NCBI GenBank assembly: GCA_002502095.1
Contig: DAPJ01000021.1
Location: forward strand, 29,069-93,068
Length of the DNA stretch: 64,000 nucleotides
Direction of reading: 5' to 3'
Source: Euryarchaeota archaeon UBA62
GTDB taxonomy: Archaea; Thermoplasmatota; Poseidoniia; Poseidoniales; Thalassarchaeaceae
In this document: in pieces, positions 1 to 64,000 of the stretch
Numbering within the stretch: position 1 is the first letter of the stretch
Layout: each line of letters starts with the position of its first letter
Translations under genes and position numbers: made by a program
The notes under the pieces: generated by a model
What the model saw: only the letters and a program-made list of their open reading frames with translations
Told to the model about the DNA's origin: nothing
Database searches by the model: none

Positions 1-14
1 CTCAAGTCTTTGCT

Positions 15-719
15 TCACACCATATCCATCGATTCCAAGATATCATTTCCTGTTATCATAGGAATTCCATGCTCCTCAGCATATTTCCTAGCTTCCTGTA
101 GAGATAGTGCTCCATCGCCCTCAGGATCGAGCATCTCCGCGCCTATTGTACAGGGAATATTTCCGGAGAGCCTGGCTATGGCGACCGCCAATTCTGTATG
201 CCCCTGTCTCTTCGAAAGTCCACCAGGAGATTCCCTACAAAGAGGAATATGGCCCGGAGTTCTGAATTCCTTCCCCAAAGCTTCCATAGCTTCGGAGTTC
301 GAGAGTTCAGACACTTCCCCGGCCAGCTCACCAAACCTTCTAGTTGTCAATGCCCTGTCCCTGTCAGTAATCCCAGTATATGTTTCCCTGTGGTTCAGGG
401 ACAGAGTAAATGCCGATCTACTATCATATTGAAGGTCATTGGTAATCAACTCTCCAAGTACAGGATTATCTGCAACTATGGAAGGAGTTGAATGTATGTC
501 TTGAAGCCAAGGTAGTCCAAACTTCTCACCTATTTCGTCACCAATTGCGAGGAAAAGTAAACCCCCACAGTCTCTACGAAGCCTTCTCATTATTTCAGGA
601 GTCGCTCTGGCGGCCGGCCAAAGAAGATCAGTCTCTCTTTCTCTGAAATCCGAGTCAAAAATCATCACAGGATTCCCCAAGGAGAACGCTTCAATCGCCT
701 CAGCTATGCCATTGCCCAT
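15..719 (-). CDS. ribB: 3,4-dihydroxy-2-butanone 4-phosphate synthase (archaeal RibB type)
   Basis: Collinear with archaeal DHBP synthase as I recall it (MJ0055 type). Motifs: FDSDFRERETDL, RRDCGGLLF, NHRETYTGITDRDRA, FRTPGHIPL, RQGHTE. ORF-track start is 746; I prefer the internal ATG (MGNGIAEAIEAF) at 719. Confidence 0.85.
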   Translation of the reverse strand: MGNGIAEAIEAFSLGNPVMIFDSDFRERETDLLWPAARATPEIMRRLRRDCGGLLFLAIGDEIGEKFGLPWLQDIHSTPSIVADNPVLGELITNDLQYDSRSAFTLSLNHRETYTGITDRDRALTTRRFGELAGEVSELSNSEAMEALGKEFRTPGHIPLCRESPGGLSKRQGHTELAVAIARLSGNIPCTIGAEMLDPEGDGALSLQEARKYAEEHGIPMITGNDILESMDMV

Positions 720-877
720 GACTATCGGAGGGGCTACACATACCACTTATTTTCGGTCGAAGCATCTCCATTAGTGCCTATCCAACAAAAATTTCCAATC
801 TCCAGAGTGTATTATCTGAAGTTGAGTTGTAATATTTCAGTCCGAACCCCTAAACGTAACCAGTACCGGCCAACTCC

Positions 878-3800
878 ATGGCGGGACGTAGCGCAGCCAC
901 TGCATCATTCATCATCTTGCTAATGTTGCTACCATTGGCTTCCTCGGATATTCAGCCAATAGAGCAAGGAAAAGGAGGCTTAGATGCTGATGGAGTGTGG
1001 ACAGAAAGTGTGGAATCGGAACTACATTCTAACTGGTGGTCCCACTGGAGCAGAGATAAGGATCGCAATTCTTTGGACGATAGACTTGAATGGCTTCTAG
1101 ATCAACCCTCCCAAACCCAACAAGATTGGTGGAAGAGAGCAGAATCGGGAAGTGCCAGAATTTTCATCGATTATGACCACCATCCTTCCGATGCGGATGT
1201 TGAGGAACTGGAGAGCTTAGGGGTCAAAGTCACGTTTCGTCCCAAATATCTCGATACTGTTTCAGCAACTGCTCCGTTCGAAACTATACTTTCTCAAGAT
1301 GGAATCAGGTCTCTCCCCGGAGTAGTAATGATCGAGGATCTCGGTCTGGCAGAACCACACATGAATGAGGCCGTCCCTAACATGGGTGTCGATCAGGTTT
1401 GGACTGACTTCGGCTTTGATGGGACAGGCTCGGTAGTTGCTGTTCTGGATACCGGTGTTAGAGGAGACCATGAGGGCTTGAATGATATGGATGACGAGCC
1501 CTTTACTACAGGTTGTGAGCAACCTGACCCAGACCCCCTAGATCCAAACCCAATTTTTGTTGATTGCGATCCGAAGATTATAGCATTCTATGATGCAGTA
1601 TTAATGGATGCCGAACAAGACCCGTCCACTTCTTACGACTCAGGAACTCATGGGACCCACGTAGCTGGTATTGCGGTAGGTTCTGGAGGGGGACAAACCG
1701 ATCCTACCACTGGACAAAAGTATGTTGGAGCGGCTCCCGGAGCGTTTCTAATTAACATCTTAGCCTGCTGTGATGGAGATATAGAGGACGTTATCCAAGG
1801 GGCCCAGTGGGCCATAGAGAATAAGGACAAGTATGGAATCGACATCGTCACATCATCTCTTGGAGAACAGCAGCTAGAGGTTCACTTCGACAACAACGGC
1901 GACTCAGCTTGGAGTAGGCAGATGGATTCAGTTGTCGAGGCAGGAATCATCACCACTCTCTCAGCTGGTAATGAGTTCGGAGGGGCTACTTTTGCCGGCT
2001 GTAATACCATAGATAGTCCCGGTGATGCTCAACTTCCGGTCACTGTTGCGAGCCTAGATAAGGATCTAGGACTGGCTATTTACAGCAGTCGAGGCTATAC
2101 TTCTGATGGTAGAGTGAAGCCAGATGTTGCAACTATCGGATCCAACATCATGGCTCCCGACGCGGCATCTAGTGATGGATATACTAGCAAGTCAGGAACT
2201 AGTATGGCTACACCACTCATGGCAGGTATCGCCGCATTGATGGTAGAGGCAAATCCGGATATCACCCCTACAGAATTCAAGGATATTATTTCAGCTCATT
2301 CTATCGAGAGAGATTTGCAACTTCTCGATGATCCAGGATTCAATGATTGTAGTATACTAGAGACTCGTCCAGATAACGAGTTTGGATATGGGCAGGCCGA
2401 TCCACTGGCCTTTGTGGAAGCCGCGGGAAGCATTGACAGATCACTAAATGTCAGTATGAATCTCGAGACACTACAAGAAATTGGAAACCAGTCATACGTT
2501 TCAGGAACAGCTTCTGGCGTTGCTCCTGGGATGGGGATTGTAGAGGTCAGAGTAGGTGGCGGAGAATGGAAGGGGGCGGCCGATCTGAAGGGCGATTGGA
2601 GTGAGTGGAGAGTAAAGCTTGACCCTCATATCGAATCTGGAAACTCTACCATTTATGCCAGACTGGTAGTAAGCGAAGATAGTATTTCTCCTGTAGATGC
2701 AAGGAGAATCATTCTAGTCGATGGTGATGCTTCTGAGATAATGTCAGGAGACATGATGCAATTCGGCCTCTCTGTATTCCTGCTCCCGTTTTTGGGTGCG
2801 GTGGCACTAATCGCATTCATTGCTTTTAGGGAACGCTGGGATAAGAAGATAGATCTCTCTAGCAAGGGGTCAGATTTACCATCTAAGTTGATGTCAAGTG
2901 TGGAAGTCATGAATCCGGTTCGCTATTCTGGGTACGTTAAGTCGTCGATCGAAGCTTGGAAGGATGGAAAGTCACTTGCTGAGAATCAGTTCAGAAGGTA
3001 TGTATCACTCTCGATATTATACACGGCTCAGGGACTCCCACAGGGATTCACTTATGTTGCATTCCCTGCTTTCTTGGCTGTTAACGACGTCAGCCCAGTC
3101 GCCATAGCGCAACTTTGGGCCGCGATAGCTCTGCCATGGACATTCAAATTTGTATGGGGCCCGATGGTGGATGGTATCCAAGCCCCGTCCTATGGACGGA
3201 GGAGGCCTTGGATACTATTCGCACAAACGGGGATGGTAGTAACGCTGGGAGCACTACTATTCGTTTCAAATCTAGCTGAATCTATACAATTAGTTACGCT
3301 GATGCTGTTCATTCACAATCTATTCTCATCATTGCAAGACGTAGGTGTCGATGCACTAGCAGTAGATGTACTGCAACCGGATGAAGTCGCCAAGGCAAAC
3401 GGATTCATGTTTGCAGCTAAGAGGGCTGGATATATCTTGGGTGGAGCGATTCTGGGTATAATGGCCACTAAGTTTGGAATCAAATCGGCTATAGTAATTC
3501 AACTACCATTGTTGGTAATAATCATGGCTCTTCCATTGTTCTTGAGGGAAAGGCCAGGGGACAAGCTCTTCCCCTGGAGTGCCGCCAGAAGCTCCAGTCT
3601 TTGGGATACTAAAGAACAGGAGCCAGAGGACGTAGATGATGAAAGTTCAGATTCCTCCGAGTTAGAAGTTCCATGGACAGAGAATGAGGAAGATGATCCT
3701 TACAGGGCAGCTCATTGGACTGCTAAGAATCTAGTTTCCAAGAATATCTCCCTATCTGCAGCTGTTCTTTGGGTGTCTATTTCCCTAATTCTTCTGGCTA

Positions 3801-4693
3801 TGGTAGTTTACATCGGAGGGGTACTGGTTGAGGAAGACTGGCGAGATCGTCCTATTTTATTCATGGATATAGTTGATTTTGGAGTAGTTTCTATATCCCT
3901 AGTAATTCTTTTACAGCTATTCCAGAAACTAGGAATCAGACTTCCTAAAGTACCAAATCCGTTTGCCCGATTATTGATGGGCCCCGCAGTTACATCATAC
4001 AATATTGTGAAGGGATTCTCCCTAAGATCCTCATTCCTACTAATCTTCCTATGCCTCCTCTCGGAATTGTATCTTTTCGTCGACCCTATTATACTGGATA
4101 TTTTCATCAATGAGGCTGGGTGGGAGATGGACAAATACAGCGCTGTAATGGGAGGGGTAGTGATAGCTTTCCTCATGGCAGGGCAACTGATAGGTGGATT
4201 CCTGGGTGATCGATTCGGCGTTAGGGAGGTGGCCATGATTGGGTTCACCCTATTGGCCCTGGCTAATGCAGGACTCGCTCTGTTGCAGGGATACTGGGAA
4301 AATACAACTATCATGGTCGCCTACCTATGTCTAAGGGCAATAATCAACGGATTGGCTTGGATTTCTATAATATCTGTATCTATGCGATTAACCTATAGTA
4401 AGGCAGGAGGGACCCAATTCACGGCATACATGTCCATGTTCAATCTTTCAGGTGTCATCGCACTAAGTCTGACAGGCAAGGCGATCGAAATCATGGATTA
4501 TATCTCAGCATTGTATCTAGGAGCGGCGCTCACGCTAATGACAGTGATATTCCTAGTCTTCATTGATCCAGATGAATGTGATAGGGTTTTGGAAGGGAGA
4601 CTAGATGATGAAGATGAGAATTATGGAGGGGACTTAGGAGAATCGTCTGAGGTATGGTGGGAGGAAGGCGAACCGGATGTCGTCTCTGCTTGA
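878..4693 (+). CDS. Fusion protein: secreted subtilisin-like S8 serine protease, TM anchor, AmpG-family (PAT family) MFS permease
   Basis: N-terminal signal-like segment (FIILLMLLPLASSD). S8 catalytic triad motifs VAVLDTGV, HGTHVAG, SGTSMATPLMAG. TM helix FGLSVFLLPFLGAVALIAFIAF. AmpG-like signatures follow: LYTAQGLPQGF, LPWTFKFVWGPMVDG..YGRRRPWIL, SSLQDVGVDALAVDVL. Multiple further TM helices run to the C-terminus. One uninterrupted 1271-codon ORF. Confidence 0.8.
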   Translation: MAGRSAATASFIILLMLLPLASSDIQPIEQGKGGLDADGVWTESVESELHSNWWSHWSRDKDRNSLDDRLEWLLDQPSQTQQDWWKRAESGSARIFIDYDHHPSDADVEELESLGVKVTFRPKYLDTVSATAPFETILSQDGIRSLPGVVMIEDLGLAEPHMNEAVPNMGVDQVWTDFGFDGTGSVVAVLDTGVRGDHEGLNDMDDEPFTTGCEQPDPDPLDPNPIFVDCDPKIIAFYDAVLMDAEQDPSTSYDSGTHGTHVAGIAVGSGGGQTDPTTGQKYVGAAPGAFLINILACCDGDIEDVIQGAQWAIENKDKYGIDIVTSSLGEQQLEVHFDNNGDSAWSRQMDSVVEAGIITTLSAGNEFGGATFAGCNTIDSPGDAQLPVTVASLDKDLGLAIYSSRGYTSDGRVKPDVATIGSNIMAPDAASSDGYTSKSGTSMATPLMAGIAALMVEANPDITPTEFKDIISAHSIERDLQLLDDPGFNDCSILETRPDNEFGYGQADPLAFVEAAGSIDRSLNVSMNLETLQEIGNQSYVSGTASGVAPGMGIVEVRVGGGEWKGAADLKGDWSEWRVKLDPHIESGNSTIYARLVVSEDSISPVDARRIILVDGDASEIMSGDMMQFGLSVFLLPFLGAVALIAFIAFRERWDKKIDLSSKGSDLPSKLMSSVEVMNPVRYSGYVKSSIEAWKDGKSLAENQFRRYVSLSILYTAQGLPQGFTYVAFPAFLAVNDVSPVAIAQLWAAIALPWTFKFVWGPMVDGIQAPSYGRRRPWILFAQTGMVVTLGALLFVSNLAESIQLVTLMLFIHNLFSSLQDVGVDALAVDVLQPDEVAKANGFMFAAKRAGYILGGAILGIMATKFGIKSAIVIQLPLLVIIMALPLFLRERPGDKLFPWSAARSSSLWDTKEQEPEDVDDESSDSSELEVPWTENEEDDPYRAAHWTAKNLVSKNISLSAAVLWVSISLILLAMVVYIGGVLVEEDWRDRPILFMDIVDFGVVSISLVILLQLFQKLGIRLPKVPNPFARLLMGPAVTSYNIVKGFSLRSSFLLIFLCLLSELYLFVDPIILDIFINEAGWEMDKYSAVMGGVVIAFLMAGQLIGGFLGDRFGVREVAMIGFTLLALANAGLALLQGYWENTTIMVAYLCLRAIINGLAWISIISVSMRLTYSKAGGTQFTAYMSMFNLSGVIALSLTGKAIEIMDYISALYLGAALTLMTVIFLVFIDPDECDRVLEGRLDDEDENYGGDLGESSEVWWEEGEPDVVSA

Positions 4694-4943
4694 ACACCTT
4701 AGGTCCGCAGATACGGACTTTCTATTCTTCAGTCAAACAATTTGTCCATACTGTACTAGGGCCGCCCGAACCCTGGAAGCTAACAATCTAACATATACCG
4801 AGATTAATTTGGATCACTATGAGGGCCTTAGACAGAAGATCATCATCGAGACGGGCCATAGAACAGTTCCTGTGGTTTTTGACTTGAGGCAGGATTCGCC
4901 GATATTTGTCGGGGGATCCGATCATCTGATTGACTATCTTTGA
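4677..4943 (+). CDS. Glutaredoxin-like protein (CPYC active site)
   Basis: 88 aa. CPYC motif early in the protein, then TVPVVF and GGSDHL, the classical glutaredoxin layout. Start overlaps the end of the upstream fusion gene. Confidence 0.75.
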   Translation: MSSLLEHLRSADTDFLFFSQTICPYCTRAARTLEANNLTYTEINLDHYEGLRQKIIIETGHRTVPVVFDLRQDSPIFVGGSDHLIDYL

Positions 4944-5524
4944 GAATTTTCTGCAATCTCAGAGACCTGCTCACGCATCTCCTCAAATTGATTGAGATTG
5001 ACCATATGTCCCTTTTCATGTTCCAATCTCGTTACGGGCCAACCAGATTCCTCAAAGATTTCGATATGTTCTATACCCACATCAAGTGGGACCAAATGAT
5101 CGCGTTCTCCATGCATCCATATCACTGGCCGGGGCTTCAGGAATGGAAGTACCCCTCTCAATTCATCAGGCCTGGCCGTTTTTGTAGCAATCAATACTAG
5201 TCCGACTATAGAACTACTCGCCTTAGTCTCTAGCAAGGCCGATGCCATCGCACCCCCCTGGGAGAAACCACCAACAATTATCGGGCCATCTGGTATTATC
5301 TCCAAGATTCCTGATAATGAGTCTTCCATTTGGGATATCGACTCGTCCTCAGAGACGCCCCCCTCAAAAAGCCACCATGCAAAACCTCCTCTCGTAGGAT
5401 GCCTAATCTTAGCCTGAGGGCATAAAGTCGACCATCCATCAGGGGTTAGTCCCCGTGCGAGCTCTTCCATCTTTTCAGATGTCCCAGTCATTCCATGCAT
5501 CATTATGAGCGTACCCTTGCTCAT
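4934..5524 (-). CDS. Alpha/beta hydrolase, phospholipase/carboxylesterase family
   Basis: 196 aa. Nucleophile elbow GFSQGG. Late conserved Asp and His (ERDHLVP, EKGHMV), typical of the small carboxylesterase family. Confidence 0.65.
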   Translation of the reverse strand: MSKGTLIMMHGMTGTSEKMEELARGLTPDGWSTLCPQAKIRHPTRGGFAWWLFEGGVSEDESISQMEDSLSGILEIIPDGPIIVGGFSQGGAMASALLETKASSSIVGLVLIATKTARPDELRGVLPFLKPRPVIWMHGERDHLVPLDVGIEHIEIFEESGWPVTRLEHEKGHMVNLNQFEEMREQVSEIAENSQR

Positions 5525-5532
5525 CTAATCCC

Positions 5533-6501
5533 TCACAGATTCCATTGGAAAACCAATGCTCCGGCAACCTTGAGGTGGATGTATGAAGATTGGCCACGAA
5601 CCGTTACAGTAAGCGAGTATTCTCCAGAGTTGGAGGGTATAGTGCCTATGGCACCCTTTTCTGTCGCTCCTGACCCCCATGCACGAGTAAGGGGAGAAGC
5701 TCCAGCATGATCCTTCATTGTTAGGGAACCGGAAGATGCCCCATTAGATGCAATTTCTACATCAAGATACCAAACTAAGGTATCCCAATCTCCTTCTGTT
5801 GGGTGCCCATCGTCGAAAAATGAGTCATATATTTCCTGGTCATTCTCCTCATACAGCCGATCAATCAAGTCTCTAGCTCTATAGAAGAAAACGTCTCCTT
5901 GATAGTTTGATCTGGCGACATTCAAATCCATACGTAACTGGTTCCTTCCCTCCGAGTCTTCCCAAACTAGCCTTTCTAGGAAACCATCACTTCCGCTGAA
6001 TGTATATTGCAATTCATGACCTTCAGAAGATTCAGCACTTACTCTGGCATTTCCATTGTTTATGGAAACAGTAGTAGCACTCCACTCTTGGCCGAATAGC
6101 GTGAATGACCACTCATCACCGATGACCCATGGAAATGAGAATACTTGTTGTGGTATCCCATTTTCGTATACTGACAATCCATCAATTGTCATTCGGCCCA
6201 GAAATGGATTATGGTTGATTACCGCGTGTCTTTGAGCTTCTCTCTCAGAGGAAATACCGACTTGATAATCTCCTGATTCGTTATCAATTTCTGCTACAAC
6301 CAACCTAGCGCTATCTTCTCCGAATTGTGGTGTGATGAATGTGTACAGCCAATTATTTCCAACTTCCCATTCTGGGAGAATCATATCATCATCCACAGAT
6401 TCTCCCGATTGCACAGAATCGCCTGTCTCAATGCAACCCGAGACAATACATATCGTCATCAAACAGGCCATACCAATTGCAGACCTGCCACTCATGCCCA
6501 T
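5533..6501 (-). CDS. Hypothetical secreted lipoprotein
   Basis: N-terminal hydrophobic segment ending in a lipobox-like VSGC. No recognised catalytic motif. Lies 8 nt upstream of the esterase on the same strand. Confidence 0.45.
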   Translation of the reverse strand: MGMSGRSAIGMACLMTICIVSGCIETGDSVQSGESVDDDMILPEWEVGNNWLYTFITPQFGEDSARLVVAEIDNESGDYQVGISSEREAQRHAVINHNPFLGRMTIDGLSVYENGIPQQVFSFPWVIGDEWSFTLFGQEWSATTVSINNGNARVSAESSEGHELQYTFSGSDGFLERLVWEDSEGRNQLRMDLNVARSNYQGDVFFYRARDLIDRLYEENDQEIYDSFFDDGHPTEGDWDTLVWYLDVEIASNGASSGSLTMKDHAGASPLTRAWGSGATEKGAIGTIPSNSGEYSLTVTVRGQSSYIHLKVAGALVFQWNL

Positions 6502-6540
6502 GCGACAGGGGTTACAGTCAAGAGACTGACGCTTTGATTA

Positions 6541-8595
6541 TCAGAGTAATCCAGCGATAACAACCGATACTATTGACATCAGCTTGATCAGAATGTTCAG
6601 GGAAGGGCCACTAGTGTCCTTGAAAGGATCTCCGATGGTATCCCCAACAACAGCAGCCGAGTGAGCGTCATCTCCCTTTTCTGCTCCATCAATTTCTCCC
6701 TGCTCAATAGCCTTCTTTGCATTGTCCCAAGCTCCTCCTGCGTTGGCCATGAATAGTGCCATTAGAACTCCAGTAGCTGTAGCACCGGCCAATGTACCGC
6801 CAAGAGCGGCAGGACCCAGCACTAGTCCAATAATTACTGGGCTGGAAATTGCTATCAGTCCAGGCATGATCATCTCCCTAAGAGCAGCTTGAGTAGAAAT
6901 ATCTACGCATGTTGCACTATCTGGTTCGACACCTTCCTTTCCTTCTAGAAGACCCTCAATTTCCCTGAATTGACGCCTGATTTCAGTTATCATAGCTTCA
7001 GCAGCTCTACCGACGGATTTCATAGTCATGGCGGCTACTACGAAGGGCAGTCCACCTCCGATAAGAAGTCCAATTACCACATCTGGATTGGTAAGTGAAA
7101 GATCAGCAGCGCTCAGTGATGCACTGGTTTTGTAGGCCGCGAAGAGAGCCAATGCAGTTAGAGCGGCACTCCCAATAGCGAATCCTTTTCCTATCGCAGC
7201 AGTGGTATTTCCTATAGAATCGAGGCCATCCGTAATGTCTCTGACTTCTTTTCCTAAACCTGACATCTCAGCAATTCCACCAGCGTTGTCAGCAACAGGC
7301 CCATATGCGTCAACTGTCATTGTAACTCCAACAGTACCTAGCATTCCCATTGCTGCCATCGCTATGCCGTAAAGTCCCATATCCCCGCCGTTCATCACAT
7401 CGTTAGCGCCATATATTCCTGCAGATATCAGTAATACTGGAACCATCACAGACTCCATCCCAACAGCTAGTCCCGCTATAGCGTTAGTAGCACTACCTGT
7501 CTTGGACGCCTCCCCGATGTACGGTATCGCCTTTACTTTGAAACCAAATACAGGTTCTATTCCAGTGTAGTACTCAGTAACTAATCCGATCAGGATTCCC
7601 ACCAAGCTACCAATCGCAACTGCAAATATGACTTGGGTATCCATATCATAGTAGTCTAGAGCTAGATAGCCCACTCCTATGAAGAGACCCGCTCCAATGA
7701 AAGTAGTATTTCTTAGAGCCGCTCCAGCATCCATATTCTTCATCGCTGAGATTGAGAATACGCCAACTATAGATGCAAGATATCCGACGATAGCCAGAAG
7801 TATTGGTATCATCAGATATTCAGATCCCATCTGGTCGCTAGCAGATGCAATCACCATGGCTGCAATAATTGAACCTACGAAAGATTCGAAGATATCAGCA
7901 CCCATACCAGCAACATCTCCAACGTTGTCACCAACGTTATCTGCAATAACGCCAGGATTTCTCGGGTCATCCTCAGGTATTCCAGCCTCGACTTTTCCTA
8001 CCAGATCAGCTCCAACATCAGCGGCTTTGGTGTATATTCCGCCACCAACGCGAGCGAAAAGAGCAATTGATGATGCACCCATACCAAATCCAGCAATATT
8101 AGCTACTGTTAGAAAATCTGTCTCTGTGAAGTAGAACATCAATGAGATTCCAAATAGTCCCAGTCCTCCAACTGCTAGGCCCATTACAGCTCCTCCATTG
8201 TATGAGGTAGTTAGTGCGGCTGCCTGGCCTCCACTAGCCGCTGCTTGGGCTGTTCTGCCATTGGCGCTAGTGGCAGATTTCATTCCACTGAATCCTGCGG
8301 CACCGCTACATAGTGCACCTATTATGAATGCTACAGTTGTCTCCATTCCAAGGTCATCGTTATAGCTCCCCCCGACAAACAAAAGAGCGGCTACGACAGC
8401 TATGAATATGGTGAGCATTCTGTATTCTGCGACCATGAAAGCCATGGCTCCATCTTGAATACGCTCAGTGATTTTTGCAACTGTCTTGTTCTCAATCTCT
8501 ATTGAATCAACTTTCCTGTATAGCATGAATGCGACAAGTAGGCCGAATACGCCTACTCCCATTCCAATTGTTCCTAGTGTCTCTCCTTCTATCAT
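6541..8595 (-). CDS. hppA: Membrane-bound proton/sodium-translocating inorganic pyrophosphatase
   Basis: 684 aa polytopic protein. Signatures: [60 protein letters not shown]. Confidence 0.95.
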
Positions 8596-8671
8596 GGTAT
8601 CAACCTGTATCGGTCCCGCGACAAAAGTCCTACTTATAATTCAAGCCGTAAAAAAACACTATTGAAGGCAA

Positions 8672-9574
8672 CTAAGGAGTATGTCCTAAAACCACATTGG
8701 CAAAAGATTCGAGAACTCCAGCACCATCATGGTCTCTCTGGAATGATAGCATCTCAGCTTCGCTAATGTGGCCCCATTGGAATGCACGCTCGATCCTGTG
8801 CTTAGCCGCTTCTGGATGGAATTGAACCCCCCATGCAGGTAACTTATCCCCATCAGCGCCCAGAACTCTAATTGCAGTAATCTCGTTATGGGAAGCAGAG
8901 CCAAGTAGGATAGAGTTTTGTGGCATAGTGACTACATGGTCTTGGTGAGAGTAAACTACGGCAGGACCAACGTCTTCCATCTTCCGTAAATCAAATAAGA
9001 CATCTTCATGTCCTTCCTCATTTAGTTTCATATTCCAAATTCCGCTCGACATACTATCTGCTCTAGTGACCTCTGAACCAAGAGATTTGCATAGAAGTTG
9101 GTGACCAAAGCAAATGCCGAGAGTAGGAGTCCCAGATTTCGAAGACACCCTCATTAGAGACGATGCGCCATCCATCCAACCTTCCCACATTGTGACATTT
9201 TTCCTTGAACCAGAGCAAACAACCGCATCGACCTTTATCGATTCTAGCCACTTGGCCATTTCGAGGTCTTCTCTTCCGGTTGGCAGTGCCACTCTGTAGA
9301 ATCTAGCAACATTCTCTCCCATGGGGACCTCACAACTTTCCCAGAATGGATAATCATAGTCCCAATTTGGAACATCTTTCTCTCCTATGAAGTAAAGCCC
9401 TTCTTCATTAGCCTTGATTCCAGATTCTTCAGATTGCATATGCGGAGTGAGTAGGAAGATATCGACATCTCCTTCCCTTGCAATCGGCTGAATAACTTCC
9501 TGGTTGCCACCATGTCCGAATTCGGATCTTTCAACAAGAAGGTCGAGTAATAGTATACGCCTAGTACGACTCAT
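8672..9574 (-). CDS. Class I glutamine amidotransferase-like protein
   Basis: GATase1 motifs GICFGHQLL (nucleophile Cys) and QFHPE. ORF-track start is 9697. I prefer MSRTRRILLLDL at 9574, which removes the overlap with the divergent NifU-like gene. Confidence 0.7.
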   Translation of the reverse strand: MSRTRRILLLDLLVERSEFGHGGNQEVIQPIAREGDVDIFLLTPHMQSEESGIKANEEGLYFIGEKDVPNWDYDYPFWESCEVPMGENVARFYRVALPTGREDLEMAKWLESIKVDAVVCSGSRKNVTMWEGWMDGASSLMRVSSKSGTPTLGICFGHQLLCKSLGSEVTRADSMSSGIWNMKLNEEGHEDVLFDLRKMEDVGPAVVYSHQDHVVTMPQNSILLGSASHNEITAIRVLGADGDKLPAWGVQFHPEAAKHRIERAFQWGHISEAEMLSFQRDHDGAGVLESFANVVLGHTP

Positions 9575-9634
9575 GCCAGTGGGAAGAGGCGATTGCTTGA
9601 AAGCCCCCCGTATGTACAGAGGTATGGGGCGGAC

Positions 9635-9913
9635 ATGGTAGATAAGCAGTTGATACTGGATTCTGTAGGCCCGGTTCAAGCAGTTCTTGATGCTCACGAT
9701 GGGGTTGTGAATGTCATCGATACTACTGCGGGAGTAATTTCTATTTCCCTAGAGGGTGGCTGTACCGGATGTAGTGCTACTCCGATGACAGCAATGCAAA
9801 TCTACTACTCCCTGATGAAATTAGAAGAAGTCAATGATGTAATATTTGTCAACGGCGAACTTCCTGCATACATGAGGTCCTTCATCGATGATAAGATAGG
9901 TGGAGAGAGCTAA
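9635..9913 (+). CDS. NifU C-terminal (Nfu-type) Fe-S scaffold domain protein
   Basis: About 92 aa with a GGCTGCSATPMT CxxC motif in the typical Nfu context. Start trimmed to MVDKQL. Confidence 0.6.
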   Translation: MVDKQLILDSVGPVQAVLDAHDGVVNVIDTTAGVISISLEGGCTGCSATPMTAMQIYYSLMKLEEVNDVIFVNGELPAYMRSFIDDKIGGES

Positions 9914-10326
9914 CGATTTTCTTTCTTCAGCTTCATAATTTGATGAGGATTAGCTTCGCCCTGAACATCCTTTCCTTTCAGGCTCATAGAAGCCGAAATT
10001 GCTACAATGACTGCTACAAGCGCCATAGGAAGTGCCACTGACTTCGACCCCCAGAGTTCTCCTCCCATGAAATTTAGTACGACTAAAAGAAATGCAGAAA
10101 CTACACACAGGGTAGCAATGGTTCTCTGAGCGAAAATCTCTCCTTTCATACTCCTCGAGAATGTACCTATAGACATCCATAGAATAACCGCTACACCGCA
10201 CATTCCTAGTGAAAGGGACTCTATCAGGTCAACCAGTCCGCTGTTCATGAACGTCCTAACTAGCAAACACTTGTGAGCGTTGGGGAGGCGGGTAGTAGTA
10301 TATGGCAAATAACGAACCTTCATCAA
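9910..10326 (-). CDS. Hypothetical membrane protein
   Basis: ORF with 3-4 hydrophobic helices and no recognised family. Start uncertain. Confidence 0.35.
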   Translation of the reverse strand: MMKVRYLPYTTTRLPNAHKCLLVRTFMNSGLVDLIESLSLGMCGVAVILWMSIGTFSRSMKGEIFAQRTIATLCVVSAFLLVVLNFMGGELWGSKSVALPMALVAVIVAISASMSLKGKDVQGEANPHQIMKLKKENR

Positions 10327-10347
10327 AAGAAAGCGTAACCGGGTAGC

Positions 10348-10557
10348 ATGAGTTTACTGCGCGGTCTCACACTTAGCTTAATCGCGCTACTTCCAGGGGT
10401 AATAGTCGGTGCTCTTGCATATCTTGTTATTGGAGGCAGTACCGATACCACCGAGTGGGAATCATGGATGTATCTGCCATGCTATGGCATCCCTCTTTTC
10501 TGTATGTTCGCGGCGTTTCTTTTCGGAATGAGATCCAGTAAGGTGGAAGAACAGTGA
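10348..10557 (+). CDS. Small hypothetical membrane protein
   Basis: 69 aa with two hydrophobic helices. The stop overlaps the nth start, suggesting coupling. Confidence 0.35.
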   Translation: MSLLRGLTLSLIALLPGVIVGALAYLVIGGSTDTTEWESWMYLPCYGIPLFCMFAAFLFGMRSSKVEEQ

Positions 10558-11195
10558 AAAGATCTGAAAAGGCCAAGAGAATAGGCGAGCAACTAGACTC
10601 ACTATACCCAGAAACACCAATACCCCTCGACCACAAAGACAGCTATACTTTACTCGTCGCAGTGATGCTTTCTGCCCAAACTACAGACAAAAAGGTGAAT
10701 GAAGTCACACCAGCATTGTTTGATATCGCTGACTCTCCAGAAAAGATGGCCGAACTTGAAGTCGAAGAGATAAGATCTCTAATCAGAGAAATAGGTTTAG
10801 CGCCAACAAAGGCAAAGAACCTCAAGAAGATGGCCGAGCAAATCATTGACTCAGGTGGAGAAATATATCCAGATTGGGATTTCCTTGAGTCTTTGGCAGG
10901 AGTTGGCCATAAAACAGCCAGTGTGGTCATGTCTCAGGCTTTTGGGGTTCCTGCATTTCCAGTTGATACTCATATCCATCGTCTGGCCGATAGGTGGGGG
11001 CTTTCCAATGGGACTAATGTAGTAAAGACCGAGAGAGATCTGAAGAAGGTTTTCTCAAGGGATACATGGAATCGAAGACACCTCCAGATAATCTACTTCG
11101 GAAGGGAGTATTGCCCAGCTAGGAATCATGACCTGTCAGAGTGTCCTATATGCTCGTGGTCAGCCACAAAGAAGAGAATTAGACAAGGAAGGTAG
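10554..11195 (+). CDS. nth: Endonuclease III (HhH-GPD DNA glycosylase/AP lyase)
   Basis: MLSAQTTD, helix-hairpin-helix LAGVGHKTASVV, VDTHIHR, and a C-terminal Cys cluster (CPAR..ECPIC). Confidence 0.9.
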   Translation: MKRSEKAKRIGEQLDSLYPETPIPLDHKDSYTLLVAVMLSAQTTDKKVNEVTPALFDIADSPEKMAELEVEEIRSLIREIGLAPTKAKNLKKMAEQIIDSGGEIYPDWDFLESLAGVGHKTASVVMSQAFGVPAFPVDTHIHRLADRWGLSNGTNVVKTERDLKKVFSRDTWNRRHLQIIYFGREYCPARNHDLSECPICSWSATKKRIRQGR

Positions 11196-11202
11196 TAATT
11201 TG

Positions 11203-11775
11203 ATGATTTTTCGTGGCAGGATTACTTCATCGGGCTTCGAAAGTGGGGACTCATTGGTAATTGGCGACTGGATAGAGTCGCCATTGGGGTCCTTCACCAA
11301 CATAATGTGGTCCAAACCAGACGGTAGCAGAGTACTACTTTCGCCCTCTCCCGAGCATGCTGATTTTGTATCCTCACTGTACTATTTTGATGAGGTAGTA
11401 GTAACCGAAATAATCGTAAATAGGAAGAGAAAAGCAGTTTCCATTAAGACGGATTATCTACAAGTTTCCATGTCTTGGGGAGTATCATTGCCGCTCCCAC
11501 TTCCAAGGCCACTATGGTTCATCTCTTCCGTCGAGAACCTCTTCGGAAAAACCATTTTTGGCTCAAGTACCTATGGGATAGCTAGGGATGGAAGCAGGGA
11601 ATGGTACTCAATAAGAGGGATTTCAAGAGTTTTTCACGCAGAGGCAAAAAGCCCCGATTCGAACTTCGGAAAAATTGGAAAAACATCATTCTCCAAGCCA
11701 TTTGGATTTAGTAGTCCGCCAAAGATGCCCACTAGCATCATAGTCAATTCTCATATTGACAGAGAAAAGGCTTGA
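11203..11775 (+). CDS. Hypothetical protein
   Basis: ORF without a recognised family. Start trimmed to MIFRGR, just after the nth stop. Confidence 0.35.
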   Translation: MIFRGRITSSGFESGDSLVIGDWIESPLGSFTNIMWSKPDGSRVLLSPSPEHADFVSSLYYFDEVVVTEIIVNRKRKAVSIKTDYLQVSMSWGVSLPLPLPRPLWFISSVENLFGKTIFGSSTYGIARDGSREWYSIRGISRVFHAEAKSPDSNFGKIGKTSFSKPFGFSSPPKMPTSIIVNSHIDREKA

Positions 11776-11800
11776 AGAACCTAGCAGTAGAGTGAGTAAC

Positions 11801-12283
11801 ATGAGCGAAGTAGTCACATTGATGGTTGGAGATGACGCACCAGATTTTGAAGCACCTTTGACAGATGGATCCAAGTTCGTTCTTTCACAGGTTTTAGATT
11901 CTGGAAAGGGAGTCATTCTTTACTTCTACCCTCGTGATAATACCCCTGGTTGCACAACGCAGGCTTGTGATTTCAGGGATAACTTTAGCAGAATTTCCGA
12001 TAAGTCTTGGATTGTAGTAGGTGTTTCTACTGACTCCGCAAAATCACATGAGAAATTTATTGATAAACACGATCTGCCATTTGACTTGATCGTGGATGAG
12101 GGCGCGGAGTTGCATACCATGTATGGAACATGGAGGGAGAAGAGCATGTATGGGAAGACATACATGGGTACTCTCAGATCGACATTCGCAATCACTCAAG
12201 AAGGTAAACTATCATGGGTTGGATACAAAGTCAAAACAAAGGGCCACGTTGATCAGCTGATGACGGATTTAGGAATTGAGTGA
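11801..12283 (+). CDS. bcp: Peroxiredoxin, Bcp/PrxQ type
   Basis: GDDAPDFEAP, then FYPRDNTPGCTTQAC (peroxidatic Cys in TPGCT). Start trimmed to MSEVVT. Confidence 0.85.
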   Translation: MSEVVTLMVGDDAPDFEAPLTDGSKFVLSQVLDSGKGVILYFYPRDNTPGCTTQACDFRDNFSRISDKSWIVVGVSTDSAKSHEKFIDKHDLPFDLIVDEGAELHTMYGTWREKSMYGKTYMGTLRSTFAITQEGKLSWVGYKVKTKGHVDQLMTDLGIE

Positions 12284-12530
12284 TATAATGGAATCCGACC
12301 AAAGAAGGGACTTGGTCGAAAGGTTCCTCAGGAGATGTGTAATCTATGCTAATGAGTCCATTCGCAGGAAAAGAAAGAGAGGAGAGGATGAAGAAACCAT
12401 AGCCAAGTGGACCGTTTACAGAGATTTTACTGAACACGCTGCAGAGGAAGTCGCAGCTGGGGACCTTGATTCTTGGTTGGAGGACGGACCTGTGGATTTC
12501 GAACCCGATGATCAGGACTCAGACAAGTGA
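12276..12530 (+). CDS. Hypothetical acidic protein
   Basis: 84 aa, charged and acidic C-terminus, no family recognised. Its 3' end overlaps the convergent gene by 19 nt. Confidence 0.3.
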   Translation: MSDIMESDQRRDLVERFLRRCVIYANESIRRKRKRGEDEETIAKWTVYRDFTEHAAEEVAAGDLDSWLEDGPVDFEPDDQDSDK

Positions 12531-12982
12531 CCGTTCCCGCCTATTCCTAGGTCATATTTCGTCGTATCCACTCTCATCATTGCACCAGGTACCATTAGCA
12601 ATGAATCATCCTCGTTTATTGCGAAAGCATGTAGTCCGAGTCTCTCTGACATTTCTTGGACCCTTCTCTTGCATACGTCCTTCTGACTTGGCATATGAGC
12701 TAGAGACCCCAGGTCTACGATTACCATGCATCCTCTGGAAAGCGGTAATGACATTCCTTCAAGAGATAGTCTATGCAATCCATCCGGTTTCAGATAGACT
12801 ACATTTCTGGATGCGCTTGGAGTATGCCTAAGTGTTCTTTCCGACCACTTCATTTCACCTAAGTCAATATGTAGATCCCCCTCCTGTGGGCCGGGATCAG
12901 TGGAAATCGTTTTCCTCTTAGTTTTAGAGGCAGTAGCCTTTGACGGGTCAGGCAGTCCGAGTAGTCTAAACAGGTTTGCCAC
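12512..12982 (-). CDS. sepF: SepF-like cell division protein (DUF552-like core)
   Basis: N-terminal amphipathic MANLFRLLGL resembles the SepF membrane-targeting helix. A linker follows, then a core (VVYLKP..GCMVIVDLGSL..RRVQEMSERLG..LLMVP) whose pattern matches archaeal SepF as I recall it. Confidence 0.5.
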   Translation of the reverse strand: MANLFRLLGLPDPSKATASKTKRKTISTDPGPQEGDLHIDLGEMKWSERTLRHTPSASRNVVYLKPDGLHRLSLEGMSLPLSRGCMVIVDLGSLAHMPSQKDVCKRRVQEMSERLGLHAFAINEDDSLLMVPGAMMRVDTTKYDLGIGGNGHLSES

Positions 12983-12996
12983 GAGGCGCCCGAGAG

Positions 12997-15900
12997 CTAC
13001 TCCTCAAAGAGTGCTTCTATGTCTTCATCATCCAGAGCCTCTTCTAGGGACATAGCGACACTTTCCGAGACCTCCTCCTGTGAATCTTCCTCGTCATCTT
13101 CCTCGAGAGCCCCCTCTGCTTCAGATTCTTCCTCATCCAAAAGAATTCTACTTACATCGTCAGGTATCACAGTCTCCTGTGAAATAGACTCAATTTCCTC
13201 CTCGGTCTGAGTTTCAGAAAGGTCCTCGCTTGAATCATTCAGTCCAGCTTTTGGACCTTCTTTTCTACTTCTATCATCGAATGGATCATATTCCGGGTCA
13301 TCAAATGCATCGTCCACGGATACCTTCTTCAATCTACTAGTTTGATCAACTTGAGGATCTAAGGGCTGAACATTACTCTGCCTATTCCTGATTACAAAAA
13401 CCACTCCAACAATGGAAACAATCAACATTATCACGATTATTAAGCCATAAGAAGCCATGAAATCCCCTAGGCTGAATGGTGCTTCAGAGATAATAACTGT
13501 AAGGGTAATTGAGGAACCGGGACCCTCGTCAACGGCTGTCATGCTAACAGTTCTACTGCCAGAGCCCGTGAATGTCCACTCGATCCACTTCCCCTGGATA
13601 TCAATGTCATTGGCCGCATTGCCGTCTCCATCACTGTCAACTGATGTATCCATGTCCCAGTTGTAAAGTAGATTTTCCATGTCATACGAAGAATCAGTAG
13701 TTCCATTGGCGCTAAAGAAAACAACATCCCCTTCCACTGGAGAGAATGTGCTTGGAGAAGCTCTTGGATCCGGATTGACATTTCGTATATCGATCGGAAT
13801 TTCTATCATCGCCGTACTTCCATCATCATCTGTCACGTGAAACACAATCATTGTAGGGGCAGTAGTTGCATCCGGCCAGGATCTCTCCAGTGTGTTGGAC
13901 TCCAGATCGCAATCGTCGGAGGATCCTCCTGAATCATCAGAATCGGTCATTGGGTCCAAATCGAAGCAATTTCTGAGCGTTAGCATATCTCCTGACGTAT
14001 CAATCGTACTTACGGATATAGATACAGTAGAATCCTCAGCGGCGGGAAGCGGAGGGGCCAGGGGAGTGATTTGGGGATCGATATTCTGGATTTCTATGGG
14101 CACGATCAGAGATTCAGTGCTAGCTCCATCATTATCTACCACTTGAAGGGTTGCAAGATGCAACCCAGATGTGTGATATGTGTGTTCAACAGTGCTTTTC
14201 CTGCCCTCATAGTTGATGGTAAGCTCTGGATTATTTTCTGCATCGGGATTCCAAATGTGAAATAGGGTACTCAGGTCATTCTGAGAATCATCCGCAAATC
14301 CTTCAAAAATCAATAAATCTCCCTCATTGGCCATGTAGACGCCCCTACTATCTGGTATCATTCTATTTCCTCCCATCCAAATCTCAGCACGAGGATTAGT
14401 GGGTGCAATGTTCCTGACCTCAATTGTTTTGTTTGAGTATCCTATGTCATCATCATCATCGACGGCTTCGACTCTGATGGTATAGTTGCCTTCAACTTCT
14501 GGAGTTACAGTACAATAGACTCCAACTTGACCTTCGTCACAGGGGTATGTAGAGTCCCATAGTATATCCATTGGAGCCTGTGGAGTCTGAGTATCAACAT
14601 CACTACGCTCCTCGACATTGAATTGTAGAGGGGAGAGGACGTAGGTCCACTCATACTCGGAACCAATGGAGATTTCAGGAGGCCTGTTTAGAATCTCTAT
14701 ACTCTGAACAATAACTACCTCATCGTTTTCATCATCTGTAACGGACAGCTGGACATCGTAAGTACCGTCATCATCCCATGTATGCTCAAAGATACAATCT
14801 TCCTCTGTAGAAGAAACGGAGTTTCCTTCCGGCATCGAAATGGTGAACATACAAGACAAATCCCCTCCATCCTCATCATAAGAGACACTACCGTCCAACA
14901 CCACTTCGGACTTAGTCAAGGACTGGGTTGGCATATCCAGAGATACGATCGGAAGCCTTCCGATAAACAAAGAAAATACCCCATTGTTATTCGTCCTGTC
15001 TCCATCATCGGAAATCAACGCATCAGGATCTACTTGGAAAGAAAGAGTGATTTCTCCGATGGGATGGGAATTTCGTACAGTCCAATTCACCTCTACTACC
15101 GCCTGTTCCAAACTGTCAAGAGATGGGACCTGAACAGTTTGAGTTGATCCATCAGGGGAAACAACATTCATTGTCGTCGAGGGAGAGGTCATCAGTCCCC
15201 TGTTCTGAATGGGAACATAGAATTTTAGAATATCCCCGGGAACTGCATTGAAGCCTGTAGAAGAAGCCAGAGTAGTGGTAGACTGCCCCCTAGTCCTGTC
15301 AACCGTGACTCCTTCGGTCAGTGCGACCAAATCAATAGTACTGACATTTGGATCGATTGTTATTGTTGAAGCGCCAACTATCTTCTGAGAGGGAATCCAT
15401 GCAATTACGCCATGACTCCCAGCTTCACTGCCACCGGTGGAGTCATCGGCAGAATTGCCTGTATTGAATGCAATATTGACAGAACCATTTGCCGAGGTCG
15501 TGACGGTCCTTATATCGCCATCAATTCCGTATCTGAACTCTAGCTCCTGCCCTGAAACAGGTTGTCCATTTTGAGTCACATTTGCCCATGCCGATGTATC
15601 GAAGTCCAAAGGAGAAAGGGGATATTCAAATTCAATCGAGATCTGCTTACTTCTTCCAGCCTGGTAAGTCTCCAGCTCATGGAATGCATTGATCCCATCA
15701 ATTATGTCTGTACTGGATGAAACATCCCCTCTAACTGCTGGACAGAACCACCTGTATCCGTCCGCTGAACCATTAGAATCGAAGGTCGTCACATTGTATG
15801 ATTGCTGACAGGAGGCAAAAGAAGTACCTGGTGCACCCCTACTCATAACTTGCCAGCTTCTAGATTCAGCGGACTGACTATCATCAGGTATGTCTACGAA

Positions 15901-16533
15901 GTCACTAGAGCCCTGATAATCAGTCTCTTGGTAATAGCTAGATGACCAGTAGTCCCCGACAGTAAGGGGGAAGTCATATCCCTCTGTAGGCGGGGAGTAT
16001 GTCTGAGTAATAGTCAATTCTGCTACATCGATGTCTATCGTCCACCAGAAAATTCTGTATCCAAAGTCTATGTCTATTGTCGCTTCCTGTTCGATAACGG
16101 CCAAGTCGGATGCACGAACTAACTCCAGAGTCTGCATCTCTATGTCTAAATCACCAGTATTTCCATCTAGATCCACATTCTGGGCGTCATAGGTGCCGAT
16201 AGATACCGCCTCATAAACCAGCGTTGAACGGTTATCAACGATCATTGTGTAGGTATCCGTGACTGTCCTATCTAGCGTACCAGTCAGGAATTGTACATTT
16301 GTGGATACGCCCGAAGAGCTAACGAATTCCCCAACATCAAGATAGCCGTCATATACCCACCTATCTCCAACCTGCCAAGTTGGAACATCTGTAATCGCAA
16401 TGTTTCTACCTACCGATTCTAGCTTCAAACTGTCTTCATCCATACTCTCCATTTCATCGGAATAGAACATCAATACGCTTTGTGAAGAGAGAAGAATAAC
16501 TACCATAAGTGCTGACGCGAGTGACTTACTCAT
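12997..16533 (-). CDS. Large cell-surface protein with PKD-like repeats, C-terminal TM anchor and acidic cytoplasmic tail
   Basis: Signal-like N-terminus. Several PKD-type units (e.g. DGSVSYDEDGG..HTWDDDGTYDVQLSVTDDEND, HTYHTSGLHLATLQVVDNDGAS). TM helix YGLIIVIMLIVSIVGVVFVI. About 130 aa D/E-rich tail. Confidence 0.7.
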   Translation of the reverse strand: MSKSLASALMVVILLSSQSVLMFYSDEMESMDEDSLKLESVGRNIAITDVPTWQVGDRWVYDGYLDVGEFVSSSGVSTNVQFLTGTLDRTVTDTYTMIVDNRSTLVYEAVSIGTYDAQNVDLDGNTGDLDIEMQTLELVRASDLAVIEQEATIDIDFGYRIFWWTIDIDVAELTITQTYSPPTEGYDFPLTVGDYWSSSYYQETDYQGSSDFVDIPDDSQSAESRSWQVMSRGAPGTSFASCQQSYNVTTFDSNGSADGYRWFCPAVRGDVSSSTDIIDGINAFHELETYQAGRSKQISIEFEYPLSPLDFDTSAWANVTQNGQPVSGQELEFRYGIDGDIRTVTTSANGSVNIAFNTGNSADDSTGGSEAGSHGVIAWIPSQKIVGASTITIDPNVSTIDLVALTEGVTVDRTRGQSTTTLASSTGFNAVPGDILKFYVPIQNRGLMTSPSTTMNVVSPDGSTQTVQVPSLDSLEQAVVEVNWTVRNSHPIGEITLSFQVDPDALISDDGDRTNNNGVFSLFIGRLPIVSLDMPTQSLTKSEVVLDGSVSYDEDGGDLSCMFTISMPEGNSVSSTEEDCIFEHTWDDDGTYDVQLSVTDDENDEVVIVQSIEILNRPPEISIGSEYEWTYVLSPLQFNVEERSDVDTQTPQAPMDILWDSTYPCDEGQVGVYCTVTPEVEGNYTIRVEAVDDDDDIGYSNKTIEVRNIAPTNPRAEIWMGGNRMIPDSRGVYMANEGDLLIFEGFADDSQNDLSTLFHIWNPDAENNPELTINYEGRKSTVEHTYHTSGLHLATLQVVDNDGASTESLIVPIEIQNIDPQITPLAPPLPAAEDSTVSISVSTIDTSGDMLTLRNCFDLDPMTDSDDSGGSSDDCDLESNTLERSWPDATTAPTMIVFHVTDDDGSTAMIEIPIDIRNVNPDPRASPSTFSPVEGDVVFFSANGTTDSSYDMENLLYNWDMDTSVDSDGDGNAANDIDIQGKWIEWTFTGSGSRTVSMTAVDEGPGSSITLTVIISEAPFSLGDFMASYGLIIVIMLIVSIVGVVFVIRNRQSNVQPLDPQVDQTSRLKKVSVDDAFDDPEYDPFDDRSRKEGPKAGLNDSSEDLSETQTEEEIESISQETVIPDDVSRILLDEEESEAEGALEEDDEEDSQEEVSESVAMSLEEALDDEDIEALFEE

Positions 16534-16581
16534 ACATCTCCTATGGAGATGCTACAAATCAATGTGACTGTAAGGTCTTGA

Positions 16582-17310
16582 TTACATAGCCCTGTAATCA
16601 GGAAGGTCTGCTAACTCATCCTGAATGAACTGAACAGCCTCTAGAATCTGATCTTTTGCCCTTGCTCCGGTTATGACCATCTTGCCACTTCCGAAAATCA
16701 GACAAACTACCTTGGGATAATCTAACCTGTAAATTAGACCCGGGAACTGCTCTGGCTCATACTCTACCTTGTCAAAAGGAAGATGGAAAGTTAGGTTGTT
16801 GAGATTCAGTCTTCTAGGGAGTGCAGCTAAGGGCTCTCCTTGCTTGATTCCCCTGATTCTCGAGTCCTCATTCTCAACTTCCTCGTCAGTAGCAGCTCTG
16901 ATTCCACCAGCATCATCGATAACCTTGGTGTTGATATCATCCATCTTAGCGACTCCAGTGTAATCTTCAGGGAAGAAGAGAGAATAAGTCGCAACCATGT
17001 TCTGAACCTCAATATCCACATCGGCAACATCCCATGTTGAGATTCCCGCAGCGCGAAGATCGCCAATCATCCTCTCGATTCCTGTTTCAATATTCTGCTG
17101 ATTCTTACCGCCAGTGCACACTGCTCTGCCAGATCTGAACATGAGTATAGCCAGTTTGGGATCTACAACACGGTAGACAACTCCTGGGAATTGTTCAGGC
17201 TCGTATTCACAATTCAACTGAATTGCTATATCCGGGAGATCAAGCTCCTCGGCAACTCTTGTCGACGCTACAACATTCACTACGGTTAGGCGTTCTTCAT
17301 CGCTTAGCAT
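16582..17310 (-). CDS. tbp: TATA-box binding protein with an insertion in repeat 2
   Basis: Two TBP repeats, each with EYEPEQFPG(V/L).YR and F.SG..V.TG. 242 aa versus about 180-190 aa usual. Confidence 0.9.
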   Translation of the reverse strand: MLSDEERLTVVNVVASTRVAEELDLPDIAIQLNCEYEPEQFPGVVYRVVDPKLAILMFRSGRAVCTGGKNQQNIETGIERMIGDLRAAGISTWDVADVDIEVQNMVATYSLFFPEDYTGVAKMDDINTKVIDDAGGIRAATDEEVENEDSRIRGIKQGEPLAALPRRLNLNNLTFHLPFDKVEYEPEQFPGLIYRLDYPKVVCLIFGSGKMVITGARAKDQILEAVQFIQDELADLPDYRAM

Positions 17311-17375
17311 GGGTCCCGCACTTATATTCTACTTATAAAAGATATCAGTCATTATCAGTAAGAAATGTCCTGTAT

Positions 17376-18356
17376 TCAATTTTCTTCTGCCACAATCCTG
17401 GCTCCACCTGAACCAAACTTCGATACCAGAGGTCTGCCCCCAGCAATTTCAATACATTCAGCTACTCTCTGGGGATTTCTAGTCAGTGAGACCATACATC
17501 CGCCTCCACCAGCTCCTGTCAGTTTCGCTCCCAGAGAGTGACTTTCTGTGGCTGAAATAAGATTTTCAAGCTCTGGACTACTTACCCCAATTTTACGTAA
17601 TCTTTCCTGACACTCATTCATGGCCCGACCAACTTCTTCCATATTTCCCGATGAAAGCTCTCTCAGGCCAGAATAAGTAATCTCCCCAATAGCTTCTATT
17701 TCCTTCATCTTTAGTGGGTCGGACTTGAGTAATTCAGACACCCCTGCTACCATATCCCCAGTAGGAGAACCTATGCCAGTGAATCCTAATACTAGCCACA
17801 CATCTTCTATTTCTGGCATCTCAACCTTGCTAATTGACCAATTTCTGCTACCTTCGGGAGTTTCTAGGGTCGCATCAAAGATATGCTTCGTTCCAGCGGG
17901 GGAGCTCCCTGAAACTACAACGCATCCTCCGAGAGCGCTTGTTGCCGTATCAGTAGGGCTGGCTCTGCCTTTCTGGGCATTGGCCTCAGCTGAGTGCCCC
18001 ATCCTAGCTAGTGAAATCAAGTCAAGTGTAGATTCTGGATCTACCAATTCTTGCAAGGCCGCACCCATAGCATTAGACAGTGCCGCCGATGAACCAAGTC
18101 CAGCCGCCGAATATAGACTACTCTTGATATCTATTTCTAGAGGGGGGCCGGAGTACTGGAAGATATCATTTAGTATATGAGAGATATGAGGGTGCTTTGA
18201 AGCTTCAAATGGCATTCCTTCTAAGCTCCACCTGTTTGACTCAGATATTGAAACCTCTACGCCAGCTTCTATTGAAACAGCAACTGCAGGTTGCCCATAT
18301 ACCACTGCATGCTCTCCAAACAAGATACATTTGCCCGGTGCGAACGCTCTTGCCAC
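17376..18356 (-). CDS. mvk: Mevalonate kinase
   Basis: GHMP kinase motifs: APGKCILFGEHAVVYG, SAAGLGSSAALS, KLTGAGGGGC. GTG start. Confidence 0.9.
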   Translation of the reverse strand: MARAFAPGKCILFGEHAVVYGQPAVAVSIEAGVEVSISESNRWSLEGMPFEASKHPHISHILNDIFQYSGPPLEIDIKSSLYSAAGLGSSAALSNAMGAALQELVDPESTLDLISLARMGHSAEANAQKGRASPTDTATSALGGCVVVSGSSPAGTKHIFDATLETPEGSRNWSISKVEMPEIEDVWLVLGFTGIGSPTGDMVAGVSELLKSDPLKMKEIEAIGEITYSGLRELSSGNMEEVGRAMNECQERLRKIGVSSPELENLISATESHSLGAKLTGAGGGGCMVSLTRNPQRVAECIEIAGGRPLVSKFGSGGARIVAEEN

Positions 18357-18500
18357 GTCCCTCGCCCGTAGTCAAGGGAAATGAGCATTGGCATAGATCA
18401 ATAGCATCGGTTCCTTCAAGTCCAACTACTGTTTGGGAGGGGTACTAGTAAGCACAGAGGGGATAATCTGGAACATCCATTACTTCAGTCATACGGGCCT

Positions 18501-20510
18501 TTGGAAGGTTGGCATATTCTGTTAGTCATCGGATTCATATCAATTGGATTCTTCACTTATCAAGTTCAGAAGGCTACTAGATTGGTAATGCTCGGGTCTT
18601 CCGATGACAGGTTTGATTCATGGAGCACCAGGATCAGTGAATTCATCTCTGGATGGTTATTCCAGAAGAAAGTCCTCAGAGATAAGGTCGCAGGAACTAT
18701 GCATGTTCTGATGTTCTGGGGTTTCCTAATGTTAGCATCGGACATGCTGGACTTAGCTACTGCTAATGCATTTTCTGGAAAGGTACTGCCAGCAATTTTA
18801 GTCGGGCCTTGGAATGGAATGGTGGAGTTGGGATACTTCATGGCTCTTGTCGGTTGCGTCAGTGCTCTAACCCGCAGGGTTGTATTCACTCCTGAGAAGC
18901 TGAAGGGAAAATCTCAGCTTGAGGGAAACGTCATTCTACTGCTTATTTTCACCATCACTACTACTTCTTTCATAGTGGAGTCAGCTGAGTCACCCAGTTC
19001 TTTTTGGGAGCCACTCGGGTACTGGTTCTCGGAACAAGGACTTTCGGAGCAAACCGTAATCCTGTCATACTGGGCCCACATGCTGGCAATCTCTGTTTTC
19101 CTGTTCTTGATTCCTTTGTCTAAGCACATGCACTTAGTCATGGCCGTCCCAAATGTCTTCTTCCACGATGCTGGTCCCATGGCTAGGATGAGGCCATTAG
19201 CAACTGGAGATGACGGTAAGGCAGTACCCCTGGAAGATTTAGATATTGACTCATTCGGAGTCAGCACTTACAATCAGTACTCTTGGAGACAACTCATTGA
19301 TGGTTGGTCATGTACCTCCTGTGCTAGATGCCAAGACGTATGCCCCGCCTATGCTTCTGGCAAGGGATTGAATCCAATGCAAGTTATCCATGATGTAAGG
19401 AACTACGCAAATGATCACGCTCCGATTCTTCTGTCCGGGGGCCAACCAGATGAAACAATGCTCGAGAGGATTACAGAGGAGGCAGTTTGGGCATGTACTA
19501 CATGCAACGCTTGCGTTGATGTTTGTCCCCTGTACATTGAGCATGTTCCAAAGCTAACCGATCTAAGAAGGAACGCAATGATGGAGACTATGGAGTATCC
19601 AGAGGTCCTTAATACGGCAATGGGAAATATAGAGTCAGCATCTAATCCATACGGATTTGGGGCGCATGAGAGGGCTGACTGGGCTTCAGATCTAGGAGTT
19701 AAGGTAGGAGAGCCAGCCGAGTATATTTACTTCGTAGGATGTGCAGCTAGTTTTGATGAGAGGAACCAGAAGGTGGCTAGATCTACCATCTCTCTACTCA
19801 AGGAGGCTGGGTTGGACGTAGGAATCTTGGGAATGCAAGAAGGATGCTCTGGAGACCCTGCCAGAAGGGCAGGAAACGAATACCTTTTCCAGATGCTAGC
19901 CGAGACAAATATGTCTACATTCCAAGAGCTTGGAGTCAAGAGGATTGTTGCATCTTGCCCACATTGTTTCCACACTCTAGGGAAAGAATACGGAGATTTT
20001 GGAGGAGAAGACTTGGAGGTATTTCACCATTCTGAGATAATCGCCAAGCTTCAGCAAGAAGGAAAACTTCCAGAGGCAGAAAAGAATGGGCGCAGTATCA
20101 CATTCCATGATCCCTGTTACCTAGGAAGGATTGGGGATATCGTGGACGCTCCTCGATCAGTAATAGGGGGCGTTGACGCCGAGCCCGAGAGGCACGGTAA
20201 GGACTCATTCTGTTGCGGTGCAGGTGGTGCTCAGATGTGGATGGAAGAAGATGCCGACAAGAGAGTTAACGAGATTAGGGCGGCAGAACTTGCTGAGACA
20301 GGATGTGACACTGTAGCAGTTGGTTGCCCCTTCTGTTCAGTCATGGTCAAGGATGGTTTGGATGCAGTAGGTTCTGATATGGAAGTTCTCGATGTTGCAG
20401 AGCTACTATGGGAGCAGATCGTTGCACGTGATCTGGAGATACATGACAAGTCTAAAAATAGGACTGGAAAGGCAAGAATATGGGACTCATCAATTTCCGA
20501 TCTGGTATGA
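18501..20510 (+). CDS. Membrane-anchored HdrD/GlpC-like Fe-S oxidoreductase (fused integral-membrane and CCG domains)
   Basis: N-terminal part has about 5-6 TM helices. Two ferredoxin-type motifs: CTSCARCQDVCP and CTTCNACVDVCP. Two Cys-rich CCG-type regions: VGCAASFD..SCPHC and DPCY..FCCGAGG..GCPFC. TTG start per the ORF track. Confidence 0.75.
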   Translation: MEGWHILLVIGFISIGFFTYQVQKATRLVMLGSSDDRFDSWSTRISEFISGWLFQKKVLRDKVAGTMHVLMFWGFLMLASDMLDLATANAFSGKVLPAILVGPWNGMVELGYFMALVGCVSALTRRVVFTPEKLKGKSQLEGNVILLLIFTITTTSFIVESAESPSSFWEPLGYWFSEQGLSEQTVILSYWAHMLAISVFLFLIPLSKHMHLVMAVPNVFFHDAGPMARMRPLATGDDGKAVPLEDLDIDSFGVSTYNQYSWRQLIDGWSCTSCARCQDVCPAYASGKGLNPMQVIHDVRNYANDHAPILLSGGQPDETMLERITEEAVWACTTCNACVDVCPLYIEHVPKLTDLRRNAMMETMEYPEVLNTAMGNIESASNPYGFGAHERADWASDLGVKVGEPAEYIYFVGCAASFDERNQKVARSTISLLKEAGLDVGILGMQEGCSGDPARRAGNEYLFQMLAETNMSTFQELGVKRIVASCPHCFHTLGKEYGDFGGEDLEVFHHSEIIAKLQQEGKLPEAEKNGRSITFHDPCYLGRIGDIVDAPRSVIGGVDAEPERHGKDSFCCGAGGAQMWMEEDADKRVNEIRAAELAETGCDTVAVGCPFCSVMVKDGLDAVGSDMEVLDVAELLWEQIVARDLEIHDKSKNRTGKARIWDSSISDLV

Positions 20511-20575
20511 TTGATCGATTTTTATTCTGCCACGTCCTCAGTGAGTGTCATAAGTAAAACCTCCAAGCCAGAACC

Positions 20576-20977
20576 ATGGAAGGCACCTTCACATTCATGG
20601 GAATGTCAGTCACTAATCTTGCAAAACTATTCGGAGGAATCTTGGTAGTATGGGGAATTATAGCTTATTTTACGCAGAGCTCAGATCCTCCCTCTATCAC
20701 TGCAATGATTCCGGCATTCATGGGTCTTCCTTTACTGTCCTTGGGCCTACTAGCAGATTGGAATGAGTCCAATCTACACCACTATATGCACGCTGCCATG
20801 GTCTTCGCACTGCTAATGGTTCTCGGAGGTGCACAGGGACTTCTGGATATCGATGGAAAATCTCAGCTGGCCATCGGCTCTCATCTAATCTTAGTTGTTC
20901 TAGGAATAACTTTCATGGTCGCCGGAATAATGTCATTCAGACACGCTCGGAAACTAAGAGAATCTTCAGGTGTTTGA
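20576..20977 (+). CDS. Hypothetical membrane protein
   Basis: 133 aa with four hydrophobic helices and no family recognised. Confidence 0.4.
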   Translation: MEGTFTFMGMSVTNLAKLFGGILVVWGIIAYFTQSSDPPSITAMIPAFMGLPLLSLGLLADWNESNLHHYMHAAMVFALLMVLGGAQGLLDIDGKSQLAIGSHLILVVLGITFMVAGIMSFRHARKLRESSGV

Positions 20978-21667
20978 TTGCGTCCAGTCATTGGAATAAC
21001 ATGCTTCATGCGAGACACAGTTTATGGAAACTGGAGCAGGCATGCAGCAATTCTTCCTTCAGCTTATGTTTCAGCAGTAGAGAGGGCAGGAGGAATTCCG
21101 ATGATAATCCCTCCAGCTGGGGATATGACAGTCTTGTTGGGGGCTATTGATGGCCTCATTATCTCAGGCGGCCCCGATGTTTCTCCTGAGCAGTACGGAC
21201 AAAAACCAGAGCCAATGACAGTAGAGTTTTATCCCAATCAAGACGAAACTGAGATCAGCCTAATTTCCGAAGCACTGGAAAGAGATTTGCCCTTACTGGG
21301 GGTCTGCAGGGGAATGCAGATTCTTAGTGTAGCTCATGGCGGGTCTCTTCATCAGCATCTGGATAATACGCCCGGCCATGAGGGTCACGGAGGCTATGAT
21401 GGGATCTCGACAGAACATTCCGTAATCGTCGAAGAGAACTCCCTACTTTGCAGTTTGATGGGTACGTCCTTCTCAGTTAACTCAACACATCACCAAGGGG
21501 TATCGGATCCCGGATCACTCTCAATATCAGCAATAGCTGGGCACGATGGTTTGATTGAAGCAGTCGAGAGAAGGGATAAGAAATTCTGCTTAGGCGTTCA
21601 ATGGCATCCCGAGCGTTATGGGCATGACTTACTCTTCGCCGCACTCGTAGAAGCTGCGAGAAGTTGA
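20978..21667 (+). CDS. Gamma-glutamyl hydrolase-like class I amidotransferase (peptidase C26 / PuuD-like)
   Basis: GVCRGMQIL, HHQG, QWHPE. TTG start directly after the upstream stop. Confidence 0.75.
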   Translation: MRPVIGITCFMRDTVYGNWSRHAAILPSAYVSAVERAGGIPMIIPPAGDMTVLLGAIDGLIISGGPDVSPEQYGQKPEPMTVEFYPNQDETEISLISEALERDLPLLGVCRGMQILSVAHGGSLHQHLDNTPGHEGHGGYDGISTEHSVIVEENSLLCSLMGTSFSVNSTHHQGVSDPGSLSISAIAGHDGLIEAVERRDKKFCLGVQWHPERYGHDLLFAALVEAARS

Positions 21668-21693
21668 TGATGGCAACCCCTCTAGAAGGCACT

Positions 21694-23136
21694 ATGACGC
21701 TCAGGGTTTACGACACGCGATCGCGTTCAAAGCGTGTTTTCAAGCCCCTGGTTGAGGGCCAAGTAGGAATATATGCATGTGGCATAACCCCCTATTCCCC
21801 TAGCCACATAGGGCATGCTAGACAGGCCATAGCATTCGATATAATTGTCAGATGGCTCCGAAAGAGTGGATTCAAAGTCAATTACATCTCAAATTTCACA
21901 GATATCGATGACAAGATAATCTCTGTTTCTCTTGAGGAGGGCGTTAACTTTCTTGAAGTGGCTAACAGGAATATAGATGATTATTTCACCGTAATGGATG
22001 CTCTCAATGTGTTAAGGGCTGACGCATATCCTAGAGTTACTGAAACCATTCCAGAAATAATTGAGATGATTCAAGATTTGATTGATAAGAAACACGCTTA
22101 TGAGGCAGAGGATGGCGTTTATTTCGAGATAGACACAGCTCCGGAAAAATACGGCCAGCTAACCGGACAGACATTGGACATGGTTAGGAAAGGAGCCGGG
22201 GGCAGGGTCGACAATACTGGTTCAGGAAAGAGGGATCATAGAGACTTCGCACTTTGGAAATTAGCTAAGGAAGGAGAGCCCAATTGGGAGAGTCCGTGGG
22301 GAAATGGAAGACCAGGATGGCATATTGAATGTTCAGCAATGTCACTTAAGCACCTAGGGGAGAAATTCGATATCCATGGAGGGGGTTCAGATCTGGTATT
22401 CCCTCATCACGAGGCAGAGATTTTCCAGTCTGAATGTTGTCTGGGTCATGATCCAGTAGTCCAGTATTGGCTACATAATGGAATGATAAATATCGATGGA
22501 GAGAAGATGAGTAAATCTGTTGGTAATTTCTGGACAGTCAGTGACGCATTAGAGAAAATCGAACCTCTTGTACTCAGATATGCTCTGATTAATGCGCCAT
22601 ACAGACAGCCTGTAGATTTCAATTCCGTCATGATCGATGACTCAATCTCTCATCATGGTAGGTTGCTAAGCTCATATTCGGAAGCCCTATACTACTCTGA
22701 AGGAATCAGGAATGACTACTCAGGAATTGAACATCTCGACGAAGCCACTCGTAGAATCAGGGCCGGTATGGATGACGACTTCAATACCCGTATTGCTCTG
22801 GTAGAGATTCAGTCTGTAGTGAAATCACTTACATCGTTAATTGACTCAGACGAGAACGATACTCATCTGATGTCAGCCTATGTGCAGTGGCTAGAGGAAT
22901 TTGCGGGAGAAGTTCTGGGAATTCTGCCAACTCCAAGTGTAGCGATTTCTCTACATGAGGAAAAAATCTCGAGGAGATCCGAAATATCATCAAAAGTAGA
23001 ATCATTACTAGAGATGAGGGAATCTGCGAGGGCTTCAAAAAATTGGCCAGAGTCAGATAGGATAAGGGATGAGCTTACTGAAATGGGAGTAGTAGTTGAG
23101 GATAGCCCAGATGGCACAAAATGGAGAATAAGCTAG
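21694..23136 (+). CDS. cysS: Cysteinyl-tRNA synthetase
   Basis: HIGH variant (PSHIGHAR), KMSKS, WHIECS zinc-site region. Start trimmed to MTLRVYDT, the conserved N-terminus. Confidence 0.93.
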   Translation: MTLRVYDTRSRSKRVFKPLVEGQVGIYACGITPYSPSHIGHARQAIAFDIIVRWLRKSGFKVNYISNFTDIDDKIISVSLEEGVNFLEVANRNIDDYFTVMDALNVLRADAYPRVTETIPEIIEMIQDLIDKKHAYEAEDGVYFEIDTAPEKYGQLTGQTLDMVRKGAGGRVDNTGSGKRDHRDFALWKLAKEGEPNWESPWGNGRPGWHIECSAMSLKHLGEKFDIHGGGSDLVFPHHEAEIFQSECCLGHDPVVQYWLHNGMINIDGEKMSKSVGNFWTVSDALEKIEPLVLRYALINAPYRQPVDFNSVMIDDSISHHGRLLSSYSEALYYSEGIRNDYSGIEHLDEATRRIRAGMDDDFNTRIALVEIQSVVKSLTSLIDSDENDTHLMSAYVQWLEEFAGEVLGILPTPSVAISLHEEKISRRSEISSKVESLLEMRESARASKNWPESDRIRDELTEMGVVVEDSPDGTKWRIS

Positions 23137-23151
23137 TATAATTCTACCAAC

Positions 23152-25683
23152 TCATTCATCTTCTCGTATCAGTGACCCGAACACCGTCTTTCTGAAGAGG
23201 GCCACAAAAGAGACTAGAAGGACTATTCCCACTATGACACTCGGAGTGAAAAATCCATCACTACTTCCCTGGTCTTCCCCCAGCAAAGGATCTTCGGTAC
23301 CGGTGTTCTGTACGTACTCCACATTGTGTCTGCAACTAACTTCCTCGGGATAGACTCCAGCATCGGTACATATCCTTCCAGGTACTGTGAACGCTTCAGA
23401 TACGTCTAGCATACAGAAAGAGGACTCCCCTGAAATGATGCACTCCTCCGTTTCTTCCATTACGATAAGTATCGAGCCACAGAGAACCTGCTCTCCATCC
23501 CTATCTGTTAGCGATGGATGTTCTGAGAGGCACTCCTCCAGATGGACCCCCTCTTCCAGAGAAGTCGGATGAGCTATGTATCCCCCTCTTGGTCCAAAGC
23601 TATTGAAGAAGTCTGGCAGCACTGGACGAGGTACTATTGGTTCTCCCCCTCCCTGCGAAATATTCGTAGCAATAGGGTCCGCTCCGCCAACAGTCCCTCC
23701 AATCCTGTGGCCGTCTTCATCTAATTCAACGTCATAGAATTCTGTCCACAAATCGATGCTCCTTCCATTCTGGAACGAAGGAGTCCTATTCAGGACATCG
23801 AAATAACGGTCATCGCCCATGGTGAATAGATATTCAATGGGAACGTCCTTTCCCTCGTTACACCCGCTAAGATATTCCATCATTTCTGAGAAGGTCTGCT
23901 GAGCCTCGGGAACTCCATCATAGGTAATATCAACAGCCTTTCTAAATCCATCTCCCTGTATTATTTCGACTTCATCATCCAATGCCTGCATGATATCCAC
24001 ATCGCCGAACACTGGCAGGCCCCCCACGACTACCAATCTAACATCGGGATCGATCGCTTCAATCACGTTCCTGTATGGGTCGGCTTCAAATGTATCCAAG
24101 ACAACTAAGTCCGCGGCAAGGCCACTCTGGATTCTACCAGTGTGATCAGACCATCCAATAGCATCAACTACATTGGTAGTAATCGTCTGAACCAACTCAT
24201 AATCGGAGAAAATATCTCCAAGAACATTCCTGTCCCACCAATCAGCAATCTTCAGTTCGTGCATAGAGCTCTTAGATCCTGACGGGCTCCAGTCAGGTCC
24301 AATCATGATATTCACTCCCTCTGATTTGGCAGTGTAGATATCAGTCGTCTCCCCATATAGTAGGAGATTCGAGGTCGGTGACCAAGCGAGACTACCTCCT
24401 ATATCGCCCAGAGCAGAGAACTCAGGTTGGGTCAGTCCCGTTCCGTGGATGATGACTATCTCCTCCACGAGCAAGTCATTCTGGACCAAGACATCAAACT
24501 CCGATCTACTGGACTCATCGATGCCCTCCGCCAAATGTATGAACCATGCATCCAGATTGCCATTTGAGTTGCCTTGCTTGATGTGATTGCCTTCATAGTC
24601 AGACTCAATTTCTGTCACCTTGGTATGGATTTGGTCCTTTCCGAAGTTGTAGTACTCAATATTCCTAGCTAGCATTGTTTGGAAAGTATCCTTGTTTGAG
24701 GTTGAGCTTCCTTGAATAGCAGTATTCCCACCTGCAATAGCCCTCAATTCTGCGAATCTCATAGTTGATGAATCAGATGTAGAGCAGCCCACATCCTTGG
24801 CATCACGATATGCATCATCAGCCTGCCACTGATACCTATTCTGCCAACCACTAGTCCCGTGGTCCCATAGTGGGATAATGTTGTAATGAGCGTGGTTATG
24901 AGGGTCTATGAATCCTGGATAAATCGTACCACTAGTAGGTATTGAAACTACTCCCTCGGCTGAACTTGGAGTTGGTTCCGACGAACTCCAAACCTCCTCG
25001 ATGACCCCATCTCGTATGAGTATCCTGCCATCATCGATAACATCAGTCTGGGATTCCATAGTTACTACTCTGCCTTCCAAGATATACTCTCCTCTGTGGA
25101 TATGATCCTCTGGTGGGTAGCAGTTCCCCATCAGATGGTTAACGCCGACCCATTCTTGATCGTTAGCTCCTCCTGGAGTAGGGGTTGAATCGGATAGCTT
25201 TGCCCAACCTCCATCGCTCCCATAGCCATATGGGGTCCCAAAGTCAGAGTCTTCCGAAGGATAGCTTACAGAGTCTATCTCCAAACCCTCGCCATTGCTA
25301 ATTGTGACCGTATCCCCCTCCCAGTAGTCAAACTCAATATTGGTCTGTGCCCTATAGAATACAACATAGGCACCAGGCTCAATGATAGTCCCCCAAGCTA
25401 TACTGCACATTGGCGAACCGCCGTTCTCCAAGTCATCTATCCACCATCCCCCTATATCTATAGCAGAATCAGTAGGGTTGTGCAATTCTAGGAACTGGTT
25501 AGAGAACCTTCCAATTTCTCCATCTCCATTCCAATCTATCCCTCCATACTCCTCGCTATTTGGAGATACGTATATCTCGTTGATAATGACCGAATCCCCC
25601 ACTCCCTGCGCTGAAGTAGTGGTAATCGGCGATGATACGACTAGAATCAACAAGGCAGTCACGACAAGTGACCCGGCGCGCAT
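23152..25683 (-). CDS. Secreted lamin-tail-domain plus amidohydrolase-superfamily protein with C-terminal TM anchor
   Basis: Signal-like N-terminus (MRAGSLVVTALLILVV). LTD-like INEIYVSPN..FLELHNPTDSAIDIGGWWIDD. Metal-dependent hydrolase motif PGFIDPHNHAHYN with later IHLAEG and GPDWSPSG. Terminal TM helix VIVGIVLLVSFVALF. Start trimmed from 25755. Confidence 0.65.
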   Translation of the reverse strand: MRAGSLVVTALLILVVSSPITTTSAQGVGDSVIINEIYVSPNSEEYGGIDWNGDGEIGRFSNQFLELHNPTDSAIDIGGWWIDDLENGGSPMCSIAWGTIIEPGAYVVFYRAQTNIEFDYWEGDTVTISNGEGLEIDSVSYPSEDSDFGTPYGYGSDGGWAKLSDSTPTPGGANDQEWVGVNHLMGNCYPPEDHIHRGEYILEGRVVTMESQTDVIDDGRILIRDGVIEEVWSSSEPTPSSAEGVVSIPTSGTIYPGFIDPHNHAHYNIIPLWDHGTSGWQNRYQWQADDAYRDAKDVGCSTSDSSTMRFAELRAIAGGNTAIQGSSTSNKDTFQTMLARNIEYYNFGKDQIHTKVTEIESDYEGNHIKQGNSNGNLDAWFIHLAEGIDESSRSEFDVLVQNDLLVEEIVIIHGTGLTQPEFSALGDIGGSLAWSPTSNLLLYGETTDIYTAKSEGVNIMIGPDWSPSGSKSSMHELKIADWWDRNVLGDIFSDYELVQTITTNVVDAIGWSDHTGRIQSGLAADLVVLDTFEADPYRNVIEAIDPDVRLVVVGGLPVFGDVDIMQALDDEVEIIQGDGFRKAVDITYDGVPEAQQTFSEMMEYLSGCNEGKDVPIEYLFTMGDDRYFDVLNRTPSFQNGRSIDLWTEFYDVELDEDGHRIGGTVGGADPIATNISQGGGEPIVPRPVLPDFFNSFGPRGGYIAHPTSLEEGVHLEECLSEHPSLTDRDGEQVLCGSILIVMEETEECIISGESSFCMLDVSEAFTVPGRICTDAGVYPEEVSCRHNVEYVQNTGTEDPLLGEDQGSSDGFFTPSVIVGIVLLVSFVALFRKTVFGSLIREDE

Positions 25684-25772
25684 GATATGCCGATGGAACG
25701 ATATGACTTCAACCCAACTATACAGGAGCATTGAGGGCGAAGTGCGAAATAGCACTATTTCTGCCCAGCTTC

Positions 25773-27248
25773 ATGTCTGGCATTAGGGCAACCTGTGTCG
25801 CACTCGTTACAATCATGTTCTCCTCCGTTTCCCTGTCTGGATGTATACATGATGCAATTATTGAGAATCTGAGTGTCCCCTATCCAGAATGGTATGGAGA
25901 AATGGAATTTATCGATGATCCAATGAGTCACACAGACTCCTGTTTCAGTACTCCATGTGTGAGAAATTTCACAATAGGAGAGCCATTCTCAGATGAAATC
26001 TGGGACGAGACTGGCAACAAATGGGCTGTTTTTGGGAATGTCGAGGGAGGCAATTGCTGTGAGCACTACCTCGCCGCTACCAAGGAGGGTTGGATAATGA
26101 ATTTTGGAGGTGAGTACCCTACTTGGTCCGAAGATAGGGGGCATACATGGCAGGAGTATCAACCCTCAATATTCTCTCAGCTGGGGTGCATGGAGCCCAA
26201 GCCAACAGTACCTGGACAGGAGGGGCTGGGAGAGGGAAGTATAGTTCAGGCGACCAATGGGGATATTATTTCCATGGGGTGGTTCCCATATCCGAGTGCG
26301 AGTGGCGCCGATCAATTCTATGCGTTCTTCTATGACGCCGAAGACGAAGAGTGGAGTTGGTGTTTCAACAGAACTCCAGAGCCTTTCTATGATCGTTCAT
26401 GGCAAGTCGAGGTAATAGGCCCGATTAACGGCGGACTCTACGGCAATGGGCCATGGGCCAGTCTTGTAATTTCCAACTTCTGGCATCAAGTACAGAATGT
26501 AGGAGGTCAGATTTCCACTGATGGACTAAATTACGAATACTTCGGATTCCCAGATAGAGATACTGATTTGGATATAATGGAAGTAGACCTGGATCCTTCT
26601 GAACTGGGCACTGAGTGGGATTTCACTAAGCCCCATAAAGAGATGAGGGCTTTCCCGGTTCCCTCAGGAGGCCTGTACTTCCCAGACTACTTCATTGATG
26701 GCAGGGATGCGTTTCTCGATACCTCGCTCAATTGGTGGACAGGGGTTACTTTAGCTGGGAATTCTCTACCCTCTCAGTATTGTGCATTTGACTCATCAAC
26801 AGCTCTACATTGCGTCACTACGAGTAATTCTAACCTCACCCATATGCTCTCTTGGGATGGGGGGGAGACATGGGAGAACCAATCCTATGACCTCTCAATA
26901 GAGGCCACAGGATTGGAAGAGTGGGAATTTCACTCCAATGGAATGCACGACTTATTCGTTCTGAATGTGAGGTATCAGAGCTCCTCCGGGCCCGATGTCG
27001 ATATAGCTTGGCATGTTAGGGACTTCTCGGAGAGTATGGTTCCAGACTCAAGGACCTATATCGGGCAAGGCGATCTTGACTCGACATCAGGAGCAGGAAA
27101 TGATATCAGATTTGACTTCGCTAGCATGGGGATCCTTCCAGATGGTGGCTCATTCATAGCGTATCAGGATTCTACCGACCCTGATCCATTATTCTCTGTG
27201 GAGTTATTACTGCCATCAGGATACATAGCAAAATCTCAAACATTCTAG
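25773..27248 (+). CDS. Lipoprotein with BNR/Asp-box repeats (sialidase-like beta-propeller)
   Basis: Lipobox-like SLSGC. Asp-box motifs SEDRGHTWQ and SWDGGETWE. Start trimmed to MSGIRATC. Confidence 0.55.
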   Translation: MSGIRATCVALVTIMFSSVSLSGCIHDAIIENLSVPYPEWYGEMEFIDDPMSHTDSCFSTPCVRNFTIGEPFSDEIWDETGNKWAVFGNVEGGNCCEHYLAATKEGWIMNFGGEYPTWSEDRGHTWQEYQPSIFSQLGCMEPKPTVPGQEGLGEGSIVQATNGDIISMGWFPYPSASGADQFYAFFYDAEDEEWSWCFNRTPEPFYDRSWQVEVIGPINGGLYGNGPWASLVISNFWHQVQNVGGQISTDGLNYEYFGFPDRDTDLDIMEVDLDPSELGTEWDFTKPHKEMRAFPVPSGGLYFPDYFIDGRDAFLDTSLNWWTGVTLAGNSLPSQYCAFDSSTALHCVTTSNSNLTHMLSWDGGETWENQSYDLSIEATGLEEWEFHSNGMHDLFVLNVRYQSSSGPDVDIAWHVRDFSESMVPDSRTYIGQGDLDSTSGAGNDIRFDFASMGILPDGGSFIAYQDSTDPDPLFSVELLLPSGYIAKSQTF

Positions 27249-27294
27249 AGGAAGAAGCAAGATTTCAACCGACTGATATAGACATAGACTAGTA

Positions 27295-30200
27295 TCAAGT
27301 CTTCTCGATATGGACCGATATCTTCACTCCATCTACTTCGAATTCTATGGAGTTATCATTAGCCACTCCCTCGTTCAGATATGCTTTCTCTGAGCGAGTC
27401 TCAGATACTACTCGCTCCCAGTCTCGATTGGATAATTTACCGTCTTCGATCCAAACGCTAAGATTTATGGTCGCCTCAATTTCTAGGTCCAAATCCTTCC
27501 TTTTAGCCTGAATTCTCCTAATTATATCTCTGGAAAGGCCTTTGGAAAGGAGATCTTCATCAACTTCCATATCCAAGACTAGGGAGACATCCCCATAATC
27601 CCCGGAGAGCGTCTCGGCGGCAAAACCTTCCCTTTCAACTCTCTTTATGTCAATATCACTGTCATTTATTTCATATCCTCCGACAGCAGCAATTCCAGCC
27701 TCAATCTCAAGTAGTAATGACTCAGGATCAATCATTTGTAACTCAGAGAGAACATTCGGGAGGTCAGCTCTACACTTAGCTCCAAGAGCCTTCCTATTAG
27801 GCACGATTTCGATCTTCTGGAAAGTATCCAAGTCGTCTATGACGCTGATTTCCTCAACATTAAGCTCCTCCGAGAGAATTTCATGGAAGCTCGAGAGGTC
27901 AGGACCGCCAACTATCCATCCAGACCTACATGGAAGCCTCTGCCTCCTCCCAGCATCTACCCTTACTCTCCTGCCCGCTTCAGCAATTGACCTAACCAAT
28001 TCCATTTCCATTTCTACCAAGGGATCAACGGGAGGAAGGGTACTCTCGACAATATCAGAACCAACAGGCCAATCCGCCAAGTGAACAGACGATCCAGTCA
28101 GTCCTCTATGTATTGCGTCAGATACGAAAGGAGAGACAGGAGCCATAAGCCTACAAACTATCAGGAGAACTTCATGGAGTGTGTTCTGACAAGAATGCTT
28201 ATCCGTACTATCCACTTCATTCCATAGCCTCCTTCGTGACCTTCTAACATACCAGTTTGAAAGATCATTAACTACGAATGCCTCGAGATCCCTTCCAGCT
28301 TTATGAAAGTCCCATCGAACGAATTTATCATGATATTCCTGTGCCATCGATGAAGCCTTCGATAAAATCCATCTGTCAAGATGGCTTCTCTCTTCTAGTG
28401 GGACAAATGTATCTCCATTACCAGGGTCAAATCCATCGAGTGAGGCGTAATCGGCATGGAACTTGTATACATTCCACAATGTCAAAAACATCTTCGCGTA
28501 AGACTCCCTCACTCCATTCGGATCGAAGTTCGTAGGCGACCAAGGGGCACTCTGAGTTGTCATATACCATCTGATTGAATCAGCACCTTCCTTGTTGAAG
28601 TGGTCCCAGGGGTTCACGACATTTCCCTTCGACTTACTCATCTTCTTCCCGTCCTTATCGAGAATATGGCCAAGAGATAGGCATCTACGGTAGGAGATAC
28701 TATCGAAAACTGTAGTGGAAACCGCCATCAAAGAATAGAACCAACCTCTGGTCTGATCTACTGCTTCACAGATGTAATCGACTGGGAACGAGCCATCGAA
28801 CTTATCCTCATTTTCGAAGGGGTAGTGCCATTGAGCGAATGACGCACAACCAGAGTCAAACCAGCAATCCATTACATAGGGTTCCCTAATCATCTCGCCA
28901 TCGCATTCCACTTGCGGGCAAGAGAGGGTAATCTCGTCTACATACGGCCTGTGTAGTTCTGGTGGCATTTCCGAGGATTCAGTCTTCATTTCCGAGAGCT
29001 CTTCTATACTTCCAACACAATGTTCGCTCCCGCATTCCTTGCAAATCCATACTGGCAGAGGGGTGCCCCAGTATCTTTCCCTGCTGATTGCCCAGTCCTT
29101 GATATTGGATAGCCATTCCCCCATTCTCTTGGATCCAGTCCACTCAGGTGCCCATTCTACTTCTGAGTTGTACTGAAGTATCTTTTCTTTCACTGCAGTC
29201 ATTCTAACGAACCAGCTGTCCATTGCATAGTACAGTAACGGATGGTCGGTCCTCCAACAGTGAGGATAATCGTGAGTATACGAGTGCTCTCTGTAAAGGA
29301 GCCCTTCCTTCTCCAGTAGATCAATGATAATATCATCGCACTCTTTAACATACTTGCCATCAATATCATTGTGGGTTCCTTGGATAAATTTGCCGTCCAT
29401 CCCCACGGTATGTTGCGCTGGAAATCCGACTTCCATGCCAAGACTGTAGTCGTCCTCACCATACATAACCGCAGTATGCACAACCCCGGTTCCATCAGTA
29501 GTGGTGACAAAGTCCGCCCCTACTATGGTCCATGCAGATGGATGCCCCTCTCCCTCAATGGCCCCGGGGAAAAGTGGCTTGTATGATTTTCCAATTATTT
29601 CTGAACCGGGAAACTCGTCTAATACCTCCATGTGGTTTCTCAATACATTACCAATCAGGTCCTTGGCCAGTATCAACTCTTCACCAACCTCTGCTCCTCC
29701 TCTGCCTTCCCAAGAATCAGACGGGCCAGAGGTTATCTTTACTCTGCAGTAGGTTAGATCCGGACCAACTGCAAGACCTACATTGCCCGGAAGTGTCCAA
29801 GGAGTAGTAGTCCAAGCCAACACAGAAGCTTCATCCTCCAGAAGCTTGAATTTCACGAATACTGCAGGCTCGGTAACCTCTTTGTAACCTAGTGAAACCT
29901 CGTGGCTAGAGTAGCTAGTTCCGGTTTGAGGGCAATATGGTAGAACCTTATGGCCTCTAAATAGAAGGCCCTTATCGAACATCTGCTTCAATGACCACCA
30001 TGCCGACTCTATGTATTGGTCATGCAGAGTTACATAGGGGTCGTCAAGATCGACCCAGAACCCCATCCTCTCTGTCATTTCTCTCCAGGTCTCTTCGTAA
30101 GTCCACACGCTCTCCTTACATTTCTCGTTGAATTCTTTCATGCCATAGGCTTCAATCTCTTCGTTGGACATTAGGTTTAGTTGCTTCTGCACCTCAATCT

Positions 30201-30483
30201 CTACCGGTAGACCGTGAGTGTCCCATCCTGCCTTTCTTTCAACCACATGCCCTTGCATTGTCTTCCATCTGCATACCATATCTTTGAACAGCCTCGAAAT
30301 TACATGATGGATTCCCGGTTTCCCATTGGCAGTGGGTGGCCCTTCAAGAAATGTGAAAGCGGATCCATGCCCTCTCCTTGACTCAATGGATTTGGCAAAA
30401 GTCCCCTCCACTCTCCAAGTATCCATCAAGGAGCTCTCCAGGGCAACTGGATCAAACTCACCCGCAGGCTCGGGCACTACCAT
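27295..30483 (-). CDS. ileS: Isoleucyl-tRNA synthetase
   Basis: EGPPTANGKPGIHHV (HIGH region), KMSKSKGN, and large CP1/editing and anticodon-binding regions. Start trimmed from 30573 to MVVPEP, leaving a 99-bp divergent promoter gap. Confidence 0.93.
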   Translation of the reverse strand: MVVPEPAGEFDPVALESSLMDTWRVEGTFAKSIESRRGHGSAFTFLEGPPTANGKPGIHHVISRLFKDMVCRWKTMQGHVVERKAGWDTHGLPVEIEVQKQLNLMSNEEIEAYGMKEFNEKCKESVWTYEETWREMTERMGFWVDLDDPYVTLHDQYIESAWWSLKQMFDKGLLFRGHKVLPYCPQTGTSYSSHEVSLGYKEVTEPAVFVKFKLLEDEASVLAWTTTPWTLPGNVGLAVGPDLTYCRVKITSGPSDSWEGRGGAEVGEELILAKDLIGNVLRNHMEVLDEFPGSEIIGKSYKPLFPGAIEGEGHPSAWTIVGADFVTTTDGTGVVHTAVMYGEDDYSLGMEVGFPAQHTVGMDGKFIQGTHNDIDGKYVKECDDIIIDLLEKEGLLYREHSYTHDYPHCWRTDHPLLYYAMDSWFVRMTAVKEKILQYNSEVEWAPEWTGSKRMGEWLSNIKDWAISRERYWGTPLPVWICKECGSEHCVGSIEELSEMKTESSEMPPELHRPYVDEITLSCPQVECDGEMIREPYVMDCWFDSGCASFAQWHYPFENEDKFDGSFPVDYICEAVDQTRGWFYSLMAVSTTVFDSISYRRCLSLGHILDKDGKKMSKSKGNVVNPWDHFNKEGADSIRWYMTTQSAPWSPTNFDPNGVRESYAKMFLTLWNVYKFHADYASLDGFDPGNGDTFVPLEERSHLDRWILSKASSMAQEYHDKFVRWDFHKAGRDLEAFVVNDLSNWYVRRSRRRLWNEVDSTDKHSCQNTLHEVLLIVCRLMAPVSPFVSDAIHRGLTGSSVHLADWPVGSDIVESTLPPVDPLVEMEMELVRSIAEAGRRVRVDAGRRQRLPCRSGWIVGGPDLSSFHEILSEELNVEEISVIDDLDTFQKIEIVPNRKALGAKCRADLPNVLSELQMIDPESLLLEIEAGIAAVGGYEINDSDIDIKRVEREGFAAETLSGDYGDVSLVLDMEVDEDLLSKGLSRDIIRRIQAKRKDLDLEIEATINLSVWIEDGKLSNRDWERVVSETRSEKAYLNEGVANDNSIEFEVDGVKISVHIEKT

Positions 30484-30582
30484 GACATCGCGAGCAAAGG
30501 CATCGTATTGAATATGACTCGTTATCAGATTCGGACATATCTCACTAGTAGAGTTCAATAATGTCTTCGCCAACGCCGTGAT

Positions 30583-31230
30583 ATGACAGAGACGCTGACA
30601 GTCAATGTCGGAGGCATGACCTGTGACGGTTGTTCGTCAAATGTGTCTTCAGCTCTAAATTCACTAGCTTCAGTTTCATCTGCAGATGTATCTCATGTAA
30701 CCGGGACTGCTGTCATCACTCACTCGGGAGCTACCTTCGAGGAGATAAAACTCGCAATTCAGAAGTCCGGATATCTTGTAGACGGAGAGTCAGAACCATT
30801 CAACTGGACAGACGGTCCTGTGTGGAGGCAGTCTGCCCATAACACGAAATGGTGTTTGGTCGGTTGCAGTATCGGAGACTTCGGAACCATCGCCGCATTC
30901 CAATTTATTCCTTATTTTAATGATCTTGGTTGGTCTACAATGTCGATTATGCTACTTGCGATGTTCAATGGAATAATGACCTCTATCGCTCTTGAGACAT
31001 TCATCCTATCTGCACAGATGGCATTGAACGAAGCTTTCAGAGTCGCTATTGGAATGTCTCTAATTTCGATGATTTCAATGGAAGCGGCTATGAATATTGT
31101 TGATGTCGTTCTGACTGGAGGGGCCAAGCTGACTTTATGGGTCATAATTCCGATGTTGGTCGCAGGATTCCTGACGCCATGGCCCTACAACTACTGGAGA
31201 CTCAAGAAGTACGGAGTAGCTTGCCATTAG
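30583..31230 (+). CDS. Heavy-metal-associated (HMA) domain fused to a DUF4396-like membrane domain
   Basis: N-terminal GMTCDGC metal-binding motif in a ferredoxin-like HMA context. The membrane part has WCLVGCSIGDFG, resembling the DUF4396 signature. Confidence 0.6.
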   Translation: MTETLTVNVGGMTCDGCSSNVSSALNSLASVSSADVSHVTGTAVITHSGATFEEIKLAIQKSGYLVDGESEPFNWTDGPVWRQSAHNTKWCLVGCSIGDFGTIAAFQFIPYFNDLGWSTMSIMLLAMFNGIMTSIALETFILSAQMALNEAFRVAIGMSLISMISMEAAMNIVDVVLTGGAKLTLWVIIPMLVAGFLTPWPYNYWRLKKYGVACH

Positions 31231-31240
31231 GTGATGTATC

Positions 31241-32017
31241 ATGCAGGACTGGGAAAGACTAGGTGAACAGATTACTGAATGGATATTAGACTATGCAAAA
31301 AGCAACGGGATAACAACCCTAGTAGTGGGAGTTTCTGGAGGGATAGATTCAGCTGTAACTTCCACCCTGTGCGCCAAAACTGGACTCAATACACTTGCTC
31401 TAAATATGCCTATCCATCAGATTGAGGATCAATTTGACCTCTCCAATCAGCATTTGTCATGGCTGACAAAAAACTGGGATAATGTAAGATCCGAGACTAT
31501 CGATTTGTCTGAAACATTTGACTCATTTAGTAGTGCCTTTGGGGACAACTTCACAAATCATAGTATGGCAAATTCTAGGGCCAGACTTAGGATGGCCGCC
31601 TTGTATAATTTCGCTGGTATTGAAGCCATCAATGGTATTGTTGTGGGTACGGGAAACAAGGTCGAAGATTTTGGAGTCGGATTCTACACCAAGTATGGCG
31701 ATGGAGGCGTAGACATCTCTCCAATCGCCGATCTCTACAAGTCAGAAGTCTACGCACTCGCCGGTGCTTTAGGAGTCATCCAAAAAATTCAAGACGCCGC
31801 ACCAACCGATGGCCTCTGGGCAGATGGTAGGACCGATGAGGAACAGATAGGGGCTACCTATGAGGAACTGGAGTGGGCTATGAGGGAGATCGAGGACCCT
31901 TCAGATGAGGAGCCCAGTGAAAGGCAGAGACAGGTAATGGCAAGATACATCGAACTCAATAAGGCCAATTCGCATAAGATGAAGCCTATTCCAGTGTTCA
32001 AGAGAAGTGACCGCTGA
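31241..32017 (+). CDS. nadE: NH3-dependent NAD+ synthetase
   Basis: PP-loop GVSGGIDS. Length and C-terminal pattern typical of NadE. Confidence 0.88.
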   Translation: MQDWERLGEQITEWILDYAKSNGITTLVVGVSGGIDSAVTSTLCAKTGLNTLALNMPIHQIEDQFDLSNQHLSWLTKNWDNVRSETIDLSETFDSFSSAFGDNFTNHSMANSRARLRMAALYNFAGIEAINGIVVGTGNKVEDFGVGFYTKYGDGGVDISPIADLYKSEVYALAGALGVIQKIQDAAPTDGLWADGRTDEEQIGATYEELEWAMREIEDPSDEEPSERQRQVMARYIELNKANSHKMKPIPVFKRSDR

Positions 32018-32591
32018 CTTCAATTATGGGCCACACCCCGGTTATTTCATGGATGAACTCTCACAAACCCAAACCAGCTATGCCGATAGTGGCCAGATGA
32101 TGGCCGTCGAGTTCGATAGGAAGATCATCATTTACTGGTGGATGTCTGCAAATGTGGGACTTCTATTTTCGGTGGTCGGAATCATACTAATGCCGATCTG
32201 GATTCCATTTGGGTGGCTTGTTCACCAGAAGCAGTACGAACATATGAGTGGGGCCCTCACAGAACGCTCGCTCAATATGCGCATGGGTTGGATGTTCAAG
32301 AAGCAGCAGAATATCGCCCTGGACAAGCTAACAGATGTCTCAATTCATGAGGGCCCCATTCTCAGTGCCTTCGGAGTCGTTAGGATGCAGTTCGAGACTG
32401 CTGGTGCGGCCCCATTCATACTGACTGGGGTGAAGAATGCCAACGAGTTCCGTGACCTCGTCCTCAGACAGAGGGACTCTCTGGTAACCGGGCCAGCTCA
32501 ACAATCTACACAAACAACCGAATCCAGCGATGTTCTAATTGAAATTAGGGATATTCTAACGAAGATTGAGTCCAAGCTATCAGAAGAATAG
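32007..32591 (+). CDS. Membrane protein with bacterial PH domain (bPH_2 / DUF304, YdbS-like)
   Basis: Two TM helices, then LTERSLNMRMGWMFKKQQNIALDKLTDVSIHEGPILSAFGVVRMQFETAG, typical of bPH_2. Start uncertain (GTG 32007 or ATG 32049). Confidence 0.55.
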   Translation: MTADFNYGPHPGYFMDELSQTQTSYADSGQMMAVEFDRKIIIYWWMSANVGLLFSVVGIILMPIWIPFGWLVHQKQYEHMSGALTERSLNMRMGWMFKKQQNIALDKLTDVSIHEGPILSAFGVVRMQFETAGAAPFILTGVKNANEFRDLVLRQRDSLVTGPAQQSTQTTESSDVLIEIRDILTKIESKLSEE

Positions 32592-32592
32592 G

Positions 32593-33342
32593 TCATATTC
32601 CTGAGGAGATCTTCATCCTTTGGTACCATGGCCAAACTGTAGAGTGGCTCTCCACGATATCAAAGCCATACAATCCCTCCATTGACCTCAAGATCCCATA
32701 GTTTGCGAAGTCAGCTCCATTGGGGTTTTCCCCGCCGAAATAATCGCTCTTGATCCCACTGGACATGTGATCTAATTGAAACTCTAGGTTTTCTCTAGGG
32801 GGTAGTTCGAACATCTTGGCTCTGGACTTTCCTACCATCCTCATGATGATTCCACCTAACCATTTATTCACCAACCTAGCTCCAAATGAGAAGTTATCAA
32901 TCCTAGTGACATAGTCTAAGGCTTGTACGGAGGTCCTGTATGATTTGTATATCACAGCAACAATCGACTTTCCGAGAATTAGATTGGAGAAATCCATCCA
33001 TTCATCTTGCTCAGGGTCTTCTCCCTCCCGTGGGAAACTACTGGAATCCTTGCTGTCAATATAGTGTAAGATGTAATTGGAATCGTTAACTTGAGTTCCA
33101 TCGATATCTACGAAAACAGGTACAGCGCTCCATTCTGACCATTTCAACTGTGTCTTGAAAGTAGGATCTACTTCCACCTTTGAGTACTCTATTCCCCTGC
33201 TGCCTAGCAGTGCTTTGACCTTGAAGCAGAATGGACAGGTCTCAAAGCAGTACATGGTAGGAAGGCCGTCTACGACTCTTTCTGGGACTAGCGTATCTTG
33301 AACGCCCGAAGTAGCTGAAGCCTTATCCTTTTCATCTGCCAT
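32593..33342 (-). CDS. Glutaredoxin/GST-fold protein (Grx2 / prostaglandin-E-synthase-2-like)
   Basis: CPFCFKVKALL active-site context followed by VPV, then a GST-C-like helical region. Confidence 0.55.
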   Translation of the reverse strand: MADEKDKASATSGVQDTLVPERVVDGLPTMYCFETCPFCFKVKALLGSRGIEYSKVEVDPTFKTQLKWSEWSAVPVFVDIDGTQVNDSNYILHYIDSKDSSSFPREGEDPEQDEWMDFSNLILGKSIVAVIYKSYRTSVQALDYVTRIDNFSFGARLVNKWLGGIIMRMVGKSRAKMFELPPRENLEFQLDHMSSGIKSDYFGGENPNGADFANYGILRSMEGLYGFDIVESHSTVWPWYQRMKISSGI

Positions 33343-33371
33343 GTCTTTCGCACCACCATTGAGTTTGTAGT

Positions 33372-33740
33372 TTATTTGTCTAGCCCCAAAGAAGACCTCA
33401 AGGTACTCTCGAACGAGCTAACCGACTTATTGCATCCTTCCAGACTTTCCGCATCGACGAGTATCCTCATTTCACCCGACTCCTCACCAACTACGCAAGG
33501 AGTCTTACCAGCAGTAAAATCAGCGAGCCCCTGACTTTGTTCATTCAGATGCAGAAGCTCAAAATCTACATCCAGGCCATTAGTGAAATCTTTCCAATCT
33601 CTCTTCATTGAGACTCCTTTGTGTGTGATGTCACAGAGTGAACAATGTGCCGTTCCAGTAATCTTTCCCCAGACGTATGAAAGCTCCCCAATGATCCCCC
33701 CATCTGCATGATAAATTCCGTAAATCTTCTCAATCTCCAT
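33372..33740 (-). CDS. Hypothetical CxxC protein
   Basis: 122 aa with a CSLCDITH motif and no confident family. Same strand as the Grx/GST-like gene, 29 nt upstream of it. Confidence 0.35.
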   Translation of the reverse strand: MEIEKIYGIYHADGGIIGELSYVWGKITGTAHCSLCDITHKGVSMKRDWKDFTNGLDVDFELLHLNEQSQGLADFTAGKTPCVVGEESGEMRILVDAESLEGCNKSVSSFESTLRSSLGLDK

Positions 33741-33924
33741 CTTCTCACCATTTGGGTCATTGTTGTATCATATACCAAGTGTTAATACCTCTACATCCGG
33801 GCTTACGCAACTGACTATGCTAGACTGAATCAGTAGATAATATGGAGTTCTCCACCGTAGCATAAATATCATCATATCATAATCAATTTTCTCATTTACA
33901 CCTAATCTTGAAGGTGCTTCCACC

Positions 33925-35679
33925 GTGTCACCATGTGTGGACGTCCCTTCAGAATTGAACTCAATGCTCGTTGGCCAACATGGCCCCACCAAGCAGAAGG
34001 CGGCTAGGCTGGTTGTGGATTTGGCTTCAACAGCGGGGGCCAGTGAATTCGTCAGGGTCAGTAATGCACATGTCTCAGGAGTCAGCGTGATCACTGGCGG
34101 ACATGGACTAAGGAGGTTCTTAGCAGATTTATCTGGTGATCCTTTGGGGAAGATAACTATACCAACGACTCTGAATTCTGCAGGTTGTGATCATGAGAAG
34201 ATGGAGGAGATGGGAATAGACTATCCAGATTTTCTCGAGCAACAATTCGAAATCGTACACTCATATTCAGAACTCGGAATAGAAGCTACCCTCTCATGCA
34301 CCCCCTACGATAGGGGAATAGAAGACGTGGATGGAATCGGCTCATGGGCCGAATCAAATGCTGTTTGCTTCTCAAATTCCTACACTTCACTGGTGACAAA
34401 TAGGGAATCCGGACTTTCTGCTTTGGCGACAGCCTTGACCGGTTGGGCTCCCAAATGGGGCTTACATATGGATGAGAATAGAATCCCAAACATATTCGTT
34501 CAAGTTGAGTGTGAGATGGAAGATATAACTGACTGGAGTATACTAGGTGATTGGATAGGAAAACAAATCAAACCCGAATGGAATCTTCCATGGGGCCCGA
34601 TGCCAAGGATTAGTGGACTTCCTCCTGCAACATTTGAGATGAAAAAAGCATTAACTGCGGCGGCGGCTAATTATGGATGTCCGATGCTGTGGGCTGACGG
34701 GCTAACCCCAGACCCGCCAACGGTTCAATCATACGAAGGAGTATTGAACTTCAAAGAATCAGATTTGTCTGAAAGATATCGTGATCTATCTCCCAAGGGA
34801 AAGGTAGATTTGGTAGTTATTGGATGTCCCCAGGCCAGTGTTGGAGAAGCCAGGACAACCGCTGCATTCATGCGTTCGAGGATGGAATTAGGTGAGAAAA
34901 TACCAGATCATAGACTCTGGGTCTTCATGAGCTCTCATAATTACGATATGATAGAGGCGGATGGAACGCTGGATATTCTAGAGGAGGGTGGCGCATTGGT
35001 TCTGAGGGACACTTGTCCTGAGGTGACTCCTTACAACCGTTCTCGATACAATCACTTACTAACCAACTCGCTAAAGGCAGAGCATTATCTAACTAGTGGA
35101 CTTAACAAGATGCCAACAAGCGTGGCTAAAATCGAAGACTGTGTGTCCCATGCATTTGACCCTTCACTGATTACCGGTGAAAGACCCACACTCTCCTCGG
35201 GAAAAGTCAAGAAGTCAATATCTTCCAAATATGTTGCTAAGGGCGATTTTTCTACTGAAGGACGCGGAATACCAAGTCAGGATGAATGGTCAGTAACAGG
35301 AAAGGCTCTCGTTACGGACGTACCGATTACATATCTGGGATACGTAAATAGAGACACAGGAGTAATAGAGGAGCCGGGACACCCTCTTGATGGCATAGAA
35401 ATCGCAGATAAGATACTGATATACCCCAAGGGATCAGGTTCTACTGTTGCCCCATTCGTCCTAATGGGCTTGATTTACACAGGAGTGGGCCCATTGGCTA
35501 TTATCAATCGAGATGTTTGCCCCCTGACTCTACCAGCCGCGTCTCTCTTAGGGACTCCATATGCACATAGTTTTGAGAATGATCCGATTCAGGAAATCAA
35601 TACAGGGGACGAAGTTAGAATGGAACTAATGAATGGAAAAGTCAGTATGTATGTGATGTCCAGATTTAGCGAGGGTTGA
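33925..35679 (+). CDS. Aconitase X family protein, fused large (DUF521) and small (DUF126) domains
   Basis: The N-terminal ~400 aa fits the DUF521 pattern (AARLVVDLA..GA..FVRVSNAHVSG). The C-terminal ~140 aa fits DUF126 (GKALVTD.PITYLGYVNRDTGVI..HPLDG..IADKILIYPKGSGSTV). Single ORF. GTG start per the ORF track. Confidence 0.7.
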   Translation: MSPCVDVPSELNSMLVGQHGPTKQKAARLVVDLASTAGASEFVRVSNAHVSGVSVITGGHGLRRFLADLSGDPLGKITIPTTLNSAGCDHEKMEEMGIDYPDFLEQQFEIVHSYSELGIEATLSCTPYDRGIEDVDGIGSWAESNAVCFSNSYTSLVTNRESGLSALATALTGWAPKWGLHMDENRIPNIFVQVECEMEDITDWSILGDWIGKQIKPEWNLPWGPMPRISGLPPATFEMKKALTAAAANYGCPMLWADGLTPDPPTVQSYEGVLNFKESDLSERYRDLSPKGKVDLVVIGCPQASVGEARTTAAFMRSRMELGEKIPDHRLWVFMSSHNYDMIEADGTLDILEEGGALVLRDTCPEVTPYNRSRYNHLLTNSLKAEHYLTSGLNKMPTSVAKIEDCVSHAFDPSLITGERPTLSSGKVKKSISSKYVAKGDFSTEGRGIPSQDEWSVTGKALVTDVPITYLGYVNRDTGVIEEPGHPLDGIEIADKILIYPKGSGSTVAPFVLMGLIYTGVGPLAIINRDVCPLTLPAASLLGTPYAHSFENDPIQEINTGDEVRMELMNGKVSMYVMSRFSEG

Positions 35680-35703
35680 TGACGGAAACTCATACCCACA
35701 ACC

Positions 35704-37833
35704 ATGGACTCGAACCGGGAACCGGAACCCTGCCGGCCCCAAGACTGGGGCAAGTTCGAGATAACCAATAGGGATGGCGCTGCTAGGATTGGGAAATTCC
35801 ATACCCGTCATGGAGTAGTCACCACTCCAATGTTACTTCCTGTGGTCAACCCAAATTTACGGACCATAGAGCCGAGGGAAATGTGGGACATGTACGGTAT
35901 CGAAGCTCTGATAACAAATTCCTATGTGATTTGGAAGCATGAGAAGCTTAGTATTCCCGCTAAATCGGATGGAATTCACAAATTATTGAATTTTCCCGGA
36001 GCAATAGTAACCGACTCAGGAACGTTCCAGTCGTATGTCTATGGGGATGTTGAGGTTTCACCAGAAGAGATTGTTTCATTCCAAAGAGAAATCGGAGTTG
36101 ATGTGGGAACTATGTTGGATGTTTTCGGAAGACCCGATATGAGTAGGGAACAAATTGAACATGCAGTAGATGAGACCTTCGATAGGGCAAATATATCCCT
36201 ACTGGAAGCAAGAGATGATATCTTACTCAATGGACCAATCCAAGGAGGACTTCATCACGATTTAAGAGCTCAATCTGCGAGATTAATGAGTCAAGTACAA
36301 GATTCAGGGAAGACATTTGCAGTTCATCCAATAGGAGGCATTGTCCCTCTGATGGAACAACAGAGATATCTAGAGTTATTCGGAATTATATTGGCCGCAA
36401 GATCGGAAATACCCCCTGATAAGCCAATACACATGTTCGGTTGTGGACATCCACTTCTCTTCCCACTATCTGTGGCCTTAGGAGTTGATTTCTTCGATAG
36501 TGCCGCATATGCACTATTCGCTCGTGACGATAGAATACTTACTCCTGAGGGAACAGTAAAGATACAAGGTTTGAATGAGTGGCCTGTAACATCTTCCGCG
36601 CTCTTTGGAAAGACTCCAAAAATGGTTCTGGAAATGACCAAAGAAAGAAGATCAGAGATTCTAGCACATCACAATCTAGAGGTTACCCAGGCCGAACTAG
36701 CTAGGTGTAGGGAGGCTATTAGGGATGGAAGTATTTGGAAACTTGCTGAGGTAAGAAGCCATGCTTCTCCTAGGCTCAGGGAAGCTTTCGAATGGGTTTT
36801 GGATCAACTCGAAGAGCTCGATGATTCAGAAGTCGGCTCAACACTTCTGGAGCTCATGGCTTCTACAAATCCCATCAGGAAAGGCGGAGAGTCACTTTCT
36901 GAGGACATAGCTTTCAGGCCACACATTCTCCATCTTCTAGCCTTGATCTCACTGAGGTGGCGTCTACCCGGGTCTTGGTGGGATGGTAGCTCTGGACCTC
37001 CAGAAAGAGTCCTGATAATCCAAAATTCTCCACCTCCCTGGAGAGAAAGCGCTCTTGGCTCAATAGTTGAGAATCTAATCGAGAATCCCAAGACAGTAGT
37101 TCTGGTAGCTACACCCTTGGGGCCAATCCCCTATTCCTTCGAAGACGTCTCTCCTTTCTGTCACTTAGATGGCCCTGACTCTATTTGGTCTGTTGAATTC
37201 GATCAGAGCAATTCTCTCGAAGACGTTTCATATCTTGGACTAGAGGAAATTCCTATCAAAACTTCATCACCAAAGATTTTAGGAGAATCTTCAGAAGAAA
37301 TTAGTAAGATAAGAACATGGCTAGACAGGTGTTCGATTGTTGACAAATTATCAGTTTTCTGTGGAGTTCACCCAAAGAAACTCTGCGAAGTATCGGAGAT
37401 AATGGAAGCAAGAAGATCCAATACCGATAGGATGGTGAATGTTAGTTTCAATGGGCAACATGTACTGTCTCCAAGATTGAAGGACGGGGGCATTTCCTTG
37501 ACTTCAGAAGGGGCAAGAGTTCTGTATTCACTCAACCCAGGAGTCCCAGATTTATTTGATGAAGAAAACTCTTCTGAGGAGGAAGATTATCCGGGTATAC
37601 CAAGAGTGATGATTTCCGAAGATGCGATACCTTTCGTCGGAGATGGACGTAACGTAATGCATGGTTACATAATTGGTGCCGATCCTCATACCACTCCCGG
37701 ACAACCATGTGTAGTAGTCTCTCAAGAAGGGGATTTGGTAGCTCATGGAGTTCCCACTTCAACAACATTAGAGATGGCTACTTTCAAGAAGGGGATCGCG
37801 GTTAAAGTTAGAGATGGGTGCTTAAAAGAGTGA
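35704..37833 (+). CDS. tgtA: Archaeosine tRNA-guanine transglycosylase (ArcTGT) with C-terminal PUA domain
   Basis: FEITNRDGAARIGKFHTRHGVVTTPMLLPVVNP, VTDSGTFQ, MFGCGHP, AHHNL, and a PUA-like C-terminus (GQPCVVVSQEGDLVAHG..KKGIAVKVRDG). 709 aa. Confidence 0.88.
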   Translation: MDSNREPEPCRPQDWGKFEITNRDGAARIGKFHTRHGVVTTPMLLPVVNPNLRTIEPREMWDMYGIEALITNSYVIWKHEKLSIPAKSDGIHKLLNFPGAIVTDSGTFQSYVYGDVEVSPEEIVSFQREIGVDVGTMLDVFGRPDMSREQIEHAVDETFDRANISLLEARDDILLNGPIQGGLHHDLRAQSARLMSQVQDSGKTFAVHPIGGIVPLMEQQRYLELFGIILAARSEIPPDKPIHMFGCGHPLLFPLSVALGVDFFDSAAYALFARDDRILTPEGTVKIQGLNEWPVTSSALFGKTPKMVLEMTKERRSEILAHHNLEVTQAELARCREAIRDGSIWKLAEVRSHASPRLREAFEWVLDQLEELDDSEVGSTLLELMASTNPIRKGGESLSEDIAFRPHILHLLALISLRWRLPGSWWDGSSGPPERVLIIQNSPPPWRESALGSIVENLIENPKTVVLVATPLGPIPYSFEDVSPFCHLDGPDSIWSVEFDQSNSLEDVSYLGLEEIPIKTSSPKILGESSEEISKIRTWLDRCSIVDKLSVFCGVHPKKLCEVSEIMEARRSNTDRMVNVSFNGQHVLSPRLKDGGISLTSEGARVLYSLNPGVPDLFDEENSSEEEDYPGIPRVMISEDAIPFVGDGRNVMHGYIIGADPHTTPGQPCVVVSQEGDLVAHGVPTSTTLEMATFKKGIAVKVRDGCLKE

Positions 37834-37934
37834 GCATACATAATCAACTATCTGTGGTTGGTATTTTCGGGGATTAATTCAAGTGTTGCCTTCCAGAGGG
37901 CCTATTGACTCCCTACGGGAGTCGGGTGCTATAC

Positions 37935-38927
37935 ATGGTCTCCGATGCAGTCGATGAGATGCTGATAACAGCACGCTCAATGAGGAAAATGTATGGCCCT
38001 CACCTAGCTCTAGATGATGTTAGTCTAGACATCCCGCATGGCGCTGTAGGAATTCTAGGTCCAAATGGAGCGGGTAAATCGACATTTTTCAAATGCCTAC
38101 TTGGTCTCATAAAGACAACCTCTGGCTCTGGAAAGGTATTGGGGCACGATATCAGGACTGAAGGGGAGTTGATACGCTCAAAGATTGGATATATGCCCGA
38201 ATATGACTCCCTTGATCCCGGCCTTACTGCAATTGACCAAGTTAGGTATTCTGGTGAGTTATTGGGGATGAACCCAGACGCCGCTACCCAGAGAGCACAT
38301 GAAGTACTGCAATACGTAGGCCTGAAAGATCAGAGATACAGAAAAATCGAGACCTTTAGCACGGGTATGAAACAAGCTGCTAAATTAGCCTGTGCGCTAA
38401 TACATGATCCAGAGATTCTGATTTGCGATGAGCCAACTAATGGATTAGATCAGAGGGCCAGGGAATTCATGCTACAGACTCTAAGAAAGACCGTAATTGA
38501 AGGTGGAAGATCAGTACTGATGAGTAGTCATGTAATGGACGATGTAGAAACCGTATGTGATAGTATTGTGATGATTCACAAAGGCAAGATAGTCGTCCAC
38601 AGGAGTATAGACGACATGGTCAAACAGGTTGAGAAGGAAATAGAAATCTCAGTCTGGGGAGGGGCATCTCAGATGGAAAGTGAACTGTCTTCAAGAGGAC
38701 TTTCTGTCAGGAGGATGGGGAGAAATATGAGGGTCACCAAGGTCGATGAGGATACATATACCGAGATACTGTCATCTGCGGCCAAAGCAGGAGTTCAAGT
38801 TAGGAAAATGACAGAATATGAGCCAGATTTAGAGGATATTTTCCTTCTGATAATGGATAAGCTAGGCGAAGAAGTTAGGGAAACAGGAGAATTGATGACT
38901 TCCGACCATACGGGGGAGGGGCTATGA
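37935..38927 (+). CDS. ABC transporter ATP-binding protein (cluster ATPase 1)
   Basis: Walker A GPNGAGKST, signature FSTGMKQ, Walker B ILICDEPTNGLD. Start trimmed to MVSDAVDE. Confidence 0.88.
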   Translation: MVSDAVDEMLITARSMRKMYGPHLALDDVSLDIPHGAVGILGPNGAGKSTFFKCLLGLIKTTSGSGKVLGHDIRTEGELIRSKIGYMPEYDSLDPGLTAIDQVRYSGELLGMNPDAATQRAHEVLQYVGLKDQRYRKIETFSTGMKQAAKLACALIHDPEILICDEPTNGLDQRAREFMLQTLRKTVIEGGRSVLMSSHVMDDVETVCDSIVMIHKGKIVVHRSIDDMVKQVEKEIEISVWGGASQMESELSSRGLSVRRMGRNMRVTKVDEDTYTEILSSAAKAGVQVRKMTEYEPDLEDIFLLIMDKLGEEVRETGELMTSDHTGEGL

Positions 38928-39937
38928 CTTCCGAACTGGATATCTCTGGTGGCACGACCAGGATGGAATCAGCATTTGGATCTGGAGACGGAGATGATGA
39001 GGCAAAGGCTTCAGTAGCACAGAAAGCCGAAGTTAAAGGCTCAATATTTGAACAGACATATCGTCCATGGAGAGGCTCTTTAGGGCCCAGGTGGGTCAGG
39101 AACTATGCGATCTTCCGACACCATGTCTACGGTTTATTTTCAAGTAAGGGGCACAGATACTATCACCCTATTGTCAGACTCACTATCCTCATAGTATTCC
39201 TATTCTCTCTTTCTCCAGTAGCAATGCTATTTTTGGCATCATTGGGAGGGCAAGGAGGTTTCGGGGAGGTACTTTCCAGGATGTGGGGCATTAACAGGTA
39301 TAACTTGTGGGGCCAAGTACTCGGATTCTTCCCACGTAATCTTTGCATGTGGCCGCTCCTTACTGCACTTGTTGTGGGGGGCATGATTTCAGATGACCGT
39401 AGAAACGGAACGAGTGCCATATACTTCTCAAGACCAGTCAATAGGATAGATTACACGGCTATGAAATATCTTAGTAGCGCAGTAGTATTGGGCTTCGTGA
39501 TAGTTTTCTCTTACATGGTTTACTATACTAGTGCAATAGTCTTGAACGGAGAGGGTTGGGCATTTCTGATCGATACCTTTCCCATCTTCATGGGGGGGCT
39601 GTTAGCGGGAATTCTTTTGGTTCTAACTTACACTTCTATTGGCCTAGCACTTTCCAGTATCAGTCAAAGTAGATTCTTCGCCGCAGTAGCCTTCTTGGCA
39701 GTTATCTACGGGACGAAGATGGTCGCATTCCTAATCGAGTCTACGTTCGAATCATCGATCCTCTATCTATTGAGTCCTTATGATGGTCTGGCCCATATAG
39801 GGCAGTGGCTAGTTGGAATAGAGTCTAATTATGACTATCCTCTCGCCTTTTCAATCGTCTCAATATTACTCATCAATTCCTTATCACTGGCTTTACTCAC
39901 GAGTAGGGTTAGTTCTCTGGAGGTGACTAGAGAATGA
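38924..39937 (+). CDS. ABC-2-type permease-like membrane protein (cluster permease 1)
   Basis: About 6 TM helices after a charged N-terminus (YRPWRGSLGPRW). ATGA overlap with the upstream ATPase. Confidence 0.6.
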   Translation: MTSELDISGGTTRMESAFGSGDGDDEAKASVAQKAEVKGSIFEQTYRPWRGSLGPRWVRNYAIFRHHVYGLFSSKGHRYYHPIVRLTILIVFLFSLSPVAMLFLASLGGQGGFGEVLSRMWGINRYNLWGQVLGFFPRNLCMWPLLTALVVGGMISDDRRNGTSAIYFSRPVNRIDYTAMKYLSSAVVLGFVIVFSYMVYYTSAIVLNGEGWAFLIDTFPIFMGGLLAGILLVLTYTSIGLALSSISQSRFFAAVAFLAVIYGTKMVAFLIESTFESSILYLLSPYDGLAHIGQWLVGIESNYDYPLAFSIVSILLINSLSLALLTSRVSSLEVTRE

Positions 39938-40869
39938 CTGCAAAGGCCCCGGCTGTAATGATTGAATCTGCTTCTAAGTGGTACGGAGAAGTGATAGGAC
40001 TCAATGATGTTTCTCTAGCAATAGATGGCGGAGTTACAGGTGTTTTAGGTCCCAATGGTGCTGGTAAATCAACACTATTCAAACTACTTCTAGGTAGACT
40101 CAAGCCAAGCCAAGGTTCAGTGAGATTGTTCGGTACTGATCCGTGGGAGAGCACGTCTCCCTTCAGAAGAGTAGGTTATGTTAGCGAAACCGAACCATTG
40201 TATGAGTGGATGACTGGATTGGATTTCCTTATGACCATGGCGAGACTGCATGGAATGACTAGGGACGAGGCTAGGGAAAGGGCTGAGCATGTCTTGGAAT
40301 TCGTTGGCTTGAGTGATGTTCGTCACAAAGAAGTTGGCAAGTATAGTAAGGGCATGAGGCAGAGAGTGAAGATTGCCCATGCACTTGTTCATGATCCGGA
40401 TCTGATAATTCTCGACGAGCCCTTACATGGTTGCGACCCTCTCGCCAGAACCAGTATAATGAGCGTTATCAGAGAGCTAGGTAATCGTGGAAAAACTGTA
40501 ATTGTTTCCAGTCACATACTTGAGGAAATAGAGAGAATTACAGAGCAGATTGTGATTCTCCATAATGGTAGACTACTCGCTCTTGGTAATCTACATGCCA
40601 TTAGGGGCCTTCTAGATAAACACCCTCATAGAATTCTACTTGAAACAGAATCTCCTAGAGATTTGGCCAAGGAATTAATTACAAGAAAGCCGATATACGG
40701 TGTTAGGTTTCCAGAGGAGGGTTTTCTGGAAATTCAGACAGGGGACCTCTCCGCCGCACATGAAATTCTTCCTAGCGCAATAATTGAATCTGGAATCAGG
40801 GTCACTGCAGTTGAGAATCCTGATGATAACCTGGACTCACTACTCGGGTATCTCGTAGGAGGTGGATGA
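39934..40869 (+). CDS. ABC transporter ATP-binding protein (cluster ATPase 2)
   Basis: Walker A GPNGAGKST, signature YSKGMRQ, Walker B LIILDEPLHGCD. ATGA overlap with the upstream gene. Confidence 0.88.
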   Translation: MTAKAPAVMIESASKWYGEVIGLNDVSLAIDGGVTGVLGPNGAGKSTLFKLLLGRLKPSQGSVRLFGTDPWESTSPFRRVGYVSETEPLYEWMTGLDFLMTMARLHGMTRDEARERAEHVLEFVGLSDVRHKEVGKYSKGMRQRVKIAHALVHDPDLIILDEPLHGCDPLARTSIMSVIRELGNRGKTVIVSSHILEEIERITEQIVILHNGRLLALGNLHAIRGLLDKHPHRILLETESPRDLAKELITRKPIYGVRFPEEGFLEIQTGDLSAAHEILPSAIIESGIRVTAVENPDDNLDSLLGYLVGGG

Positions 40870-42534
40870 TTGGACGTTCAGGGAAGGGATCTTTCAGAAA
40901 CAGTCTGGACCAGACTGGATAGGAAGGCAGGCGCTGTGATTGAGTTAACTATCAGGCAACTCAGACATAAAATATCTACTTGGGTAGTTTTAGCATTGGG
41001 AACGATCCTGATGGTCCTACTTCTTGCATTCTATGTCGACTCAATAAGAGAAGGATTCGAATCAATAGATAACGATGGAGACAGTGTGGATCAGGATAGA
41101 GATGGATACCCCCTCGGGCAAGAGAGAAAATATGGGACTAGTGACTGGAACGGAGAAGAGTACCCAGGGTCGGGAACATACGTCTACGAGGGAGAAATAG
41201 ACTGGAATGATGAGAATCGAGAAATTTCAGGAAACAAGACATGGGAGGGAGTCACTCTCCTTGATGCTACTTGGATAGATACCGATTACAAGGGAGGGCA
41301 ATGGGACTATGTTATCGACTGGGACGATGTCACGGATTGTCCAGATACACGAGGAGAGTTATTTGTAGATTGGATCCCCGATTTCGCGACAGCATGTCAA
41401 CTAGAAGACGGTACATATGCCACTAATGGGAAGTTCAATGCAGAAGGAAACATCACAGTTCCAAGGGACTACTTTCTATCCTACGGCTATGTCACTGGAA
41501 TATTTGTCGTCCCGAAAGATCCCAAGGAGATGTACATAGATGAGGATGATATCGATTGGGATGGTTCTGCAGGAAGCCAGGGAGTCGACGATGACGGAGA
41601 CTGCCTTAGAACGGATTGGTTCACTCAATTTGATGACTCAGGGAATCAGATGTGGTGGGAAGAGCCACATAGGCCAGACGCAAATGGAAATGGCATCCAA
41701 TGTGACGTTATTTGGGTGATCGACTCACGAACCGGAGAGGTCATTTCTATCAGTGCCGACTCTTCCGTGGATGAAGATCCAGTAGACGAAAATTATGCGG
41801 GTGAAGCCAGCCATAGGACCTTTGTAATAGCGACAGGAAAGATAGCATTCGTCCTTCTCCTAGGCCTATTCCTGCCTCTCTTCCTTTCTTTGGGATTAGT
41901 TCGAGACGAGACTGAGAGGGGAACATTACACTACCTACTTTCCAAGCCAATTCACAGGGGGGAGTTCATACTTTATCGTGTTCTAGGATATCTAGCGGTT
42001 GTCTCAGTTTTTGTTCTAGCTTTATCTTTGGTAATGGGATTAATCACATCGATAATAGGGCCAGGAGAAAGCCTGCTCAGAGTGGGAGACCTGCCCGTTT
42101 GGCTTGGAATCGCTATTGCTACAATACTTGTTTTGGCAGCATATGGTTCTCTGTTCAACACTATAGGGCTACTCTTGCCGAAGTACGGAGTATACCTGTG
42201 TATTGTGATTGGAGTATGGGAATTTGCTATGGGATTCACTACTCTTATTTCTCCCAGTTCTTCGATTGCCACACTTTCTGTATCTCACTGGGGCCTACAG
42301 CTAATCGACTCAATTGTCATGGTTTCTTGGCCCGATACTCTTCAATTTTCTCAGATGTCATCAGCCTTCGGGCTAGCGACTGGATTAGAATGGATTTGGT
42401 CACCTCCGGTTCATACTCTAAATTCTAGTAATGCATATTTAGGTATCCTCACTTCGGTAACCATGCTCATAGGAATCTCTGTTTCCATGATAGGCATTGG
42501 TAGTGCAGTCTTCAGCAAGAGAGAAATAATGTGA
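40870..42534 (+). CDS. ABC-2-type permease-like protein with large extracytoplasmic Asp-rich (calcium-binding-like) domain (cluster permease 2)
   Basis: TM1, then about 300 aa of soluble domain with DxDxDG-type motifs (DNDGDSVDQDRDGYP, GVDDDGDC, DANGNGIQCD), then about 5 TM helices. TTG start abuts the upstream stop. Confidence 0.55.
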   Translation: MDVQGRDLSETVWTRLDRKAGAVIELTIRQLRHKISTWVVLALGTILMVLLLAFYVDSIREGFESIDNDGDSVDQDRDGYPLGQERKYGTSDWNGEEYPGSGTYVYEGEIDWNDENREISGNKTWEGVTLLDATWIDTDYKGGQWDYVIDWDDVTDCPDTRGELFVDWIPDFATACQLEDGTYATNGKFNAEGNITVPRDYFLSYGYVTGIFVVPKDPKEMYIDEDDIDWDGSAGSQGVDDDGDCLRTDWFTQFDDSGNQMWWEEPHRPDANGNGIQCDVIWVIDSRTGEVISISADSSVDEDPVDENYAGEASHRTFVIATGKIAFVLLLGLFLPLFLSLGLVRDETERGTLHYLLSKPIHRGEFILYRVLGYLAVVSVFVLALSLVMGLITSIIGPGESLLRVGDLPVWLGIAIATILVLAAYGSLFNTIGLLLPKYGVYLCIVIGVWEFAMGFTTLISPSSSIATLSVSHWGLQLIDSIVMVSWPDTLQFSQMSSAFGLATGLEWIWSPPVHTLNSSNAYLGILTSVTMLIGISVSMIGIGSAVFSKREIM

Positions 42535-42538
42535 TAAC

Positions 42539-43735
42539 ATGCTTCAAGAGAATACTCATTTCAAGGGCGACTTCTCATCCCTGTGGAGGCTTGACGTCAT
42601 GCCTCCTATTCGTCGCTTATCATGGTGGTGGTGGTGGGCACTAATACTCATCCCAGACCCCGATAGGCCGGGTAGATCAAAGCAATTGATGATATTATGG
42701 TCAACAAAAGAAACGCCCGCAATAAGAGTGAGTGGGCACTGGTGGAAGCCCGGAGGTAGGATGTTTGTGGATGACCACGGAGGTCATGTTATTCCCGGAA
42801 TGGTCTGTGCTTGGTGGTTTGATGGAGAGAAAATGTTTGAGCCTCTGGTTATGAGGGAATGCAGGATGGCCAGTATTTCAGATACACATCCTCTGTGGCC
42901 AGGGGAGGGCAAAGGAGAAGGAGCAGGAGCGGTAATACCACTGATTCCTCAAGATATGTCAATAGGAATGGCACCCGGAAACAAGTCCTTCTGGATAAAT
43001 CTCTCAAGTGATGAAGAGGCAGTAGCCAGAGGCGCACCCAGTAAGTTCGAAGCCGAACTAACTCCTTGGTGGGGGCCTCCTAGTGAATTAACATACAAGA
43101 ATAATGAGTACTTCTTGGGCATGGGATATGATATCCTCAGGTTACAGGCTACAAAGTGCAGGCTAGTTGTTGATGGTGAGGTTTTGGAGGGAACGGGCTA
43201 TTTCCAGAAGGTTTCCGTTCAAGCGCCTTCATTTCCATGGTTTTGGGGGATGTTACACTTCAATGATGGATCATATCTTGATTGGTTTATGCCACACGTC
43301 ACACCGATGTGGTCAGCGAGAGATGACAAGCCTTGGAGGTTGAGGGATTTCTTCCGTTCTCCAAATATAGGCACAGGCGTTTTCCAGGATAGAAAGACCG
43401 GAAAGACTCAGAATTTCGATAACTGCACTGTTGAGCTTTGCAAGCAAAGCTCTGAAGATGCATTACTGGATGATAATGGAAATATTCTCCCGGAATTCAG
43501 AGTCAAGGTTTGGAATGACGACTCAAGCGCTACTATCAGAGTTAGGGCAGTAAGTAGAGCAAGATGGATTTTCGACCAACCAACTAGGGCTTCATGGGTC
43601 AGTCACCTAACCTACAATGAATATCCACTGGAGGTACTCTCAATCACATTTGAGGATTCCGAGGGAATTAGGACAGAGCAGGACTATGAATGGATTCATG
43701 GAAATGCAGAACATGCATGGGGAGTTCTACATTAG
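42539..43735 (+). CDS. Hypothetical protein, possibly tocopherol-cyclase / CrtC (AttH)-like fold
   Basis: GTGYFQKVSVQAPSFPWFWGMLHFNDGSYLDWF resembles the G.GY.EK.WG..FP..WFW motif of tocopherol cyclases and carotenoid hydratases as I recall it. N-terminal LSWWWWWALILIP. Assignment is weak. Confidence 0.3.
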   Translation: MLQENTHFKGDFSSLWRLDVMPPIRRLSWWWWWALILIPDPDRPGRSKQLMILWSTKETPAIRVSGHWWKPGGRMFVDDHGGHVIPGMVCAWWFDGEKMFEPLVMRECRMASISDTHPLWPGEGKGEGAGAVIPLIPQDMSIGMAPGNKSFWINLSSDEEAVARGAPSKFEAELTPWWGPPSELTYKNNEYFLGMGYDILRLQATKCRLVVDGEVLEGTGYFQKVSVQAPSFPWFWGMLHFNDGSYLDWFMPHVTPMWSARDDKPWRLRDFFRSPNIGTGVFQDRKTGKTQNFDNCTVELCKQSSEDALLDDNGNILPEFRVKVWNDDSSATIRVRAVSRARWIFDQPTRASWVSHLTYNEYPLEVLSITFEDSEGIRTEQDYEWIHGNAEHAWGVLH

Positions 43736-43743
43736 GTGTCGTT

Positions 43744-44652
43744 ATGAGTGAAATAATTTCCAGCTTCAGATCAAAATTGGACCTTGATTCAGTAAGAGAA
43801 AGGTTCCCAGAGATTTCCGACTCAGAGACTCCAATATGGCATGGAAGCCCAGCTTTAATGTCCATGTCTGGCAAATATGCTCTAGCTGGATTAGTATTAG
43901 TAATCCACCTGGTATTCTACTGGGCCGCTAAATATGATACTGTTATCGAGGGGGAGGCTAATCTGAATCTGGTAGTTGGACTGGCCAAAGCAATCATAGA
44001 TATTTCGGGTGTTTTGGGATTCGCAATAATGATGCTACTGGTCGCAAAAATAAATCATTATCTCAATACATCCACATCAGGGGGGTGGACGACATCTTGG
44101 TTGCTCATTAACGGATTAATTCCCTTATCTTGGTACGCTATAACACTCATAAACTCAATTTTAATATTTATTGGATATCATGGATTTGATAATTTTATTG
44201 GAGAGCACATACCAGTATGGAAAGATTGGTATTATCTCTTTCTAGGGGTATTTTCTTCCATCTCTGCCGTGGCCATGACTGCACATTACAGCAATGCATT
44301 CCAGTATGCTATTACAGATAAGAGGGTCCATATTAGGAAAAAGTTCCTTTACTTCGATACTAGTGTGGTTGGCATCCCATTTGAGAAGGTCGAGAATCTA
44401 AAGGTTGAGCCTTCGATCATTGGGAGAATATTTGGTTTCGGAAATATACATGTGATTACTGACGGAATGCAATCAAATATCTCCGATGATAATGACTCGG
44501 TTAAACAATCAGGTTTGTTAAATCCATTGAGCTGGATTTTCATCCAGAGAAAAAACAATCCTTCTTCTCAAGATCCAAGTGAATGTCTTTACTGTATCAA
44601 GGAACCTATGTCTGTTTACGCATTAATCAATGAGTTGATAGACAATTCATAG
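43744..44652 (+). CDS. Polytopic membrane protein with C-terminal bPH_2 (DUF304) domain
   Basis: Several TM helices, then ITDKRVHIRKKFLYFDTSVVGIPFEKVENLKVEPSIIGRIFGFGNIHVITDG. Start trimmed to MSEIISS. Confidence 0.55.
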   Translation: MSEIISSFRSKLDLDSVRERFPEISDSETPIWHGSPALMSMSGKYALAGLVLVIHLVFYWAAKYDTVIEGEANLNLVVGLAKAIIDISGVLGFAIMMLLVAKINHYLNTSTSGGWTTSWLLINGLIPLSWYAITLINSILIFIGYHGFDNFIGEHIPVWKDWYYLFLGVFSSISAVAMTAHYSNAFQYAITDKRVHIRKKFLYFDTSVVGIPFEKVENLKVEPSIIGRIFGFGNIHVITDGMQSNISDDNDSVKQSGLLNPLSWIFIQRKNNPSSQDPSECLYCIKEPMSVYALINELIDNS

Positions 44653-44708
44653 TGGTCTTCCGCACCGTTCTTAACTGCAAGGCCGCCGATTAGGCCCGAG
44701 GGAGACCG

Positions 44709-45251
44709 ATGGAAGACACAGTAACTCAAGCAGCCCAACTAATCACAAAAGGAGATTTCATGGGGGCGATGGAAATTTTCGAGGCTTTTTCGAACGCCAA
44801 TCCTGACGATCCAGCAGGTTTCCATGGCTGGGCAGAAGCGGCTCTTTTTGAGATTCAGGCCAATGGAAATCTAGATGACAAAGGAAATGATAGGATTAAC
44901 GAGGGCCAGATAGCTGCCTATTTCAGAAAAGCGTCGTCCATGGATCCGAAGAACCCTGACTACCTCGCCTCCTATGCAAATGCTCTACTCGAGTTCGACA
45001 GAATGCCAATGGCAGTTCGCGAATTCAGGAAGCTGAAGTCACTAGGAGACGAGTTAGACGACGTAGATGTCTCATTCCACTTGTATGAAGCCGCCAAGGC
45101 GTTGATTGAATTGGTAGATATGAAGACAAATTATGACAGGAGTAATCCCAACGCTCGGCAATTTATCCCAATAGCTTTGGAGTTCGCGATGTTAGGTCTT
45201 GGCTTTTCGTCAGTAGACGAGGCGATGGAGTACCTAGTTCCAGAGGAATAG
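44709..45251 (+). CDS. Hypothetical helical-repeat (TPR-like) protein
   Basis: All-helical composition with TPR-like A/Y/L spacing (DYLASYANALLEFDRMPMAVREF). No specific family. Confidence 0.35.
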   Translation: MEDTVTQAAQLITKGDFMGAMEIFEAFSNANPDDPAGFHGWAEAALFEIQANGNLDDKGNDRINEGQIAAYFRKASSMDPKNPDYLASYANALLEFDRMPMAVREFRKLKSLGDELDDVDVSFHLYEAAKALIELVDMKTNYDRSNPNARQFIPIALEFAMLGLGFSSVDEAMEYLVPEE

Positions 45252-45264
45252 GGGGGAAGATCAA

Positions 45265-46146
45265 CTGACTAGCGACTGTTTTCTAGTCGCCATCGGGTAC
45301 CATGGAAGCCTATTTCACGGCTCACAGATTCAACCTGATGTAAGAACTGTCCAAGGTACTCTGAAGGAGTCACTGAAAGAGATAGGATGGTGGAGAGAGG
45401 GCTGTTTACGACTCTCCAGCAGGACTGACGCAGGAGTCAGCGTGAGGATGAACTTGGCTAGTATAGATCTCCCTGAGTCAGTAATCTCATCTATAGATGG
45501 TTCAAGAGTAATCAGGGCCCTTAACGATCGCCTTCCCGATGATTTGGTGGCATGGGCCGCAAAAAAAGTCGCTTCCACTACTCCGACACGTCCAGTAATT
45601 TCAAGGAAGTACTATTATAGATGCGAAGTTATCAAATCATGGCCCGAAAATGTTGATGTCGATATCCTAACCAAAGCATGTCAAATTTTTGTAGGGACTC
45701 ATGACTTCACTAATCTCTGTAGGCTTGAAGAAGGAAAAAATCCAACTAGGACTGTAATTAGTTGTGATCCCTGGCTAGATAGTGACAACAGGCCGATAGG
45801 AATTTGTGTGGTTGCCAAATCTTTCCTGTGGAACCAAGTCAGGAGAATGGCCTCCGCCATCACAGGAGTCGTATCAGGGGAATATGATCTGGACTTCCTA
45901 GCTAAATCTATTGAAAATCCAAATATTCCAATTGATATGGGGATGGGGAGCTCCAGAGGTTTGATTCTTTGGGAGATCAATCATTCGGCACTGGATGGAA
46001 TTGGAATGGGTTCTATCCCCGATACTAGAATATTCTCAAAGCCACCATCTTCACTAAGGGGGCATAAGAATTGGATGGGTTTGTGTAATTTGGAAATGTC
46101 GACATTGGTTAATTCAGAATGGATTAGAGAAATCGGTCTATCCTAA
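45265..46146 (+). CDS. truA: tRNA pseudouridine synthase A (non-canonical start inferred)
   Basis: The conserved N-terminal block FLVAIGYHGSLFHGSQIQPD..TVQG and the catalytic SSRTDAGVS lie in frame upstream of the ORF-track start at 45442. No ATG/GTG/TTG occurs between the in-frame stop (45235-45237) and this block. A CTG at 45265 follows a G-rich SD-like run. Confidence 0.75.
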   Translation: MTSDCFLVAIGYHGSLFHGSQIQPDVRTVQGTLKESLKEIGWWREGCLRLSSRTDAGVSVRMNLASIDLPESVISSIDGSRVIRALNDRLPDDLVAWAAKKVASTTPTRPVISRKYYYRCEVIKSWPENVDVDILTKACQIFVGTHDFTNLCRLEEGKNPTRTVISCDPWLDSDNRPIGICVVAKSFLWNQVRRMASAITGVVSGEYDLDFLAKSIENPNIPIDMGMGSSRGLILWEINHSALDGIGMGSIPDTRIFSKPPSSLRGHKNWMGLCNLEMSTLVNSEWIREIGLS

Positions 46147-46567
46147 TCCAAACTTCTTCACCATCATTACAGGGCAGGCTCTCTCTAAGGAATGAGTTAG
46201 AGATAATTTCAGCAGTTTTGGTATGCCTAGTTAAGTCAGGGATAAGTAAGGCACATTTTGTCCATATTTCAGAATCTACAGAGATACTAGCATGAAAAGC
46301 TGTAGCCCCTCCAAATGATCTTCCATCTCTCTCGAAACCTTGAATCCTAATTGGCTCAAGTCCGACAACATCGCTCCCTTCATCCAGTCCAGAAGCAACT
46401 CTCAATTTCCTGTATGGGTCCAAGCTCTCACTTTCCAGATCTACGTTCAGTGTGCCAGGCCAAGCACTGGATCCTAGTACTTCTTTGAATTGCTCTTGGT
46501 AATGTGGTTGGGCCATGAAAACATGGGCCCTGCCCAGACCACTAGACACCGCACCGTGTAGTAGCAC
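46124..46567 (-). CDS. ribK: CTP-dependent riboflavin kinase (archaeal RibK)
   Basis: GAVSSGLGRA..F....Y.EQFKEVLG...WPGTLNVDL matches the MJ0056-type N-terminus as I recall it. About 147 aa. Confidence 0.75.
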   Translation of the reverse strand: MLLHGAVSSGLGRAHVFMAQPHYQEQFKEVLGSSAWPGTLNVDLESESLDPYRKLRVASGLDEGSDVVGLEPIRIQGFERDGRSFGGATAFHASISVDSEIWTKCALLIPDLTRHTKTAEIISNSFLRESLPCNDGEEVWIRIDRFL

Positions 46568-46609
46568 ATCGCTTCCTAATACATCTCCCTCATAAGGTTC
46601 CGCTTCAGT

Positions 46610-47494
46610 TCACAGATGGTACACTGCGCCTTGCTCAGAAATGCTCCATCCCGTCTCCGATAAATATCTACTTTCATTACTCCCCTCTCTCAATAGAGGG
46701 TTTGTATGGTTGAAATGAATGAAAGAAATTTCAGGATCTCCTTGTTTTCTATTTCCTAGCAATCCCAAGGTCTCCGTTACAGTGGGATGAGGAATCTCAC
46801 TAACATCTCTGCTTGATATCTCATCATAATTCCAGAATGTCCCATCTATCAATGCTATATCTACCTCCAACCGCTCAAGCCAGTCCAGAATTTCCAACTC
46901 TCCCCCCAGGGTTTCTCCCCATGAATCCTGATCTGGCATGAAAAGTAGGCCTTTTTTATCTCCTCTGATTATCAAAGCATGGTTATCCGACAGTTCAGAT
47001 CTATGGGGGACTGGAATTGCTGTTAACGTAAATCCACAACCTGGGGTCGGCTCAAAGGGCTCCATAGGGGCCCAATAATTGGGAATAATCACTCCTTGAT
47101 CGATCATTATTGACCATGAAGGTGTTGAATCTAGAAGATCTCCCATCGAAGAGCTACAGTGAAGAATTATTCCCGAAGAACCCATCACTTCACGTCCAAA
47201 TAATCCCAGGCCATCCGTGTGCCCAAGATGGGCATGCGTCAATGAAACACTAGAGGGTGGCCATTCTGGAGTTCCAACGGAATTCCATAACTCAAATTGT
47301 CCTGCCATCATCCTACTCGCCTCGATTATGTGACATGTCCCATCTGGCCCTCGTATCCCCAATGAAACTGGCATCTTAGAGAGCTCGGGGGAGCGCCTAG
47401 CATCTTCGCAACAATCCTTCAAACACCCTACTTGGGGAAACCCTCCATCCTGCGCGATTCCAAGCAAAGTCACCTCAACTGAACCCCTCTCCAT
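46610..47494 (-). CDS. Metallo-beta-lactamase fold protein (PqqB-like)
   Basis: LTHAHLGHTDGL (an HxHxxH-type variant) plus downstream His/Asp positions. Family-level call only. Confidence 0.5.
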   Translation of the reverse strand: MERGSVEVTLLGIAQDGGFPQVGCLKDCCEDARRSPELSKMPVSLGIRGPDGTCHIIEASRMMAGQFELWNSVGTPEWPPSSVSLTHAHLGHTDGLGLFGREVMGSSGIILHCSSSMGDLLDSTPSWSIMIDQGVIIPNYWAPMEPFEPTPGCGFTLTAIPVPHRSELSDNHALIIRGDKKGLLFMPDQDSWGETLGGELEILDWLERLEVDIALIDGTFWNYDEISSRDVSEIPHPTVTETLGLLGNRKQGDPEISFIHFNHTNPLLREGSNESRYLSETGWSISEQGAVYHL

Positions 47495-47568
47495 ATAGCC
47501 GGATAGGCCTATGGGAAATGAACACCTCGCTCCGATGGAGCAATGTACCTCCTGCTTAATGGAGTGGC

Positions 47569-48747
47569 ATGGCGGCCGACATGTCTTGGATGTCAGAAAG
47601 ACTAAATCAACTGAAACAACAGGATTTGGATTGGAATCCCCCTGTGTTAGAATCTGCGAGTACTTCTCATTGTAGGGTAGAGGGAAAAGATATGATCATG
47701 CTTTCGGCAAATAACTATCTCAACCTGACAACTCACCCAAGAGTAGTTGAGGCGGCTATTGAGGCTACTAGGAAATATGGTGCTGGATCAGGTTCTGTCA
47801 GGGCAATAGCTGGAACTCTCGATATCCATATAGAAGCCGAGAAAAAGGCTGCAGAATTCAAGGAAGTGGAATCATCTCTGATTTACTCAGCTGGATATAC
47901 AGCAAACGTTGGCCTGATACCGTCTCTTGTCAGAGGCAAAGAAGATATTATCATCTCTGATGAACTTAATCATGGCTCTATAATAGATGGAGTGAGGCTG
48001 ACCAAGGCAAGCAGAGCAGTATATCCTCACAATGATGTCGAGGCCCTGGAAAGAACCCTCAAAGAGAATAAGAATGCAGAGAGGAAGCTGATCATAACCG
48101 ATGGTGTTTTCAGTATGGATGGGGACATAGCTCCACTAGATGACATTACAGATGTAGCTGAGGAATATGGTGCTATGGTAATGGTCGATGATTGCCATGG
48201 CGAGGGAGTACTCGGGGACGGTAAAGGAATAGTCGCGCATTTCGGCCTCCAAGGACGTGTTGACTTTGAAATTGGATCGTATTCTAAGGCCATGGGAGTT
48301 CAAGGAGGGATATTGGCGGGTTCCGATCTAGTGAGAAGTTACGCGCTTAACCATAGTAGATCGTGGCTTCTCTCTGGAAGTCAACCACCTGGAGTAGCAG
48401 CCGCCCAGAAGGCCGCCGTTGAAGTTTTGATGGAGGAGCCTCAGCATGTGAGGAAGTTATGGGAAAATACCAATTATTTCAGAATGCAACTACAATCTAT
48501 GGGATTTGACACTGGTCGTTCGGAGACTCCGATAATTCCAGTGATGTGTGGAGAAAGTAAAGTTGCCAAAGATCTCTCTAGTATGCTTGGCGAGAGTGGT
48601 ATACTTGTTGGGGCGATAGTATTCCCAATGGTCTCGAGGGATAAAGCGAGAGTCAGAACGCAAATGTCATCAGGACTTACCCGTGAAGATTTGGACACAG
48701 TTCTATCAGAGTTCGAAAGATGTGGTAAGAAATTAAGATTGATTTAG
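47569..48747 (+). CDS. kbl: 2-amino-3-ketobutyrate CoA ligase / 8-amino-7-oxononanoate synthase family PLP enzyme
   Basis: Alpha-oxoamine synthase pattern: NNYL.L, SGY.AN, DDCHG, and the PLP-lysine context SYSKAMG. Confidence 0.8.
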   Translation: MAADMSWMSERLNQLKQQDLDWNPPVLESASTSHCRVEGKDMIMLSANNYLNLTTHPRVVEAAIEATRKYGAGSGSVRAIAGTLDIHIEAEKKAAEFKEVESSLIYSAGYTANVGLIPSLVRGKEDIIISDELNHGSIIDGVRLTKASRAVYPHNDVEALERTLKENKNAERKLIITDGVFSMDGDIAPLDDITDVAEEYGAMVMVDDCHGEGVLGDGKGIVAHFGLQGRVDFEIGSYSKAMGVQGGILAGSDLVRSYALNHSRSWLLSGSQPPGVAAAQKAAVEVLMEEPQHVRKLWENTNYFRMQLQSMGFDTGRSETPIIPVMCGESKVAKDLSSMLGESGILVGAIVFPMVSRDKARVRTQMSSGLTREDLDTVLSEFERCGKKLRLI

Positions 48748-48758
48748 GAGAGGTGTAA

Positions 48759-49214
48759 ATGTCAGTAGATCGCATTGAAAATGAAAGTAATATTTGGCCC
48801 GTTTCAACGGAGATAAAAGTAAACTGGGGAGATATGGACGCTCTAGGACATGTCAATCATTCAGTTTTTGCAAAATGGATGGAGACTGTTAGAATGATGT
48901 ATTTCTCTGAGATTGGAATGATGAATCTCTATGATGATTCCAATATCGGACCAATTCTTGCTAGGATAGAAATAGACTACGAATCACCAATAGTATTCCC
49001 AGACGTAGTTACAGTAAGTACTTCGGTTTCTAGAATTGGGAATTCATCATTCGATATGAGATATAGAATCGAGAGTCTAAGCAATAATGGAAAATCCGCG
49101 GCAACTGGAAGTGTAGTCTGTGTTCTATTGGATTATAGTTCTGGCATCCCTCATAAAATTCCTCCAAAACTAAGGGAATCTATCGCCAGATTAGAGGGAG
49201 ATTTCCAATATTAA
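48759..49214 (+). CDS. Acyl-CoA thioesterase, 4HBT (YbgC/FadM-like) hotdog fold
   Basis: VNWGDMDALGHVNHSVFAKWMETVRMMYF, typical of 4HBT thioesterases. Confidence 0.7.
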   Translation: MSVDRIENESNIWPVSTEIKVNWGDMDALGHVNHSVFAKWMETVRMMYFSEIGMMNLYDDSNIGPILARIEIDYESPIVFPDVVTVSTSVSRIGNSSFDMRYRIESLSNNGKSAATGSVVCVLLDYSSGIPHKIPPKLRESIARLEGDFQY

Positions 49215-49219
49215 GAATA

Positions 49220-49882
49220 TTAGACAATATCTATTACTTCTTCCAAATCAAAGTCAGATTCCGGACTCGCTGTCTTAGTATCGCCATATATGGTCATTTT
49301 CATCCCTTCGAATGGCTCGATTCCTCTGTCAATCCTGTCAATAATTCTCCATCTGGGAGCATACGATAGATGAATCCAAAGAGGCCCTGGAAGAATGTAG
49401 ATGAACCAACCTAATCTATCTAGAATAATCCCATACTGGTTATCTATGATTGAGGCTGATAGTACAGTTAGTCCAATGAATGGAAGAGCAAAGAGAATCC
49501 TCCTAATATAAACAAGTCTCGCAGGGGGTCTCTTTACAATCGTTGAAATTAGGATCGAGAAAGCGCCTAATATGGAAGTTATTGCGACAATTACAAGCAT
49601 CTGAAAGAGCCACTCTCTCCCAATTTGCGAATATCCTTCTCCAATAGAAAGACCGCCATAAGTCATTAGAGGAAGTAGCGCAACTGAAATCATAAGGCCG
49701 TAGAGTCCGCCTACAAAGATAGGATGGCACAGAGTCAGAGAATCTCTCAGGAAGAAATTGCTCACAGAACCCCCTCTTAGCATATGCCTATGCTCAGAAT
49801 CCATGGATTCAACCACATTTTGCCACCCCTCCACGGCCCTCCGCCAACAACTCCCAATTATCACCATTGGGGTGTTTACCAA
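49220..49882 (-). CDS. Hypothetical membrane protein
   Basis: About 5 TM helices, no family recognised. Confidence 0.4.
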   Translation of the reverse strand: MVNTPMVIIGSCWRRAVEGWQNVVESMDSEHRHMLRGGSVSNFFLRDSLTLCHPIFVGGLYGLMISVALLPLMTYGGLSIGEGYSQIGREWLFQMLVIVAITSILGAFSILISTIVKRPPARLVYIRRILFALPFIGLTVLSASIIDNQYGIILDRLGWFIYILPGPLWIHLSYAPRWRIIDRIDRGIEPFEGMKMTIYGDTKTASPESDFDLEEVIDIV

Positions 49883-49993
49883 CCAAAATAGCTCACTAGT
49901 AAATTATCTGACCTCCGAATTAGGATTCGGAGAAGCAAATATATACGGAGGGATTATGACTCATTCACTAATCCCAACAGCCTAGGTGTGTGC

Positions 49994-51163
49994 ATGGAAG
50001 GCGAAGAGACTCTATTCAATGTCCTCGAGTCTAATCTAGATACCGGCCTTAGGGGAATTCCTGTTGGAACCTGTCAGACTTCATATGTCGATCCAATCGA
50101 GGGGGTTCACTATGTTGGCTACCCAGTAGAAGATCTAGTAAATCTAGAAGAGGAAGATGTCATTTATCTCCTGCTTTTCAAAGAGCTACCATCACCAGAG
50201 CAATCGGATAAGTTCAGAGCAGAACTAGCTCTTAGGGGCGAATCACTTCCAACTGGGGCATTGAGGGTGCTAGAGTCACTAACTCCCGGAAGTGGGCATC
50301 CAATGGATTGGCTAGCAATTGGGATAATGGCACTCGGGACTGCTGAAGCGACAGGTGACATCCGATCCGACTCAATGAATCTAATAGCTAGAATGCCTGA
50401 ATTGATGGCTCGTGTATTTCTGCTCAGAGGAGGTAAGAAGGAACAACTAAGGCCCCGAAAACCGGAGCTGGGCCTGGTGGAGAATTTCGTCCATATGCTC
50501 GGAATAGAAGGTGAAGAGGCAGATAGAATGAACCGAGTTCTGAGATTCTTTTTCATCCTCCATATGGATCATGGAGGAGGTAATCTTTCCACATTCACTG
50601 GTAAAGCTGTAGCATCTGGAAGAGCATCCATTTATTCTGCCCTGTCTAGCGCTATGAACGCTCTTTCCGGGCCCCTACATGGAAGGGCGAATCAAGCAGT
50701 GTTGGAGTTTATCCAGAGAATTGGAACATCTGACGAGAACGAGGTTTCATCATTTGTCAACGCGGAAATTGATGCTAGGCGACCAATATACGGTTTTGGA
50801 CATGGCGTCCTAAGGGCCGAAGATCCAAGAGCGAGACTTTTGATAGGGCTAGGGGAGGAAATCTGTCCCGATGAAGATCTTTACAAAACTGTAAAGGTCC
50901 TAAGAAAAATAACTCCTGATATCCTCAAGGAGAGGATTCCAAAAATAAGGAATCCATATCCCAATGTAGATCTTGGTAGTGGAACTCTGCTTCATTCAGT
51001 GGGATTCAGAAAGCCTGACTATTACACCACTTTCTTCGGTTGGGCTAGAGTTGCAGGGATTTGTGCCCAGATACTAGATGAGAGAAATGCGAGGGAAGGC
51101 AGAGGTACTCCGATTTACAGGCCCAAGTATATCCCACGTAACCAACCTCATCGCAGACTGTGA
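49994..51163 (+). CDS. gltA: Citrate synthase (type II / archaeal-bacterial short form)
   Basis: LHMDHGGGNLS and GFGHGVLRAEDPRA signature motifs. Start taken at the ATG two codons into the ORF-track ORF. Confidence 0.88.
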   Translation: MEGEETLFNVLESNLDTGLRGIPVGTCQTSYVDPIEGVHYVGYPVEDLVNLEEEDVIYLLLFKELPSPEQSDKFRAELALRGESLPTGALRVLESLTPGSGHPMDWLAIGIMALGTAEATGDIRSDSMNLIARMPELMARVFLLRGGKKEQLRPRKPELGLVENFVHMLGIEGEEADRMNRVLRFFFILHMDHGGGNLSTFTGKAVASGRASIYSALSSAMNALSGPLHGRANQAVLEFIQRIGTSDENEVSSFVNAEIDARRPIYGFGHGVLRAEDPRARLLIGLGEEICPDEDLYKTVKVLRKITPDILKERIPKIRNPYPNVDLGSGTLLHSVGFRKPDYYTTFFGWARVAGICAQILDERNAREGRGTPIYRPKYIPRNQPHRRL

Positions 51164-52501
51164 TTACTTCTCTCTGAGAGATAAGAGTGCAGTTTCTACA
51201 GCCGCCATTGTAATCCTCTCGCCACTTTCTCTAACCATGGTAGCAACCTTCTCGACCTCATGATCTTCCGCACCCGCGGCGGCCACCATATTCATCAGAT
51301 GTAATTTCATATGGCCAGCCTGAATTCCGACTGTGGCGAGAGCCCTCAAGGCACCAAGGTTCTGTGCCAATCCCGCCGCCGCCATTACCTTGGCCAAATC
51401 ATTAGCAGTACGCAGACCCAATAATGCAACATTTGCTTGTGCCCCAGGGTGGATTCTAACGGCACCTCCTACTAATCCTACGGCCATTGGAATCTCAATT
51501 GATCCGACTAGATTCCCATCAGAGTCTTTTTCCCAGTGAGTCATTGAGGAATATTCTCTCCCAAAGGAGGCATACGAGTGAGCTCCTGACTCTATGGCCC
51601 TCCAGTCCTGCCCACATGCTATAGCAATTGGTGAAATCGCGTTCATTATTCCCTTATTGTGAGTAGTCGCCCTGAATGGATCGGCAGCGGCAAAGTGATA
51701 CGCCTGAATAACGCCATCAATAACATTGGAGCCATTCTCTGAATCTTTACCGTCATCAGACATCTCTTCAGGGGTGAATATTGCACTTACCTTGGCTAGC
51801 CTATGTACTGCTAGATTACTGATTATACGGAGTATTACAGTTCCAGAACTCAACTCTTCAATTTTTTGAGCTATTGTCTCTGCCATGGTATTGACGGCAT
51901 TGGCTCCCATTGCATCCCTACAATCAACTAGGATATGTACGATAACCATCGGTCCAGATTCTGTCTCTATGACTCGAACTTCTACATCCCTGCATCCTCC
52001 TCCAAATTTTACAAGAATCGGATCAACCTCGTTGCAAGCATCAATCAACTCGTTTTTAGATGAGAGGATGGCATCTTTGGCTAAGTATGGATCCTCACAT
52101 CCAACAACCTGAATTTGACCTATCATTACGGGAGCATCATTATCTGAAACAAAACCCCCATTGGAATGGCATCTTTTAGCCATATTGGAAGCGGCCGCTA
52201 CAACACTCGCTTCTTCCACAACGAATGGTATCAGATAATGCTCGCCATCAATGATGAAGTTTGTAGCCACTCCAATCGGTAACGAGTATGTACCAATTAC
52301 ATTCTCTATCATCCTATCTGCAACTTCTTCTGAAAGCTCCCCATTAGATGCCCATGCCTCTACCATATCATCCTCTAGTCCTGCAATCTCCGAGAGCAAG
52401 TCCCTCCTCTCTGAGACAGATAGTTTGTAGAATCCTTTCAATCGACTGCTATCCACTGGCATGTTATCGTACCTAGTCGGCGAAAACACCCTTCTGTACA
52501 T
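51164..52501 (-). CDS. hmgA: HMG-CoA reductase, class II type
   Basis: ENVIGTYSLPIGVATNFIIDGEHYLIPFVVEEASVVAAASNMAK closely parallels the class II (Pseudomonas mevalonii-type) block as I recall it. DAMGANAVNTM also present. Its stop abuts the citrate synthase stop with no gap. Confidence 0.9.
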   Translation of the reverse strand: MYRRVFSPTRYDNMPVDSSRLKGFYKLSVSERRDLLSEIAGLEDDMVEAWASNGELSEEVADRMIENVIGTYSLPIGVATNFIIDGEHYLIPFVVEEASVVAAASNMAKRCHSNGGFVSDNDAPVMIGQIQVVGCEDPYLAKDAILSSKNELIDACNEVDPILVKFGGGCRDVEVRVIETESGPMVIVHILVDCRDAMGANAVNTMAETIAQKIEELSSGTVILRIISNLAVHRLAKVSAIFTPEEMSDDGKDSENGSNVIDGVIQAYHFAAADPFRATTHNKGIMNAISPIAIACGQDWRAIESGAHSYASFGREYSSMTHWEKDSDGNLVGSIEIPMAVGLVGGAVRIHPGAQANVALLGLRTANDLAKVMAAAGLAQNLGALRALATVGIQAGHMKLHLMNMVAAAGAEDHEVEKVATMVRESGERITMAAVETALLSLREK

Positions 52502-52572
52502 TTCGCTTGAATATCTCTCATAATATCACTTAGGTGACCACATAATCTGATCCAGATACAATATTTTCATCA

Positions 52573-52749
52573 CATTAAAGCGTTAATTATTCTATTAACG
52601 CTTTGTTAACGCATAATTAAAGCGTTAGTAAAACGTTAATATTACTAATATACATTCGACTTACTAATCTAAACTATTGAGAATTTTATATCTAAAAATG
52701 CGTAAATATACGTTAATAATAACTATCTTATCTGTTAGTAAACGTTAAT
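52573..52749. repeat. Cluster of CGTTAAT-core repeats in an AT-rich intergenic region
   Basis: Read directly. CGTTAAT at about 52580, 52633, 52710, 52742. ATTAACG at about 52593. Imperfect copies at about 52605 (TTAACGC) and 52622 (CGTTAG). 12-bp direct repeat ATTAAAGCGTTA at 52573 and 52615. Direct repeat GTTAGTAAA(A)CGTTAAT at 52623 and 52733. Confidence 0.85.
52576..52603. promoter_or_regulatory. Perfect 11-bp inverted repeat AAAGCGTTAAT-N6-ATTAACGCTTT (candidate dimeric protein-binding site)
   Basis: Read directly from the sequence. The arms are exact reverse complements. Function is inferred only. Confidence 0.6.
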
Positions 52750-52779
52750 GTTATGTACTCCTGACTATTCACCAACATC

Positions 52780-54669
52780 GTGGCAGGTGTTCCATCCGAG
52801 AATCTTGGTTTGCCCTTGTTGAGAGGCAACCCCTTTGATCTCAGGCCAATCGAGAGTGGAAGGGCCGAGTACCTAGTCGGAAGGGATAGGCTAATCGCTT
52901 CTTGGAGAGAGCATATTATTTCACAATCACCAAGGATGTTACTACTTGTTGGCGAGAGGGGTTCCGGGCGTTCATCAGTTGTGAGAACTTTAGCTTCACA
53001 GACGAGAAGAAGTTTTGTCGGTCAATATTGGCCTACCAGCGATCCCGTGAATGCAATAATTCATGAATTAGCAATTCATTTTTGCGGGTTTAGTTCATCG
53101 GGCTCAAATCAGAAAATGATAGATGATTTAGTCTCCAATCTGGAAGAGAGTTCTGGATCCCTGCCCGTGATATCTCTTGATTATCCATCAAATATAGAAA
53201 TCTCCATGGTATTGAATTCAATATCCCCCATTCTTCAAAGACTGAGGGCGCTAGTCATCGTAGTACTCACTCCCTCTCAATTGTCTTCTATTGATGAAGA
53301 GACTCTCGAGCTTTATGACAGGCCAGAATATACAACACATCTATCTAAAGAGCAAATCCAAGAGTTATCTAACAGACTCGTATCAAGAAAGGCTAGAGAG
53401 AAATGGATTATTGATGATATTTTACTATCAAGGATTTATGAATCTACCTCTGGAAACCCTAGAGATGTTATTCGACTTTTGAGGGACCTAATCGATGAGA
53501 GGAGGGATGTTGGTGCACATGGGGCACTAGAGAGACTAATGCGTTGGAAAATTATCAATGACTCCAGTGATGTATATGAAAAGGATGGAGAAAATCAAAT
53601 TTTATTTCCGGATGAATCTCAAGGTCATATCACTGAAGAGGATAATCAATTATCCGTAGATGATCCTCCCGAAAACCGAGATTTCAAATTACAATCAACT
53701 TATTCTGATGGTGATGAATCAATCCAAGACATTACTGAATACATCGAAGATCAAGGAGACAACCTCCATAGTGATGAGCTTGAAGAATACCCCTTCAATT
53801 TCCAAACAGAAACAGGTGAAAGTCAAGTAAATATCGAGGATTTCTCTGAAGATCCAGATGACCTATGGGAGGGGGACTTAGATACCGATGTAGAAGAAAT
53901 ACCCGTAGAAAGAAATACCGAGCAAGGGACATTGGATGATTTTGTCTACATTCAACCAGGTACGGAGCCCCCAATGTTTCATTCAGGAAGTGGTTTCAAC
54001 GGCCTCGCCCAGAGATCAAAATTAGCCCAAAGTCAACAGCCCAACGAAAAAGAAGATACTCCACTCATAGAGTCAGTATCTGAGATTTCACATCTCTGGG
54101 AAGGGGATAAGATAGATATTGAAAGCAATCAACCGGAAAAAAATATTCCAATCATTAGTAATATCGATCCAGAGTGGGAAATAGAAGATCCACAACTCCC
54201 AGAAAAAGAGACCTCCAGTGTCATTTCGACTGATTCCGCCCACTGGTCAGTGGAGCCATCAATGGCCTCTTCATTGCCCGTTTTCGAAGATTCAGAAACT
54301 GAGATTATTGATACTCCATTTGGTATCGAAGACGCTCCCGTTCAATCAATTGATATTATTGAAAATAAATCTGAAAATCCTCGAAGGGAAAACTTCCGTC
54401 CGACTACTTCATGGGAGCCTGACAATCCTTTTGATGAGGAGAGGAGTATATATCTAAATGAAGCTGAAATGTTAGTCATTTCAATGGCTTCAAAGAGAGA
54501 GATTTCTCCCTCAGATGCAGAACTCCAGGCCAGGCTCGAGGTTGGAAGACCCCGCCTCTCTCAGATATACAATGGACTCCACAAGTCCGGATACCTTTCT
54601 GTCAGGAAGCAAGGAAGAAAGAGACTATTCAAAATCACAGAAGCTGCACAGAAATTAGTGGAGGCATAA
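52780..54669 (+). CDS. Divergent Orc1/Cdc6-like P-loop protein with degenerate Walker motifs, long acidic linker and C-terminal winged helix
   Basis: The N-terminus has the same layout as the canonical Cdc6 in this window (P..LVGRD, about 20 aa, then a P-loop): YLVGRDRLIASW...LLLVGERGSGRSSVVRTL. The Walker A Lys position is Arg. The candidate Walker B VISLDY lacks Glu. About 300 aa of D/E-rich low-complexity follows. The C-terminus LSQIYNGLHKSGYLSVRKQGRKRLFKIT is wHTH-like. GTG start per the ORF track. Confidence 0.5.
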   Translation: MAGVPSENLGLPLLRGNPFDLRPIESGRAEYLVGRDRLIASWREHIISQSPRMLLLVGERGSGRSSVVRTLASQTRRSFVGQYWPTSDPVNAIIHELAIHFCGFSSSGSNQKMIDDLVSNLEESSGSLPVISLDYPSNIEISMVLNSISPILQRLRALVIVVLTPSQLSSIDEETLELYDRPEYTTHLSKEQIQELSNRLVSRKAREKWIIDDILLSRIYESTSGNPRDVIRLLRDLIDERRDVGAHGALERLMRWKIINDSSDVYEKDGENQILFPDESQGHITEEDNQLSVDDPPENRDFKLQSTYSDGDESIQDITEYIEDQGDNLHSDELEEYPFNFQTETGESQVNIEDFSEDPDDLWEGDLDTDVEEIPVERNTEQGTLDDFVYIQPGTEPPMFHSGSGFNGLAQRSKLAQSQQPNEKEDTPLIESVSEISHLWEGDKIDIESNQPEKNIPIISNIDPEWEIEDPQLPEKETSSVISTDSAHWSVEPSMASSLPVFEDSETEIIDTPFGIEDAPVQSIDIIENKSENPRRENFRPTTSWEPDNPFDEERSIYLNEAEMLVISMASKREISPSDAELQARLEVGRPRLSQIYNGLHKSGYLSVRKQGRKRLFKITEAAQKLVEA

Positions 54670-54670
54670 T

Positions 54671-54964
54671 ATGGATGAAAACGTATTAATTACCGAAGAA
54701 AGAGTGAAGAAATATATCTCAATCACCCTTCAAGCAAGGAAGAAGGCCACACCAAATAATCTTAGCAAGGCGGACTTGGAAAGATTGGACTCTATGATGA
54801 GAATGTGTGATGACTACTACTCAGATTCAAAATACTTCCTTGAGAAAGGGGATTTGGTCCGGGCATTCGGAGCAATAAACTACTCGCATGCATGGATCGA
54901 CGCGGCAGTAAAAATCGGCTTAATGGATGGGCATGGAGATGATGTTCTTTTCACTCTTCCTTAA
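54671..54964 (+). CDS. Small archaeal protein, DUF357-like
   Basis: 97 aa helical protein. The pattern (YYSDSKYFLEKGDLVRAFGAINYSHAWIDA) resembles the archaeal DUF357 family as I recall it. Starts 2 nt after the upstream stop. Confidence 0.4.
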   Translation: MDENVLITEERVKKYISITLQARKKATPNNLSKADLERLDSMMRMCDDYYSDSKYFLEKGDLVRAFGAINYSHAWIDAAVKIGLMDGHGDDVLFTLP

Positions 54965-55326
54965 TCAACTAGGCGTAGCATTCTATCTGATACGACTTCA
55001 ATATAGGAGCAACCAGACTCAGATAGTTTTTCTTTCAATCTAGTATCAACCGTAAGTACTGGCCAGTTATTCATTTTTGAAAGCCGTACTAGCATCATAT
55101 CGGTGTGCCTTTCCCCGGGAGGATCATCCATCATTTCTGAGCGACTGTTCAAGAGTCCAAGGAGAAGCCCCCTCTTGCCCCTAGATAGATCATCCAGCTC
55201 CCTCCAGACACTATCAATTACTATCAGATCTGGCTTTCCTATGACATTAGACATCGCAGAATCCAAGTTCAGCCCTGACTTGACAAATGCAATCCAGCCA
55301 CAAGTATCGACGAGAACTCCCGCCAA
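54961..55326 (-). CDS. PIN-domain protein (Fcf1/Utp24- or VapC-like nuclease)
   Basis: N-terminal VLVDTCGWI acidic motif and C-terminal VLTVDTRLKEKL. Lies directly downstream of aIF2-gamma. Confidence 0.5.
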   Translation of the reverse strand: MAGVLVDTCGWIAFVKSGLNLDSAMSNVIGKPDLIVIDSVWRELDDLSRGKRGLLLGLLNSRSEMMDDPPGERHTDMMLVRLSKMNNWPVLTVDTRLKEKLSESGCSYIEVVSDRMLRLVD

Positions 55327-55330
55327 TTAA

Positions 55331-56572
55331 TCACCCTTTGATAGTTCCATGGCCTATCAGTCTCCATCGGGCGCCTACTCTTCTAGATAGAGTGATCCTG
55401 CTTCCCATCTTCGCACATATTGGTAATCTCAGCGCTAGCTTAGCCTCTCCCTTCTTGGAGGATGAAACAGTTCCAACACTGGTGGCTGTAGCAGAGTTTA
55501 CCATCAGCATCTCGTTTGTTTGTAGCGGCTTCACCACGCCTTCTTCGCCTTCTCCTCCAGAGACCATCTTATCCAAAAGCTCCAATTTAAGATCCAAGGA
55601 TTCCCAGACAGGAGGCAGCTCTCCTTCCTTTGCCATCACTTGTCCTGAGAGATCATCTGCCTTCGTCGACATCGGGTCCATGGGAGTAGCAATTCCACAA
55701 AGTCCTCCAGCATGAGCCGATTGAAGATCTAGTCCGCCAGCTTGGATATTTTCTATTGTAGTCTTCAAAGGCTCCCATCTGGTTTTATTTCCCTCTGAAA
55801 TCCTTCTTCCGGGAGCGATTAAAATAGAGTCTCCAACACTAAAGGATCCTTCGACAATACTGCCTCCTATTATCCCCCCTCTCAGTTTATTCGGTCTAGA
55901 ACCAGGCCTATTGACATCGAAAGAGCGTGCTACATACATCAGGCCCTTGTCATCGGAGTCTAGGGAGGGACTAGGAATCGTATCTTCTATGGCCTGAATC
56001 AACATGTCCAGATTAACATCATGATGTGCTGAAACAGGAACTATCGGAGACCCCTCTGCTATCGTACCTTCAATGAAAGAAAGTATTTCCTGGTAGGACT
56101 CAATTGCACGCTCTTTACTAACAATATCGACTTTATTCTGTACTACGACTATATTTTCTATGCCCGCTATCTGTAACGCGGCCAAATGCTCCCTAGTCTG
56201 CGCTTGCGGACATGACTCATTAGCGGCCACTAAAAGTAAGGCGCCATCCATTATAGCTGCACCTGAAATCATTACAGCCATCAGGGTCTCGTGTCCCGGT
56301 GCATCCACAAATGAAATAACTCTTAGAAGATCATTTTCGGAGTCTTCTCCTCCATCTGGATTCTTTCCTCTGGCATAGTATTCTCCTTCCTTATTCTTGT
56401 AAAATGCAGTATCTGCATATCCAAGTTTTATGCTGATCCCACGCTTCCTCTCCTCGGAATGAGTATCTGTCCAAGTGCCTGAAAGAGCCTGCGTCAGAGT
56501 AGTCTTTCCATGATCTACGTGCCCGACCATTCCAATATTTACTTCCGGCTGACTAGGTAGATCACTCGCCAG
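55331..56572 (-). CDS. eif2g: Translation initiation factor aIF2 gamma subunit (non-canonical start inferred)
   Basis: GHVDHGKTT, DAPGHE, NKVD GTPase motifs. The conserved SQPEVNIG block lies in frame upstream of the first ATG (56530). Upstream there is only a CTG (56572-56570), immediately after an in-frame TAG. Confidence 0.85.
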   Translation of the reverse strand: MASDLPSQPEVNIGMVGHVDHGKTTLTQALSGTWTDTHSEERKRGISIKLGYADTAFYKNKEGEYYARGKNPDGGEDSENDLLRVISFVDAPGHETLMAVMISGAAIMDGALLLVAANESCPQAQTREHLAALQIAGIENIVVVQNKVDIVSKERAIESYQEILSFIEGTIAEGSPIVPVSAHHDVNLDMLIQAIEDTIPSPSLDSDDKGLMYVARSFDVNRPGSRPNKLRGGIIGGSIVEGSFSVGDSILIAPGRRISEGNKTRWEPLKTTIENIQAGGLDLQSAHAGGLCGIATPMDPMSTKADDLSGQVMAKEGELPPVWESLDLKLELLDKMVSGGEGEEGVVKPLQTNEMLMVNSATATSVGTVSSSKKGEAKLALRLPICAKMGSRITLSRRVGARWRLIGHGTIKG

Positions 56573-56591
56573 CTAGACCATCTCCTACTAT

Positions 56592-57086
56592 TCACTCCTC
56601 TTCACCAGAGGACTGATCCGCAGGAACTTCTTCTTCAATACCAAATATGACGCCAAGTGGCCTTTTCCCAGCCTCAACTATCTTCAGGTTAATCTGCCTA
56701 GTTTCCTGCCCTATTACGTTTCCACGAAGGTTCCTCCTCCTTCTTAGCCCATCATACTTGTAGCGGTATATCTTACCCTTCTTGTTGACTTTCTTATCTC
56801 CCTTGTAACCTATCCCGGCGGTGATTAGTACTGATTTTACTCCACTACCATCAAGATCTGGTCGCATAGGCCTTCCTGTTAGATCGGATCCTCCTGTGAT
56901 TTCTAGGCGGTATCCAGTTAGTGACTGATCGCCTTCTCCGATAAACATCCCATCTACCGAATCGCCTATCTTTTTTCCTAGGAAATGATTGTAATTAGAA
57001 CCAGTTATCTCAACCGAGAACGCACGTCCTCCATATTTTGGATTCGTGTCGTTAACGACTGCCTTGAATGACTGTTCGCCTGCCAT
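56592..57086 (-). CDS. rps6e: 30S ribosomal protein S6e
   Basis: ITGGSDLTGRPMRPD and overall S6e pattern. GAGGTG SD-like sequence 5 nt upstream of the ATG. Confidence 0.85.
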   Translation of the reverse strand: MAGEQSFKAVVNDTNPKYGGRAFSVEITGSNYNHFLGKKIGDSVDGMFIGEGDQSLTGYRLEITGGSDLTGRPMRPDLDGSGVKSVLITAGIGYKGDKKVNKKGKIYRYKYDGLRRRRNLRGNVIGQETRQINLKIVEAGKRPLGVIFGIEEEVPADQSSGEEE

Positions 57087-57157
57087 ACTTACACCTCGGA
57101 CGGCAATCCGACATGAGGCCCCTATAAGAGCGGTTCGGAAGTAATGGCAAATCGCCC

Positions 57158-58366
57158 CTACCGCTTCGTGAACTCTTCCTCAATCCTACTTCCTATTGTT
57201 GCGGGTGCGGTATTGGTCATTGTAATGTATGTAGTTCTACCCCTACCAACTGTAGTATTAGTTGACCGGGCATCCAACAAACCTTCCTTTTCCAGTGCCT
57301 TGAGATGCTTCCAGAATGTCGTATAGCTCCGTGGTTTTACTCCAAATTCCTCACATACCACTTCATATAGCTTCCTAGCATCTCCACTTGATATCTCCTC
57401 TTCCTTACGTAATCTTCTACATATCCCGAGAAGTACAAGTTTCTGATGGGCACTAAGGGAGTCAACCTGGCTCGGCTCCACAGAAGCAGACCTTATGGTA
57501 CTCGGCATTACATCATTCAACGCAACCTCTCCTCTTCCATCCATCTCCGCCCTCCTTACCGCTGCCTCAAGAAGCTCGATAGCTAGCCTGGCATCGCCAG
57601 TACCCTCAGCAAATCTTCCTATCTTCTCGAGAATATCATCGCTCACTGATCCGGATCTACAAGATGCCTCATATCTCTGTTTGGAAATTCCAATCAGGCC
57701 ATCGTACCCATAGGGCTCCAGCTTCAGTACGTTACTCTCTCCAAGTCTCGAGATTATCGCCGGCTCCATCATACCCATCAGTGACAAGTCCTGACTAACT
57801 AGAATCAGAGAGATAGTTCCTTGCCCGCCCTGTCCTTCATCGATTCGCAGTAGTTTGTAGATTAGATCGCTATTATCTCTCCTAATGAGGATATCAACCT
57901 CGTCTAATACCAATATCATATGGAGCCCCCTAGACCGAATATTCCTCCTTATCGACTGAATAATTTCCCCAGAGCTAAACCCCCTCTCAGGATGTCGGGA
58001 GTCCAAAGACAGTGCAATCTGTTGTAAGACCTGATTCGTAGAGGGATGATTACGACAATTAACATGAGACAGAGTCATCTTCCTAACTCCATCCAACTCT
58101 CTGATTACATCCTCTCCAAATCTTCTAGTTAGTACGGTTTTTCCCGTTCCAACATGACCTATGACCACTGCACGACCACTCACTCCCTCGCTACCTATTC
58201 CCATGAACATCGAGGCTAAAAGGCCTAGTTCCTTGTCCCTGCCTACAAGATTTGGAGGAGTCCAATCGAATGAAAGTGGCCCCCTGTCGACGAGTATCTT
58301 GCCAGCACCGATATTGTCAAGGTAGTCTGTCATCAGACCACACGCGCTAACATCGTTATTAGACAT
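57158..58366 (-). CDS. cdc6: Orc1/Cdc6 replication initiator
   Basis: LVGRDKEL, Walker A GHVGTGKT, Walker B ILVLDEVD, sensor regions, and a C-terminal winged helix (LKALEKEGLLDARSTNTTVGRGRTTYI). Confidence 0.92.
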   Translation of the reverse strand: MSNNDVSACGLMTDYLDNIGAGKILVDRGPLSFDWTPPNLVGRDKELGLLASMFMGIGSEGVSGRAVVIGHVGTGKTVLTRRFGEDVIRELDGVRKMTLSHVNCRNHPSTNQVLQQIALSLDSRHPERGFSSGEIIQSIRRNIRSRGLHMILVLDEVDILIRRDNSDLIYKLLRIDEGQGGQGTISLILVSQDLSLMGMMEPAIISRLGESNVLKLEPYGYDGLIGISKQRYEASCRSGSVSDDILEKIGRFAEGTGDARLAIELLEAAVRRAEMDGRGEVALNDVMPSTIRSASVEPSQVDSLSAHQKLVLLGICRRLRKEEEISSGDARKLYEVVCEEFGVKPRSYTTFWKHLKALEKEGLLDARSTNTTVGRGRTTYITMTNTAPATIGSRIEEEFTKR

Positions 58367-58421
58367 ATTCTGGGGAAATTAGAAATTAGCTACACATCAT
58401 GTCGATATCTCATTCGCCAAA

Positions 58422-59528
58422 TCACGGAATCTCATCAAATTGGTAACCATTTTCCCACTTCTTTTCTCCCAAGGCAACTTCAAGCTCATATGGAGTTACC
58501 AACGGCTTGTCATACCTCACTGAGTCATCAATGGCTATCCTCGGACATGCAGTATTCACGAACGCATCAACCGGGTAGAAGTCTATCAAATCAGGACTCA
58601 CGTGATCGAGTGCGAGTAAGTATCCCTTCTTCCCATGCTTCTCGAGAATTCTTTTCATCCTTATTGCGAGATTCCTCCTCATCTGCCCTGGCTTCTCCCC
58701 AATTAGAATTCCAAAAGTAGTAGCATTGTCTATTTCCATAATTAGTCCAAAACGTTGCCTCAGGATTCTTTCAATACGCCCAAAAGACATCTCACTCGAG
58801 TCTCCAGTGTAGGGATCTAGTAGGGCCAAAGGCTTCCCTGTATGGAGGACCAAACCTATCGGATGGAAGTCTCCCGAACCAAGGAACAGGTAATGCCCTA
58901 TATTTTCATTATCTCCAGAATAATTGCAACCGAGAACCTGCCCGGGGAATGTTAGCCTATCTCCTCCAGTTGGTATTTCTACTTCGAAGCCAGCTCTTTC
59001 CAACATTTCTTTGTATTTTGGAAGTAGGTGTAGGTGTTGTATTGATCCGACAAGACCAAGCTTGGTCTCTTTTAGAGGAGAGAACCTACCTACTGCATCT
59101 AAGAAAATCTCCTGCGCCTCCTCCTCGTCGAGATCATTCTTTCTTTCCGCTCCCTTCCTAGACTCGGCAATTGATAGATGAGCTCTAAGAATTGGTAAGA
59201 CTCCTTCAATTTCTGGCTCGCCATCGTACGTCACCGAGATGAACTGCGTCGGCATCCCAGAGTCTATGTTCATCTGACTATGTCCCATATGTGCCACTAG
59301 CTCAACTCCCATCGCTCTCATCTTGTCATGTACTAAATCACAGGCACCATAGCAAGGATCCGCCGCAAGAACTACCTTAGCATCTGAATCATCTTCTATC
59401 TGATCCATCATTTCCAGAGCTTGCATTTTCAGGCCCTCTGGAACTTGTAATGCAATAAGACGATGATCATTCGATTTTATTCTCGTAACCAACTCATCGA
59501 GCTGAAAGTCATGTCTGTCTAAATCCAT
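58422..59528 (-). CDS. dph2: Diphthamide synthesis protein Dph2 (2-(3-amino-3-carboxypropyl)histidine synthase)
   Basis: IALQVPEGLK, DPCYGACD, and later conserved Cys contexts (GCNY, NTACPR), typical of archaeal Dph2. Confidence 0.85.
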   Translation of the reverse strand: MDLDRHDFQLDELVTRIKSNDHRLIALQVPEGLKMQALEMMDQIEDDSDAKVVLAADPCYGACDLVHDKMRAMGVELVAHMGHSQMNIDSGMPTQFISVTYDGEPEIEGVLPILRAHLSIAESRKGAERKNDLDEEEAQEIFLDAVGRFSPLKETKLGLVGSIQHLHLLPKYKEMLERAGFEVEIPTGGDRLTFPGQVLGCNYSGDNENIGHYLFLGSGDFHPIGLVLHTGKPLALLDPYTGDSSEMSFGRIERILRQRFGLIMEIDNATTFGILIGEKPGQMRRNLAIRMKRILEKHGKKGYLLALDHVSPDLIDFYPVDAFVNTACPRIAIDDSVRYDKPLVTPYELEVALGEKKWENGYQFDEIP

Positions 59529-59534
59529 CGGTAA

Positions 59535-60113
59535 TCACTCAATAATCTCTACTTTCCCATCAACTATTTCTATTCTGGCTAGTGTTCTTATGGGCCATCC
59601 GGGTTTCTCTTTGGAGAGACGTTCGCGCCCATCTCCTTTCTCTATTGCGATGATAATATCCTGTAGCTTCGCGCCCATTCCTTCGATTGCCTCAAGAATT
59701 GGCTCTAATGTGCCTCCCGTGGAGATTACATCATCGACAATAAGTATCCTCTCTCCGGGTTTGATATCGTTGATATACGTGGTAGATTTTGAATATCCTG
59801 TGGAAACGTCGACTTCCACTTCCCCCTCCATTCCATATGATCGCTTTCTAATAACAACAGTAGGTTTTCCCGATGCCTCGCCAACCGCGGCCAACAATGG
59901 CAATCCCATCGCCTCAACACTGACTATGAGATCTATTTCCGACCAATCGACCATTGAGACAATCAGGTCTCTTGTAGCACGAAGAACATCAGGGTCCATC
60001 CTCGGTATCCCATCTGAAATTGGATGTATGAAGTATGGATACTCTCCTTTCCAAATTATAGGAGCGCCCCTCAGTGAATCCTGAAGTATGGCAAGGGGGT
60101 CGCCGGGCTCCAT
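59535..60113 (-). CDS. hpt: Archaeal hypoxanthine/guanine (purine) phosphoribosyltransferase
   Basis: PRPP-binding ILIVDDVISTGGT and N-terminal GEYPYFIHPISDGIP, matching the archaeal Hpt family as I recall it. Confidence 0.8.
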   Translation of the reverse strand: MEPGDPLAILQDSLRGAPIIWKGEYPYFIHPISDGIPRMDPDVLRATRDLIVSMVDWSEIDLIVSVEAMGLPLLAAVGEASGKPTVVIRKRSYGMEGEVEVDVSTGYSKSTTYINDIKPGERILIVDDVISTGGTLEPILEAIEGMGAKLQDIIIAIEKGDGRERLSKEKPGWPIRTLARIEIVDGKVEIIE

Positions 60114-60125
60114 TGCCCATCAACC

Positions 60126-60665
60126 TCAGACTTTGCCCTTCAAGTGCTCGGCTCCCCTGACAACTCTCTGGGAACAAGGAGTGGGGAACTTACAGCTCGC
60201 TTTACGAAGGGCATCCCTAGCAGCATCATAATTTTCTGGATTCAAATGGATTGACACAATAGTCTGTCCTCTTAAGACTCTAGCGGCGGTTCCTACATTC
60301 TTACCGAACGCCTGCCTCATTCCCTGGGAAACACGATCAGCACCCGCACCAGTGGCCTGCTTATTTTCTCGTAGAATTTGATGTGGATAAACATGAATCC
60401 TGAGGGCGTAGCCATCGACACCAGCCGAATTTCTTATTGTGGCATTAGCTACCTGTCTAGCCGATTCAAGAGCACTATCTCTGATTTGACACGCATTATC
60501 TGATGTCAGCTCAACAACTATTGGAAAATCTCCTGCCTCAGCGGCTTTTCTATTCCCCATGAAGTACCTGAGAATACGATTGTTGGGAACTCCTCCGGTG
60601 TACTCTCTACGAGTAAATGACTGGCCCTTTACCTGACGATACATCTTCGCTGGTTTGCGTGCCAC
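60126..60665 (-). CDS. rpl10e: 50S ribosomal protein L10e (uL16)
   Basis: ARKPAKMYR...YTGGVPNNRI, the typical L10e N-terminus. GTG start with an AGGTGA SD-like sequence 4 nt upstream. Confidence 0.9.
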   Translation of the reverse strand: MARKPAKMYRQVKGQSFTRREYTGGVPNNRILRYFMGNRKAAEAGDFPIVVELTSDNACQIRDSALESARQVANATIRNSAGVDGYALRIHVYPHQILRENKQATGAGADRVSQGMRQAFGKNVGTAARVLRGQTIVSIHLNPENYDAARDALRKASCKFPTPCSQRVVRGAEHLKGKV

Positions 60666-60733
60666 TTACTCACCTCTCTGGCGGGCGACCAACCCCCCAT
60701 ATTTAATCGTGAGGACAAAGCAACGAGAGCTCC

Positions 60734-61711
60734 TCAACCATTCGAAACACGTTCACTCTGTTTCTGAACCTCTCTAACCCCTACAACAATTAGAATGAAT
60801 CCAACTATCATGGACGCACCAATATTCTCCCCTAATAATGCCCAACCCCCTATTACTCCAAAAACTGGGACGAGGAAAACATAGGAAGAAGCGGCTGTCG
60901 GCCCAATTACCTCTATTCCTTTCGCAAATAGTACGTAAGCAAGAACGGTAGAAATAACACCTAGATATGCAATAGTCGCCCATTCTGCAGAGCTAGGAGT
61001 GGGTATTCCGGAAGACCAGATCTCGAAAACCATCCAAGGGGTTAGTAGAATCCAACCAATGAATGAGTACCATACTACTATCTCAAGAGGGGAAACACTG
61101 CTTTTACGTGACAGCAAAATCTTAGTTAAATTCGTAGTCGTAGCCCATGAAAAAGCGGCCATCAGAATCATAAAATCTCCGGTCAATCGGTGATTAAATG
61201 GAATATCTGAGTTTGGACTCCATCCGATAACAACAACAACCCCAGCAATCCCAGTGAGGAGCCCCAGGGACATTCTGCCAGTAATTTTCTGATGTAGCAT
61301 AGGGGCGGCTAAGAGGACAGTAAAAACAGGATTGAGAGAAACTATCAGGGAAGCATCTCCTGCTGCCGTCCAAGACATTCCATGCATGAAAAATAATTGA
61401 TAACACATAGTCCCGAAAATACCTAGCCAAATCGATAACCTCCATGATTCTCCGTCCGGAGGGACGAATCTGAAGCCTCCTCTGGATCTATTTGCCAAAT
61501 ACCAGATGAAGAACACTACAACTGCAAATGCATATCTAAGCCATGCCGAAGTAGCTGGCTCAAGAGTAGCGGAATTACTGTCGTCGGTACCGTAACTAAG
61601 AAATCTGCCAGCAGCCCAAGTAGAGCCCCATATAATGGCAGCCAACAATAGTAGGAGATGCGTCCTAAGATTCCCAGTTTTTGATTCCACTATCGGTCCC
61701 CCGGTAGTCAA
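60734..61711 (-). CDS. EamA/DMT-family transporter
   Basis: Ten predicted TM helices in two EamA-like halves. Start uncertain. I prefer TTG at 61711, which overlaps the aroA TGA stop (TTGA). The alternative is GTG at 61690. ORF-track start is 61771. Confidence 0.65.
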   Translation of the reverse strand: MTTGGPIVESKTGNLRTHLLLLLAAIIWGSTWAAGRFLSYGTDDSNSATLEPATSAWLRYAFAVVVFFIWYLANRSRGGFRFVPPDGESWRLSIWLGIFGTMCYQLFFMHGMSWTAAGDASLIVSLNPVFTVLLAAPMLHQKITGRMSLGLLTGIAGVVVVIGWSPNSDIPFNHRLTGDFMILMAAFSWATTTNLTKILLSRKSSVSPLEIVVWYSFIGWILLTPWMVFEIWSSGIPTPSSAEWATIAYLGVISTVLAYVLFAKGIEVIGPTAASSYVFLVPVFGVIGGWALLGENIGASMIVGFILIVVGVREVQKQSERVSNG

Positions 61712-62901
61712 GCACTCTCGCAGATGCTTTGGATGCGTTTTGTAAATTCGGGATCTGTGGCACTCACACAATCATCTCCTTCTACACACCCACCGGTCTT
61801 AGAAGCAATTATCATCGCGGTCATTGCCATTCTATGATCGGAATAAGTCAGTACAGGATCGACAGGACGGGATGGTTCCTGTCCTCCCGGGACAATAATA
61901 CCATCACTACTTTCCATTGATTTTATTCCGAATGCACCAAGCATCTCTACCGTCTTGGATATCCGGTCACTTTCCTTCCCCCTGGCATGTGCACATCCTG
62001 TGATTCTTCCTCCTTTTCCAATTGCCATTATCGCGGCAGAAGGGGTGATAATATCCGATGCATGGGTTAAATCTAGAATCTCTGAACCGCCAATCAACAT
62101 ATCGATAGCTTTCTTCAATCCGATAATCTCATCAACCTTATTTTTTCTAATTGTAACTCCATGTATTCTAGAGAAAAGAGTAGCCATCGGTATCAAGCTC
62201 TCCTCAGCATATACTTCAATTAATGAGGGCGTACAAACTTCCCATGGGCCTAGTTGTATTTCGCCTCTATCGACGCTGATATTTTTTCCCGACATTGAGC
62301 ATATTTTCTTAGTCAGGCCCCAATATCCTTCGCTAACACTTACTCCCTTTATTTTGAGAGAAATTTCATGTGGTAAATTGGGCGATGCCAGGGCCATGGC
62401 AGTCAAACCCTGACTTGTTCCACTCAAATCAATAGTGGCATCTTTAGAACTAATCCTCCCCGATACTGTCCTAGGTACAGAATTACTACTTATCTCACAT
62501 CCAAGTTGAGATAAAGTATCACAGAGTCCTACAGAAGTCCTCCTTCTAAGTGAACTATCCCCGTCTATTACAGCATCACCTTTCAAACAAGCCGATATCG
62601 CCGAGATTACGCTGGCTGTAGTTCCAGAATTTCCACAATTCAGAACATTATCAGGAACATACAATCCATCTCCTGGGCCTTCAATGATCCAATTACCTTC
62701 TCTAAAATCAATTTTAGAGCCCATTGTTGCCAAACAATTTGCCATCGAGAAAGAGTCCTCCCCAGGCACTCCTTCAAATGAAATATTTGTCTCCCCATAA
62801 CTCTGAGATCCAAGAGCTAGCCATCTAATCATATGGCTCTTTGAAGGAGGCATTAACCAGTCAAAAGAACCGGTCAGATCGGTACCATCGAATTCCCTCA
62901 T
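61708..62901 (-). CDS. aroA: 3-phosphoshikimate 1-carboxyvinyltransferase (EPSP synthase)
   Basis: PPSKSHMIR, GNSGTTA, LRRR, KESDRI, DHRMAM motifs. Confidence 0.88.
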   Translation of the reverse strand: MREFDGTDLTGSFDWLMPPSKSHMIRWLALGSQSYGETNISFEGVPGEDSFSMANCLATMGSKIDFREGNWIIEGPGDGLYVPDNVLNCGNSGTTASVISAISACLKGDAVIDGDSSLRRRTSVGLCDTLSQLGCEISSNSVPRTVSGRISSKDATIDLSGTSQGLTAMALASPNLPHEISLKIKGVSVSEGYWGLTKKICSMSGKNISVDRGEIQLGPWEVCTPSLIEVYAEESLIPMATLFSRIHGVTIRKNKVDEIIGLKKAIDMLIGGSEILDLTHASDIITPSAAIMAIGKGGRITGCAHARGKESDRISKTVEMLGAFGIKSMESSDGIIVPGGQEPSRPVDPVLTYSDHRMAMTAMIIASKTGGCVEGDDCVSATDPEFTKRIQSICESA

Positions 62902-62916
62902 GAGCCCACGTATAGC

Positions 62917-63810
62917 TCATTCGTGTTGAATCCTCGTATCTCTGCTTCTAATCCAATCTCCGAAGTCAACAGAAGAATCCCACTCTCTAGATACCTCATC
63001 TATGACGCTCAAATGCATGGTTTCATCCAATCCTCCAGTATCTTTAACTAGATTATTTCGAAGTAGCATTTTTGGACTCAGGCCGGGCATTAGTACTCCT
63101 ATCGCCCAAGGGACTCTTCCTGGGTATACCTCATTTACATGATTGACTATGTTTGTGGTACAGGTGTTTGTGAGAGTGTTGTACCACTCTGGCTCATTTG
63201 CCAACTTGTTTGTTCTTCTTATGTAAGACTCCAGCATCCTTCTTTCGTTTCCCGGTCCAAGGACCACCCCTTCGAAAAGATGCGTCTTAGATTTTAATCT
63301 GCATCGGGATCTCACTCCGATTATATCACGCTCAGTGCCCCAGACATAGATTAACTCATAAGTTCTAAAAATACCTTTCAAAGGGTCATAAGAGACTCCT
63401 TTCTTCTTTCTAACCTCGATTGAGCAAGCCAGTCTTCTGCCATCTTCAAATTCATAGCTCAGTATAGTATGTGCCATCTCCCTTCTTTCAGGGCTAAAGT
63501 ATTCAAGTACAAACCATATCTTCGTCACCTTACTCAGGTCCACTTTCACATCTATCCATTGTTCATCGTAATCCTTGGTAGTTCTCCAATTGAAATCACG
63601 GACATTTCTGAAAAATGCTATATCTCCTACAGATTCAACAGTGGCTAGCCTTTCATTATCATTGACCCATGATCTTTCATTTGAGGGGGACATCGCGAAA
63701 TGCCTCCTGAGAATCAGTATCAGAGCTATTGATAATATCAGAAAAATGACGATAGTCAAATCTGCGATTGACGTCACAGACTCCCGTAAGCGCATGAGGA
63801 AATAACTCAT
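62917..63810 (-). CDS. Membrane-anchored DUF4105-like protein
   Basis: One N-terminal TM helix, then a domain whose pattern (HTILSYEF.DG..L..SIE.RK) resembles DUF4105/Lnb N-terminal proteins as I recall it. Start trimmed to the ATG at 63810 so it does not overlap the tRNA. Confidence 0.4.
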   Translation of the reverse strand: MSYFLMRLRESVTSIADLTIVIFLILSIALILILRRHFAMSPSNERSWVNDNERLATVESVGDIAFFRNVRDFNWRTTKDYDEQWIDVKVDLSKVTKIWFVLEYFSPERREMAHTILSYEFEDGRRLACSIEVRKKKGVSYDPLKGIFRTYELIYVWGTERDIIGVRSRCRLKSKTHLFEGVVLGPGNERRMLESYIRRTNKLANEPEWYNTLTNTCTTNIVNHVNEVYPGRVPWAIGVLMPGLSPKMLLRNNLVKDTGGLDETMHLSVIDEVSREWDSSVDFGDWIRSRDTRIQHE

Positions 63811-63822
63811 GCCCAGAATTAA

Positions 63823-63909
63823 TGGCGCGGCAGGGGAGATTCGAACTCCCGAGGTGAAACACCACTGGATTAGCAATCCAGCGCAATGGCCAGGCTATGC
63901 GACTGCCGC
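63823..63909 (-). tRNA. tRNA-Ser (anticodon GCU), class II with long variable arm, CCA encoded
   Basis: Folded by hand. Acceptor GCGGCAG/CTGCCGC (7 bp). D-arm GCA..TGC with a GG-containing loop. Anticodon stem CTGGA/TCCAG with loop TTGCTAA. Variable arm GGTG-TTT-CACC. T-arm GGGAG-TTCGAAT-CTCCC. Discriminator G, terminal CCA. Confidence 0.9.
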
Positions 63910-64000
63910 AGCGCTCTAGCCACCATAGGTCCCCGCTTAAGCCGAGCGGTCTCACTCTTCCTCTTCGGAAGATCTGATATCAACTAATGAAGAGGGTAAT

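Follow-up and report, generated by a model that had tools for sequence, protein, structure and literature searches.

A protein family of marine Group II archaea with an AAA+ module and a winged helix, and the conserved box array upstream of its gene

The locus and its gene neighbourhood

We analysed a 64-kb stretch of archaeal DNA (hereafter, the window) that carries the gene of a 629-aa protein between hmgA and cdc6:

51164..52501, minus strand: hmgA (HMG-CoA reductase gene), divergent neighbour of the 629-aa protein gene
52780..54669, plus strand: CDS of the 629-aa protein, GTG start, stop codon 54667-54669 (ORF listing)
54671..54964, plus strand: DUF357 gene (Pfam DUF357, 7.6e-19)
57158..58366, minus strand: canonical Orc1/Cdc6 gene (Cdc6_C 1.3e-16, Cdc6_lid, AAA_22; TIGR02928 5e-62)

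Some relatives are annotated with an upstream ATG start, which is ruled out here by an in-frame TGA at 52762-52764. The DUF357 gene lies directly downstream, as the initial annotation had it, and begins one base past the stop codon of the 629-aa protein gene. It occupies this position in 79 of 80 loci, the exception being a locus that ends at a contig end. The two genes are probably co-transcribed, and in distant lineages they form an overlapping operon; no DUF357 gene was found downstream of the family gene in locus L086. On the other side, hmgA is divergent from the family gene in all 75 Poseidoniales loci that have both genes, and also in L081, L086 and L088, while in L084 and L085 an AhpC gene sits between the two. 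It is a probable co-regulated neighbour of the 629-aa protein gene. Downstream of the CDS, the canonical cdc6 follows after 2.5 kb, at a distance of 4.4 kb from the box array described below. In every locus the family gene is within a few kb of a canonical cdc6, and in L083 cdc6 directly follows the operon. In distant lineages, genes for SMC, possibly ScpA, and ScpB are immediately upstream of hmgA; in the window lineage SMC/ScpB are not adjacent to the 629-aa protein gene.

We found 455 homologues of the protein, with full-length matches down to 47% identity, and 115 family representatives among 1.84e9 clusters. All marine Group II archaea examined have the family, which is present in 111 Poseidoniales species genomes as well as in metagenomic lineages that are more distant. 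The architecture had been suspected not to belong to a described family, and indeed no Pfam or NCBIfam model covers it. A full-text literature search returned no account of the family, nor of Group II origins. As far as the sampling goes, this undescribed family is confined to Poseidoniales (marine Group II) and to unassigned archaeal relatives. A defence or mobile origin was considered and rejected, given that the protein has no PADLOC match and no relatives in the viral contigs searched. The gene is chromosomal and outside the known defence and viral sets.

Domains of the 629-aa protein

The protein was divided into the following regions:

52780..52881, plus strand: N-terminal tail, aa 1-34, with an invariant LP-x-LRGNPF-x-x-RP-I/L-E motif
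52882..53547, plus strand: AAA+ base and lid, aa 35-256 (AF2 model, Foldseek, hhalign)
52951-52977, plus strand: P-loop, aa 58-66 (G58-E-R-G-S-G-R64-S-S66)
53548..54414, plus strand: acidic, fast-evolving linker, aa 257-545 (26% D/E, 5% K/R, net charge -60)
54415..54666, plus strand: winged helix-turn-helix of ArsR/SmtB type, aa 546-629, with recognition helix GRPRLSQIYN and wing SVRKQGRKRLF

P12, P18 and F19 of the tail are invariant in the 49 representatives, and the tail has a pLDDT below 50 in the monomer model. The AAA+ domain was modelled with a pLDDT of 75.7 and a pTM of 0.68. Single-sequence and profile searches of the N-domain against the PDB gave only P-loop-level noise, so that its homology had to be established by structure and profile-profile comparison. 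Foldseek retrieved Cdc6, ORC, Orc1-3, MuB, NLR and RFC structures at 1e-7 to 1e-5, with MuB, NLRs and RFC scoring on par with Cdc6/ORC/Orc1-3. With hhalign, the domain aligned to the neighbouring Cdc6 (96.2%, E 2e-9) over Walker A, the two helices of the ISM region and sensor 2, and much more closely to short archaeal proteins made of AAA_22 (ExeA-like) and a wHTH (99.6%, E 9e-24). The two-helix insert is at aa 89-123 of the AF2 model (helices 89-102 and 110-123), between strands 78-81 and 130-134, and a sensor-2-like GNPRDVIRLLRDL is at aa 225-237.

The initial annotation had called the protein Orc1/Cdc6-like. This stands for the AAA+ fold, which is homologous to that of Cdc6 and has Cdc6/ORC/Orc1 among its best structural matches, but it does not extend to membership of the Orc1/Cdc6 family: Pfam gave no Cdc6_C or Cdc6_lid match, and TIGR02928 is absent from the NCBIfam matches. 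Pfam AAA_22 is borderline (27.2 against a cutoff of 27) and TIGR03015 (ExeA) reaches 16.5 of the 324.5 bits required. By these profiles, the protein is a relative of the ExeA/AAA_22 ATPases and not a member. Assignment to the STAND NTPases (NB-ARC/NACHT) was rejected: nSTAND1 matches at 1.5e-4, below its Pfam cutoff, there are no sensor repeats, the winged helix is 289 aa away, and the NLR matches in Foldseek are no better than those of Cdc6.

The motif readings of the initial annotation proved correct. The N-terminal layout parallels that of Cdc6: LVGRD (aa 32-36), about 21 aa and a P-loop, compared with NLVGRD...GHVGTGKTV, and these segments align in hhalign. The Walker A of the ORF is GERGSGRSS, with Arg at the Lys position, as in 76 of 81 scorable loci (the other five have Lys) and in 42 of the 49 representatives (Lys in seven). 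The catalytic Glu of Walker B is missing, since D134 of LPVISLDYP aligns with the Asp of Cdc6 LDEVD, which places Y135 at the Glu position. D134 is invariant, and the residue after it is Y, F, V, H or S, and Glu in no member. The Arg of Cdc6 ISRLG (SRxG box), the Arg finger, aligns with Leu178, and the family has no invariant Arg within aa 168-185.

These losses had led to the description of the protein as probably ATPase-dead. The catalytic residues are degenerate, but the term is too strong for nucleotide binding: conservation is strict for the Walker B Asp and for G-x-x-G-x-G-[RK]-[ST]-S, where K and R have been exchanged repeatedly, and the P-loop is under selection. Because every member keeps a basic residue (R or K) in the P-loop, nucleotide binding without hydrolysis seems more likely than a dead site.

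The linker has a mean conservation of 0.44, compared with about 0.8 for the flanking domains. It had been described as about 300 aa of D/E-rich low complexity, and its acidity is clear, but it is not featureless. Short islands are conserved (SEDPDDLW, EQGTLDDFVYIQPGTEPPMF and STDSAHWSVEPS), some of them family-wide (GxFxGLxxRxR, where R412 is invariant, and LW, with W489). A candidate PIP box, QGTLDDFV (aa 382-389, fitting Qxx[L]xxF[V]), was rejected as a family feature because it is restricted to the window lineage and one other of the 49 representatives.

The C-terminus is a DNA-binding winged helix-turn-helix, as suspected initially, in a high-confidence AF2 model (pLDDT 94.5). Its profile retrieved BigR (1.7e-5) and HlyU (1.1e-4) from the PDB, and the Cdc6 winged helix (2qby_A) at an E of 0.73. 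Foldseek ranked HlyU first (3.8e-4, TM 0.68), then SmtB, CzrA and SqrR (TM 0.64-0.70), with AspA at a low rank. The domain has the ArsR/SmtB fold with the L-S-Q/H-L recognition-helix signature; by profile and model, the winged helix is of ArsR/SmtB type and not Cdc6_C. The NCBIfam BigR model gives 21.4 bits against a cutoff of 155, and Pfam gives only DUF6293_C (0.023). A stand-alone ArsR repressor was considered and rejected, as the domain forms the C-terminal 84 aa of a 629-aa protein, has no Cys and stays below the family cutoffs. R590, R592, S594 and Q595 are invariant among the 49 representatives.

The 629-aa protein shares several features with archaeal Orc1/Cdc6 (TIGR02928; AAA_22 + Cdc6_lid + Cdc6_C): LVGRD precedes the P-loop, two helices are inserted between beta2 and beta3, the sensor-2 motif resembles GD-x-R, a winged helix comes after the AAA+ base and lid, and a short-repeat array lies beside the gene. 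Unlike Orc1/Cdc6, the 629-aa protein has the Walker A Arg, lacks the Walker B Glu and the Arg finger, carries a 289-aa acidic linker between the lid and an ArsR-type winged helix, matches no curated model, and lies beside boxes that are unrelated to ORB elements. Its closest relatives outside the family are the short uncharacterised archaeal proteins with AAA_22 (ExeA/TIGR03015-like) and an ArsR/MarR-type wHTH (for instance P0223, P0225, P0230, P0231 and P0233). They share the NPF lead, the AAA+ subtype and the C-terminal ArsR-like winged helix, and are also encoded by chromosomal archaeal genes. They differ in their size (359-397 aa), in lacking the acidic linker, in their canonical GKT/S P-loop, and in their gene context, which is divergent from LigT and near PCNA/TopoVI/RadA. 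The spacer upstream of P0223 is only 34 nt long and leaves no room for an array.

Layout and conservation of the box array

The region between hmgA and the 629-aa protein gene contains these elements:

52577..52640: cluster A, five AWAAWGCGTTAAY boxes in the order forward, reverse, reverse, forward, forward
52577-52587, plus strand: cluster A box 1
52594-52604, minus strand: cluster A box 2
52605-52615, minus strand: cluster A box 3
52619-52629, plus strand: cluster A box 4
52630-52640, plus strand: cluster A box 5
52641..52695: AT-rich spacer with a conserved AAAMCG-N4-ACTRAG-like element (alignment of 24 diverse intergenic regions)
52696..52749, plus strand: proximal boxes, order-wide consensus AAGCGTNAGTAWGCGTGAAYATTATGTAC
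52696-52706, plus strand: proximal variant box AATGCGTAAAT
52707-52718, plus strand: proximal box ATATACGTTAAT
52732-52738, plus strand: proximal degenerate box CTGTTAG
52739-52749, plus strand: proximal box TAAACGTTAAT
52745..52755, plus strand: putative TATA-like element TTAATGTTATG, some 30 nt upstream of the GTG and overlapping with the last box

The repeat array that had been noticed at this position is real. RCGTTAAY occurs nine times in the window when 2.25 copies are expected (0 of 100 shuffles), and six of the nine are inside 52580-52749, with no cluster elsewhere in the window. An array is found upstream of the family gene in all 76 measurable Poseidoniales regions (75 loci and the window), with 4-10 CGTTAA each and a GC content of 23-49%, and in eight distant loci (GC 41-63%). 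Boxes are 155-fold enriched in these intergenic regions (22.7 per kb, against 0.147 per kb in 840 kb of flanks), and no locus has a second cluster in the roughly 1 Mb of neighbourhood sampled. In L084 and L085, the array is in the spacer between AhpC and the family gene, while the hmgA-AhpC spacer has no boxes. The array follows the family gene, not hmgA. Synteny mapping, which had been proposed as a check, thus identifies gene and array as a conserved pair across Poseidoniales and the distant loci. The recognition-helix R-x-R-L-S-Q is invariant in the 49 representatives, whose identity goes down to 21%, and the box core CGTTAA is equally unchanged. A metagenome scan for GCGTTAA-N4-GCGTTAA gave at least 120 loci; among the matches listed, three carry the family gene and the others are unrelated iteron-like arrays or a repeated element from other organisms.

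The geometry is also conserved. The order of the boxes in cluster A and their 14/11/16-17/11-nt spacing recur across Poseidoniales, and are followed by a spacer of about 70 nt, further boxes, and a last box with ATTATG 25-30 nt before the start codon. The boxes that flank the spacer are in direct, not inverted, orientation. The whole intergenic region, of 200-390 nt, is dense with conserved footprints and two putative divergent promoters. The putative BRE/TATA was placed by eye, as both its sequence and its distance to the start codon are conserved. A TATA-like element about 30 nt before the GTG, together with the lack of a Shine-Dalgarno sequence ahead of it, implies a leaderless mRNA for this predicted promoter. 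Rfam has no match in the region. An exact 12-nt repeat flanking it (GTACCTAGTCGG, at 52469 and 52869) is a chance match, because it is not kept in relatives.

Possible roles of the protein at its array

Our preferred reading of the sequences, to which we give about even odds (a probability of roughly 0.5), is that the 629-aa protein is a multimerising, autoregulatory binder of the box array that would also control the divergent hmgA. Of the two roles suggested initially, an autoregulated transcription factor fits the position of the boxes better than an origin-specifying factor. The C-terminal winged helix would recognise the AWAAWGCGTTAAY boxes upstream of its own gene. The ExeA/ORC-type AAA+ module may act as a nucleotide-bound, non-hydrolysing multimerisation switch, because it has lost the catalytic Glu and the Arg finger but retains the Mg-binding Asp and, with Arg or Lys, a P-loop suited to phosphate binding. 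Multimerisation would then allow several protomers to fill the 7-8 boxes cooperatively, at a distance of 11 nt, i.e. about one helical turn. We infer that occupancy of the last box represses the protein's own operon, with DUF357, since this box overlaps the putative BRE/TATA of the leaderless mRNA. In most lineages, the distal five-box cluster abuts the putative promoter of the divergent hmgA and is probably involved in the co-regulation of this gene. The acidic linker and its short motifs would tether the AAA+ module to the winged helix, and may be an autoinhibitory DNA mimic or a partner-docking region. The cooperative multimer model is speculative, because with a linker of 289 aa the geometry of DNA binding would no longer be coupled to AAA+ multimerisation. 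In addition, 7-8 boxes in a geometry fixed across the order far exceed the usual need of simple autoregulation, and the SMC/ScpB neighbours in distant lineages and the proximity of cdc6 hint at a role in chromosome biology over plain gene regulation.

Known systems offer partial precedents for such a regulator. As in the ArsR/SmtB repressors (BigR, HlyU, SmtB, CzrA), whose fold and signature the DNA-binding domain has, the candidate sites overlap the gene's own putative promoter, as expected of an autorepressor. ArsR proteins differ: they are small dimeric proteins (about 100 aa) that stand alone, carry sensor sites for metal or redox state and have one 12-2-12 operator, whereas the domain is here C-terminal, without Cys, and faces 7-8 boxes. 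Sulfolobus Orc1-2, a DNA-damage transcription regulator, and STAND/AAA+ factors such as MalT are precedents for an ORC-type or NTP-switch ATPase whose oligomerisation on several short boxes drives binding to a promoter. Orc1-2 is a canonical, ATPase-competent Orc1/Cdc6, and MalT combines an NB-ARC-type NOD with sensor repeats and a LuxR HTH. Unlike the 629-aa protein, neither has an acidic linker or a degenerate catalytic site.

A role at a replication origin is rather unlikely. The array would be all or part of a chromosomal origin or replication-control locus, and the 629-aa protein an ORC-like, non-hydrolysing marker or regulator, with Cdc6 loading MCM, in analogy to iteron/Rep modules or to the WhiP/oriC3 pair of Sulfolobus. 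The origin-specifying role proposed initially found no positive evidence beyond the proximity of cdc6, which in L083 directly follows the operon, and the array itself. It is consistent with the homology of the AAA+ domain to Orc1/Cdc6, including the two-helix ISM region, and with the AT content of the intergenic region, which is the highest among the gaps of the window (GC 0.27), but GC-rich lineages have no AT-rich unwinding element (intergenic GC 0.48-0.56, spacer not AT-rich). Iteron origins typically have short boxes arrayed at 11-nt spacing next to the gene of the protein that binds them, and unrelated iteron-like CGTTAA arrays turned up in the metagenome scan; against this, the 200-390-nt region is filled by conserved footprints and two apparent divergent promoters, the boxes flanking the spacer are direct instead of inverted, and the winged helix is of repressor type, not Cdc6_C. 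Also in favour of an origin at the array, canonical ORBs are missing: the exact ORB TTCCASTGGAAA occurs zero times in 88 loci, beside cdc6 or elsewhere, and the cdc6 flanks of 71 and 55 nt contain no ORB. The 16 loose TTCCAGTGGAAA matches of the window (up to 2 mismatches) were rejected as ORBs, being scattered, with none clustered or beside cdc6. The flanking genes point toward the array, and the GC skew is positive on the left and negative on the right, the opposite of a usual origin, which is weak evidence at the 64-kb scale. We did not retain the skew as an origin locator, since it follows gene orientation. A more specific version, in which the GCGTTAAY array would be the chromosomal origin of Poseidoniales and relatives, set by the 629-aa protein as an iteron/Rep-style initiator instead of ORB/Orc1, and Cdc6 would be recruited via the linker motifs, strikes us as quite unlikely.

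It is improbable that another protein binds the boxes, such as the canonical Cdc6 (on a non-canonical ORB) or an unrelated transcription factor, and that the 629-aa protein has another DNA target or a role away from DNA. The canonical Cdc6 has indeed no recognisable ORB nearby. Yet the array tracks the 5' end of the family gene through rearrangements and very deep divergence, the recognition helix and the box core are both invariant, and boxes are absent elsewhere in the sampled neighbourhood.

Most improbable is a centromere-like or chromosome-organising complex, with the array as a partition or condensin-loading site, the 629-aa protein as its adaptor (cf. ParR-parC, TubR-tubC, AspA), linker motifs that recruit partners and autoregulation as a by-product: the argument is wholly by analogy (two box clusters flank a promoter-like spacer as they flank the promoter in R1 parC, AspA is among the structural matches, SMC/ScpB genes are upstream of hmgA in distant lineages, and short conserved motifs in a disordered linker suggest partner docking), but no partition NTPase (ParA/ParM/TubZ-like) is linked to the family gene, and SMC/ScpB are not adjacent in the window lineage.

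Marine Group II archaea belong to the most abundant archaea of the plankton. To our knowledge none has been cultured, and we know of no experiments on the control of their replication or transcription. The locus provides a defined, very deeply conserved candidate protein-DNA pair, i.e. one protein, one 12-13-nt box and a fixed eight-box layout, which is amenable to study in vitro. If the protein is a regulator, HMG-CoA reductase, which stands at the entry to the synthesis of archaeal membrane lipids, would have its first candidate controller. The protein would also be a natural case of an ORC-type AAA+ module that has become an assembly switch without hydrolysis, the Walker A Lys being replaced by Arg. 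If the array is an origin, it would represent a non-ORB mode of specifying an archaeal origin.

Gene model, neighbourhood and family extent

The initial annotation had proposed a protein-coding gene followed directly by a DUF357 gene, and both are real. The 629-aa protein is read from a GTG, the earliest start possible past an in-frame TGA at 52762-52764, and its conserved peptide begins at residue 9. The upstream ATG chosen by gene callers in some relatives is excluded because of this TGA. No Shine-Dalgarno sequence was found before the GTG.

Features of the window around the gene
51164-52501, minus strand: HMG-CoA reductase (hmgA), divergent neighbour
52780-54669, plus strand: 629-aa protein, GTG start
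54671-54964, plus strand: DUF357, one base past the stop codon
57158-58366, minus strand: canonical Orc1/Cdc6
Other neighbours, all on the minus strand: PIN_9, aIF2-gamma, S6e, Dph2

The divergence from hmgA is the most persistent linkage of the gene. It occurs in all 75 Poseidoniales loci holding both genes and in three distant loci (L081, L086, L088); in L086 it is kept although DUF357 is not downstream. In L084 and L085 an AhpC gene lies between the two. In distant lineages, SMC-ScpB-hmgA-family gene-DUF357-PIN-aIF2g-S6e-Cdc6-Dph2 forms one conserved block, with SMC, a 320-422-aa ORF without Pfam match (possibly ScpA) and ScpB immediately upstream of hmgA (L084:1-5565, L081:1-3041). In L083, from a 63% GC lineage, the canonical cdc6 (3590-4624) follows DUF357 directly in the same orientation, and the PIN/aIF2-gamma/S6e block that separates them everywhere else is missing. 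Distant lineages also carry, between the family gene and DUF357, a further ORF of about 346 aa with stop-start codon overlaps (L081:6640-7686, L082:1932-2972, L083:2092-3129, L087:2445-3476, L088:3042-4100; shortened to 158 aa at L084:11600-12076). It is absent in Poseidoniales and matches nothing in Pfam or NCBIfam; its repeats bear a faint resemblance to a PQQ beta-propeller (PDB E 0.05, not significant), and conservation is seen in its C-terminal helical part.

Nearly all of the 455 relatives found among 5.8e9 proteins are from marine metagenomes, and the relatives are full-length down to 47% identity. The family is narrow, since the N-domain profile matched only 115 of 1.84e9 cluster representatives at E<=1e-3. 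Of 111 species-genome contigs encoding it, the 80 kept all come from Poseidoniales MAGs or single-cell genomes, or from MAGs whose label goes no further than Thermoplasmatota, Methanobacteriota or Euryarchaeota; they include Poseidoniaceae-like as well as Thalassarchaeaceae genomes. Distant representatives (21-35% identity, 500-1000 aa) retain the three-part architecture and the gene neighbourhood, and the viral contigs searched held no relative. Source annotations read 'hypothetical', 'transcriptional regulator' or 'ArsR family regulator'. No curated threshold was reached in Pfam, NCBIfam or PADLOC except a borderline AAA_22 (27.2 against a cutoff of 27), and we found no paper, in line with the earlier view that the architecture is no recognised family.

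The AAA+ domain

The layout described initially is present: LVGRD, 21 aa, then GERGSGRSS. The AlphaFold model of the N-domain (pLDDT 75.7, pTM 0.68) has a five-stranded AAA+ base, two helices between beta2 and beta3, and a helical lid. Foldseek ranked Drosophila Cdc6 first; yeast Orc4, human ORC1 and S. solfataricus Orc1-3 come next. Scores in a similar range (E 1e-7 to 1e-5, TM 0.5-0.6) were obtained for MuB, TnsC, plant NLRs and RFC, and the fold therefore indicates an initiator/STAND/loader neighbourhood with no choice among them. More can be learned from profile-profile comparison. The 48-sequence N-domain profile matched Poseidoniales Cdc6 from LVGRD through the sensor-2 motif (96.2%, E 2e-9, 211 columns), and short archaeal AAA_22 + wHTH proteins (359-397 aa) at 99.6% and E 9e-24. 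These short proteins are in turn homologous to Cdc6 along their whole length (98%) and resemble the ExeA-like TIGR03015 ATPase (NCBIfam, 2e-22). Their match far exceeds that of Cdc6. The profiles therefore place the 629-aa protein as a derived offshoot of an ORC/ExeA-type AAA+ + wHTH stock; the proposed homology to Cdc6 stands, but not paralogy in the strict sense. The family is a new form within this kind.

The closest non-family relatives, P0223 and P0225 (L089:2114-3193 and L090:1908-3053), are short AAA_22 proteins with an ArsR-like wHTH from two unrelated archaeal assemblies. Both are divergent from a LigT/2H-phosphoesterase gene (2/2 loci examined), among PCNA, TopoVI-A, RadA, RPA-like and histone genes. 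They look like another conserved family of ORC-like proteins, also uncharacterised.

The active site agrees with the motifs initially read. Arg64 occupies the Walker A Lys position. In the family P-loop, G-x-x-G-x-G-[R/K]-[S/T]-S, this residue is Arg in 42 and Lys in 7 of 49 representatives, and Arg in 76 and Lys in 5 of 81 scorable loci, where the Lys types are scattered among Poseidoniales lineages. Profile alignment places Asp134 of 'LPVISLDYP' on the Cdc6 Walker B Asp, Tyr135 on the catalytic Glu and Leu178 on the Arg finger. The Asp is invariant; the next residue is Y (72 loci), F, V, H or S, never Glu. The basic residue, which has switched repeatedly between K and R, and the Mg-binding Asp are strictly retained. 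This suggests that the protein still binds a nucleotide or phosphate ligand. Hydrolysis is probably negligible, and 'non-hydrolysing switch' fits better than the earlier 'ATPase-dead'.

Linker and winged helix

As anticipated, the middle region is acidic: a 289-aa linker with 26% D/E and a net charge of -60. Its sequence changes quickly, at a mean conservation of 0.44 where the flanking domains reach about 0.8, but it contains conserved islands. Two of these are family-wide, G-x-F-x-G-L-x-x-R-x-R (R412 invariant) and an L-W motif (W489). A PIP-box-like QGTLDDFV was dropped, being lineage-restricted.

The expected C-terminal winged helix is found in the model (pLDDT 94.5), which shows three helices, a recognition helix, a wing formed by a beta-hairpin, and one last helix. 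In profile and fold it resembles ArsR/SmtB proteins: a 35-sequence profile retrieved BigR (1.7e-5), HlyU (1.1e-4) and ArsR/SqrR (about 5e-4) from PDB, against E 0.73 for the Cdc6 winged helix, and Foldseek was dominated by HlyU, SqrR, SmtB, CzrA and CadC (TM 0.64-0.70). In the recognition helix, R590, R592, S594 and Q595 do not vary, even at identities as low as 21%.

The box array and its possible roles

The 278-nt gap between hmgA and the 629-aa protein gene (52502-52779) is the most AT-rich of the window (GC 0.27) and holds seven clear boxes and degenerate copies of AWAAWGCGTTAAY. RCGTTAAY occurs nine times in the 64 kb (2.25 expected), six of them here. Every gap in the 75 Poseidoniales loci (GC 0.23-0.49) has 4-10 copies of CGTTAA, at 22.7/kb against 0.147/kb in the other 840 kb, with no second cluster anywhere in these loci. 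The layout is conserved: five boxes (-> <- <- -> ->; start spacings about 14, 11, 16-17 and 11 nt), then about 70 nt of spacer, one box, two degenerate boxes 11 nt apart, and ATTATG 25-30 nt ahead of the start codon, this last element being the putative BRE/TATA of a leaderless mRNA. Within the spacer (52641-52695), the aligned sequences share a separately conserved AAAMCG-N4-ACTRAG, which is not a GCGTTAA box and might be bound by a second factor or belong to a promoter.

GCGTTAA-like arrays also lie 100-200 nt upstream of the family gene in eight distant-lineage loci (genomic GC 41-63%). In L084 and L085 the array is in the spacer between AhpC and the family gene, and the hmgA-AhpC spacer has none. 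Since it stays beside the family gene and away from hmgA, the array belongs to the 629-aa protein gene. Co-regulation of hmgA is plausible because the first box is about 30-45 nt from its start in short-spacer lineages.

We consider, with a probability of about 0.5, that the protein is an AAA+/ArsR regulator that would bind the box array, multimerise without hydrolysing, and autoregulate its own leaderless operon, probably together with the divergent hmgA. What was first observed is thus confirmed, and the reading initially given to it is supported in part. An origin-associated role is unlikely. The ORC ancestry of the AAA+ domain, the constant proximity of cdc6 (which in L083 directly follows the operon), SMC/ScpB upstream in distant lineages and an arrangement resembling an iteron module speak for it, as does the absence of canonical ORBs (as defined in PMC4153887) beside cdc6 and in all 88 loci. 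However, GC-rich lineages lack an AT-rich stretch for unwinding, the short region is packed with conserved footprints and two promoters, flanking genes converge on the array with skew tracking gene orientation, and the winged helix is repressor-type. That the boxes belong to another factor is quite improbable, and a centromere-like role very improbable.

A near-perfect palindromic, ORB-core-like TTCCATTGGAAA (5540-5551, one mismatch to TTCCAGTGGAAA), located where two minus-strand ORFs (4934-5524 and 5533-6501) leave an 8-nt gap, is a single copy without a cluster. An exact 12-nt direct repeat, GTACCTAGTCGG (52469-52480 and 52869-52880, 400 nt apart), has one copy within the 5' end of hmgA and one within that of the 629-aa protein gene; it is probably due to chance, as only the nearest relative keeps it (11 nt in L003). 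Finally, a scan for GCGTTAA-N4-GCGTTAA revealed, among the matches listed, a recurring element whose end is conserved, GAGCTGTCGAAGCGTTAATTTTTT...TTAACGC...GCGTTAA...TTAACGCGTTATTAACGCAC, not linked to the family there. It occurs on unrelated contigs of several metagenomes (L122, L123, L142, L150, L162, L170) and looks like a mobile-element terminus.
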